DNA of 64,000 nt from Callorhinchus milii (GCF_018977255.1 NW_024704758.1:2604001-2668000), one strand, 5' to 3'. Positions 1 through 64,000 are shown, numbered from the stretch's first letter. The notes: a model not told the origin generated them from the sequence alone. Translations and numbers: made by a program.

Positions 1-1785
1 TTAACCTAAAGTTTCATCAATCTACACAAGGTTTTCTATGCTTGGTATGAAGGCATGGGTATAAATTTGACATTTCCTGTTCCAATGAAAGTGTTTCCAA
101 TAACAGAAGTGCTGAACATGTTGCAGGTTTCACTAACTGTTTTGCACCACAAAGCTCCACCAGCTTAGTATCAGAGACTTTGATTGTCATACAGAATCAG
201 AATCCGTGCAATTGATGTAGCACTTCATACCTTTGAAGATATCGCCCCTGAACAAAAAGTGCTGCAGTGTATAAATGTGGATTGTATTATTGTATATTGC
301 CTTTGTGATGTCTGAAATTGCTTCACGTGATTTACTGTTAAGTGCAGTGACTGTATTTTATGGATGAAACCTACAGCCAATTGTACACAGCAATGTCCCA
401 CAAACAGCCATGTGAACAAGCAATTTAATTAATTAATAGGATTGTTGGCAAGGATACTGGGAAAACTCCCTTTTCTTCTCAGGTAATACCTGTTGAACCT
501 GTACAAGCAAGCAGGACCTCGGTTTAATGTCTCATCCCTTGACGTAACTTTCTTAAGTTTGATTAATGAACAGGTTTCTGAAAAGGGTATATTTCAAGAT
601 GCATACAATGTGCTATACCTTGTGTGAGACGTTAGATCATCTTCCTCTTTTCAAAGAAAGTGTTTTACCATCAGACTGTTGATACAGAAATAGAATTAAC
701 ATGGCCAACCTCTCAGTTTATTCTGTCCATTCAAGTGAATGTTTACATTTAAAAACAGTGCCTTGTATTTTCAGGTTTTAATGTTATTGGAAAACCTACA
801 TTTGTAGCTCTACATGCATATTAAAACTGAATTTATTTTCTGTATTTGCACGTGAACAGAGATATCTTACTTGGACTAAACCCCTGGCAACAACAATTCA
901 AAACAGATGTTGAGAAAAAAAATCTGGTATTTTATCGTGCCTTATGCCACAACTTCTTGAAGCCTTTTTTTTGGCCATGACTGTCATTACTGCCAAGTGT
1001 AGCAGCTTTTTGTGAAACCAAACCTAGCATATGTTGTTATAATTGTGGTCTTTCATCTCTGGGTCTCACTGATAACAGGGACCACGTTGAATAAATATCA
1101 CATTTTACACCAATGAACTTATTCCTGCCATTTGAACACCTTTCAAACTTTTTTTCAGCATCGAAAGTTATCAACTGAAAACCCCAAAAAAAACCTGACC
1201 AGTGCACAGAGATGGATTTTGCTGTATCAATCAGCTGTCTGTGACCAAGTACAGTGTATTATATGAACACCAAAAGGCCATTTGTCCATTCTATTAGTTT
1301 GTGGCCATTCTTTCTAATCCCATTTAGCTGTCTTTTTTTCCCCCATGTTTCTTAATACCCCTCAATTTTTTATCTCAAATATTTCAATTGTCTCTGTATT
1401 CTGAGGCAGCGCATACCATATATTATCGCAACCCTCTGTGGCTTAAATAATTTGGCAGACAATGCTGTACGGAACGTCACATCATATCTTGAGAGAAGGA
1501 AGTGGCTAAATGTGAATCCAGAATCATGAATTGTTAATGGAGAAGCTGCTAAATGGGAACCACAGCTGAGGGAGTTAGACTAGTCATCTGAATTCTGCGA
1601 TTGTATTGCATCTTTTTAATCCTTATTTGCATACATGTCTTTAGTTTATACCTCCTTATACAGATAATCTTTTGTGAGATATGCATTGTTTAATGAGTAT
1701 ATTGTAGAGCTAACTAGTCATTACCACATATATAAAAATATACATTTTCTGCTATGAAAGTAACAGTAATGGATGTGCAATAATC

Positions 1786-2103
1786 GGAGTCCTGTAGCTC
1801 AATGGTTAGAGCACTCGCTTTGTAAGCGAGAGACCTGAGTTCAATTTCAGGCAGAGGGCGAAACCTTGGGCAAGTTTCCTTACTCCACACAGAGCCTAAT
1901 AATAATCCTCCAAAACCAAAAACAATAATAAATTGGTCATTTCAATCTACGACTGTTTGTGGGACATTGCTGTGCGCAATTGGCTGCCGCGTTCGCCCAC
2001 AAATATACAGTCAATTCACTTTACAGTGTGTTCTGTGAAGCGCTTTGGGACGTCCTCCCGACGTGAAAAGCGCTATATCAAAATACAAGGATTATTATTA
2101 TTA
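1786..2103 (+). mobile_element. tRNA-derived SINE (Deu-like core, L2/CR1-like tail), short young subfamily
   Basis: Head GGAGTCCTGTAGCTCAATGGTTAGAGCA (A box), GAGTTCAATT (B box), core GGGACATTGCTGTGCGCAATTGGCTGCCGCG, tail AAAGCGCTATATCAAA..AAGG(ATT)n. Confidence 0.9.
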
Positions 2104-3495
2104 GTAGTAGTTGTATTTTGCCCACAACCTGCAATTCAAAGGAATTGAAAACTGAAGCTGAATAGGGTTGGGTGATATTTCAACAATGAACAAAAAGAAC
2201 AGCAGTAGAAGGTGAAACAGTTGTCTTAAATAACTGTACACTAAACTAAAGCTTTCCTGCTGTAATGATACTGGTCATTATACTTTCTTTTTCTACACCT
2301 TGGTGCCAGTTCCAAGGTCCTTTTATACACCTTGTCTTCTTCTGATTGGCGTTTTCTTACTAATACTTGCATTTGATATAGCGCCTTATCATTTTGTTGA
2401 GACGTCTCAAAGCGCTTGACAGAATATACCATAAAATGCAAGAATTATTATTATTATAATAATAACTTTCTTCAGTTGAACATCAACAAGACCGAGATTC
2501 TCCTGACATCTCAACAAAGTGATAAGGTGTTATATCAAACGCAAGAATAAGTAAGAATCACAAGAAGATAAGATGTATAAAAGGACCTTGGCAGTGGCAC
2601 CAAGGTGTGGATTGATTGATTGTTCATGCTTGAAATGTGATGCAATACTATTCAGCTTAAGTTTCCATTTCCTGTGAATTGCAGGTTGTTGTCAAAATTA
2701 AACTTAATTAAACTGATTTAATTAATTAAACGGAGGTCAAGGAATTATTATTATAAATGTAACCCGGGTAGCTAGCTGTTGCTTGTTTGAACAGACCCAG
2801 AATGACAAGCACTCTCAAGCAACTGTATCTCTAGTGTTCTGTGGCTGGTGTAAAGGCATATGTAGCGCTTCTGATTTTCAGGGTTTATTTTTTAGCAATT
2901 TTTTAAAGCAATGTTACAAATAGTTTTTTCAGGCTTTTGTTGCTGGACTGCGAAGATGGGCCTGCGAGGGGAGAGGGGAGCGAGACACCATTAAGCACTC
3001 ACAGATTAAGATATCTGTTTATAATGCAAGCCAGTTTTAAAACCCTCGGCAGGCAGTCTCAAAACCGTAGGGCGAGGGCCCACAGCATTGTTGTGACTTT
3101 CCTCAGAAGAGACATTTAACAGGAGTCCCATCTGCCTGTTCCGGCAGAAGTTAAAGATCCCAAGTCATCATTTATCATTACCACAAAGAGAAGGGAGTTT
3201 CTCTCTCCCGGTGTCCTGCCAACAAAACAATTCCACAGATAAAATTGGTTATTTGCTTTACGGTTGTTTGTGCATGCAAATTGGCTGCCACATTGGCTTA
3301 CAAAATGCACAATCCCTGCACTTTACAGTAAATCCTTTCAATCATCCTCGTGCTTTGATTCGTCCTCCTGACATGAAAGCTGCTATAACAAATCCAAAGG
3401 TTATTGCTTCGATGACATTAACCCTGGCTGTAATGTTTTTACAAAATGACAGATGTCTGAGGCAACTCTAATTGTGGGCAGCATTTCCCAAGATC

Positions 3496-3864
3496 ACACG
3501 AGAAGTTCGAATGAAGAAGGCCCTGCGGTCCATTTGATCTTCTCTTCTCCCAAAATCCCCACCCTAGCGTCCTCCCATCATAGTATCCAACTGTTTCTTA
3601 TATAAGTTCCACGTCCTTTCCTCGACTACCCTTCTGTAATCCTGTGCCCCATTGTTCTGTGGACCAGAAGGTAACGATTCCTATACACGAGAAGTTCGAA
3701 TGAAGAAGGCCCTTCGGTCCTCTTGATCTCATCTTCTTCAAAGTCCCCACTCTAGCGTCCTCCCATCATAGCATCCAATTGTTTCTTATAAAAGTCCCAC
3801 GTCCTTTCCTTCTGTAATCCTGTGCCCCATTGTTCTGTGGGCTGGAAGGTAATAATTCCTACAC
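3496..3864. repeat. Tandem duplication, unit about 189 bp
   Basis: ACACGAGAAGTTCGAATGAAGAAGGCCC at 3496 and 3685, with the downstream sequence also repeated; resembles a reversed CR1-type tail. Confidence 0.85.
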
Positions 3865-4075
3865 CCACACACTGATTGATCATTTTATTTAGTTCCTGGT
3901 ATGTATCATCCATCCCGTAGAGGATCAGACCAATGGTGTCAGATGTCAAATGACCAACTAGTGGTGGGATCCTTCTCAGGGTTGGGGGGGGGGGGGGAGA
4001 AGAGGGGAGGGGGGAGGAGGGTAAGCAGGGTCCAAGGTACATGTTTGGCAAAGGAATGTCAAAGTTGACAGAATC

Positions 4076-4440
4076 GTGGAGTTCTGTAGTGTTGCAGTTG
4101 GAGCATTCGCTTCGTAAACGAGAGGACCGGGGTTCGATCCCCAGGCGGGACGACATGTTGGGCAAGTTCTCTTACCCAACACACCTCTGTTTACCCACTA
4201 GTAAGTAAGAGCCCGGTTGTCAGTCGATTGGCGGATTGTTTTTCGGGGGTAATAATTCCTTAAAAAAGTTTTAAAAATTTTAAATGTCACTCAATCCACG
4301 ACTGTTTGTGGGACGCTGCTGTGCACAATTCGCTTGCGCATTTCACCCACAAAACATAGTCAATTCACTTGACAGTGTATTCTGTGAAGCGCTTTGAGAT
4401 GTTTCGAAGATACGATAAGGCACTGTATCAAATGTAAGCA
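4076..4440 (+). mobile_element. tRNA-derived SINE, long older subfamily
   Basis: Same head, core and tail, plus an internal CTCTGTTTACC..AGTAAGTA.GA.CCCGGTTGT.AGTCGATTGGCGGAT segment. Confidence 0.85.
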
Positions 4441-4485
4441 GATGTGTGCCTCCAGAGAGAGCAAAAGTGCATGTTCCATTCCGCT

Positions 4486-4780
4486 AAATAATAATAATAA
4501 TCCTTGCATTTGATATAGCGCTTTTCACGTCGGGAGGACGTCCCAAAGCGCTTCACAGAATACACTGTAAAGTGAATTGACTGTATATTTGTGGGCGAAT
4601 GCGGCAGCCAATTGCGCACAGCAATGTCCCACAAACAGTCGTAGATTGAAAATGATCAATTTATTATTGTTTTGGTTTTTGGAGGGATTATTATTAGGCT
4701 CTGTGTGGAGTAAGGAAACTTGCCCAAGGTTTCGCCCTCTGCCTGGAATTGAACTCATGTCTCTCGCTTGTAAACATTCC
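4486..4780 (-). mobile_element. tRNA-derived SINE, young subfamily, 5'-truncated
   Basis: Reverse complement of the 1786 copy. Confidence 0.85.
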
Positions 4781-5182
4781 TGGACTCTCCATGTGTAGGC
4801 AGGACACGCGTGTAGGAGGGACACGCGTGTAGACGCTTTGAGACGTCTCAACAATGTGGTGAGGCGCTGTATCAAATGCGAGGATTATCATTATATATAT
4901 TTCTATATATATGCATGCAATTCTCAGTTTGGTTCCGTTTCTCAGCCCATAAGACGGCCGATGGGATGGTTCCACAATGGGTCAAGACACCCGGCTCCGG
5001 CTGACCACCCCCCGCACTCCCCCACGCAAAAAAAGAAAGAATCAGATCATTTAAAAAAATCTTCACAGTCTCTCTCCAAACGTAAATCTGGTTAAGAGCG
5101 AGTAAAGGAGGGAGTGAGTGAGTGAGTGAGTGAGTCAGTATGTGTGTGTGTGGTAGAAAACAGAAGGAGAACAGAATTGAAC

Positions 5183-5212
5183 TCCGCCTACTCGACCAAT
5201 AGGGTCTATAAA
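5183..5212 (+). promoter_or_regulatory. Core promoter of IFITM gene A (GC-box-like CCGCC, CCAAT, TATA)
   Basis: CCAAT at 5196-5200 and TATAAA at 5207-5212, about 75 bp upstream of the ATG at 5285. Confidence 0.65.
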
Positions 5213-5284
5213 GACCCAGAGAGTAACGCAGACTCAGACTCAGTTCTTGTTGACTTATCTGCGAGGAAGAAAAGAAAGACACAG

Positions 5285-7914
5285 ATGGATCCCAGACATG
5301 ATGAGGTGCCCATGAACCCTCGGAGTTACAACTACGATGGCTTCAAGACTGATGGTCAAGCTGTGGCTGTCCCTCAGACAGTGATCAGCATCGCCCCCAG
5401 TGTGTTGCCAATCAGGGACCATGTCCTCTGGTCAATATTCACCTTCATTTACATGAACTTTTGCTGCCTCGGGTTCCTGGCTCTGGTCTTCTCTGTTAAG
5501 GTAAGTTTTAAGTTGCTTTCTCCACCTTCATCCTTTACTCTCTCTTCTTTCTCTCTCTTTCTCGTCCCTCTCCCTCTCCTCCCCCCCCCCCAAAAAAAAC
5601 TTTCTGGTTGCAAGAAAATGAATAAAAAAAGAGGGGAAGCAAAAGAATGGTCCTGGTAAGATGTTTTATATGTATCTGTCTTTGTAATATGTATCTTGCA
5701 GTGGTTTGTTTGGACGTTGCAACACTTTTCGATGTCGAAATGGCGTCACTTTAGTAAAGCTTTTTTGCTTTTTTTGCGAATCGGTTTCTCCTGCGCAATA
5801 ACGCGAACCACTTTCGTAAAGCGCTGGTTCGCAGGGAATTGGTGAAGGCATCTATTTTTTGTTTTATCTCTCTATCTATATATACATAGATATACATATG
5901 ATGCATTAAAAGTTCATGAATAAAGTGGGTGGTGAAAGTTAATTCGTGTTGGGTTTTTGCTCTTTGACTCATTTGGTTCCATAAATAATACCCCATTTGC
6001 TGCTCACGTTTCAAGTCGAAATGTACCCTTAAAACTTTTTATCAGCACATTTCTGAATCCTTTCTGTCCCCTCCCCTTTCCTCGCTAGGAATTAACCCTC
6101 AGTCGATCCTTTTTTTCTTCTTTCCGCCTTATTTCTTTCTTCCTTCTCCCCCGATTTCTTCCTCTTGCCCAATAATAATAATACTTGCATTTGATATAAG
6201 TCCTTGAGACGTCTCAAAGCGCTTCACAAAATATTTCGTAAAGCGGAGTGGCTGTGCATTTTCTGGGCGAAACGCAGCAGCCAATTGCGCGCAGCAGCGA
6301 CCCACAATGAATGAACTCTCACAAACGTCGCACAAAATGGCTCACATGAATTGAGTGACCAAATTATTATTAATTCAGGTTGCGAGGCAAGTGCTCTAAC
6401 CGCTAACACTGAATTAGCAGAAGGTAATACACTGAATTGGCCAAGTTTAAAAAAAATATTGGTCACTCAACCCACGACTGTTTGTGGGACACTGCTGTGC
6501 GCAATTGGCTTCCGCATTTCGCCCATAAATTACACAGTCGCTCAACTGTACAGTATATCTTGTGAAGCGTTTTGAGCACGTCTCACGATGTGATAAGGCA
6601 CTATATCAAATGCAAGGTTTATTCTTATAATTATTCTTTTGAGGTACTGACTAACCCAATCGTGGCCGCTCTTTATGGTCGGCTAATGCAATAAAAAATG
6701 TTTTGATTGAACAGTTTTTGGGTTACGATGCAAATCAAGAAATATTCATTCAAGGAAAAACTGAAGACACACTCATGAGTGACACAGACTTGCCTAGACT
6801 TGTGCAAATGTTCAGAATACTACTTCTCAACAGTTTGGCCAGTGCTTTGTAACCCATTCCTCCGCTACCCATTGAAGCTGAGTTTTTTGTTAGACGCACC
6901 TGGTGTCAGTGTTCTGGAGCACTACCTTGCGTGAGAGGCGCTATATGAATAAAAGTTTTTGTTGCTTTTGACACATGCGGTAAACCTTCACCAATTTTAG
7001 CAGTATACACTCTATTCTGTAAAGCGCTTTGAGACGTCTAGAAGACCTGAAAAGAGCTATATCAAACGCAAGGATTATTTATTATTATATATAACACAGC
7101 TCAGCATGAAATGAGTGAGCATTACCTTCCTACCCACAACATGGAAACGTATCCCTTCCCATTGAGCGACTGTTTCACCAGATGGCATTGCAGTGCTGGA
7201 GCAGCAGTTTCTTACCTCTCTGCAAACGAATCCTGGTGGATTCCAAGCACTGGATGTATGATTGCGTACTCACAAACTCAGACTCCAGTTAATGCCTTCC
7301 AGCAGCTGTTGACCCAATTGATTTAATATACCAATTGTGGATTCGAAGGGCAGATCTGGCAAGGGATGTCTTTTTATATTAAAAAAGAATGTACAGAGAA
7401 GCCCACATTATTACATTATTTCGCCCACAAAATATACAATCAATTAGGAACATAGGAACATTCAGCATCGTGAGCCTGTTCCACCGTTCTATTAGATCAT
7501 GGTTGACCTGCACTGCAACTCCAATTACCCCTGATTGTACCTCTAACTCCAATTCACTTCACAGTATATCCTGTGAAGCGCTTTGAGATGTCTCAACAAC
7601 ATGCTGAGGTGCTACATCAAATGCAAGGATTCTTATTATTATTGATGTGCAAATTGAAATTACGATTGGATTTTTTTTAAGCTTTGAATTTACATCTTGG
7701 CTTATTTTTGCTTTGCTTCCAGTCCAGAGATCGTAAAGTTGTGGGAGATGCAGCAGGTGCCCAGCATTACGCCAGCACAGCCAAAGTGCTCAATATAATC
7801 GCGACCACGCTGACTCTACTCATCATTGCGATCATCATTATACTTCTCGTGGTTGGAGTTTTCCAAATTGCCAGTTTTCACCAGCAATACCAGAGTTACA
7901 ATTACGGAAAGTGA
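5285..7914 (+). CDS. IFITM: IFITM/dispanin (CD225) gene A, IFITM1/3-like, 135 aa; exons 5285-5500 and 7723-7914
   Basis: Exon 1 reads [20 protein letters not shown]...[30 protein letters not shown]|gtaagt. Exon 2 reads cag|[63 protein letters not shown]. The phase-0 intron sits at the canonical IFITM position (SVK|SRD). AATAAA at 8141. Confidence 0.95.
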
Positions 7915-8229
7915 GCAGCAGAGTGTTGGCAGCACATTCCTCACTGGTTTTGCCAGGATCCTTTTGAACTCTTTGCTTTTGTTCTTCATTCTAAAGTGCT
8001 TTGTTTTTTTTTAATGGCTTCTGGCTTTATGAAGTAGTTGCTTGTCGAAAGAAAATGATTTGTATTTGTCTGTTCTTGGGATTTTCTTTCTGCCTCTCTT
8101 GTGTATGATGCTTCGGTATGTTTTGATGTTGAATGGTGTTAATAAACAAGTTTGCAAGCTTCCTAGCAAGTGTTCCATTGCATTCTTAATGTCTGCAATG
8201 GATCTGGTAAAATTACATATGGTACATTA

Positions 8230-9225
8230 GAATACATTAGAATATACAGCACAGAAGCAGGCCATTCGGCCCAACTGGTTTATGCCGGTGTTTATGCTCC
8301 ACGTGAGCTTTCTCCTGCCTTTCCTCAACTAAGCTTTCAAGCATAACCTATTCCTTTCTCCCTCATGTACCTATCTAGCGTTCCCTTAAATACATCTATG
8401 CTATTTGCCTCAACAACTTCTTGCGGTAGCATGTTCCACATTCCCACTCTGTGTGAAGAAATTTCTTCTAACTTCCTTATTTGAGTTACCCGCCAGTTAG
8501 CAGGAACCCGGTTGTTAGCCAAGTGCCAGATTGCTTTCCGCGAGTGGTAATCCCACCAAACATTTGATCACTCGATTCCCGACTGTGGTGCGAAATTGGC
8601 TGCTGCGTTTTCCCCGCATAATGTATAGCCACTGCACTTCACAATATATTTTGTGAAGCACTATGAGAACGATGCAATAACTTTAAGAACATAAGAACAT
8701 AAGAATTCGGAGCAGGAGTCGGCCATTCGGCCCCTCGAGCCTCCATAAATTCACTACCCTCTGAGTGAAGAAATATTTCCTCAACTCTGTTCTAAAAGGC
8801 TGACCCTTAATTTTAAGACTGTGACCCCTGGTTATAGATTCTCCTACCAGGGGAAACAGACCCTCAGTGTCTACTTTATGAGCCCTTTAAGAATCTTATA
8901 TGTTTCAATAAGATCTCCCCTAATTCTTCTGTACTCTAGAGAATGCAGCCCTAGTTTATTCAGCCTATCCTCATAGGTCAGTCCCCTCATCCCAGGAACT
9001 AACCGAGTGAATCTACGCTGCACCCCCTCTAGGGCAAGTATGTCCTTTTTTAAATAAAGAGACCAAAACTGCACACAATACTCTCGGTGCGGTCTCACTA
9101 AGGCCCTATACAGTTGCAGCAAGACTTCCCTCCTCTTGTACTCTAAATCTTTTGCAATGAACACTAACATGCTGTTCGCCTTCTTAGTTGCTGCTGCACC
9201 TGAAAACTAACTTTTTGAGAGTTTA
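8230..9225 (-). mobile_element. CR1-type LINE 3' fragments (two), interrupted by a SINE fragment
   Basis: ORF 8871-9170 ...VLLQLYRALVRPHREYCVQFWS...QRRFTRLVPGM...RGDLIETYKIL is the CR1 ORF2 C-terminus. ORF 8337-8522 contains VGMWNMLPQEVVEA. Tails of type GGCCATTCGGCCC and (AAGAACAT)n are present. Confidence 0.85.
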
Positions 9226-9384
9226 TATTATACTATTCTGTATATATTAGTATATATTATACTATTCTGCTCCTACTGTTGATCATTCCATAGCCCACAT
9301 ACTGAAAACCCCTGAATCCCATCTCCCTGTCTACCAGCCATTACCAACAACCACAAGATCACATTTGTATAGCGCCTTTCACGT

Positions 9385-10392
9385 CCATTTTTATGCCCAC
9401 AGAGGGGTGGAGGCGCTGACAGTAGTCAATCAGGAGGTCCTCGGTCTTGTTGATGTTCAACTGAAGAAAGTTAGCTCTCATCCAGGACTTGGTGTCTGAT
9501 CGACATACAGTCAGAACAGCAGTGGTCCTGGAGTCGAGGGTGGAGGCAGAGAGATAGAGTGTGGTGTCATCCACGTACATGTGGAAGTTGACTCCATATC
9601 TGCGAATAATGTCACCAAGAAGGAGCATATAGATATTGAAGAAGAGGGGACCAAGGACAGAGCCCTGAGGAACCCCACGCAAGATGGTACGGGAGCTAGA
9701 GGAGAAACTATTTGTGGGGATGAAGTGAAGACAGTGTGAGAGCTAGGATCTGAATCTTTCAAGGACAGAACCATGAAGGTTGAGGTAAGAGGAGAGGTGG
9801 TGGAGGAGGATAGAGTGGTCAACGGTGTCGAAGGCAGCAGAGAGGTCAAGAGGTCAAGGAGGACGAGGAGGCAGAGGGAGACCTGGTCGCAGATGGACAG
9901 AATGTTATTTGTCGCATTGACCAAAGCTGTTTCGGTGCTGTGGGCGGCACGGAAACCCGATTGGAGGGATTCGTGAAGGGAGTGGCGGGAGAGGAAGGAG
10001 CGAAGTTGGGAAGCAACAACTCGTTCCAGGACATGACAGCCATTTTTAAAGGGGTGGCAACGGTGCCAGTGGACGGAGAAGTTTATTTATCTGTGAGTAG
10101 AGGGGCAAGGAGGTGGAACTATGAGGTAAGGAGAGGGGTAGGGATAGGGTCAAGGTTTGGAGGGAGGGTTGGGTAGGGGCCGGATTGTGAGGAGGTAGTC
10201 GACAGAAGGGCAGAGGGAGCTGAGCGGATCCCCTCAACTTTAATTTCGAGGAAATCCAGCATCGCCTCACAGTTGGTGTTGGAGGAGAGGATGGGTGAGG
10301 CGTGACAGGGTGGGCGGAGGAGCCGGTTGGTGATGGAGAAGAGGAGCTTGGGGTTGTCCTTGGCATCCAAGACTGTCATGGAGTAGAACGAC
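9385..10392 (-). mobile_element. L2-clade LINE reverse transcriptase fragment, degenerate
   Basis: [25 protein letters not shown] and [15 protein letters not shown], broken by frameshifts. Confidence 0.88.
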
Positions 10393-13300
10393 AATTTAGT
10401 GGATTTACCCTTTCCTAAATCTTCCCCTTGTTATAAACTTGTTTTCCTTGCTACCAGCAACGTGCATGACATTATTACTTTATAGTAGTAATGTCACATT
10501 ATTTATGGTAATAATGTGACATTATTTACCCCACATCTGCGCCATGACCCGTTCTGCCTTCCCCCACCTCCACCACATCAGTTTTTGGAAATTAATTCAA
10601 TTTAGATTAGCAGAATCGTCCTTTTCGGTTTAATCACTGGAGAAATCTAGATTGTATGAGGTCGGTCTCAAATCCTTTCCTAAATCTCCCCTTTGTTGTA
10701 AATTGTTTCCTTGCTACCAGCAAAATGCATGACATTATCACATGGTGACAGAAGACTGCTATAATGTTTAAAAACGATGTAACTGTTTTTTTGCTTTTTC
10801 TCTCCACCCTCTCTCACCAATTTTCTCCTCTTTGCCTCTCCTTAAGGCATTTGACCCCATTTAATACAAGAGCCTTACACAGCAGGCGGATGTTTCAAAG
10901 AGCATCACAGGACATTCTGTGTGTTCTGTGGATGAACCCAGCAGCCAATTTGCTTGCAGCAATAACCCACAAACAGCCATTAAGTTAGCGACCAATTTTA
11001 TCCAGGGAATTATTGGCCAGGATATTGGGATAAACATTTCTCCAAGTTGAAATAGTGTCACACGTCCTTTAATGTTCACCCGAACAGGCAAGAGATAGTA
11101 CCTCGGTTTTAGCATCTCATCAGAAGGACGGCAAGTGTGCTACCAACTGAGCCAGGCTGATACACGAGGTGGGAGGGCAAGTCGAAAAAGGTGTTAAAAA
11201 GAAAGCCAAAGCCCTAAAGGATAGGGTGGTCCTAGCTGGACAGCAACAGGATTTTTTCCTGACAAACCTTGCTCTCAATGTCAAAGTTTGCCAGTATTAG
11301 TTGGTTAAACTCTGGCAACAGAAACATATAAAAGAATAGGAAGGAGGATGGGACTCAACAGATAGGTATTTCAGATATCCTGTGCAGGCCTCCTTCTGTC
11401 CTATAAATGTCTCCAGTTCGTGGAAAGAGATCTCGTAAATCTCCAGACCCAATTGCCAAACATTCCCTGGGCCGACAAAATTACTCCCAGCCTCATTAGG
11501 AGCAAAGCCAGGCAGCTGAAGCCAGAAACCAAACACTAACAAACCACATGCTATAACCCCAGTGAAACCATGTACAGAAATATGAATGAGCAACACAGAT
11601 CTGTGAGGTAATATGCAATCCATACATTTGTCTCTTTGCAAAATATGTGTCAGCCTGGCTCAACACTCTCACTCCTCAGTCAGAAAGTTGTGTGTTCCAA
11701 GCACTACATCAAGGACTTTGAATTCACACAGGTCTCTGGACTTGACTGCAATTGTCTCTGATGCTCTTTGAGATGTTTCAACGACAATAAATTGGTCATT
11801 TTCAATCCACGACTATTTGTGGGACACTGCTGTGCCCAATTGGCTGCTACGTTTCGCCCACAAATATACAGTCGATTCACTTTACAGTCTATTCTGTGAA
11901 GCACTTTGAGACATCGAGAAGACGTGAAAAGCGCTATATCAAATGCAAGGATTATATTATAACAACAAATTACATTTGTACAACGCCTTTCACGGCGGGA
12001 GGACATCCCAAGATGCTGGACAGTCAGGGATTTGGACCCGAGCAGGGGTTTGGGATCAGGAGGGGTGTAGGGCAGAGAGTGTAGGTGCAGGAAGGTGATC
12101 GAAGGCGCAGTCAAAGAGGAGGGTCTTGAGTTAAGACAAGTGGTTGTATTTTGTGACGATCTTATATTTGTTCTCTCTCATTGGTCATTAGTGCTTAGAA
12201 ATAACTGGTCAGTGTGTTCAGGACACAATCTCTGCTGACTTGGAATCGGAAATGTAAACCGGATGAAACCCAAAGTATAGCAGCTTTAAGATCTCTGTGA
12301 GCCACATTGATTTCAACCAGTTCAAAAATAGCTTTGAAACTCCGTGAAGTCTAAAAAGTCTGGGAAATTGTAAACAACAAACCGCACCCATCGACGGGTG
12401 AATTAAAAGCCTGAACAAAATGTATTCGGATTCCCAAGCAAAGAAGACAAGGAAAGAAAGAAAAAAAAGCTGAGCACAAATCACGCCGTCAATAATAACA
12501 ATAATCCTTGCGTTTGATATAGCGCCTTATCACGTCTTCGAGACATCTCAAAGCGCATCACAGAATATACTGTAAAATGAATTGACTGTATAATTTGTGG
12601 GTGAAACACAGAAACCAATTGCGCACAGCAGTGTCCCACAAACAAATAGCACACAATCATTACACACTTTGCCTTTGAGATTCCCCCTCCCCTTCATCCC
12701 CCACCCACCCCCACTCCCCGTTAGTAATTCAACAGGCGGTGGTAAGAGTATAGAGTTTATTGCATAAGGTGAAACATAAGGTTTAACAATCTGTAATAAA
12801 ATCATACTACATATAACAACACAATAACATCTATGTGAGCAAAACATTTATCACACAGCATGCACTCAGGGGTTGCTCAGTACGGCACAACACATCTCAA
12901 AATACACAGCAGCGATCAGCCCCCGGAAATCTCTCAGGGACAACTGATTCTCACAATCTTAAGGCTGCCCTGTACTCAGGACTGAGTGCATGTCTGGGAC
13001 TCACTGCATACTCCAGACGAACAATACCCGAGACTACACTTTGACGAACCTCCGTGAGATCAGCCTCTGGATATACCCCTTAGAGACAACTGACTCTCGT
13101 AATACCAATGCTAAACAGGCGTCCGATAAACCCTCGGTCCCAACCAGTCATATGCAATACTGTCTTTTAAACAGCCAATGTTAAGGAGTTTAGCCTCTGG
13201 AATCACCCTTCAGATATAGCTGATCCTCACAGTACCTTGCAGCCCTTAACACTCAAAGTCACAGAGATTGGCCCTATCTTCCTTAGGATATACAGCAACC

Positions 13301-16073
13301 CTCTTGGGCTGCCTAGCCTACCTAATGAGTCTCAGACCTGTCACTTGTTTCCGTAACCAAAACTTCCCTGCCTGTAAACAGAACAACTCAAAACATATTA
13401 CCCACTATTCCACCTCTTTCACTTTTCATGGTCACTTTCTTACTGAAGGTAAATTCCCTCACCCCTTGTACACATACATAGATACAGTAGAATCTATTTG
13501 TTTGTGGGACATTGCTGTGTGCAATTGGCTGCCGCGTTCGCCCACAAATATACAGTCAATTCACTTTACAGTGTGTTCTGTGAAGCGCTTTGGGACGTCC
13601 TCCCGACATGAAAAGCGCTATATCAAATGCAAGGATTATTATTAGTATTATTAATCAATATTGATTCCACAGGGAAGTGCCCTAACCCTCTACACAACTC
13701 CAGTCCAAAGTTCCATCTTTTTTTGTGTGTGTTTCTAACTCTACCTCCCCTTGTCACAGAGATAGCTCCCATCCTGCACAGGCCGCTTTGCACACAGAGA
13801 TATATGGACAACTTCTGGGCAGCCTTCTACAGCTGCTTGTTTCTCAGCCTTGAGATAGGCAGGTGTCTGAGTCTGTAGCCTTTTCTTTCTATGGTCCATC
13901 GTTCTTACATCTGTGCTCAAGGACCCGATTGCTCATTATCTTTCCCAGGAAAACCTCAGTCCGTCCAGCAAAGCTACTTCTAACCATTTAACTATCAAAC
14001 CTTCTGGAACATTCGGTTGCTGTTTGGTATATACCAATGCATCTTGAGGTGATAGTCAGTATATTTTAACACCCCACGTACCGCAAACAAAGCCCCAGCT
14101 CTGCAGAGTGCCAAAATTTACAGACCAGTTGTTGCTGCTCATAGATTAGGATTGCAAAGCCCCCCTCACCACCGAGGCAGAGCCAGTGAAATGGAACATG
14201 TTTATGCACCACTGTTACATCAAAAGGGCAACCAAGCGTCTGACACGTGCGGAGACCCATTATCCTGCTGAAGAGTATCCAAACCAGACTGAGAAGTTCC
14301 ATATATGCCACCCAAACATTGAAATTTTTATATGTCTGGAACGGAACTCAACTCTCTTCCCCCCGACTGCAACAATAACAACAACTTGTTATTATGGTGG
14401 CCCTCGGGCAGGATAGCGTCCCAGAGCGCTTACGCCACTCGCCTTAATTCCAGAGAGAATCTAAACACCAGGTTGGCAAAAGCGTCTTATCGTGTCGTTG
14501 AGACGTCTCAAAGCGATTCACAGAATATGGTGTTAAATAGATTGACTGTATATTTTGTGGGGCGAAACCCTCCAGCCAATTGCGCACAGCGGAAACAATT
14601 GTGGATTAAGTGACCACATTTTCTATTGAGGGATTATTACCCCTGGAAAGTAATCCACCAATCGACTAACAACTGGGTTCCTACTTACTGCTAGGTAAAC
14701 AGAGACTTGTGGATTAAGGAAACATTTTTTGGAACATTTACACTGTATATAATGGAATATGGCATCTGCAGTACTTATACATCTGAGGGGTTTACCTGGC
14801 AAGTCTTTAATATCAATGCAGCCCAAGAACCTTAAGTAGTGAGAAGCATGGTTTCCAACGATTTGATAATATTTACTGGACAGATCATAAAAACACCCGT
14901 GAACAGTGGTCACTCCAGAAAGTTTAATCAGCATCTCCACAGAGGCATGTGGAGCAAGGAAACTTGCCAACAGTTTCGCCCCACCTGGGATTCGAACCCG
15001 GGTCCTCTCGCTTGTGAGGCATGGGCGCTAACCACTACACTAGTGGAATCCAGAGCGGGACTATATGAGCTCAAAATCTTTGAGGTGGGTATTAAGCTCA
15101 CAACTGTCTGACTCAGGGGCCAGAGTGCTTTTCATTTAATTAGCCCGACACACAAGAGGCCAGACAAGAGGAGCCTGAAACTCATTGCTGTATATAATTA
15201 GCATTTCTTGAAAACCATGTGATTTCTTGAAAAACACGTGATTTCCTGAAAACCATGTAGAGAGTTCAGTTACATGATTTGAATTACAGCTTGGCATTAC
15301 CATGAGATGAATGTCTGTATGGTACAAATGCTAGGGTTATTAAACTCAGGAACTCAGGAGAGAATAACTTTATCGGCCAACCTACTGCCCCCACTCTCCC
15401 TGCCCTCCACCCCTCCTGATCCCAACCCCCTGCTCGGGTCCAAATCCCTGACTGTCCTTGCGACATCCTCCCGACATGAAAGGCGCTGTACAAGTCTAAT
15501 TTATTGTTGTTGGCTGATACCCCAGCACAGCGTTGTGGGAGCATTGACTTGTGAGGAGTGCAGTCAGTCCTTTGGAATGAGACGCTAAAGCCAAGGCCCA
15601 TCTGCCTGTTCAGGCACTGTTCAGATTTGTGGAGCCAGTTTACGATTTCATCGGGGAACACGAGGTGACGGGTCACCGGTAGAAATTCACTTCAGTCTTC
15701 AGATGGTGGAGCAGGATCTTTAACGGCCACTTGAACAGGGGTATACAGTGGAGGGAGGGTGGGTTGGGGGAAGAAGTTTGCGTTCAAATTAAAAAGGCAA
15801 CATAGGCTGACGTGGGCTCGGTGGAATCTGGAGTCTGGAACATTCATTTGAATTTGGGGTTTTGAGCATTCCAGACAGTTAAACGTTATTTTTAAACTTT
15901 TGAAAAATCATCAGTCTTTTAGAATCCGGTCACGGTTTTGATCTCAGCAGGTGCAATGCGGTTGTGGTTGAGTGAGAGATTGAGCGAGCGTTAGTGCGGA
16001 GACAGTGAAAAGACACCACATAGGCTCTGATATACACACTGGAACACAACACGTGGTGCGCTCTGATCTCATC

Positions 16074-18141
16074 ATGAAAGCCTTTACGCAAAATTCGACA
16101 GTACAACAATCACAGCATCAACAACCGCAAATGATGAATGACTCCAGAATGTCCATGGCCACCATGCCAATATATCCAGTCACGCAGCAGCCTGACATGT
16201 TCAACCCAATCTTCACTGCAAAAATTAGGTCCGTAAACGATTACTTCATTTGGTCTGTCTTCAGCCTCCACTTTATGAACTTGTGCTGCCTTGGTTTCAT
16301 TGCTCTAATCTTCTCCGTTAAGGTAACTTTTTCAATTAATATTTCTTCCCCCCTTTCTCCCTCGGCCCCGTGCCCCTCAAAAACAATGATCAGTTACAAT
16401 AAATGATAAATGATACCATAACAATTTGGTGACATTGTCTAAATGGCAGTTTTTCTTTACAATTTACAAGATGTACCCATTGCAGCTTCAGTGATACCAC
16501 TCACAGACCATTTAACATGCCATCAAGTGTGTGTAGACCTTAAGCAAAACTGCCATACATGTGTGTTGAGCTTGTTTGGATACATAGGAGGGGAGACCAG
16601 CCGAGGTGACGCCTAAATTGCGCAGGGGTTCGGAGAATTGGGAGAATTTTAAGGACAAGTCGGATAGGTTGAGAAGGTTGGAACCGTGGGACAGAAGATG
16701 TTGGCGGGAGCCAAAGGAGTATGGCTTCTGTCTTGTTGATGTTTAGCTGCAGGAAATTTGCGCTCATCCAACTTCTGATATCCGACAGACAAGCTGACAG
16801 AACATCAGGGGACTGTGGGTCACAGCTGGAGGTGGCGATTACAACATCGTCCCTGATTCCCCCCCTCCCCATACATTGCGTACATTGTATTCTGTTCAGA
16901 GCGTCCCTTTGAGGGAGTGTAAGGTGAGGTTTTAAAGAGGTGTACTACTTTAACAGACTCCCCACTTCTCAATCCGGGCCTCACTGGTACATTTCACTAC
17001 ATACAGCCAATCTGGCTAGCCAGTCTGAGTTTGTGAACGCACATTCATATATCCAGAACTTGGGGCGTCTGATGACTAACCAGCCAGACTGGCTCATTGG
17101 CAGAAGTTTGAGGGACAGACCAGTGTCTGGTGGAGTCAGTTTTGGAAACGGGGCAGGGGTGGGGTGGGGCGGAATGGGACATTAGTGGTGGTACACTCAT
17201 CTGTTTAACTAGTAGTAAGTAGGAACTCGGTCGTTAGACGATTGGCGTATCACTTTTCCTTCAAAAAAAATAATAAATTGGTCACTCAATCCACGACTGT
17301 TTGTGGGGACGCTGCAGTGCGCAATTGACTGCCGCGTTTCACCCACAAAGTATACAGTCAATTCACTTTTACAGTACTGTATATTCTGTGATGCGCTTTG
17401 AGACATCTCGAAGAGGCGATAAGGCGCTATTTCAAATCTAAGGATAATTTTATTATTATACGGCTCTCTTCCTGAGGCTCACCACTCAGCCTCTCACGAG
17501 GGCATACAAGGCACGAGACAGTGCGGAGAGGGTCGGGGAGAGACATGGAGTGGGCGGTCAAGGCACCACACATACACCTAAAGGCCATCCGCCCCCTATT
17601 ACCTCCTCCCCTGCCCCCTCAGCTCCTGTTAACCCCCGAGCACATCTATCAACAATATGATAAATTGATACCGTGATAATTAGTATATTACAGGGCCATG
17701 ATTTTTACCCCGTCAAACTCACATGTCCCCGAAATTTCATGTCGTCTTTGCCTACGTTTGAAAAGTGGGTTTTCTGCATTCGTTTGAAAAAGGAAACTGC
17801 TCCCAAATTTCAGAATTTTCAGTAGTGTGGTGCCTACAGACTAAAGACTTAGGCGGAATGTAGGGGCTATTGAAAGCTGATGGAAGCTAATCATTCCATG
17901 ACAGCAGTGTTGACGGTTACTCTCCAGGATATGACTACTGTATTTTCCCTTTCTCTCTCAGTCTAGAGATGGCAAGGTACTGGGTGATGTTGAAGCAGCC
18001 AGGAGGCATGGAAAAATGGCCAGAAGTCTGAACATAGCGGCTTTAGTTTGTGGTTCCTTGTTTTTTCTGGTTATATTTGTAACGTTAGGTCTTGGCCTAA
18101 TTAAATTGCAAAATATTAAAAAACATTTCAACAATGATTGA
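16074..18141 (+). CDS. IFITM: IFITM/dispanin gene B, up to 142 aa; exons 16074-16322 and 17962-18141 (start could be ATG 16131 or the Kozak-context ATG at 16164)
   Basis: Exon 1 ends VNDYFIWSVFSLHFMNLCCLGFIALIFSVK|gtaact. Exon 2 reads cag|SRDGKVLGDVEAARRHGKMARSLNIAALVCGSLFFLVIFVTLGLGLIKLQNIKKHFNND*. Phase-0 join. Confidence 0.92.
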
Positions 18142-19569
18142 AGACGACGGAATCACCTATGCACACACGCGCACAACAATAACAGCACTCGCCTCCAATT
18201 ACCGGGCAGGGCGAAAGCTTGGGCAAGCTTCCTTACTCCACACACTCGCCTCTGTTTCCCTAGCAGAAGTAGGTACCCAGTTGTAAGTCGATTGGCGGAT
18301 CTCTTTGCTGGGGGTAATAATTCCTTAAAAAAATTGATCACTCAATCCACGACTGTTTGTGGGACTCTGCTGTGAGCAATTGGCTGCCGCGTTTCGCCCA
18401 CAAAATATACAGTCAAATCGCTTTCAGTACATTCTGTGAAGCGCTTTGAGACGTCTCAAAGACATGATAAGGTGCTATATCAAATGCCAGGATTATTATT
18501 ATAGTATTATTATTAATATCATTACTATTATTTTCAAACCAAACATGACTGCGCTATGTGCAGCTGCTGTTTTGGAACTGAAGGTGCAAGATTTATTACC
18601 GAAATTTACAGAATGGTAAATGGCAACATTTTTTTAACCGTAAAAAAAATTTTCACCAATAGAAAGGCAAATTTGTATCCCCCGGTGTTAGGGCTGGAGT
18701 GACACTAGCTGATCTTTTGTCAGATTTCTCGAGCCCCTTTTCTGGCCCTGTGAGCTCCGAGAAGCTGCACTTGGGCAGTGTGTAAACTGCAAGTTGTTGA
18801 TGTTTTCCAACCAATAAAAGGACCGAAAGCAAAAGACAAATTCCAGCAAGTGGTCAGATAAGCAAAGTGCCATCCACAAAAATTGCCTTCAGAATCGTCA
18901 TTTAAGCAAATTGCCCAGAGATTTTTTTCCCCCCATCTGTGGAAACCAGTTCGAACAGTTGGATCGCCCTCAATGCAGGGGAACGGTCCTCGATGTTTGT
19001 GCTAAATGTGCCTGTGCCATCTCTGAACCTCTGCCCTCTTGTCCTGCTGCTCCCCATTTTATGCATTTGTTTGGTTACCGTAGAATTGAGCGGACACATT
19101 GTTAAATAAAAAATCTCTAACTGAAATGGCGTTTGTTGGTTTATCTTTGTTAGTTCAGTCTGACACATCTAATGGTACTGTAGTGTAGCAGAAACCGCAC
19201 TCATGACACTCATGACACTTTGACACTCATAATTTAATTTCTCCAGCAAACTTGTGCACTGTGTCATTTGCCAATGCTGACCCAGAGATTGAAACCAGAT
19301 GCAAAGTTGTTACTCGCCCTCTCTGTGGATTGTTGATAATAATCTGGTGCAAAGGAAGTGTCTGGTAATGAGAGATTAAAGGAACAGTGACGTGTAATTT
19401 GTTTTGCAAATTACATTGAGAATGAGGAGGTCTTCGGAGCGACGTAGATATGTTTGTGCAATTTTATATAATTCGATTAATCGCTGGGCTTGGGTCAGGT
19501 GTTCTTTCTATGGGTGACTGGTGAGGCCTTCACTACACTCAGCACACACATCACGTGAGTGATGAATGT

Positions 19570-19932
19570 GTGGAGTCCTGCGGTTTAGTGGTTAGTGCAC
19601 TCGCCTCAGAAGCGAGAGACCTGGGTTTGAATCCCGGCAGAACAAAACGTTGGCCTAGTTTCCTTACTCCACACCCCTCTGTTTACCTAGCAGTAAGTAG
19701 GAACCCAGTTGTTAGTCAATTGATGTATCGTTTTTCCAGGGATAATAATTCCTTAAAAACAATTGGTCACTCAATTCACCACTGTTTGTGGGACGCTGCT
19801 GTGTGTAATTGGCTACCACATTTCGCCCACAAAATATACAGTCAATTCACTTTACAGTATATTCTGTGAAGCGCTTTGAGGCGTCTCAAAGATGTGATAA
19901 GGCACTATATTAAATGCAAGAATTATTATTAT
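19570..19932 (+). mobile_element. tRNA-derived SINE, long subfamily, full length
   Basis: Head, internal segment, Deu-like core and (ATT)n tail all present. Confidence 0.88.
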
Positions 19933-20107
19933 AAATATCTTCGCCAAGCTCCACTGGTTCCCACTACTCTGGCATTTCAACTTGAAGATCTCGGTCCAGA
20001 CCATCAAATCCTTTTCACAGCCTCAACCCATCCCAACCTCTGTTATCTCCACGAAAACCCTCCTCCCCTACCCCTGCCCTCCGTATTTCAAATTCAGTTC
20101 TGTCACT

Positions 20108-21275
20108 CAACAACAACAATAATAAGATTACATTTGTATGTTTCATGCCGAGAGGACATCCCAAGGCGCTGGACAGAGTACAGCATTTCAGAACCGAGCT
20201 GGGATCAGGGGGGGGAGAAGAAAAGGGAGGGGAAGGAGGGGTGGCCGATGGCATGGTTGAAGAGGAGGGTCTTGAGGCGGGACTTGAGGGAGGCTAAGGA
20301 GGGGGCGAGGCGGACTGACTGAGGGATGGAATTCCAGACGTTGGGGGCAGAGTGGCTGAAGGCTCTTCCGCCAATGGTGGGGTGGGTGGGTCGGGGGACG
20401 TGGAGCAGGCCGGAGCCGGCTGAGCGGAGGGAACGGGCGGGTTGGTAGGGGTTTAGGAGGTCGCAGGGGTAGGGTGGGACGAGGCCATGGAGGGCTTTGT
20501 AGGTGAGGCCCAGGATCTTGAACTGGATCCTCTGAAGGATAGGGAGCCAGTGGAGTCGGGCGAGAGTGGGGGTGATGGGGTCACGGAGTTTGGTGCGGGA
20601 GAGGACACGGGCTGCAGAGTTCTGGATTATCTGCAGCCTGTGGGGGGAGGAGTTGGGAAGGCCGACAAGCAGATCGTTTGCATAGTCAAACCTGGAGGTG
20701 ATGAAGGCATGAACAAGAGTTTCAGCGGCCTGAGGGGTGAGGCAGTGGCGGAGTCGGGCGATGTTACGGAGGTGAGGGAAGGCAGAGCGGGTGATGGCTT
20801 GAATGTCGGGTAGAAAAGACAGTTGAAGGTCGAACAAGACACCGAGGTTCCTGACTGGTTTGGTGAGTTGTAGTGTGCAACCATGGAGGTTGATGTTACC
20901 AGAGACTGAGGTGCAGAGGCACTGACTTAAGCTAATCAGGAGGGCCTCAGTCTTGTTCACATTCAACTGTAGGAAATTTGTCCTCATCCAGGACTGATGT
21001 CCGACAGACAGTCTGTCAGGACAGCAGTAGTCCTGGAGTTGAGGTTGGAGGCAGAAAGATAGAGTTGGGTGTCATCCCACGTCTGCGGGTGATGTCACCA
21101 AGGGGGACCATGTGGATATTAAAGAGGAGAGGGTCAAGGACAGAGTCCTGAGATGTGACACCAGATGTGACAGTGCGGGGGGTGGAGGAGAAACCGTTAG
21201 TGGCAATAAAGTGGAGACGATGAGAGAGATAGGAATCGAACCAAGCAAGGGCAGGTCCGTGAAGATTGAGTAAAG
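20108..21275 (-). mobile_element. L2-clade LINE 3' portion (RT C-terminus and 3' UTR)
   Basis: ORF 20205-20987 NFLQLNVNKTEALL..RNLGVLFD..AFITSRFDY..IQNSAARVL..LHWLP..GGRAFS..LKTLLF, with a (TTG)n-type tail. Confidence 0.92.
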
Positions 21276-21537
21276 CAGAGAAACGGTCCCTCACTTCTCT
21301 CGGTTTCACCCCAGAATAAACAATTGAAAATGGCTAAGATTTAGACAGGCTGTCCTCTTGAAGTCTCCCAAAATCTCTTTGCATTGCTTCCTCTCTCTCG
21401 TCTTTAAACCCCTCTGGAAGTATATTTATCCTTTCAACAGCACTTCTGGTCTTCTCTGTATTTTCCTGACTGCTCGGTTGGTCCCAATTATCTTTGTCAA
21501 GCACTCTTGAGCTATTTGTTCTAAGTGAAAGGTGCTA

Positions 21538-21703
21538 CAGTAAAACTCACACAGGTCTGATCTGCATAAGTCATATAATTCCCTGAATCGTACGTCAGCC
21601 CGAGTCCTGTTGAATTTCCTATTATTAATAAGTTTCACATATAAACTCATACTTTGCGTAAGTCATATTAAATGTATGGTCCCAACTGATGTGAGGTTTA
21701 TTG
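21538..21703. mobile_element. Tc1/mariner-pogo (Tigger-like) MITE
   Basis: TA|CAGTAAAACTC ... GAGGTTTATTG|TA; internal similarity to copies at 50407 and 61621. Confidence 0.65.
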
Positions 21704-22471
21704 TATATTAGTGCATGAGGCTACCGCTATAGAAATGAATCCCTATTCCCCCTCATCCGGCTCAGATCTTGATTCAAAATCGCAAACAGGTTTTAAAGTT
21801 CAAGTTGAAAACTTCCAACTGTTCCTGCAATTACGTACACACTCAATTGGATGCCTTCCATTATCAGTGCCCAGCCAGTAAACTCAGAGCTAACTTGACT
21901 CCCTCTTCAGTTCTCACTTCCTACAAGAGACGAGCTTTATTTAACAAGTCATTTCAGGAACACACGATATACCGACATACTAACTGGGGTGACCTGAACA
22001 CTCAGTTGGCCCGTGGATCATTTTGTGCCAGTAACTAAGACAACCTCTTCATCCCTTGGGGCTGACCTGCGAGTTGCAACAAAGCGGACTGTAAACTCTG
22101 AGACAAAAAAAATTAACTCACTGAGGAATTTGAGGTTGCTAGGAGACGTAATCCTCGTCCTGTTTCACAGAATGGAAACAAGCAAAAATGGCCCATCCTC
22201 GAAAGAGCGAGATTGGGTTTTCTGTATCATCGTGTGGTTTCACAGCTCACCATCCCTTTCTTTCTCTGTCGGGTAAACATTTGCTCCCCATTTGAAAATC
22301 CATTTTAAAGGGAACAAAAACAATTACAGCTTGACATAACAAGTACGTACACAGTCGTTTCTCTTTAAAGGGATAAAGTTGTCAAAGCCAAGTTTTGCCA
22401 AATGCATCTCTGTATTCCACTCGACAGAACACAAATAGTGCCATGGGATCGTGAACAGACAGATCGGACAT

Positions 22472-22497
22472 AATACTAATAATAATCCTTGCATTTG

Positions 22498-22528
<31 letters not shown>

Positions 22529-22829
22529 CCTTGCATTTGATATAGCGCTTTTCACGTCGGGAGGACGTCCCAAAGCGCTTCACAGAATATACTGTAAAGT
22601 GAATTGAGTGTATATTTGTGGGCGAACGCGGCAGCCAATTGCGCACAGCAATGTCCCACAAACAGTCGTAGATTGAAAATGACCAATTTATTATTGTTTT
22701 GGGTTTTTGGAGGGATTATTATTAGGCGTGTGGAGTAAGGAAACTTGCCCAAGGTTTCGCCCTCTGCCTGGGATTGAACCCAGGTCTCTCACTTCCAAAG
22801 CGAGTGCTCTAACCACTGAGCTACAGGAC
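22472..22829 (-). mobile_element. tRNA-derived SINE, young subfamily, with a duplicated tail
   Basis: Reverse complement of the 1786 copy; AATAATCCTTGCATTTGATA occurs twice. Confidence 0.88.
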
Positions 22830-23707
22830 ACCTGATTTATGCCCCCCCACTTTTTCATCCATCTCGATCTTCCCCCTCATGGAGGCATTAATCATAATAA
22901 TTATCCTTACAAATAATATACAACAACAGCAGCAACAAGATTCCATTTATAGAGCGCCTTTCACGTTGGGAGGACGTCCCAAGGCGCTGAATATAGTGAT
23001 GACAGGATGTCTCAAAAGTGCTTCACTAAATAATAATGTGAAGCGCAATGACTATTTTTTTAGGTAATAATGGTCCACCACATCCTACTCAGAAAGTTTG
23101 CAGATTGGGAAAGCAATGTCTTTTGGTTGCAAATTTTTGAGTACAGCACTATATCGTAATGATCCGGCAGATTTGTGTTTGGGTTCTGATTTGGCAACAG
23201 TTGTGAAATAGCTGCAGGAAAGAGAAAAATCGCAAGCACTTGTGCTGGTAGATTTGAAGAGGAGACATGATGAGAAAGCAAGGCCAACCAAACTGACTGG
23301 CTGGGTGTTACGTTAACGCATTGAGTTTGCTCCAAATAAAAATTGCCTTAGCGCTCATTTTTCCTCATTTTTCTTCGAAGAAGTGTGTTTGGAAAGTCAG
23401 TCGTGTTGGTATGTTTCCAATAGCTTCCATTCTATCCAGCAACCTGTGTTTCACCACAACCCGACACATTCCCTGTCAGTCAATATAAGGCCTTTGCTCA
23501 GCAGCTACAATAAACATTCAATCTTGTTCTGTGTACCCAGTCAGCACGGGGTTAATGAGAGTTCCCCCAATCCACACAAGGATTCCCCCTTTATTGAAGA
23601 CTAGCTTCGCTTGCAACCAGAAGATCCAATATGACAGATTGACACACAGACAGACCTTTCGTCTTTATCTGGGACGGACTCCTGTGGGAGGACTCCTTTA
23701 ATATATT

Positions 23708-24004
23708 TTCTCTTAGTCTCTCGTAGTCTCTCTGACTCTCTCTCGCAGACCCTCTGTCTCTCTTAGTCTCTCTCTCTCTCTGCGTCGCTCTCCCTCACAG
23801 TCTCTCTCCCAGTCTCCCACTCTCTCTCTGTGTCGCTCTCTAAATCTCTCTCTTCTGGTCTGTCTCTCGTCTATCGCTCTCTGACTTTCTGTCTTTCCCA
23901 CAAAACACACAGTCACTGCACGTTATAATATATTCTCTCTCCCAGTCTCTCTCTCTCTCCCAGTTTCTCTTTGAGTCTCTCTCACTATCTCAATCTCTCT
24001 CTCA
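23708..24004. repeat. Degenerate (CT)n/(GTCTCT)n microsatellite
   Basis: Seen directly. Confidence 0.85.
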
Positions 24005-24382
24005 GTCTGTCGGTCTGTCCCATATGGGAGGACTCAAGCTCCCGTAACCAGAAAAATAATACCTCATATTAATTTAAGCATTTTTCAATATAGCTCATCA
24101 ACAATAGGAGATCGCCCCCACTCCCACCCCAAACATGCCCAGGACACTGCCAGATGCAAGACCTTTCCGATGGGGTGTAAATCGTGTCTCTACCTCGATC
24201 GGTTATTGGGTGAGTGTCGGATACACTGACCCACAGACAGACAGACAGACAGACAGACAGATTTTATTAGTATAGATTACGATAATAAACCTTGCATTTG
24301 ATATCGTGCTTTTTATCACATTGCAGCAGCTTTTCCGTGAAGTGTAGTGACTGCTGCNNNNNNNNNNNNNNNNNNNNNNNNN

Positions 24383-24947
24383 TGAATGAGTGTGTGTGAG
24401 TGAATGAGTGTGTGAGAGAGTGAGTGTGTGAGAGAATGTGTGAATGAATGTGTGTTTGAGTGAGTGAGTGGATGAGTGTGTGTGAGAGAGTGAGTGTGTG
24501 AGTGAATGAGTGTGTGAGAGAGTGAGTGTGTGAGAGAATGTGTGAATGAATGTGTGTTTGAGTGAGTGAGTGGATGAGTGTGTGTGTGAGAGAGTGAGTG
24601 TGTGAGTGAATGAGTGTGTGAGAGAGTGAGTGTGTGAGAGAATGTGTGAATGAATGTGTGTTTGAGTGTGTGAGTGAATGAGTGTGTGAGAGAGTGAGTG
24701 TGTGAGAGAATGTGTGAATGAATGTGTGTTTGAGTGAGTGAGTGAGTGGATGAGTGTGTGTGTGAGAGAGTNNNNNNNNNNNNNNNNNNNNNNNNNNNNN
24801 NNNNNNNNNNNNNNNNNNNNNNNNNNNNNNNNNNNNNNNNNNNNNNNNNNNNNNNNNNNNNNNNNNNNNNNNNNNNNNNNNNNNNNNNNNNNNNNNNNNN
24901 NNNNNNNNNNNNNNNNNNNNNNNNNNNGTGTGAGTGAGTGAGTGTGA
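24383..24947. repeat. Compound GAGT/GTGT/GAAT satellite flanked and interrupted by assembly gaps (N 24358-24382, 24772-24927)
   Basis: Higher-order repeats of GTGAGAGAGTGAGTGTGTGAGAGAATGTGTGAATGAATGTGTGTTTGAGT. Confidence 0.9.
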
Positions 24948-26003
24948 ATACGGGGCAGGAATTGTGTTCCCTGTTAAAACCCATTGTGTTCCTGTCCTGT
25001 CCCTCATCAGGTTATTTTGGGGGTTGGCTTTCTTCTCCCCCCCCACCCCACACCCCCCCAACCCCCATACCCCCCCCCCAACCCCCAACCACTTTTCAAA
25101 GCACTTGTAAGTTCATGACCCCAAAGTTTTGGGACCTCCTTTGTACCTCTTTGCTTTTACCCCCCCCCCCCCAACACCCACCCCCACCCCTCCCCCTGTT
25201 CAATGAGACTAATCCACCAGAGGTTTCATCAGGATCCATTTTGTGTTTGTTAGGAGCTTTCTTCATACACCCACAGAGGGACAGATTTTTAAGCGTCGGT
25301 CGCCCTGGAGGCGTATTAAATGTAGACAAATTGATTATAAAGGGTAATAATCGCTTCTGCTGGGTTTCGCCCACAAAATATACAGTTAATTCACTTTACA
25401 GTATATTCCGCGAAGCCCCCTGAGACGTCGCCACGACGTGATAGGGCGATATATCAAATGCAAGGATTGTTATTGTAATCAAAAATATAAATCCTCGCAC
25501 CTGAGACCGACCACACCTTTCGTTGTAGAATGTAGTGACTATTTTGTAGGCCAGTGTGAGAGTCGATCTGCACACAGCAATGTCCCACAAGCAACCATTA
25601 AGTGAATCACCGATATATATATATATAATGCATTTGACCATGAAATACTTGTAAAGTTCTGTGGGATGTCAATGTTATAGGTGCTTTATTAACAGAAGGA
25701 TTTTTCAGTGCGCCGTCAGAAAGTGCATGCCTGTTAGCATAGGATTTCAGAGCAACAGCAAGAAAATACAATGCGGTGTATTTCTTTTACGTGGCCTCAC
25801 TTTTAAAAAAAATTATAATAATAATAATCCTCGCATTTGAGGTGCCTTATCACCTCGTTGAGACGTCGCAAAGCGCTTCACGGGATATAAATTGTAAAGT
25901 GTGTATTTTAGGAGAGGGAGGCACATGTATTGAATTTGAATAATAATTTATGAAATGGATAATAATTTGGGCAAATTAATAATAATAATTTGTATGATTC
26001 TAG

Positions 26004-26150
26004 TCCAGAGATAGAAAAATGGTCGGAGACCCTGAAGGAGCAAAACACTACGCATCTACAGCCAAAGGGTTGAATATTGCAGCAACCACCTTCTCCGTTG
26101 TCATCCTGATCACAGGCATCATTGTGATTCTCATTCAAGTCTCACAATGA
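26004..26150 (+). CDS. IFITM: IFITM terminal exon (gene C), intact; matching exon 1 not found
   Basis: tag|[48 protein letters not shown], strongly similar to exon 2 of gene A and to IFITM3 [31 protein letters not shown] at 27001. Confidence 0.88.
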   Translation, partial: [48 protein letters not shown]

Positions 26151-27529
26151 AGGATCTGCCGGTGGATATTGATCAACAGTTGCCCTTTCTACTTGATATC
26201 AACAGATGCACCAGAGTTTCCTATTCTAAGAGTACAAAGTCTGTTTAAGAATAACTATAACAATGTCTGTTGCATAATTAACACAGGCAGATAGATTGTT
26301 TGCTTTCTAGGATGCTGCTTTTTTTTAGGTTTACTGGAATCGCTTTGTTCAGAAACTTTTGCTTCCTAAAGTACATTGAGGAAAGCTGTGTGGTGGTCAC
26401 TTTGAGGTTAGCATCGTGGATCACTTAATCACTTAATAGCACTGTGTACTCTTGTTTCCTCAACAGAGAGCAGCATTAGTACAACAACTCCCAAGTGCAC
26501 ATTCTCTCCACTCGATTGGTAGTTTGTGTAACTGACCAGTTTCCAGCTAGTGCGATGACCAGATCTGCCCTGCTAAAAAAAAATCTCTGTGCCATTTCAG
26601 TCTCCTGCACTGGACCGAAAAAGCCTTAATTTTTCTCTTATAAACACAACGCTTTATGACCTGATGGTCCTTTTGCTGTGTTTCTTTATCGAAGCTGATC
26701 TAGACCAGTTGCCATCGATCACATTTCCAAGATTGCCTGTTTGTTTCGGATCACTTCACTCTCTAATGTCTGTCCATGTAGAATGATGGTGTTTTGTAGA
26801 GCACAATGGCTTGGAAGAGCTTTGTTCTGTGTTCTGAGGACCGCATTAAAAAGATATTTTGTTTAACAATTCTATTGGTATTCTTGGTTGACACCGGAAA
26901 ACTCTCATCTTCCTACTTGGTAAACCCTCAACCAGTAATAATTGAAAACCAAACTGAGTTATTAAAAAACCTGAAGGGATATGGGCTGGGATGTCAAATC
27001 AATAAAAACATATGAATTGTGGAACTGGGTGGTGATTGCAGAAGTATAAAAAGCAGAAAGCAGAGGTCCTCACACACATCCACACCACACACACCAGGGA
27101 ATATTCTTGATGCTGGAGAAATGATGAATGTTAATAAGATGAACTTCCCTCAAATTATGATTAAAAAGCGGAAGTATCCACCTTTTAGCTAGACATATTA
27201 CATATTTAGCATAATAAATAATAATTTTGTACAGTGCTTTTTACATCAAGAGGATGTCAAAACTGCTTGATAGGATATATGGTAGAGTGGAGTGACTCCG
27301 TTTGTGGGCAAACGAGGCAGGCAATTTGCACAAAGCAATAGAGTGAGCGACCAACTCTTAAGACAATTACAGCCTGTGTTTATGTAGTGCCCTTCAGGAG
27401 AGTGGCTGTCCTTGGAACTGAACTGGCTCCAAGGTGACATGTTTGGCAATGTCAGAATCGAGCCAGCCCACTCTAGAGGGCTCGGTATTCCGGTTCCTGA
27501 GACAGGCGGGTGTACAGTATTCCGGAGCA

Positions 27530-28378
27530 CTGCTGATGGAGTTCAGAGCCTCCCCACCTCAGGCGCTGACAGCTTCAGCATCCAAGGCTGCACTCTCCAC
27601 CTCTCAAAGCCGGTCAGGAACCTCGGTGTTCTGTTCGACCCTGAGCTGTCCTTTTTTCCTCATATCCGCGCCACAACTGGCACCGCCTTCCATCACCTCC
27701 GAAACATCACCAGACTACGGCACTACCTCACCCCTCACGCTGCTGAAATGCTGATCCATGCGTTTATCACCTCAAGGCTGGACTACGGGAACTCTCTCCT
27801 CGTCGGCCTTCCCGGCACCTCCCTCCACAAGCTGCAGGTCATTCAGAACTCTGCAGCTCGTGTACTGTCCCGCACCAGGCTTCGGGACCACATCACTCCC
27901 ACCCTCGCTCGCTTCCACTGGCTCCCCATCCCCCAGAGGATCGAATTCAAGATCCTCATCCTCACCTACAAGCCATTCCCGGCCTTGCTCCCTCCTACCT
28001 ACTATCCCCCTACCTACCTGCCCTTACCCTCCGTTCCTCTGGCTCCGGTCTGCTCCACATCCCCCGCCCTAACCGCCCTACCATCGGTGGCCGGGCCTTC
28101 AGCCTCTCAGCCCCTCGGCTCTGGAACTCCATCCCCCAATGCCTTCGCTTTGCTTCCTCCCTTTCCTCCTTCAAGGCCGGTCTCAAGACCTTTCTCTTCA
28201 ACCGTGCCTTCAGCTCCCCTTTCGACTCTCTACCCCTTCCTCGCTCCCTCCCTTCCCTCCCCTCACCCTGACCATTTCCCCCCTGCTCGGGTCCCGAACC
28301 AACTGCGCCTCGGGACGTCCTCCCGAAGTGAAAGGCGCTCTATAAATGCAATCTTGTTGTGGTTGTTGTTGTTGCTGA
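27530..28378 (+). mobile_element. L2-clade LINE 3' portion
   Basis: ORF 27412-28389 contains VRNLGVLFDPELSF..AFITSRLDYGNSLL..IQNSAARVL..HWLPIPQRIEFKILILTYK, with a frameshift and (GTT)n tail. Confidence 0.92.
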
Positions 28379-29438
28379 TGACAGTGTAGCCAGCCTGGCT
28401 CATTGGTAGAACTTGGAAAGTCAAACCAGTCACTGGGCAGGGAATCCTCCCGCTCAGTTCCCATTAACCCTGCAAGACAAAGCCCAAACTGATAGGGTGG
28501 TCCTAACTGGACAAGGAGCGGGAAAGCTTGTCAAGTCAGTGCTCTCAATGGTAAGCTATACGGGTTTTGCTGGTTAAGACTCCAGCAGTTACCCCAACAC
28601 ACACTCTGGGGTCTCCAAGCTTTGGCTCTTAACAACCTGTGCCTAATACTCTCCGGAATTAGGTAAACAGGATGTGTCCCCCTTCCCCCTTCCCAGTGAG
28701 AGAGTGCTCATTCCATTCCAAAAACCTATTTAGGGATTTCCATGTGTAGGTGCCATGTATACATTGCTGTGCGCAATTGGCTGCCGCGTTCGCCCACAAA
28801 TATACAGTCAATTCACTTTACAGTGTGTTCTGTGAAGCGCTTTGGGACGTCCTCCCGACGTGAAAGGCGCTATATCAAATGCAAGGATTATTATTATTAT
28901 TATTATTATTATTATAGGTGGCCTGCATGGAAATCTCAGCTTGTTTGGAATACTGTTAAGCATGGTGATGGGTTTCCAGACAGGTCAGACACCCGACTGA
29001 CCTAAAAGAACGTTTGCTAATCATTCTCATTACACTGCAGAGCGATAGAATCTGCTTCCAGTCGAACTTGAAAATGTCAAAAGACAAGATTCAGTTTCGA
29101 TTCTGCTGAAACAAAATCCAGCATCACAGATCCTGGCTCTAGCTTCCTGGAATTCATGTGGTTTGGCACATCCATACTCACACCCATTTGCAGAATTGTT
29201 ACAGTTTACCAGGAAGGCAACAATAAGGATTTCTAACCGGCACTAAACTGCAATAACTCAGTCCTCGTCAAATTCCACCGGCTCCCTTTCACAGAGCAGA
29301 TTGATTTCAAGACCCTCACTCATGTATTTGAATCCCTTCAAACCCTAACAGTGCCCATCCCACCACCATTTCTCCAACCTGCTCTCTCCCTACACCACTA
29401 CCCATTGCCTCCGCTCAACTGGCTCCGGCCTCCTCCTT

Positions 29439-29759
29439 GTGGAGTCCTGTAGCTCAATGGTTAGAGCACTCGCTTTGCAAGTGAGAGACCTGAGTTCAAT
29501 TCCAGGCAGAGGGCGAAACCTTGGGCAAGTTTCCTTACTCCACACAGAGCCTAATAATAATCCCTCCAAAAAACAAAAACAATAATAAATTGGTCATTTT
29601 CAATCTACGACTGTTTGTGGGACATTGCTGTGCGCAATTGGCTGCCGCGTTCGCCCACAAATATACAGTCAGTTCACTTTGCAGTATATTCTGTGAATAG
29701 CTTTGGGACGTCCTCCCGACGTGAAAAGCGCTATATCAAATGCAAGGATTATTATTATT
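29439..29759 (+). mobile_element. Young SINE nested inside an old L2 fragment (about 29270-30007)
   Basis: L2 sequence GGCTCCGGCCTCCTCCTTGT|SINE|CCCCCGCACC continues across the insertion; possible short TTGT target-site duplication. Confidence 0.85.
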
Positions 29760-31597
29760 GTCCCCCGCACCCTCCACCCAGTCGGGGCGACCGTGCTTTC
29801 AGTCACTACACCCCGAAGCAGTGTATCTCTGTCCCTCAGTCCTTTTGCCTTGCTCCCACTCTTACCATTATTCAAGCCACGCTCGAAGTCCTTCCTCTTT
29901 GCCTGTGCCTACGGTCACTATCCCCCCCACCACCACCTCGGCACTGTTAAGCGCTCCGAGACACCGTCTGGCGGGAAGGGCACTATATAAATGTAAGTTG
30001 TTGTTGTATTCAGAGCAAGAGCTGTTCCAACTTAAAAATGCAGCCAATGAGTTAACCTTGAACAGAGTGGCCCCTGGCACCAGGCTGATTGTTAGGCACT
30101 GATGACAAACATAAACGTATTTTTATGGAGCCCGAAGGCACACCTCTTCCTTTCCAGCTCTTTCCAGTGTCTGCTTGCTACAAGCCGATTTGCAACTTGC
30201 CCTTACTTGCCAAAGTTCTGGAATATGTTGTTGCAATCAACTTGGCACACACTCCAGTCTGGATTTCGCCCCGTCCACAGCACAGAATCACACAAGACGT
30301 TTTCCCTCTCTGTGGCCAGGGGCCCCTCTGCCTCCTTATTCCTTCTCTTCAAAGCTATCAGGTCAGACACAAAGTCGGAAGTGGGACACGCTGGGGTTAA
30401 CCCTCTCACAGCGTATTGGGTCAAGAGCCAGGCAGGAACAGCCAATGGGAGGTTTATTATTGCACACAATTGCAAGGTCAAACAGCACAAAGTGAACTCT
30501 GTTGAAAGGAGCCCTTCTCCGCATCTCACGAGGCAGGAATTTCGTGAGAAATTCATGAGATAAGCTTGGCCGTTGGACAGTTATAACTTCAAGGAATGTG
30601 GAATGCCCTACCAAGTAAAGTAGTAGAGGCAGAGGCCATTTCAAGAGGGAAGTGGACGGGTACACAAGTCCCTGAAAGATAGAGGCTTGAAGGGGGATGG
30701 GGATAGGATACTGCCGGGCAGTCAGGGATTGAATGGACAGCTAGCTCTGAGTGGCGAGGGCAGCATGGCCTGCTTCTATCCTGTAAATGTCTATGATTCT
30801 CACAAGTTTGACCCAGGGAGATGTCTGCATGCAACAAGAGGTTGATGTTATAGCACCTTTGGTTCTGAGGGCTGTTGTGGTCGAGGTGAGTTAGGTGAGT
30901 CAACAACACACAGCGGCCCCAAACGATCACATCAGATGATCGTGGTTTGGCAGTTGCCATAACAGCACAAATACAGGCTTCATGCTCAGGTCCAATGCTA
31001 TCGGTGAGAATGTAGGAAATTGTTCAATGAAATTGTGGAATAAGGACAAGCTGTTGAAACTCACCCGTTGACTGATGAGATAATAATAATGATAATAATA
31101 ATAATCCTTGCATTTGATACAGCGCCTCATCAGGTCATTGGGACATCACAAAGCACTTCACAGAATATATTGTAAAGTGGATTGACTGTATTTTGTGGGG
31201 GATACACGGCAGCCAATTATTTGCAGACTGCAGTGTCCCACAAACAGTGGTGGATTGAGCGACCAAAAATTAGCTAACTACTATGCTGCAGGACTCCAAA
31301 ATAGGCACATCTGTCTGCTTGTAAAGCCATTAGATACAGCAAGGTGGCCAAAAAAACCTGGAGCTTTACGTACAATAAGGAAATGCAAGTGTTATTACGG
31401 TTTTGATATTGTGTGCAAGGGGTGGATTGCTTTATTTGGTCGTTCAGAGTTCAACGTCCATCTTAGTTAGAAAAGCAAAAGTAAAATCGAGTCAATTATT
31501 TCCTCCATCCACCGCGTCCCCACCCCACGCACACACACACGCACACACATCGCCTAACCTGCCTGAAGCTGAGCTGAGCCTCAGTACAGGGATCACA

Positions 31598-32494
31598 ATG
31601 GTTCACCCAGCTGTGAGCATTGCTCACAACTCATGCATAAAGGTGCAGCCACCGCCAGTGGACTACTCGGTCACTATTGTTGAGGTGGAAGAGGATGGCT
31701 CTCCCGTGAAGGATCACTTTGTGTGGTCTATTGTCTCCTTCGTCCATTTTAATTTCTGCTGTCTTGGACTCTGGGCTTTGATCTTTTCAGTTAAGGTGAG
31801 TCCTGCTAATCCGAACAAGCCACTGACGGGAAACCAATTGAGGTGTTTGTGTCAAAAATGTTAGTGGGATTGAAAAAGTGAACTGAGATCAATAAGTTAG
31901 GATGTATCAAGTCAAAATGACTTGCATTTATATAGCTCCTCCTCAAGCAGGGTAGTGTCCCAGAACAAGAGGACGCAGATTTAGAGTTTATATGCATTTA
32001 TATAGCGGCTTTCAAGTCGGGATGAGCCCATGGAACTGCAGCCCAAGGTGAGGAGGCCAGACCGGATGAGGGAGAGGTCTAGACAAGCACAGGACCCGAG
32101 CAAAGCAATGCAGACAGCGCCAGCGCTAAAACTCAGGTCTTAAAAAAACACTGTGGAGGAGGGAAGATGACCAAAGGTGCCATAGAAAAGGAAGGTCTTG
32201 AGATGGGCCTACGAAGGAGGCAAGGGGTGAGATGGAGGGGCTCCGGGATGGAGTTCCAGAGGAAACGAAGACCGTGAAAAATTCCAGCCTCTGACTTCTA
32301 AAATTTATCTCAAAGTCCTAATCACTATCACTTTTTCTCCCTCATCTCAGGCTAGAGATCAGAAATTTATGGGAAACATGAATAAAGCTCGAGAGTATGG
32401 ATCCAAGGCCATGAACCTGAATGTAACGGCTTTCTCCCTGACTGTTAGTTTCTTGCTCTTGCTGGTGTACTTGATTACTGTTTGCCATGGGTGA
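31598..32494 (+). CDS. IFITM: IFITM/dispanin gene D, 113 aa, IFITM5-like loop; exons 31598-31795 and 32351-32494
   Basis: Exon 1 reads MVHPAVSIAH...PVKDHFVWSIVSFVHFNFCCLGLWALIFSVK|gtgagt. Exon 2 reads cag|ARDQKFMGNMNKAREYGSKAMNLNVTAFSLTVSFLLLLVYLITVCHG*. AATAAA at 32810. Confidence 0.92.
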
Positions 32495-34935
32495 GGGACA
32501 CTCCCTGAAGAGTAAGGTCTCTCATCTTCACACTCCCAGGAACAAGATGGAGAAAGCACAACAGCAGAGCAAATCGCAAGCTAACCGGACCCCAGCACAG
32601 TTTTGATTATTTTTTTTAAAAAATCTGTTACAATTGGTGTGTTTATTGCAATGAAATGATCATTAACTGCTCCAATGTTGCTCTACCCAGCTGGGCATGG
32701 AAAATGCTGATCTGTAGTACACGTTAGATCCAAATAGTTTGCTTTTGGGGAGGAGGGTGGGGATGGGAACTCATATTCAATGCTATAACTGTCATGAAAT
32801 ACATTGCAGAATAAAATCAATGCTTGCTTTGAGAAACTTGGTTTAATGAAAGCGACAATTTAATGAAAGGTACCAACACAGATCATGATGGCATCTTCTC
32901 ATCTTTCATACATTGTGCTGCACTGTAAGACGAAAGCCTCTCCTACCCAATTGGAAACACTAAATAATAATAATAATCCTCGCATTTGATATAGCGCCTT
33001 ATCACGTCTTTGAGACGTCTCAAAGCGCTTCACAGAATACACTGTAAAGCGAAGTGACTGTATATATTTTGTTGCAGCATGATATCAGACAGGCTTGGGT
33101 GTGAGCCACTTGGCCACATTTATATGTTTTAATGTGAGTGAAGAGCTGACAATCTTGGCAGCTCTGCTTTAGAAGAGGATCTGGTACTCATATGGTGGTT
33201 AGTGCAACAATCTTCCTGTACGGAACTCTACAACTACCATTTGTTTTCCATTCTCTTTGCCAACGCTCCCCTCTCCTCCGATATAGGCATTCAACTCCTT
33301 TTCGCGTCTATCGAACACCATTCTGCACCTTACCCACATGCGAGTCCAGCCCAGGTTATTTTTTCTCAGCCAGATAAATAATTCATTCTTAAAGTCCACC
33401 TAACACTCAACCCTTCACAGAAACTATGAAACGTCCAAGGTTTAAAAAAAACACAGGTTTCAGGTGCAGCAGTAATAGTAAAATAATAAAAACCGTGCAT
33501 TTGATAGATCACATCATCATGTGTTTGCCTCGAGATGTCTCAAAGAGTGCCAGAGCAGTTACTATTAAGTGTGGTGACTGTTTGTAGGTAGGACCGGGGT
33601 GGGAGGGGATGCCGGGGGTGAAAAGAGAGAGATAAAGCACTTGTATGTTCAGAGGTGCTGTCTTCTGTTAAATCAAAGTCTCGCCAGTCTGTTCTCAAAG
33701 TGCATGTCAAAAGATCGTGTGCCACTATTCACAAGAGAAGGGAGTGCAAGGTGAAGGCTTTTTAGAATTCTCTCCCCAATCCCTCCACCTCATCCCCATC
33801 TTCCCCTCTTAGATCAAGACCTTCCTCTTCGACTGTGTTCATGGTAACCTCCTCCTCCTCCTCCCCCGAAGACTCGGCCTCTTTTAGCTCTTTTTAGGAC
33901 TTTTAGCTCCTATTGCAGACTGACACTCACAGTCAGTAACTACACTGTCAGAGGTGCCGTCCTTCGCATGGGGCCCCCCACACCAAGCTTCTGCCTCTGC
34001 CAGTTCAGTGTCAAAGATCCCATTTTAATACCGAAGAGAACTTCTCCCACAGATAACATAGGACATTTACCTCATGGCTGTGTGTGGCACTTACCTGTGT
34101 GCAAATTAATTACCGCATTTGACTTATAAACAACTACAGTCACGATAGTTAACAGTAAGTTCCTTATAATGTTTCCAACTGCTGTGTGAAGCACTTGGAA
34201 ACATTATAAGGAACTAACACAAATATTATTGTTTCAAAGGTTACCTAACCCATGCTTTAACATATGGTGAGTGCAGTTTATTTATTAACTCAGTGGCTGA
34301 GGTCCAATAATTAGTCTTACTAGTTTACAATACAGAAAATAGAGTCATCTCACAGTGAAAAAAAATAAAAAGCGAGAAGCCCTATTATGTATCTGGCTGC
34401 AGGGTCTCTTAATGTTTGCAGATATTTAACCCAGTTTCCCTCTGATCAGTTTGAGGCTTGATATTACAATAGTAATTCTTGCATTTGATACAGCACCTTA
34501 CCATATCTTCAAGACGTCTAAAGCGCTTCACAGAATATACTGTAAACTGACCGTAGATTGACCGTAAAAGCAATCCGCCAATCGACTAACAAACTGGTTC
34601 CTACTTACTGTTGAGGTAAACAGAGGCTTGTGGAATAAGCAAACTTGCATACCATTTCGCCCTGCCCGGGAATGGAGCCCATAACCTTTTGTTTGTAAGG
34701 CGAGTGCTCTAACCAATCTGCTACAGGAGTCCTCATTAGAAAAACAGGCATCCAAAGTTTTGTAATATTGCAGCAGTAAAGCAATAGCAAATGTTAGCAT
34801 GGCTACAATGTCTGCAGAGAAGACAATATATAGCTTGGGTGTACTGCCTGGAGGGCATTACAAAGCTCCACAACACTAAAGCCTGTTAGATGTTAGACCG
34901 ACGACGTACATCAATATTGTCAGTTTTAATTATAT

Positions 34936-35258
34936 TAATAATAATAATCCTTGCATTTGATATAGCGCTTTTCACGTCGGGAGGACGTCCCAAAGCGCTT
35001 CACAGAATATACTGCAAAGTGAATTGACTGTATATTTGTGGGCGAACGCGGCAGCCAATTGCACACCACAATGTCCCACAAACAGTCGTAGATTGAAAAT
35101 GACCAATTTATTATTGTTCTTGTTTTTTTGGAGGGATTATTATTAGGCTCTGTGTGGAGTAAGGAAACTTGCCCAAGGTTTCGCCCTCTGCCTGGAATTG
35201 AACTCCGGTCTCTCGCTTCCAAAGTGAGTGCTCTAACCACTGAGCTACAGGACTCCAC
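34936..35258 (-). mobile_element. tRNA-derived SINE, young subfamily, full length
   Basis: Reverse complement of the 1786 copy. Confidence 0.9.
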
Positions 35259-36374
35259 AAATATTCTGTGAAGCACTTTGAGATGTCTAGAAGACGTGAA
35301 AAGCGCTATATCAAATGCGAGGATTATTATTATTATTAATCCAATGTAAAAAATGGAAGTTTAACCCATGCCAAAATTGAGACCAAGTTAAGACAGGAAA
35401 CAGTGCACCACAATTACAATTACTCTATGCAAGGCAATTTTTGGCCAGATTAAAACAAACTGGCTCCATTGCCACGCTGGCGATCCAATAAAGAGCATTA
35501 TAACTGAGTCACAGAAAGGTCATTCGCAAAATGTCACCTCACAAGAGCCAAGTAATAGAGCTTGGAATTTTCCAATACTTTAGGGAAACTCCAGCATTTC
35601 CAGCACCGCACCACAACCACAACATTGGGAAATTGTCATGATGTGTAACTCGGCTTCAGGATATTAGTATAGTGGTGGGAGTGAGCTGGGGAAACTACCG
35701 CCCACACAGCCTACATTCCTGTTCAATACTTGCTCCATCCCATCATTTGGATGGCAAGTTAGCCTCTGGTGAGCGTGAGAAGAACATGATAACAATCCCT
35801 GTATTTAACACACTGCCTATTAATAACATAGCCTGGAGTGCTTCAAACATAACCATTCAGGTTACTTTAAACAATAGTAATTGAGCTCTTTCCCTCTCCA
35901 CATTCACAACCCACTTAAAGACCCATCTCTTCGACCATGCTTTCCATCACCTTTTCCCTCCCATTCTCAGCTCCCCGTTACCCCACTCCCAACCCAGTTT
36001 GCATTTGAAGAGGTCTCCTGTACCATGTGAAAGGCGTATCGAGATGTAAATGTAGTGGTGAGAGCACCTGCATCACAAGCGAGAGGTCCTGGGTTCGATT
36101 CCCGGGCAGGGCGTAACGTTGGGCAAGTTTCCTTACTCCACACACCTCTGTTTACTCGAGCAGTAAGTACGAACCCGGTTGTTAGTCGATTGGTAGATCG
36201 CTTTTTCAGGGGTAATAATTCCTTTTTTAAAAAAATGTGTTCACTCTCCCCCTCCCACCCACCATGTGAAAGGCGCTATCTAAATGTAAATTATTTTACA
36301 TACAAATAAATATAAACACCTGATTCTGAGTAGTGGAGCGCTCCCTTCTGGACGTTAGTGGTATTTACATAGAA

Positions 36375-36950
36375 TTACAGTATATGGAACACTACAACAC
36401 AGAAGCAGACCACTGGGCCTGACTAGCCTGTGTTGGTGTTTATCAAGTTCTTTTTTTTGCTCTCGATCGTCTCTTGTCCAGAGCTTTAACCTGTCCAGTC
36501 TTTCTTGGTCACTGTATCCACTAATCCCTGGTAACTGTGCTGTACTCTCTCCAAAACTGCAATATCCTTCCTGTGGTATGACAACCTGAACCACACGGGG
36601 CTCCAAATGTGGTCTAATTCTGATTTTATAGGAATTTAACAATACTTCCCTACTTTTGTACTTTATCCCTCTGCACATAAAGCCAACAATTCTTATGAAG
36701 TCTTCATGGACTTGTCCACCTATGCTGCTATATTTAGACTGAATCCCCAGATCCCTTTGATCCTTAAAAGCCTCTGACGTTCTTACCATCCAGGGTACAG
36801 TCGGCTTCCATATTCGTCTCACCAAAAATGAACCCCTTCAAATTTCGCTGACGTTAAACTTCACCTGCCACCTATCCGCCCATTCCGCAAGCTTGTTAGT
36901 CTCCCTGCATCCTTTTGGCAATTCTCTTCATTATTTATCGAACTTTTCAT
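36375..36950 (-). mobile_element. Degenerate CR1 LINE 3' fragment
   Basis: ORF 36355-36825 contains RDLGIQ..RGIKYKSREVLLNSYKIRIRPHLE. Confidence 0.75.
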
Positions 36951-39900
36951 CATTCTTGTAGCGATGAGATCAACCCTGATCAAAGGGCCTTCTTCATCTG
37001 ATCTGAATGGGAGCTTTCAGCTGATAGTTCAGGCTGATGTCACAATGCAGCGCTGGGGGAAGAACTGCATTGTCAGAGTTACAGTCCTTTGGATGAGATG
37101 TTAACCCTATGTCCTGTTCAGGTGGACACTGAAGATCCCATGGTGCTATTCAAAAAGGGAGGGGAGATTCTCTTGGCCCTCCGGCCAACAATCCACCGAA
37201 GCCGTGGCTGCTTCTGGGACATTGCGGGTGAAATGTCGCCGTACAAAATACGCAGCCACTACACTTCCCAGAAAGTCTCTGAAACACTTTGAGGCATTTC
37301 AACGTGAGATAAGAACTATATCAAATGCAAGAATTATTATCGTTATCATGTCTTGTGAAAACCGTCCAATTATCAGGATTTAGTTCGCAAGCTGAAGGAC
37401 GATTGAGACAATTTGCCAAATGTTTGTTTTTAATCATCTTTCCCTGGACCCAATGTGGTCCTTGGATTGTTACATCAGAGACAACTGTATATGATGGGGT
37501 TTCACATCAGGTGATTTCCGAGGAGGTAGAGATTCCCTCCACTAACTGCAAATAGCTTAGGCTGACCTGTGAGCTATCTGCTCCAGGAGATGGTGCTAGA
37601 GATCAGACAAGCTTCTGCTTTGCTCATTAAGAATCCCACAAAAACGGTATCAAAAGGATGTAGAAAAAAGAGATTTGAAAGATAACGATTTGCGCTTTAC
37701 ACAGTGTCTTTCATATAGAACGTCTCACGCGTGGGGTAGCATCTTGGAGCAACAACAACAACAAATTACATTTGTATAGTGCCTTTCACACCGGGAGAAT
37801 GTCCCAGTCCCAGAGGGGCTACCAAAAGAAATAAATTTTGAAAGCAGAAAGACCCTTGAATGTTCTAATAAAATTACAGAACAGGCAGGTGGGCTGAATG
37901 GCCTCCTCCTGTTCCTAAATTCCGTATTTGCTATGAACTAACTAAACTAAGCTCCAAATGAAATCTCTGAACAATATTATGTATTCTTGTAGCGCTTTAT
38001 CACTTTGAAACGCCTCCGAGGCCTTTCCAGCAATTAATTTAGCCGGAACGGTGTTAGGAGGCGTCAAAATTGGCTTCAACGATCCGAGACTGAAGAGGGC
38101 GAGAGAGGATAGAGAGACAGTGAGCTGCTGATCAATATTGACGGATCTGGAGCGATCACGCTCAATTGGGCGTATTTTTGTTGTACTGGGCTTAATTTTA
38201 ACATGTGATTAATTAATTAATTAATATGTGATTAATTTTTTAAAAATTTAAACCTGCAAAAAAAAACTTTTATTTTCTTTGAGAATACCTCTTCTTGCAC
38301 AATTTCGAAGGCGTTAACCAAAATTGGCCACTCTACAAGCCATAATATTGGGCTACTTTTTTTTGGGGGGGGGGTATGGGGTGGGGTAGGGGTATGGGGT
38401 GGGGTAGGGGTATGGGGTGGGGTAGGGGCTAGTGTTTGATTAACTTTGGGCTACCAAACCTATTTTAATTTCAGGCAAATCGTCTTTGCTGACTTCTCCA
38501 GTGATCCCTGCTGGACTGACCCTGTTGGAGGGACTCAGGCTCAGTTGGGATGTTTGTTTCTAAGTTAGTGACAGACAGACTGTTTGACATTACTGCAGTT
38601 TGCTCATCAGATCAGCTGCTCCCAACAGAGCCAGGATGGTGTTTGTGAATATGACACTCCCCCCCCCCCCCCCCACCCACATCATGTGAATGACAAGTGT
38701 TATTTGTAATAAACGTGCGTCAAGTTACCTGGGGAGCCTTGGGTGTCCTGTATATTGACTCTGAACGCTGGGTGGGGTGGACAAGTTCACTGAACCTTCA
38801 TGAAGCACCAGTTAACCAAGGCAAGGTATTTAAACCCTGTAACCAGATACAATAATGTCTGGGTACAGAGAGAAGTGGTGGGGGGTGTATGGGGGTGGAG
38901 AGATGGGGGAGGAGAGATGGGGGAATGGGGATATAGGGGGGGATGGAGTTGGAGAGAGGGGCGATGGGGTAGAGGAGAGACAGAGGAGATGGGGAGAGAA
39001 AGAAGGGATGGGGAGAGAAAGAGGGGATGGGGAGGGAGAGAGAGAGTGATAGGAACGAGAGATGGGATCTACTTGGTTTTTTCTGGATTTCCAAATCCCC
39101 CCAAAAAAAAAAATTGGCAGCAAACCACTCACAAAATTTGGAAGCCAAAGTGATTCAAAGAGTCAAATTGTAAAGCTGTGGGGGGGGGGGAGAAAAAATA
39201 GAGCAATGAGTCTTTGGGGAATGAAATCGAGAGAGAGAGAGAGAGAGAGGAAAAGAAACAGATGAGTTTAAATTGAGTTTTGTGCACAAAATAGGTGGAA
39301 TACAGGGAGTTGTGTCCGCCTTTCAGGTGTATGTGTGTGAGGTTATTTTGGGCTACTTTTCCTGTGTGCAACGTTGCGAATCTCTAGTGCTCAGAGCGCA
39401 AATAGGTGAGTGGATAAAACCCCACTTGTGCTGCTTGCAATTAACGAACCTTTTTTTTTATATAGTGCATGTGGGTGTGATTCTTGTTTAATTATTTTCT
39501 TTTAGAAAATAAACCAACATTTTTCCCCTTTCTTCTCGATTGCAATATTTCGGATAAAATGCGCTTTTCGTTAAGTGGCGACGTGTCGTGGCCCCTTTTC
39601 CTGCTGTTTAAAAGGCGTTTCATCCCCGAACCTGTCTGTGAACCTCTGTCGAAATGAATGACCCCTTTAAACGGTGCCCAGGGTTTTGCCAGCCCTTGTG
39701 GCATGGAGCCCATACAATACCATGCCAACCCGACCCTCATCACCCAGTCAGGTCCCTGGGATACAGCAACACAGCACTTGGCGTTTTATGCAACAGTAAA
39801 TGACCCACACCCCAGACATTACAGGTCAGGGTGAAACCTTAGGCGAGTTTCCTTACTCCGCGCACGCCTCTGTTTGCCTCGCAGTAAGGAAGAACCCAGT

Positions 39901-42900
39901 TGTTGGGTCGGTTGGCGAATCGTTTTTCGGGCGTAATAATCCCTTTTTTTAAAAAAAAACATTTGGGTCACTCAATCCACCACTATTTGTGGGGGACGCT
40001 GCTCTGCGCAATTGGCTGCCACGTTTTGCCCGCCAGATATACAGTCAATTCACTTGACAGTACATCCTGTGAAGCGCTTTGAGACGTCTCAATGACGTGA
40101 TCAGGCGCTATATCAAAAGCAAGGATGATTAGTGTTATTGTATACCTCCCTTCCCTGCTTATGCCATTCCTTTCAGCTTCTGCCTTGCTCCTCATTTGGA
40201 GTCAAGTTTGCAGGGAATAAGAACATGCGTAAAAGTGTGTTTCATCATCATTCTGCACCCCCCCCCCCCACCACCACCACTTCAGCTCCCACCCTCAGCT
40301 CAGGAGCCCATCCAAGCATATTCTTTAGTCCGCTCATCTCAGGTGAAAGGCACTGCTGGATATATACTGTATTATACTGAATTGTAAATGCTTTGTTCGT
40401 TGAGTTGCTCAACTGATAGTTTGGCAGCTCTAAGTCTGATATTTGCAACCCTCGTCTTTCTCCGCCCTGTATTGAAGCTATTAACCTCAATTATACATTC
40501 TCCTGTTACAACACGTTCGTTTCTGGGGCTTCAAGAACACAAATTTCTTTACCTCCCTCAGTCCTTGCTGCTTCCTGGTATCATAGCATATGCGGAGCCG
40601 GGATCCTGGGATCTGTTACTGTAAAGCGCTCTGAGACACCGTCCGAGGTGGACTGTTGTTGTTGTTGTTGCTCTTGTCATCATTGAACTCGTCCTCACGC
40701 TGTCAATATTAATATATATGCCTAACTAGCCTCTCCGGATAACTCGTCACTGAGCCCTTTTCCCTTGGAGTGACGAGTTATCAGGAGTTTGACTGTGAAG
40801 ATCGCTATATAAATGCACGTTGCTGTTGTTACTAAACAAATGTTTCACCCACAAAATGCACAGTCGCTACACTTTACAGTGTATCCTGTATCCTTTATAA
40901 TAATAATCCTTGCATTTGATATAGAGCTTTTCACGTCTTCCAGACGTCTCAAAGCGCTTCACAGAATATATTGTAAAGTGAATTGACTGTATATTTGTGG
41001 GTGAAACGCGGCAGTCAATTGGGTACATCCGTGTCCCACAAACAGTCGTGTATTGAAGTGATCAATCTTATTATTGTTTTTTTTGAGGGATTATTATCAA
41101 GTGTGTGAAGTAAGGAAACTTGACCAAGGTTTCACCCTGCCGGGAATTGAACCCAGGTCTCTTGCTTGCCAGTGCTCTAACCATTGAGCTACAGAACCCC
41201 CTTACTTTGAGACTTTGAGACATCTCGATGACGTGATAAGACGCTATATCAAATTACAAGGATTATTATTATTACATGTTTGTGATAAGAAGCTGAGGGA
41301 ACTCAGATCACTTTTAATCTCACTAGAATGAACGTCAAGCCCTCAAGTCACTAGGACTATCCCACAATTTAAGGCTTCAGCTTGACTATCAATACAAATT
41401 TACATTTGAACAGTGCCTCTCTCACGTCAGCCTGATGTCCCAAGGCGCTGGACCATTCAAGGTTTGCACCCGAGCTGAGGATGGGGGTTGGGGTTGAGGG
41501 GGGGAATAGATGGACGAAACCACCAAAGAGGAAGGTCCTGAGGTGGATCTTGAAGGAGGTGAGGGAAGGGACTGATTGTGGGACGCTGTTGTGCACAATT
41601 GGCTGCCGCGTTTCGTCCACAATATATGCAGCCACTACACTTTACAGTATGTTCTCGGAAGTGCTTTGACATATCTTGAAGACGAGATGAGGCGTTATAT
41701 CAAATGCAAGGATTATTATTATTATGTTATTGAGGGACGAGTCAAAGGAACTCCAGAAAGAGGGGACAGAAAGGCTGAGGGCCAGACCACCAATGGTCAA
41801 CTTGCATTTATATAGCGCTCTTCATGCTTCCCGGAGCGCTTCACAGTGGCATAGTCTGACAATGAACCGAGAGGAGAGGGAGGTGACCGTAAGCACAATC
41901 AAAAAGGAAGCTCTTTGGCGGGATTTGAAGGTGGGGAGGGAGGAACTGGCCTGCTTACAAGCCAGGTTGGGTGTTGTCTCATCAACATTGCCCATTCTTT
42001 CCATGTTAGCGATCAACAAGTTTCACAGGAATATCAGGACTGCCTGATGACAGAGCAGAGAAGCATTAGTCGATTGGCGGATCGCTTTCCTAAAAGAAAA
42101 TACTACTAATAATACTAATAATAATTTGGCCACTCAATCCATGATTTTTTTGTGGGACAGTGCTGCGTGCAATTGGCTGCCGTGTTTCTCCCACGAAATA
42201 CCGTCAGTCAAGGATTATTATTATTATAAGTGCTGGGGCGTGGTGGGGGGTGGAAAAGAATCCTGCTGAGACACATTAATAAGACGAAAGCGATTGCGTT
42301 TGATGCAGATTCTTATCATGTCCTCAGTTTGAACGAGTTTCAAAGCTGAGGTGTAACGCATGTCTCTGCGCTCTCTCTGTCTCTCTCTCTCTCTCTCTGT
42401 AACAGTGCCATTTGGGCACCCTTAAAGTATCCCTCCAGCTGCTTTTCCCTCCTTGCTTGGCAACGCTGTCATGAAGCACTTTGAGACGTTCATCCTGTGT
42501 TAACACCAGTTATTGTGCTCAGCTGCTGAGGGAACTCACCTTTCCATAATAACAATAGCAGTGGGAGCTCGGGCACTGTCATTTACTCAGGCGTAACGTA
42601 TACAAACAACAACCTCCGGCGAGACCAAAACACATCAAAGAGAGTTACAGGTGATTGCTGGCAAGTGTAACAACAACAACTTGCATATATAGAGCATCCT
42701 TACATGGGGCAGAGTCTCGGAGCAGTGGCGGAGCCTGACACTGAGCTGGGGGAGGGAGGATATGGAAGATCTTCAATCATGATCTGAAAGAGCAGAAGGA
42801 GGGCACAAGACGGAGGGATTGAGGGAGAGCTTTGGGGTGTCGGAGCGGAAGGATGGCCACCTCCAATGGTGGATCGGAGGACACGAGGGATGTGCGGGAA

Positions 42901-42925
42901 GCCAGAACCAGCCGAGCGGAGGCTG

Positions 42926-43717
42926 TGTTAGAATATACACTTTTTGTATACTGCTAGAATCATAATAGATGTTGTGAATGGGTTAACTTTAAGTTAAGTG
43001 TGGGGGACAACTGGACTGACAGTCATGGGAAGTTGCTTAAACTAGAGGACCTTGGTACCATCCCGGGATACTGATAAGAAATAACCAGTCACTTAAAAGG
43101 AATGTACTAATGATCCCACACCACAAAATAATGAGCACCAGATACAGCCCTAAACTGATCAATCCTCTATCTTAGACAATTAAGGACAATGTATGTGTGT
43201 GTAAGGCACGTACACCCCATAAAGTGTTCACGTGAACCCAGCATGATTTCGACCAAGTGATCTAATGTCCGCACCATTATTGGACGAACATCGGTATAAG
43301 AATTCCGATAACTTTGTGTACGGGGCCGTCCCGGGTCGCGGAGACAAGGATAAGAGAGATGGAGCCGTCCCGGGTCGTGGAGACAAGGATACGGGAGATG
43401 GGGCCATCCCGGGCTGCGAAGACAAGGGTACGGAGATGGAAGACTGAGAGGTGGAAACACTAAGACTGAGGATATCAGATGGAAGATTGAAAGCTATAAG
43501 CAAGAAGACTGAAAGCATGAAGAATCAAGCTTGTGTGCTGTAAAGACACAGTGTTGAACTCTTGAACTCGAGATATCTATAGTGGTGTTATTCTGTTATA
43601 AGATCTGTTGATTGTACCGGCCTTTGGTCTGACCCATCGGGATACTGGGGAATAACGAACGAATAATAATAAAACAGTCTGATATCTGGTTAGAGGAATT
43701 AGCGTTATTTCCTTACA
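42926..43717 (+). mobile_element. Probable solo LTR (about 790 bp) with internal 39-bp tandem repeats
   Basis: Termini TGTTAGAA...TTCCTTACA (TG..CA, imperfect inverted ends), TATAAG at about 43295, AATAAA at about 43668, 3 x 39-bp units starting at 43322/43361/43400. It directly follows an L2 fragment. No clear target-site duplication. Confidence 0.6.
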
Positions 43718-45690
43718 GATTTGGCCGATTTTATTTTCTTACAGCCGTGGGCAATGGAGTGAGGAGGGAAGACGTCAGAAAGATAGGACGATGGAAGTGT
43801 ACTTACCTGTTGGGAAATGCAGTGGCCAATTTGCACTACAGAACAATCGCTACACTGACACCTCCCTACTTTTCTGACCTTATCGCACCCCGCTCCACTG
43901 CGCTGGCTCTGGCCTCCTGCGCATCTCCACATCCAGCCAAGAAGTAAACAAACAACAGACCCCATAGGACGACGCAATTTACAAATGAATTGCGCACGGC
44001 AGTGTCCCACAAACAGTCGTGGGCCTGTATCATTGAGACTGAGTGACCAAATTATTTTTATTTATTTTGAATGGATTTTTCATACAGTCTCAATGACATC
44101 ATAATTCCAGGGCACTACCCCACATGAAGGACGCTATATAAAATGCAAGTTGTTGTTGTTGTAGTAAGGTGCTAAATCAAATGCATGGATTATTATCATC
44201 ATCATCATCTAGCTTTGAGACATCTCAACGATGTGATTTTGTGGACAAAACGCAGCACCCAATTGCACACAGCAGTGTCCCACAAACAGTCGTGGATTGA
44301 GTAACCACATTTTTTTTGGATGGGATTATTACCCCAGCAGAGCGATTCGCCAATTGACTAACAACCGGGTTCCAATTTACCCGGCGAACAGCCAATTGAG
44401 GCGAGGGCGCTAACCAATTCATTGCAAGACTCCACAGCAATCCTCGTCTTATACATCCTGGAATTAGACAAACAGAGTGCACCCCTCCAGGGAGAAAGAG
44501 TGCACATTTCATTCCAGAGACGAGGACATTTCTAGGTGGAGATGGCTTACACATGGCTTACAGATGCCAACTCTCAGTCTGGATAACATTAAGCATGGAG
44601 ATGGGATTCGGCACGTGGCAGACACCCACCCGGCTGACTTTTTTTAAATTTAAAAACAGCGACTTTCACGTCAGAAAGACATCTCAAAGCTCTTCACAGG
44701 ATATATTATAAAGTGTAGTGACTGTGTTATGTAGCAAAACGTGGGAGATTGTGCCGCTATGGAAATAGTGGATGCAGGGGCTATATGTGGAGATTGGGCT
44801 TTCTGATAATATGCCAAGCTTGGTGTTCATCTGTGATTAAATTCACACGACTGAAAAGGCAGAGGGGGAGTTTTAAGAATAATTATGATGGCGCGTGATC
44901 TGCTCAAAAAGCAGCTTCCCTCGCCCTGAAGATTCCTGGAAAGTTGGACTTGCTCAAAGACCTACAATAATACATTATATGCGGCAAAGTTTTACCCATT
45001 GATGCTCAGCTCATTTAATAAGTTACTTTAGTTGAGTAATAAATCAAAGCGCCTTTCAAATCAGGAGGATATTTCAAAGCGCTTCACAAGATTTACTATG
45101 GAGCGAGCATTCTGTACATTTCCAGGCGAACTCGGCAGCCAATTTGCGCAGAGCAAGGACTTTGCCAAGACACCGCTGTGTGCAATTGGTCGCTGCGGTT
45201 GCAGGCTCAATGGACCACCACCAATGACAACTTGCATTTATAATAAAAATTAATAAAACTTGCATTTGATACAGCACCTTATCACATCGTTGAGACGTCT
45301 CAAAGCGCTTCACAGATTATATAGTAAAGTGGATTGACTGTGTATTTTGTGGGCGAAACTGGGCAGCCTAGTGGGCATAGCAGTGGTGGATTGACTGACC
45401 AATTTTTTTTTGGAGCAATTATTACCCCTGGAAAACGAGCCATCGATTAACTAACAACCGGGTTCCAAATTACTGCTAGGTAAACACGTGGAGTGAGGAA
45501 ACTTGCCTGATGTTTCACCTCGGCCAGGAATCGAACCCAGGTCCTCTCGCTTGCGAGACAAGGGCACTAACCATCGCGCTACATGATTCCGTGAAGGGCA
45601 TTTATATAGCACCTTCACCGGACGCGGGATAGCATGTTGGAGCCCTTCACTGGAACTCCTGGTTGTAGGCAAGATGGATTAATATTAACA

Positions 45691-48600
45691 ATGTCTATCG
45701 ATGGGTTGCCATGCAGATGCCTTCTTTCCATGAGCGATGTGCACAACTTCATCCAGTCCTGTATGATCGCGGTGGGGACAAAGCCAAACCACGCCAAGGA
45801 CCTGGCAGATGTGCTGGTGGACGGTGACAACAAAGGTCACCTCAGCCACGGACTGAACAGACTAGGTAGGTTGATCGGTGACTAAGAATCCTTTACAGTA
45901 TCTCCCTGTGCTACGATCGCCATTAACGCAAAGCGTTCGATTTGCTTTCTCCGCCTTTTGCAAACCCCTCCTGCTCACTTTCTTCCTCCTCACCTCGTCT
46001 CCTGGCAGTGGAGGGAATGTGGGTGTCTCCAAACCCATACCACAAAGAACGTTGACATTCTCCAGATCATTTTCCCTTCCTTCTCCATCTTCCAGTTGCG
46101 CCTGAAGACCTTCCTCTCCGACCGTGCTTACGGTCTCCTTCCCACCCCCCCCACCCTTCGCCTTACCCTCCACCCCCGCTTTGGTGTTGTGTTCTGCCAC
46201 TGATAAGCACTCCGGGGCACTACCCTGTGTGAGAGGCGCTGTGTTGTTGTTGAGTGCCTGTGCTGGAACAAAGCCAGTCATTCTTAAAAGATATACTCTC
46301 TACAACCTTTTGATTTCGTGCTCACTCCCGCCAACGCTTGCATTTCAGACATGTACGTGAACGATATCAAGTCAGGGATATGTGCCAAAGAGGGAGAGCC
46401 GGTCATCTCAAAGTCAACAGTGGCCACGACCCTGGTGGATGGCAAGAACCTGCTGGGGCCGGTGGTGGGCAACTTCTGCATGAAGCTGGCCATCTCGAAA
46501 GCCAAGGATGTGGGCATAGGCTGGGTGGTTGCCCACGGTGAGTGTCGAGATTTATCCTAAAAAAATGAGTTATATTTGGCCACTTGTTCCCTCCCCCCCC
46601 CCCATCTCCTCGTACCCCAACTCCCTCGAGATCAATTGACCACCCACCCTCTCCCCACTCTGCCCACTCGTACTGCCAGACTGATCAACAACCGCTAGAT
46701 GGTCTCCCTAATGTTCCCAGCTCTCACTGCCCACAACTCGGCTCAAAAACTGAACGTACGTTCTGGTTGCAGGCTCCAACCATTTCGGGGTGGCCAGCTA
46801 TTACTCTATGCAGGCTCTGAACCACAAATTCATCGTAAGTACAACAGCTTAGCACCCATCCACCCGCAACTCTATTCCGTGCGTTGACGCGTCTTTCTTG
46901 CCGCTCGGAGACTCATTCCTTTGTTTCGTCTATTGCTCTCGAAAGGGGATGAGTTACACAAACACCTCTCCGTTGGTCGTGGCAACCAGGGCAAAAGAGG
47001 TAACACGTTCTGTCTTATAATGCAACAGAAAAGTCTCTCTTCGTCGAGTTTTGGTTCGTCCGCTCCCGTACCAGCTCCGTGAACCCCCCACCCCAACCTT
47101 GCCCGGCTTCACTGGCTCCCCATCCCTCAGAGGTTCAGGGTTAAAAATCCTCGTCCTCACTTTTAAAGCCCTCCACTGCTGCGCTCCTCCCTACCTCTGC
47201 GACCAGGTTCATATGTAAACACCACATCAACCTGTCCACTCCCCCCGCTCAGCGGGCACTGACCTGCTTCATGGTCCCTTACCTTCCCTGCTCCACCGTG
47301 GTGGTCAGACCTTCAGCTTTTCTGTCCCCAGCCTCTGGAACTCCATTCAGGAATGAATCGCTCTGCCTTGCCCCCTCCTTTGCCTCCTTCAAGGCCCCTC
47401 TCAAGACCTTCCTCTTTGATTGCCCTTTCAGCCACCCTCCGCTCCTCTCAATTCCAACCCCAACTCCTAACTGTCCAGCGCCTTCGGAAGTCCTCCCGAC
47501 ATGAAAGGCGCTGCTGTTGTTGTAATTTTGTTGTTGCTGTTGTGCATTGCCACATTTACCCGCTGTCTGTTGCTCACGGCAAGTGTACTCTCGGGACCAA
47601 TCCTATCAGTGTTGCTGCCCCGGCCAAGGACAAGAACAACTTTGTTCTGGATATGGCAACATCAGCCGTTGCTTTGGGAAAGGTGAGTGAAGAGGGAAAG
47701 ACAAACATGGTGGGGGAAGGAAAGAGAGAGGGACGTTGCTTAAATTTAACTGAAATAAATCAAACACCAGGTCAAACTGCTCGCGTCAGAAATTAGTCAA
47801 TAACAGGTCAATAATACTAATAATAATATTAACAATAATCCTTGCATTTGATATTGCATTTGATATAGCGCCTTATCACGTCTTCTAGACCTCTCGATGG
47901 CAAGACAGGAGCTCGCGCTGTTTTTCTTTTTCTTTGTCAGTGACATATAAAATAATATTGTTTACCCACCTTGGCAACAATACAAGAACATTTTGCAAAA
48001 CTCAGGCCACGCCTGTCACAGATACAGTTGCCGTATAATTATAAAATGTGCCGTGAGCTGTGCGGTTGTTTGTTTGTTATCATGTCACGCAGTTCACAGG
48101 TTTATAGGCTCCAACTCTAGTCTGCACCGAGCTTACCGTATATTCTGCGAAGCGCTTTAAGGCATGTCAACGCCCAAAAAGGCGCTGGATCAAATGCAAG
48201 GATTATTATTATTATTAATTGTTCTGATGCCCCTTTGCCGCTAGGTGGAGCTCCAGCACAGACGAGGGGAAAAGATGCCCTTGGGCTGGGGGAGCAATGC
48301 TGAAGGGAAAGCAAGCAATGATCCCGCCGAGATCCTGAATGGTGGGGGGCTCCTACCCATCGGGGGGCTGGAGACTACAGGTAAGAAGCGACTTCTACAA
48401 GCAGGTCTTAGCTACGACGCACAAAAAATTAAACAGGCTCTTCGCTGGTCTTTTTGGTCTAATCTTTTTTCTCTCATGCCAATTTTCTCCTTTCCTCTCT
48501 TGAAGGAGTTTATGACTCCCCCATCCTCCCCCACCCATCCACTTGGACACTATCCCAAATCAATCACATTCCCAGTTTGGGACGCTAAGAATCAACATGG

Positions 48601-51600
48601 AGCAGTCCCAGGTGCAGAATAGTCCCGTAAGTCAAGTCCTTGGAGCACTCGCCTGGCAAGCGAGAGGACGCGGGTTCGATTCCCGGGCAGGGTGAAACGT
48701 TAGGCAAGTTTCCTTACTCCACACGCCTCAGTTTACCCAGCAGTAAGTAGGAACCCAGTTGTTAGCCGATTGGCAGATCACGTTTCTGGGGGTAATAATT
48801 CCTTCAAAAAAAAGTCGCTCAATCCACGACTGTTTGGCTGCTGCGTTTCGCCAATATACAGTCGGTTCACTTTACAGTCTATTCTGTGAAGTGCTTTGAG
48901 ACGTCGAGAAGATGTGAAAAGCACTATATCCAATGCAAGGATTATTATTATTATTATTATTATAAATCAGTATACTATTATTATAGATATTATAGGTCTT
49001 GAGATCAGCCATGTTCTTATTAAAGGGTGGGGCAGGCTCAAGGGGCCAAATGGCCTACTCCTGCTCCTATTTATTATGTTCTTATGTAACTAGGTTGAAG
49101 CTGTCTAAATCCATCAATCATAGCAGGAGAGTTAGACTAGATCGCTAACCCTCCCTTCCCTCCCCTCACCCATGACCATTTCCCCCCTGCTCGGGTCATG
49201 ACCCAACTGTGCAGCGCCTTGGGACGTCCTCCTGACGTGAAAGGCGCTTTATAAATGGAATCTTGTTGTTGTTGTTGTTACCAAAATAATCAGTTACTGA
49301 AGGGCAAAGGCCAAGGTGTTGGTGTATAAGCTTCTTCTATACTTTGCCATGACACAACCTTGCGTGAGGGGCGCTATATAATCGCAAATTGTTGTTGTTG
49401 CCATCCACTGAATCCACGCTCTTCCTGTTTTGCTACAAGTGTATGTTTGTGTTCATTCTGTGCCTTTGCCCTTGCACGTGAGATTGTAAGGACAGCCACC
49501 TTGTGGTGAAAACCTTCCAACTCAATTTGTTCTGATCAAGTGAAGATCGCAAGAGCGATTGGGATGAACGAGGAAGGCCCTTCGGTCCATCCGATCTGGG
49601 AATCCTTCCAGAATTTCCATTCATCTGCAAAATTAGGATTTGTTTTGTAACCTCTCCTAAACCACAAGCGAAAGACCTGGGTTCGATTCCTGGCGGGGCG
49701 AAACCTTGGGTAAGTTTCCTTACGCCACATGCTTTATAAAAATCCCTCAAGAAAAACTAAAATAATAATGTGGTCGCTTCAATCCACAACTGTTTGTGGG
49801 ACGCTGCTGTGTGCAATTGGCTGCTGCGTTTCGCCCACAAATATACAGTCAATTCACTTTACAGTATATTCTGTGAAGTGCTTTATCACGTTGTTGATGT
49901 CTCAATGACCTGATAAGGCGCTATATCAAATGCAAGGAATATTATTAATCCTAAAACCATGCCGTGCATAATACCCGGAACCAGATTTCAGGGCCCTGGA
50001 CGATGGGACCAGAATTCAGCTCGAGAGAGTCCACAATGAAGTCCGTTTGCTGCTCCTCCCAGAAAATGAACTGTTAAAACAACAAATTGCATTCATATAG
50101 CGCCCATCAAGCAGGGTTGTATCCCAGAGCTCTTGACTGTAGGGGAACATGACTCTGAGCTGGGGGAGGAAGGAGCAAGGCAGGGGGTGGTGGTGGGGGG
50201 AGGGGGGGGGGAAATAGAGGAAGAGTTTTCCAGGATTTCGGGGTGTAGTGGCTGAAAGCGCGGCCACCGTTGGTGGAACGGAAGGCACGAGGAATCGAGA
50301 AAAAAAATAATTGAGAATAAAAACGAGATCGGGGTGAAACTCATTTACCAGTTGACTTTCACCCTCCAAAAAGGGTATTTAACTGTGCACCATCAGACAA
50401 GAACTACAGTAAAACTCGCACAAGTCTGATCTGTGTAAATCATATAATCTCCTAAGTCATACATCTGGCCAGGTTCATGTTCAAGAGTTTATATTCTCTG
50501 CAGGTTTGACATAACTCATTACTTTGCACAAGTTATATCAAATGTATTATATAGCACCCCTCACGCAGGGTGGCATCTTTGGAACACGCTTCCTCTATCC
50601 CCTCCCCGCCTTGCCCTTCCTTCCGCATATTCAGGTTGTGCCTGAAGACCTTAACCTCCCCCCTCCCCCAACTCAGAGTCAACCTTAAATGGCCTTTACT
50701 GGGTGCACTTGTAAGTGACCAGTTACTTCCCATTTGCATTGGTTTTGCAGGTGGTTATAAAGGCTATGGGCTGGCAATGATGGTCGAGGTCTTTTGTGGC
50801 ATCCTGTCGGGATCACATTACAGCAAACACATCCGAGCTTGGAAGTCCCAGACCGGTCAAATTGCGGACCTGGTAAGTGGCTCCTGTGACGGGCATCAGA
50901 ACCGAGTACAAACGAGTACAGCATTGTAGTTCTTTGCATTTGGGTGAATTTCTGGAGTCCTGTAGCTTGGTGGTTCGAGTACTTGCCTCGCAAGCGAGAG
51001 GACCTGGGTTCGATTCCCGGCAGGGCGAAATGGTAAGGGCAAGTTTCCTTATTCAACACGCTTCTGTTCGCCTAGCAGTAAGTAGGAACCTGATTGTTAG
51101 TTGATTGGCGGGTCGTTTTTCCAGAGATAATAATCCCTTCAAAAAAAAATGTGGTCACTCAATCCATGACTGTTTGTGGGACACTGCTGTGCACAATTGG
51201 CTGCCGCGTTTTGCCCACGAAATACAGTCAATTCACTTTACAGTATATTCTGTGATGCGCTTTGTGACCTCTCGAAGATGCTATAAGGCGCCATATAAAA
51301 TGCAAGGATTATTATTATTTGTATGGAAGCATAAAGGGCAGATTCCCCCCCCGCCCATTACTAGCACCACTTTATCAAATCTTTCATAAATTTGAACACC
51401 TTTATCAAGTCCCCCTCTCAGTCATCTCCTCCCCAGAGAGAAAAACTCTAACCTGTCCAGTCTCTGAGATTTGTACCCACTTGTCCTTGGTAACAGCCGT
51501 TGTTCCACATGAAGGGAGAACATTTTATTACATATGACAGTTGAAGGGGAATCCATAATAGCATTTAAATCGAAATGGGATAAATACTTGTAAAGTAACA

Positions 51601-53410
51601 TTGAACGGGAGGGGTATTGGAGCAAATAGCTCAAGTGGGAAGGCAAGCTTTGGAATGGCTCGGTTTTAAACTTCTACATAATTCTACATTATTAATAACG
51701 ACTTTTAGAATTCAACCTGCAATGAACGGTATCACACATCAGTGCCAGCTCTCTGACTTGTATAGTATTATGTTTCTATCTCAGGGGCAGTGTTTTGTAG
51801 CCATAGATCCGGGGTGCTTTGCCTCAGGGTTCGAGGAGAGAATGGCCGATTTGCTCAACATTCATAGAAACCTGGAGCCGGTAAGTATCGTTAATTAACT
51901 TTCAGTGCACAGGGAAAATATGGCGATGTTTCAGGTCCCCAGTTATAAAGCTCCACCAAATGAACCAGTGAAACCGGACTGCATTTGTGGAATCCCATAG
52001 CGTAATGCTCAGAGCATTCGCCTCGCAAGCGAGAGGACCCTGGTTCGATTCACGGGCAGGGCAAAACATTGGGCAAGTTTCCTTACTCCACATGCCTCTG
52101 TTTACCCTAAGTAGGAACCTGGTTGTTAGTCGATTTACAGATCGCTTGCGGATTGCAGATTCGGGGGTAATAATCCCCCCCAGAAAAAAAATTGTCATTC
52201 ATTCCATGGATATTTGTGGGACAATACTATGCACAATTGGCTGCTGCATTTCACCCACAAAATACACAGTAAATCCACTTTACGGTTACAGTGTATTCTG
52301 TGAAGCGCTTTGAGACGTCTCGAAGACGTGATAAGGCGCTATATCAAATGCAAGGATTATTATTATATCCTGTGAAGCGCTTTGAGCTGACGAGATAAGG
52401 CTCTACCGTATATCAAACACAAGGATTATTATTACTTATACAGGGTAAAAATGGTTTAGAAAAACACTAGCTACTGTACAATTGAAACGGTACTGAATTA
52501 CTGATCCACAGTGAAGAGCCATAATGATAGATTGATATTCTCTTGGAGTCTAAATGATGTACATGTCTCCCTGCTGTGTCCTCAACAGTCTGTACCAGGG
52601 CAGGCCGTGTTGACTGCTGGAGACCCAGAAAGAGAACACATGGCAAAGTGTTCAAAGTACGGAGGAATCCCCTATCCCATTAATGTCATAAACTTCATGG
52701 TAAGTCTCCAACAATACCAGTTTACGTTCCTCTAACTAGCTTGGATTCTGGAGAACATGGGTGGTTTGGCAGACTAGGGCGACATTAGTGACCCCAAAAC
52801 GCGTATGGTTGGAGGAGAGGGGGGGGGAGTAGGGTCCTGTTGGAATTAAACCAGCAAAATTGGAATTAAACCAGCATAATTACTAGTAAGCTTCTTCCCC
52901 GCACCCCCCACACCCCGATTCCACTCTCTTTGAGGATGACAGGAACAAGCACATAAGAAACTCCCTTCTTGTTTTCCAATAGCATTGTGAGATCTTTTAA
53001 CATCTACCTGAAGAACTGGGGACTTTTCCAGTTCTTGTCTGAAGGAGTTAATTGAACAGAATGTCATGTTGGACACAGCGTCACAATATATAAAAAAAAT
53101 TGGTCACTCAATCCACGGCTGCTTGTGGTGACGCTGCTGTGCGCAAATGGCCGCCACGTTTCTGCCACAAAATATACAGTCAATCCACTTCACAGTATAT
53201 CCTGTGATGCACTTTGAGACGTCTCAAGGACGTAATAAGGCGCTATCAAATGCCAGGATTGTTATTATTATTTATTTCGAAAACTTGCTTCGAATATTTC
53301 GGTTTCTTTCTCCCGAGACTCACTGACAAACCCTGTTGCTTTTGCAGAACTCCATGGCGAAGGAGCTCGGGGTAACCCTGCTTCGCACCGATCGCACCGT
53401 CAAGCCTTAA
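45691..53410 (+). CDS. Ldh_2-family (PF02615, malate/L-lactate/sulfolactate/ureidoglycolate dehydrogenase-like, YjmC/AllD-type) oxidoreductase, about 360-368 aa; exons 45691(or 45717)-45865, 46349-46537, 46773-46834, 46946-46999, 47584-47682, 48245-48380, 50751-50872, 51785-51880, 52589-52699, 53348-53410
   Basis: All introns are GT-AG with compatible phases. The spliced protein carries family motifs GHLSHGLNRL, VDGKNLLGPVVG, GSNHFG, TNTSP, GTNPISVAAP, VLDMATS, GWG, GGYKGYGL, GQCFVAIDP and AGDPE, and ends GVTLLRTDRTVKP*. The N-terminus is uncertain: in-frame ATG at 45691, or an upstream exon spliced to the acceptor at 45717. Confidence 0.93.
47060..47545 (+). mobile_element. L2 3' fragment in intron 4 of the Ldh_2 gene
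   Basis: CACTGGCTCCCCATCCCTCAGAGG..CTCAAGACCTTCCTCTTTGA..GAAAGGCGCT and (TTG)n tail. Confidence 0.8.
50953..51318 (+). mobile_element. tRNA-derived SINE, long subfamily (further copies at about 48620-48963, 51987-52365, 54516-54843, 63364-63728 and many partial copies)
   Basis: Shared head, core and tail. Confidence 0.85.
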
Positions 53411-54006
53411 GACCTCGTCCCCGTGAGAGCCTGACGTCCATTTGTTTTTGCAACAGGGAAACGGCAAGATGTTACAGACTCACATTTTCATACAACATTA
53501 AAAAAAAATCAATCAATCTGTTCAGGTCATTAAACTTCTGTGTTTTCACAGATCTCAGGATGAACAGTTCGAATGTTTCAAACTCCACTCAGGGATCATT
53601 GCTGCACTTTTTGCTACTAGAGTGTGTTATGTTTGTAGATTTAACACGTATAGATTATAGCTCTTTCAAGGTGTGTGTTAAGGTAGCCACGTTAGTTATA
53701 TTCTGGGATAAGGCGCAGCGGAGAGTAAAATGTTTCTAAAACATTGAATACAAGCTTTTGCTCAGAACGTTTGTCTGCAGATTTCTTTCCTGATCACCAG
53801 GGTATAGGTACTTGCCCCTGGAAGTTTAGAAAGCGTTGTCTCACACTGTGACATAAAACAACAACAACTTGCATTTACGTGGCCCTCCCCCCTCATGCAG
53901 GGTAGGGTCCCAGAGCACTTGACAATGTCGCGGCACGACTCCAAGCCGGGCGGATGGGGCTGGTGTGACTTTAGGCACGGTAGAAGAGGAAGGTCTTCAG
54001 ACACGA

Positions 54007-54321
54007 CCTGTAGCTCAGTGGTTAGAGCACTCTCTTTGCAAGCGAGAGACCTGAGTTCAATTCCAGTCAGAGGGCGAAACCTTGGGCAAGTTTCCTTACT
54101 CCACACAGAGCCTAATAATAATCCCTCCAAAACCTAAAACAATAATAAATTGGTCATTTTCAATCTACGACTGTTTGTGGGACATTGCTGTGCGCAATTG
54201 GCTGCCGGGGTCGCCCACAAATATACAGTCAATTCACTTTACAGTGTGTTCTGTGAAGCGCTTTGGGACGTCCTCCCGACGTGAAAAGCGCTACATCAAA
54301 TGCAAGGATTATTATTATTAT
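54007..54321 (+). mobile_element. tRNA-derived SINE, young subfamily
   Basis: Near-identical to copies at 1786, 29439 and 58830. Confidence 0.9.
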
Positions 54322-55586
54322 AAGATCGGGAAGGATGGGGCAAGGTGGAGAGATTGAGGGAGAGAGTTCCAGAGTTTCGGGATATAGTGACTGAATGCAC
54401 AGCCACCGAGGAACAAGCAGCAATGGATAGTGGGCGCCCCAGAGCCAGTGCAGAAGAAAGCAACCAGGCTACCCCCTCCCCCCTCCACTGTTGGACGGGT
54501 GAACTCTTGAGAAATGAGTCCTGTAGCTCAATGGTCAGAGCACTTGCCTCGCAAACGAGAGGATCCGGGTTCGATTCCCAGCAGGGCAAAACGTACTGTT
54601 TACTTAGCAGTAAGTAGGAACCCGGTTGTTAATCAATTCGCTTTTCCGAGGGTTATAATTGATTCAAGTTTTTTTAAAAAGCAATTTGGGTCACTCAGTC
54701 CACGGCTGTTTGTGGGGCGCTGCTGTGCACAATTAGCTGCCGTGTTTTGCCCACAAAATATAGTCACTTCACTTTACAGTGTATTCTGTGAAGCGCTTTA
54801 AGATGTCTCGAAGACGTGATAATTGCATTAGTATTATTATTATAGCAAAGAGCCCGAGAAGTCGGGGCTCTTTTTTGCCTCGAAAAGAAACGTCCCCCAA
54901 GAAAATCTATACAGAGGATATCAAACAGGAGATCCAGAACAATATAGTACATTCAGAATATGGCACAGCTCCAGGTATGTGAAGGGCAATTTAAGGACAG
55001 ACAAAAATAAAATAACTTCTCGACAACAAAAAATAAACCATAGCTGTTAGGGGGCGAGAGAGGCAAGTCAAGATTTACTTCTGGATTAGCCGTGTAGTTC
55101 CCACTTTTGCCTTCAGGTGCAACAGGAGGACAAGCGAAGACTATCATCCAATGCGGGGATTTTTACAAGCGAGGCCATCGCTTTGACCCGTTTTAGAAAG
55201 TTTTCAGCTCAAAAATCTCTAATCCTACAAATAAGTAACGTCCATGAACTTAGACCTTGGCTTGTGGGTTTCACAATGTCAACTGCTGGTTAAGATTGCA
55301 CTGTACTCTGGGTTGGTGGGGGGGGGGGTGGCTATGTGTGTGTGTATTAGGTGTATGTGTCTCTCTCACACACACACACACACCAGCAGCAGAAGTAAAT
55401 AAGTTCCAGTCTGTCCATCAGCGCATTGGGAGCCAATGTACGTTGGGTTGGGTTGGGTTGTGGCTGCTGGGATTTGGCACCGAGTCAATAAAGGATTGAC
55501 CCAAGGATTTAGAGGACAAAAAAAAACTGGGATCTGAGGATCACTCGCCTTCCTTTCCCTTTACAAAGCCCCCAGTTACTTGGAGT

Positions 55587-55660
55587 CGGACAGGGACAGG
55601 ACAGGGACAGGACAGGACAGGGACAGGGACAGGGACAGGACAGGACAGGGACAGGACAGG
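55587..55660 (+). repeat. (GGACA/GGGACA)n tandem repeat immediately 5' of the COX8 ATG
   Basis: Seen directly; ends 14 bp before the ATG. Confidence 0.9.
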
Positions 55661-55674
55661 GTGTGGATTCCACC

Positions 55675-58600
55675 ATGTGGGGATTTTCACGCACCGTCTA
55701 CAGGGGACTGAGATACCTGAGCCCCAATAGTGGTCACCAGATCACACTGCGAGCCAAGGTCTGGTCCAAACCCCCAGAGCACAGCCTCTCGATGATGGTC
55801 AGTAAAATCACACACACACACACTAACACACACACTAACACACAAACACACACACACACACACACTAACACACACACTAACACACACACACTAACACACA
55901 CACTAACACACTAACACATACACTAACACACACACTAACACACACACTAACACACACACTAACACACACACACTAACACACTAACACACACACTAACACA
56001 CACACAACACATAACACACACACACTAACACACACACACTAACACACACACACACACTAACACACTAACACACACACTAACACACACTAACCAGACACTC
56101 ACACAAACCGATTGGGCTCCAACCTCAAAGCAAGTGAACAGACAACGAGATTGTATTTCTTTAGAGAGTTGAGTTGCAAAGGGAGAAAGATTTGTTTAAA
56201 ATAAAACACACAGTGGGGACACTCACTACTGACTTTTTTTAAAAAAAGAAATATAAATTGTATCTATATTTTATATATATTATATGATATCGTTTATTTG
56301 CGATATCATACGGTGCAAATGTGGGGGTTTTTTTTTCAACACCGAAGAACATTTTCTGTTTTTCACACAAACACCACCACCACCGCCGGAGTGTCCGAAA
56401 ATACTGCGTTCGATCCAACAGATCCCATAAGAATTATTGCGGTGAAATAACTTTTAACGAGTTTCAAACCCATTTTATAAATGTAGACTGTGTGTGTGGG
56501 GGGGGGGGGGGGGTCAGACTGTGTGTGGGTGGGGGGGTCCAGGCTGTGTGTGGGGGGGGGGGTCCAGACTGTGTGTGGGTGGGGGGGGGTCCAGGCTGTG
56601 TGTGTGGGGGGGGGTCCAGGCTGTGTGTGTGGGGGGGGTCCAGGCTGTGTGTGTGGGGGGGGGGTCAGACTGTGTGTGTGGGTGGGGGTCCAGACTGTGT
56701 GTGGGTGGGGGGGTGTCAGACTGTGTGTGGGTGGGGGGGGGGGGGGTCCAGACTGTGTGTGGGTGGGTGGGGGGGTCAGACTGTGTGTGGGTGGGGGGGT
56801 GTCAGACTGTGTGTGGGTGGGGGGGTGTCAGACTGTGTGTGGGTGGGGGGGGGTCAGACTGTGTGTGGGTGGGTGGGGGGGGTGTCAGACTGTGTGTGGG
56901 TGGGTGGGGGGGGTGTCAGACTGTGTGTGGGTGGGTGGGGGGGGGGGTCAGACTGTGTGTGGGTGGGGGGGGGTCAGACTGTGTGTGGGTGGGGGGGGTC
57001 CAGACTGTGTGTGGGTGGGGGGGGGGGTGGCAGGCTGTGTGTGGGTGGGGGGGGGAGGGGGGGGGTCAGACTGTGTGTGGGTGGGGGGGGGGGTCAGACT
57101 GTGTGTGGGTGGGGGGGGGGGGTCCAGACTGTGTGTGGGTGGGGGGGGTGGCAGGCTGTGTGTGTGTGTGTGGGGGGGGTCAGACTGTGTGTGGGTGGGG
57201 GGGGGGGGGGTCCAGACTGTGTGTGGGTGGGGGGGGGGTGGCAGGCTGTGTGTGTGTGGGGGGGGGGGTGGGGGGGGGGTCAGACTGTGTGTGGGTGGGG
57301 GGGGTCAGACTGTGTGTGGGTGGGGGGGGGGTCAGACTGTGTGTGGGTGGGGGGGGGTCAGACTGTGTGTGGGTGGGGGGGGGGTCGCAGGCTGTGTGTG
57401 TGTGGGTGGGGGGGGTCCAGACTGTGTGTGGGTGGGGGGGGTCAGACTGTGTGTGGGTGGGGGGGGGGTGGCAGGCTGTGTGGGTGGGGGGGGTCAGACT
57501 GTGTGTGTGTGGGTGGGGGGGGTGTCAGACTGTGTGTGTGTGGGTGGGAGGGGTGTCAGACTGTGTGTGTGTGGGTGGGAGGGGTGTCAGACTGTGTGTG
57601 TGTGTGTGTGTGGGGGGGTGTCAGACTGTGTGTGTGTGGGTGGGGGGAGGGTGGCAGGCTGTGTGGGTGGGGGGTGGCAGACTGTGTGTGGGTGGGTGTC
57701 AGACTGTGTGTGGGTGGGTGTCAGACTGTGTGTGGGTGGGTGTCAGACTGTGTGTGGGTGGGTGTCAGACTGTGTGTGGGTGGGTGTCAGACTCTGTGTG
57801 GGTGGGTGTCAGACTCTGTGTGGGTGGGTGTCAGACTCTGTGTGGGTGGGTGTCAGACTCTGTGTGGGTGGGTGTCAGACTCTGTGTGGGTGGGTGTCAG
57901 ACTCTGTGTGGGGGGTGTCAGACTGTGTGTGGGTGGGTGTCAGACTGTGTGTGGGTGGGTGTCAGACTCTGTGTGGGTGGGTGTCAGACTCTGTGTGGGT
58001 GGGTGTCAGACTCTGTGTGGGTGGGTGTCAGACTCTGTGTGGGTGGGTGTCAGACTGTGTGTGGGTGGGTGTCAGACTGTGTGTGGGTGGGTGTCAGACT
58101 GTGTGTGGGTGGGTGTCAGACTGTGTGTGGGTGGGTGTCAGACTGTGTGTGGGTGGGGTGTCAGACTGTGTGTGGGTGGGTGTCAGACTGTGTGTGGGTG
58201 GGGGGGGGGTGTCAGACTGTGTGTGGGTGGGGGGGGGGGTGTCAGACTGTGTGTGGGTGGGGGGGGGTGTCAGACTGTGTGTGGGTGGGGGGGGGGGGGT
58301 GGCAGGCTGTGTGTGTGTGGGTGGGGGGGGTCCAGACTGTGTGTGGGTGGGTGTCAGACTGTGTGTGGGTGGGTGTCAGACTGTGTGTGGGTGGGTGTCA
58401 GACTGTGTGTGGGTGGGGGGGGTGTCAGACTGTGTGTGGGTGGGGTGGGGGTGTCAGACTGTGTGTGGGTGGGGGGGGGTGTCAGACTGTGTGTGGGTGG
58501 GGGGGGGGGGGGGGTGGCAGGCTGTGTGTGTGTGGGTGGGGGGGGGTCCAGACTGTGTGTGGGTGGGTGTCAGACTGTGTGTGGGTGGGGTGGGGGTGTC

Positions 58601-60722
58601 AGACTGTGTATTGGTGGGGGGGGGTGTCAGACTGTGTGTGGGTGGGGGGGGGGGTGTCAGACTGTGTGTATATGTGTGTGTTCAACACCACTGAAAAGCT
58701 GAGAGTTACAGTTCTCCATAAAAGGACAAAAACACAGCGAACGACTGAAGGTTCAGAGGTTTAAAGGGAATCGTTGTGATTCGCTTCTCCATCAGCTGCA
58801 GATTAAAGGGGTTCAAGAAGTTCAAGAAGGTGGAGTCCTGTAGCTCAGTGGTTAGAGCACTCGCTTTGCAAGTGAGAGACCTGAGTTCAATCCCAGGCAG
58901 AGGGTGAAACCTTGGGCAAGTTTCCTTACTCCACACAGAGCCTAATAATAATCCCTCCAAAACCAAAAACAATAATAAATTGGTCATTTTCAATCTACGA
59001 CTGTTTGTGGGACATTGCTGTGCGCAATTGGCTGCTGCGTTCACCCACAAATATACAGTCAATTCACTTTACAGTGTGTTCTGTGAAGCGCTTTGGGACG
59101 TCCTCCTGACGTGAAAAGCGCTTTATCAAATGCAAAGATTATTATAATTATTATTAAGTTTAGTGCAGCCCCTAAAACCTTAAAAACGTGCCCCCCCCCA
59201 AAAAAAACATAAACACCTACCAAATGTACACCCTGTTTCCAAACCAACCTAAAGTTGCCTGTCTTACCCCAATAGGTCTTGGATTAATAGATTAGTATTA
59301 ACAAATCAATTCCCCCCACCAGCCAAATTCTTCTGCTTTCTGTGGTATTATTTTACCAATTGCTTTGTACCCTTTGTGGGCATTCTTTTTTGTTGTGCTG
59401 TAAGTAGTGATGGGTGGTGGGGGGATGGGGGGGAACAGCTTTGAAAAAAAATTAAACCTGCAAAACGCCCCCCAAACCCCCCACTTGAAGACCTTTTCTT
59501 AGTTTCAAAAACACTGAACTAACCTAAATTGGCCACTCTGCTGCTACCACCACCCCCTCCCTCACCCCACATACAGTAACTGTAGGCAATGCATAATATT
59601 GGGCTACTTTGGGGTTATTAATTTGATGGATTTTCGGCTACAAGTGCTTTTTAATGTCTGGCAGTGAGCGACGGACAACTTCTTTCAATGTGAGGATTCT
59701 TAAGGGGTTAGACCTCCACCTGGAGCCGTAACAGAAAAGCCACGTCAGGTCTCTGTGGTAGACTCAGTGATCCCTTAGCCAACCCTTGCATAACTTCGAA
59801 GTCCTGTTAATGAGTAACCAGGCTACCCAACTCTTGATGACTAGAGAAGGAAGAATCAGTAAACTCCACTATGTGATGGGAATCCACTCACTCAGGTCCT
59901 GATAACTCTACAAGTCAATGCCTTAGAACAGGGTGCAGATAAAAATGGTCCAGCTAACAGTATGAAATCTTACCATTGGCTTCCAACCAGCAATTTATAA
60001 TCCTTGCATCTGATAATACAGCCTTGTCACATCATCAAATCAGAGGATTTACTATAAAGTGCAGCAAATAGATATTTTGCTGCCAACATGCACACAGCAA
60101 TGTCCCACAAAACAACAACAACCCAAATTGTATTCCTATATAACACCGTTCATGTCAGGAGGACATCCGAAGGCACTGGACAATGGAGCCGAGCTGGGGT
60201 TGGAGTTGGGAAGGGTGGGGGTTTGGAGAGTCAAAGAGGAAGGTCTTGAGACCTAATCAGGCTAAAAGCGCTAAAAGCCTGATTGCCATGAAACAGCCAT
60301 GAAGTGCAGACTGCCAGGCATTAACTAGTTACTACATTGCTGCAATACCCATTATCCAATGTAAAGGGCACTTAATGCCATATACATAAGTTGCGGTGGT
60401 TGGCTAACAGTAAAATTATAACGGAGAAAATGACAAAGTTACTCACATGTATCACTGATACGTTGAACTCCTGATAACTCAATCCTGGCTTAATTTGTCA
60501 CTACCTTTAAGTCATCGCGCGGTCAATATCCTGGCCGCATTGAGCCCTTTTCCCTTGGAGCGACGAGTTATCGGGAAGTGACTATATAATGCACCCCTGT
60601 TTGGTTTTCTATTGCAGGACCTCACCATTGCGTTCTTTGTGCTGAACATTGCAATGCTGGTGCCCAGCGGCTGGGTGCTCACTAACATGGAGAATTACAA
60701 GCACCGACCCGGCTCCAAGTGA
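55675..60722 (+). CDS. COX8B: Cytochrome c oxidase subunit 8 precursor (COX8B-like), 75 aa; exons 55675-55797 and 60618-60722
   Basis: Kozak CCACCATG. Exon 1 MWGFSRTVYRGLRYLSPNSGHQITLRAKVWSKPPEHSLSMM|gtcagt is an Arg-rich presequence plus SKPP (compare COX8A RAKIHSLPPEGKLGIM). Exon 2 reads cag|DLTIAFFVLNIAMLVPSGWVLTNMENYKHRPGSK* (compare LLPAGWILSHLETY). ATTAAA at 60827. The B-paralogue label rests on synteny. Confidence 0.9.
55809..56092. repeat. (CACACACTAA)n microsatellite in the COX8 intron
   Basis: Seen directly. Confidence 0.9.
56484..58672. repeat. G-rich minisatellite, core about 22 bp GTCAGACTGTGTGTGGGTGG(G)n
   Basis: Dozens of tandem variant units with variable G-runs; it produces the spurious 730-790 aa ORFs in all three + frames. 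Confidence 0.97.
58830..59156 (+). mobile_element. tRNA-derived SINE, young subfamily
   Basis: Near-identical to the 54007 copy. Confidence 0.9.
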
Positions 60723-61620
60723 GGCTTCCTTTAAAGCCCACCTCATCTCCTTCTCACTGATAACGTAAAAGAAACCACAGACGTTCAACCAAAGAGGACT
60801 TGTTGCCAGGTTCCTGGAATGTAGCCATTAAAAATATACATCAAACCTGATGCGTTCAGATGTGCTTCTCTGTTTCTGGCCAATTGGCGCAAAACACACT
60901 CTTGACTTGCAAAGTCATTGGCATAATATGAAAATTACCGATATGCATCAACAACAACAACTAGAGTTTATAGCACCCTGATGCAGTAAACTCCTGATAA
61001 CTCAACCCTGGCTTAACTTGTCACGAACACTTAAGTCATCAGGCAGACAAAACAAGCGGTGCAAACAAAATCCGCCCCACCGCCCAAGATATCGACAACA
61101 GGTCCTATGATATTTTGCTAGACTGAATAAGTACGGGTGTTACTTATCTCCTTCTCACGGATTACGCAAAAGAAACCACACACGCTCCTTCACTGACTAA
61201 TAATAATTTATCAGTAGTCATAATTATAATAAATTATTATTACTGTAAATAATAAATTAGATTACCCAGTTTACTGAATTCCCTCTCCAAAAGTTGTGCT
61301 ATAAACCCCAATTTCATCCCGCCAAGAGTAATCCAGACGTGTCAGAATACTTGACGTCCTACCCTGCTTGCCTTGGTTCCATTGTACTAAGCATTAAGGA
61401 TACATTTCGGTTCCACCGCTTTGCTCGATTACTCTTTGCACTGTAACTCACAACGATAGCGAAGGGCAAAAAACCACACCAGTTACTGAGCAAGGGAACT
61501 CTCAGGATAAAGACACTCACACGACACATACACACATAGCATTGAACTGGGCTCGTCGGAGAGATGTTAAGAGATCTGACAAGTTTATACACATGTGTAT
61601 AATATATATACACACACACA

Positions 61621-61966
61621 CAGTAAAACTCGCACAAGTCTTATATCTTCATAAATCATATAATTGCCTAAGTCATACATGCACCTGATTCCATTCAGTT
61701 TCCTACCAAAAACGTTTAGATTTTTTTTGAACTAGTCGTATTTGATAAATCAGAAAACTCCTACTAAATCGTCATGGTTTCTTGGTCCCAAATACATGAT
61801 ATCAATCCTATTAAATCATCTCCGTACTCGCACCGCTACCACACTTACCGACAGCATTGAAGTACCCATGAGCAGTGTAGATTATTGATTAAATCAGATA
61901 TGATACGACTTATGGCTGTATACTTCACGTAAGTCATATCAAATGTTATGGTCTTGAGTTTTACTG
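61621..61966. mobile_element. Tigger/pogo-like MITE, apparently full length
   Basis: Perfect 11-bp terminal inverted repeats CAGTAAAACTC / GAGTTTTACTG, with TA at the right flank. Confidence 0.75.
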
Positions 61967-64000
61967 TATATATAAATTGAATGGGTAATAAAGAGTGGAG
62001 TCTTACTTTACATCGAGCCAGATTGTTATGATTTTAAGCGGGGATTGAGGCAGATTCCTTTTTAGAAAAGTTACAAATATTAAGAGCTTATACATAGCAT
62101 TTGTATCTACAGTCTCCTCGTTCATTTTGAGAATCAAACACAGAAAGGTAAATGGAAGTTTTACTGCGCTCAAAGTAGTTGCAATCAGCCCATACACAAA
62201 ATATCCAAACTTATAAGGGTTCAAACATTTGGTGGTAATCAGTTCTAGCTTTCACACCAAAAACCAAAGCTTGTCATATGAAACCAGTCTGTCATGGCTT
62301 TAACTTGTTATCCAACAAAAACAAATCAGCGAGTTTAAATACCATCAAACCATCTGCGATTGAATAAAGTAACACTGACAATGAGACACATTGTGAGCTG
62401 TTGAACGATAGTTCAACCAAGAGATCTGTGCTACTTTGGGTAACACAGCAGCTGTTGCGATGGGGGTTTAAAGCAAGCGAATGGGTTTCAATCCAACTCA
62501 TTGCCATGACATGATCAGCCAACAGCAGGTGGCGAGGACTTAGTTGCCAGCAGTTTGAGCAGCAACGCGCCCTCGAGCTGCTCGCAGTTGAAGGGAACCA
62601 CATGATACGCTCTGACCTCATGTCTATTCTTAACTTGAGTTAGGAGCAGTGAGACACCATTTTAGAGATTTGGCATTACCCAATATCAAGCGCTCTGGCA
62701 CGCTACTCTGCGTGAGGGCGGGGAGGGGCTAGATAAATGCAAGTTGTTGTTGTTCCTGCTGGCAAAATTAAGAGTGAAAAAAGTACCTTGATTTTCCTTC
62801 TTTCGGAGTCGGTCTTAGTTGCCCACGCACTGAGGCTGATCGTGTGGCCAGGATGGTGCTAACATTGCACTCAGCAAGTTGACCAGTGGAGTATATCATT
62901 GGCATAATTTCCCCAGGGTCTTGCTTCAGTAGCTTAGACCTGAATGACGCTGTAACCCTCTGCATCACTCCTCTGCTTTTCCAAAGATCCTTCCAAAAGT
63001 TTCTAACAAGTGAGGTTTACAGTTCACAGTAAATAATGGGAACTCAAATTCATTCCCAATACGCCCATTGCAGATCTGGATTCCAATGCACAGACACAGA
63101 GAAAGACAAGAAACAAGGCTTCCCCTTATGCTTTGATCCAACTCGAGTGCTAAATTTTCCAACCATCGCAAGGTATCCAATGCAATCAGTGACTGTTCAG
63201 GGAGTTTCAGGTTCACCACATGTGGTTTTTAAACCACTGCCACCTGGGTTCAAATCAAGGTCCTGATGAACTGTGTCATCTATAAAGTTAAATTGGAGAA
63301 GTTCTATAATCTCTGAGCACAAAGCTGTCAATAATTTGGATTCTCATTCGGTTTACTGGACTTGTGGAGTCCTGTAGAGTAGTGGTTAGAGCACTCACCT
63401 CGCAAGCAAGAGAACCCGGATTCAATTCCTGGGTGGGGTGATACCTTAGGCAAGTTTCCTTTCCAACACGTCCCTGTTTATCCAGTAGTAAGTAGGAACC
63501 CAGTTATTAGTCGATTGTCAGATCACTTTCTGGGAGTAATAATCCCCCCCAAAATGTGATCACTTACTCTCCATGACGGTTTGTGGGACACTGCTGTGCG
63601 CAATCGGCTACCACGTTTCACCCACAAAATACACAGTCAATCAACTTTTCAATCTATTTCTGTGAAGCGCTTTGAGACGTCTCAACGATGCAACAAGGCT
63701 CTATATCGAATGCAAGGTTCATTATCATTTATAACTCTCCTCTGAGTCTACCGAGGATAAACAAAGCATTTCCAATAAAACATACGGTATTTCCAATCAA
63801 GAATCTACCACTTTAAAACACTTAAAAGTTTATTTTTTTTGACAACTTTTATTTCGCCCTCCCTCCTCCAAGGAGACTTAAGCCCAAATATTCTTGCTGA
63901 AATCTACCACAGCCCATGTTTACCGTTTTCAGAACCAGCAAATTGCATCAAACCGAGCAAAAAAAAACCCCACATTTTTTTGAAAGTCGTGAGAGTTTGC

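What the first reader, a model, noticed from the sequence alone, without database searches (positions are those of the whole stretch)
45691..53410. Intact spliced Ldh_2-family dehydrogenase embedded between the IFITM cluster and COX8
Seen: ten GT-AG exons splice into an uninterrupted ORF of about 368 aa with family motifs (H-S-H-G, NHFG, GTNP, DMATS, GGYKGYGL). Knowledge: this family (AllD ureidoglycolate dehydrogenase, YiaK diketogulonate reductase, ComC sulfolactate dehydrogenase, DpkA pyrroline/piperideine-2-carboxylate reductase) is mostly characterised in prokaryotes. Animal members are, as far as I know, functionally uncharacterised and absent from mammals. Inference: this is a vertically inherited (intron-rich) metabolic enzyme of unknown substrate that was lost in some lineages. 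In a probably urea-retaining cartilaginous fish, purine/ureide, hydroxyproline/D-amino-acid or ascorbate catabolism are candidate roles.
Basis: partly seen in the sequence, partly recalled or inferred. Interest (0 to 1): 0.75.

Follow-up and report, generated by a model that had tools for sequence, protein, structure and literature searches.

The report
Known fish dehydrogenase lost in tetrapods
This is an intact, spliced elephant-shark copy of AqE, an already described enzyme gene kept by fish and invertebrates and reported lost in land vertebrates; it is predicted to be an NAD-dependent 2-hydroxyacid dehydrogenase, but no measured substrate was found.

Summary
Ten GT-AG exons give a 368-aa ORF without stops. 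Six of 7 exons tested hit PF02615, and a contig from an RNA-like run joins exons 7-8-9-10. It is not new. The protein equals Callorhinchus milii LOC103186039 over 348 aa, and the animal family was described in 2018 as AqE: present in sharks, teleosts and invertebrates, lost in tetrapods and land plants (10.1101/495713). All family catalytic residues are present. The AllD-specific residues and the DpkA NADP-binding arginines are not, so ureidoglycolate and Pyr2C roles are unlikely. It scores below every characterised-subfamily cut-off (best: ComC model, 242 of 500 bits) and sits in its own clade with no characterised member. Most likely it is an NAD(H) 2-oxoacid reductase acting on oxaloacetate- or sulfopyruvate-type substrates (inferred). 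Small additions: exon 10 corrects the database model's C-terminus, the 5' end is unresolved, and the gene lies in the COX8-IFITM block where mammalian gene lists show no such gene. The substrate is an open question, and the C. elegans homologue is reported essential.

The parts
45691..45865 (+). AqE coding exon 1 as modelled (holds S52, H53, R57); the true 5' edge may be the AG at 45716 with an upstream exon
46349..46537 (+). exon 2 (Y61); 100% identical to C. milii LOC103186039 protein
46773..46834 (+). exon 3 (NHFG, H125)
46946..46999 (+). exon 4 (TNTSP first-shell motif)
47584..47682 (+). exon 5 (GTNP, DMATS)
48245..48380 (+). exon 6
50751..50872 (+). exon 7 (GGYKGYGL, K242, W269)
51785..51880 (+). 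exon 8
52589..52699 (+). exon 9 (G322-D-P-E325, cofactor-selecting position)
53348..53410 (+). exon 10 coding part with stop; missing from the database protein model, which reads into intron 9
53411..54031 (+). likely 3' UTR (contigs that begin at the exon-10 acceptor run to 53744 and 54031)

Best explanation
This is the elephant-shark AqE gene, an intact spliced member of the Ldh_2 (type-2 malate/lactate, sulfolactate-dehydrogenase-like) family, predicted to work as a homodimeric NAD(H)-dependent 2-hydroxyacid dehydrogenase, likely reducing small acidic 2-oxo acids such as oxaloacetate or 3-sulfopyruvate. Shown: gene structure, splicing of exons 7-10, family, and conservation of catalytic and cofactor-binding residues. 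Inferred from AllD, DpkA and YiaK: NADH binds in extended form between the domains with the nicotinamide held by H53 and P167; R57 anchors the substrate; H125 (or H53) moves the proton while hydride passes on the B-face; P324/E325 in place of DpkA's two arginines favours NAD over NADP. Least certain: the substrate, taken from the best-scoring characterised relatives (ComC, then Veillonella malate-lactate transhydrogenase), both of which use oxaloacetate.
For: Residue map on E. coli AllD: S43, H44, R48, Y52, H116, T156, P158, D174, K224, G306 correspond to S52, H53, R57, Y61, H125, T165, P167, D183, K242, G322. H53, Y61, P167, D183, K242 and G322 are in 20 of 20 core animal rows; R57 and H125 in 19 of 20. 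Residue roles are from PMC3527362 (sections 6, 7, 9, 10). Fold: the top Foldseek hits are all this family, best E 5e-29. phmmer bits: PH1277 225.7, ComC 185.1, Entamoeba 3I0P 185.0, 1VBI 147.3, AllD 127.3, DpkA 122.7, HcxB 115.8, YiaK 91.2; MLTH 174.3. The best NCBIfam model is sulfolactate dehydrogenase. ComC prefers NADH and reduces sulfopyruvate > oxaloacetate >> 2-oxoglutarate (PMC5695019, part 2 of 3).
Against: No animal member has a measured activity in anything I found. The score against the ComC model is 242 of a 500 cut-off. The AqE clade (99/98) contains no characterised enzyme and the backbone is unresolved; ComC, PH1277, DpkA and YjmC were not in the tree. First-shell positions differ from the neighbours: S150 where MLTH has E and AllD has D and ComC has E (alignment), plus a clade-specific W269 (19 of 20) and R267 (18 of 20), so the substrate may be something else. 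The model has pLDDT below 50 over 149-165 and 255-278, the substrate-pocket loops. Loss of the C. elegans homologues showed no reproducible effect on anaerobic (rhodoquinone) survival (PMC8659336 passages), which gives no support to a hypoxia role.
Confidence: 0.5

Rival explanations
1. An NAD(H) 2-hydroxyacid dehydrogenase with a substrate unlike that of any characterised subfamily, for example a metabolite-repair or amino-acid-catabolism 2-oxo acid.
For: Own clade without a characterised member; clade-specific pocket residues N56, T149-S150, R267, W269; below all five NCBIfam cut-offs; a presumptive null of the C. elegans homologue is lethal although worms have two ordinary MDHs.
Against: No positive evidence for any specific alternative. 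The nearest characterised relatives use oxaloacetate.
Confidence: 0.3
2. A malate-lactate transhydrogenase like Veillonella Vpar_1595: tightly bound NAD, ping-pong transfer between malate/pyruvate and oxaloacetate/lactate without free cofactor.
For: MLTH belongs to the same family (PMC13034625, parts 1-3 of 4 and supplement). It is 34% identical, 174 bits, above AllD, HcxB and YiaK, and shares the longer loop before KGYG that ComC, AllD and 1VBI lack. It would explain why a third MDH-like gene is not redundant.
Against: MLTH groups with Entamoeba 3I0P and clostridial proteins (100/99), not with AqE. The loop is widespread among uncharacterised members. First-shell S147-E148 in MLTH against T149-S150 here.
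Confidence: 0.08
3. Ureidoglycolate dehydrogenase of purine/ureide breakdown, linked to urea retention.
For: Shares the universal catalytic residues with AllD; 127 bits.
Against: AllD S140, D141, M251 and R259 align to T149, S150, W269 and A277 (the last two lie in a gappy stretch). AllD models score 174-181 bits against cut-offs of 496 and 356. AllD falls in another clade. The gene is kept in teleosts and invertebrates that do not retain urea.
Confidence: 0.05
4. NADPH-dependent Pyr2C/Pip2C reductase (DpkA-like) or 2,3-diketogulonate reductase (YiaK-like).
For: Same fold and histidines.
Against: P324/E325 stand where DpkA has R314/R315, mapped through AllD D308/Q309. Among the lowest scores in the family: 122.7 and 91.2 bits; the YiaK model gives 142 of 316.
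Confidence: 0.05

Closest known systems
AqE (aquatic enzyme), bioRxiv 10.1101/495713; database entry C. milii LOC103186039 / A0A4W3HN10
   Same: It is this gene: identical to the database protein over the first 348 aa and 66% identical to an Ictalurus furcatus protein annotated as malate dehydrogenase; the paper defined AqE on I. punctatus and lists chondrichthyans as carriers.
   Different: The database model ends in intron 9. The true C-terminus comes from exon 10.
ComC sulfolactate dehydrogenase (M. jannaschii, PDB 2X06; NF040650)
   Same: Best-scoring characterised structure (185 bits) and best NCBIfam model; catalytic residues; no arginine pair at the 2'-phosphate position.
   Different: Far below the cut-off (242 of 500); lacks the loop before KGYG; E against S at the AllD-141 position; animals make no coenzyme M (established knowledge).
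Veillonella malate-lactate transhydrogenase Vpar_1595 (PMC13034625)
   Same: Same family, 34% identity, same loop, same catalytic residues.
   Different: Separate clade; different first-shell residues; bound-NAD mechanism not testable here.
PH1277 (PDB 1V9N) and Entamoeba 3I0P
   Same: Top sequence and structure matches.
   Different: Annotated as malate dehydrogenase by homology only (stated in 10.1101/495713); R at the AllD-141 position.
C. elegans F36A2.3 / VF13D12L.3
   Same: Described as the nematode 'archaeal-type third MDH' absent from mammals; other nematode proteins fall in the AqE clade.
   Different: The null is lethal in the worm; no such data seen for fish. F36A2.3 itself was not in my tree.

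Membership tests
Ldh_2 / PF02615 (sulfolactate-dehydrogenase-like superfamily) | Profile match over the curated cut-off | tested here: met
   3 single exons exceed 38.8 bits; 6 of 7 given hit in order
Ldh_2 / PF02615 | Two invariant histidines and conserved cofactor residues (AllD H44, H116, T156, P158, D174, K224, G306) | tested here: met
   H53, H125, T165, P167, D183, K242, G322
Ldh_2 / PF02615 | Three-domain non-Rossmann fold | tested here: met
   Model pLDDT 75; the listed Foldseek hits with E <= 0.001 are all family members, TM 0.62-0.70
Ldh_2 / PF02615 | Homodimer with NAD(P)H-dependent activity | not testable with these tools
   needs purified protein
AqE (animal clade) | Orthology with fish and invertebrate AqE | tested here: met
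   66-70% identity to six fishes; vertebrate clade 100/98, animal clade 100/100
AqE (animal clade) | Transcribed and spliced | tested here: met
   Contig joins exons 7-8-9-10; exons 1-6 not seen in the rows shown
AqE (animal clade) | Absent from tetrapods | tested here: inconclusive
   No tetrapod among the named rows of the 120 listed (of 135) hits, but the search is word-limited and many rows are unnamed; the claim rests on 10.1101/495713 and PMC8659336
ComC sulfolactate dehydrogenase (NF040650) | Score over the equivalog cut-off | tested here: not met
   242.3 vs 500
ComC sulfolactate dehydrogenase (NF040650) | Sulfopyruvate reduction with NADH | not testable with these tools
   assay needed
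AllD ureidoglycolate dehydrogenase | S140/D141 (with M251, R259) and model cut-off | tested here: not met
   T149/S150, W269, A277; 174 vs 496 and 181 vs 356 bits
DpkA Pyr2C/Pip2C reductase | Arg314/Arg315 pair for the NADP 2'-phosphate | tested here: not met
   P324/E325, mapped through AllD D308/Q309; DpkA itself not aligned there
YiaK diketogulonate reductase; HcxB | Model cut-offs | tested here: not met
   142 vs 316; 168.5 vs 336
Malate-lactate transhydrogenase (MLTH) | Falls in the MLTH clade | tested here: not met
   separate supported clades; backbone open
Malate-lactate transhydrogenase (MLTH) | Bound NAD, activity without free cofactor | not testable with these tools
   assay needed

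The most novel reading that the evidence does not exclude
AqE is an animal malate-lactate transhydrogenase, a bound-NAD enzyme so far known only from Veillonella. Fish, invertebrates and nematodes would then couple lactate and malate pools without free NADH, by an enzyme that is essential in C. elegans and was deleted from the COX8-IFITM block on the way to land.
Probability: 0.08. Interest if true: 0.75.

Novelty: already known. Interest (0 to 1): 0.27.

Why it matters
The gene and its loss pattern are known, so the finding itself adds little. The open question is real: a conserved animal enzyme with no measured substrate, reported lost independently in tetrapods and land plants, and essential in C. 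elegans, where it was proposed as an anthelmintic target (PMC8659336). This work narrows the candidates (NAD, not AllD, DpkA or YiaK), adds the 2026 transhydrogenase as a testable option, and gives a corrected C-terminus for anyone expressing the protein.

Tried and rejected
Pseudogene or chance ORF: rejected. Bacterial contamination or recent transfer: rejected by nine introns and the vertebrate clade.

Neighbourhoods of the nearest prokaryotic relatives: the genome scan used animal-type patterns and returned only 20 distant loci at 27-32% identity, which were not used and did not enter the tree. The nearest tree neighbours have no organism names and generic annotations. The one annotated closer relative (Peptoclostridium, 37%) has no informative operon.

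Copy number in the own genome: no assembly held. Upstream exon: tblastn with 12 homologues found none. The best donor (39405) is in frame but has no ATG; unresolved. No run is on record as RNA (no RNA holder listed), and contig depth was not used for expression level or tissue.

Literature: searches for AqE (13, 16), gene names CG10512/F36A2.3/YjmC/PF02615 (26; one search was swamped by an unrelated word), Ldh_2 + vertebrate (10), type-2 MDH (53), ComC (57) and tetrapod loss (85) found no enzyme assay of an animal member. Subscription journals are not searched. Follow-up AqE papers that I recall could not be read, and the bioRxiv supplement was not seen. Earlier scan notes: none. No complex prediction was run.

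Full report
Observation. The ten exons are at 45691-45865, 46349-46537, 46773-46834, 46946-46999, 47584-47682, 48245-48380, 50751-50872, 51785-51880, 52589-52699 and 53348-53410. All nine introns are GT-AG, and the chain translates to 368 aa without a stop, carrying the five named motifs. None of 20,000 random chains of the same lengths was stop-free. Pfam PF02615 hit 6 of the 7 exons I gave it, in profile order; exon 9 gave no hit and exons 3, 4 and 10 were not given. A 480-base contig of run X4 covers exons 7, 8, 9 and 10 in one piece with no mismatch, and a contig of X5 holds exons 7 and 9 with the length of exon 8 between them. These runs are only guessed to be RNA, and joints of exons 1-6 were not among the rows shown.

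Identity. Exon 2 is 100% identical to a protein named Callorhinchus milii LOC103186039 (A0A4W3HN10). My model equals it over the first 348 residues; the database model then reads into intron 9. The 5' end is less sure. Fish orthologues begin a few residues before an R-C/Y-L motif, and an AG at 45716 would put a phase-2 intron inside that arginine. The best upstream donor, at 39405, is in frame but has no ATG. Several invertebrate orthologues have long N-terminal extensions that look like mitochondrial presequences (my reading).

What is known. bioRxiv 10.1101/495713 (whole text read; supplement not seen) describes this family as AqE. It reports the gene in teleosts, chondrichthyans, invertebrates, algae and fungi, lost in lungfish, tetrapods and land plants, and grouping with sulfolactate-dehydrogenase-like enzymes; no activity was measured. 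PMC8659336 (passages) calls the nematode genes a third, archaeal-type MDH absent from mammals, finds a presumptive F36A2.3 null lethal, and finds no reproducible role in rhodoquinone-dependent survival. A YjmC-like protein was detected in barramundi skin mucus (PMC13030388, one passage). My own sample agrees weakly on distribution: no tetrapod among the named rows of 120 listed hits. The searches listed under Tried and rejected found no assay of an animal member. I recall later AqE papers on non-tetrapod vertebrates but could not read them.

Mechanism. Mapped on E. coli AllD, whose residue roles come from PMC3527362 (sections 6, 7, 9, 10), the protein keeps S52, H53, R57, Y61, H125, T165, P167, D183, K242 and G322. 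AllD R48A and H116A are inactive, and their equivalents R57 and H125 are in 19 of 20 core animal rows. It is therefore very likely an active enzyme using the family chemistry: extended NAD(P)H, a histidine acid-base and B-face hydride transfer (inferred). At the two positions where DpkA has the arginines that bind NADP's 2'-phosphate, it has P324 and E325, which predicts NAD(H). The AllD-specific S140 and D141 become T149 and S150; M251 and R259 align less securely to W269 and A277. The predicted structure (pLDDT 75, pocket loops below 50) matches only this family.

Substrate. By score the nearest structures are PH1277 (225.7 bits), ComC (185.1) and Entamoeba 3I0P (185.0), ahead of AllD (127.3), DpkA (122.7), HcxB (115.8) and YiaK (91.2). 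All five NCBIfam models stay below their cut-offs; the best is sulfolactate dehydrogenase at 242 of 500. ComC prefers NADH and reduces sulfopyruvate and oxaloacetate (PMC5695019, part 2 of 3). In 2026 the Veillonella malate-lactate transhydrogenase was shown to belong to this family (PMC13034625, parts 1-3 of 4 and supplement). I retrieved a natural 379-aa protein carrying all five motifs I checked from it (L038); it scores 174 bits and 34% identity.

Trees. I built a quick tree of 113 rows (90 of 149 representatives kept; 59 partial or oversized ones dropped) and a careful tree of 60 of those rows. Both place the gene in an AqE clade (99/98 in the careful tree) with no characterised member. 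MLTH groups with Entamoeba and clostridial proteins (100/99), AllD lies elsewhere, and the backbone is open. ComC, PH1277, DpkA and YjmC were not available for the tree. Clade-typical residues around the pocket (N56, T149-S150, R267, W269) differ from all characterised neighbours. Best guess: NADH-linked reduction of oxaloacetate- or sulfopyruvate-type acids (0.5); a substrate of its own (0.3); transhydrogenase (0.08); AllD-like (0.05); DpkA- or YiaK-like (0.05).

Surroundings. Upstream lie four IFITM second exons and three first exons; downstream lies a two-exon COX8. Mammalian gene lists for this block run PSMD13, COX8B, NLRP6, PGGHG/ATHL1, IFITM (passages of PMC10804543 and PMC2610647) and name no Ldh_2 gene. 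This fits loss from a conserved block, but I did not test it on genomes. Nothing suggests a functional link with the neighbours.

Verdict. A real, intact gene, already annotated and already described as a family with this loss pattern. Novelty: already known. Interest 0.27, kept above the floor because the substrate is unknown, the worm homologue is essential and the candidates are now easy to test.

Noticed in passing
window 52699-53410: The database protein A0A4W3HN10 ends by reading into intron 9. Spliced contigs and shark homologues support exon 10 as the true C-terminus.
   Followed up: yes
window 39405 and 45716: A strong splice donor 6.3 kb upstream would join in frame to an AG inside modelled exon 1, giving the N-R-C-L start seen in other fish, but that exon has no in-frame ATG.
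   Followed up: partly
window 5126-32494: Four IFITM second exons (7723, 17962, 26004, 32351) but only three first exons found; the missing one may lie at the N gaps 24358-24927. The last gene has the ARDQK start that I recall from IFITM5.
   Followed up: partly
window 55675-60722: Two-exon COX8 (75 aa) in the position of mammalian COX8B relative to the IFITM cluster. No NLRP6 or PGGHG was noticed between them, but no profile search was made.
   Followed up: partly
P0001 and P0121: Proteins of about 780 aa; the horseshoe-crab one holds two tandem AqE copies. This could be a real fusion or a gene-model artefact.
   Followed up: no
tree, 16 long-branch rows such as P0164, P0167, P0175: Divergent proteins inside the animal branch often lack catalytic residues (H53 in 8 of 16, H125 in 9 of 16), suggesting non-enzymatic paralogues.
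   Followed up: no
L041, L056, L057 and similar loci: Relatives of the Veillonella transhydrogenase at about 69% identity or less occur in metagenome contigs, and a Peptoclostridium protein (L029) and the Entamoeba 'MDH' 3I0P group with it. These are candidates for transhydrogenases outside Veillonella.
   Followed up: partly
window 56400-58700: Long GT-rich tandem repeat inside the COX8 intron (GC 0.60, strong G skew).
   Followed up: no
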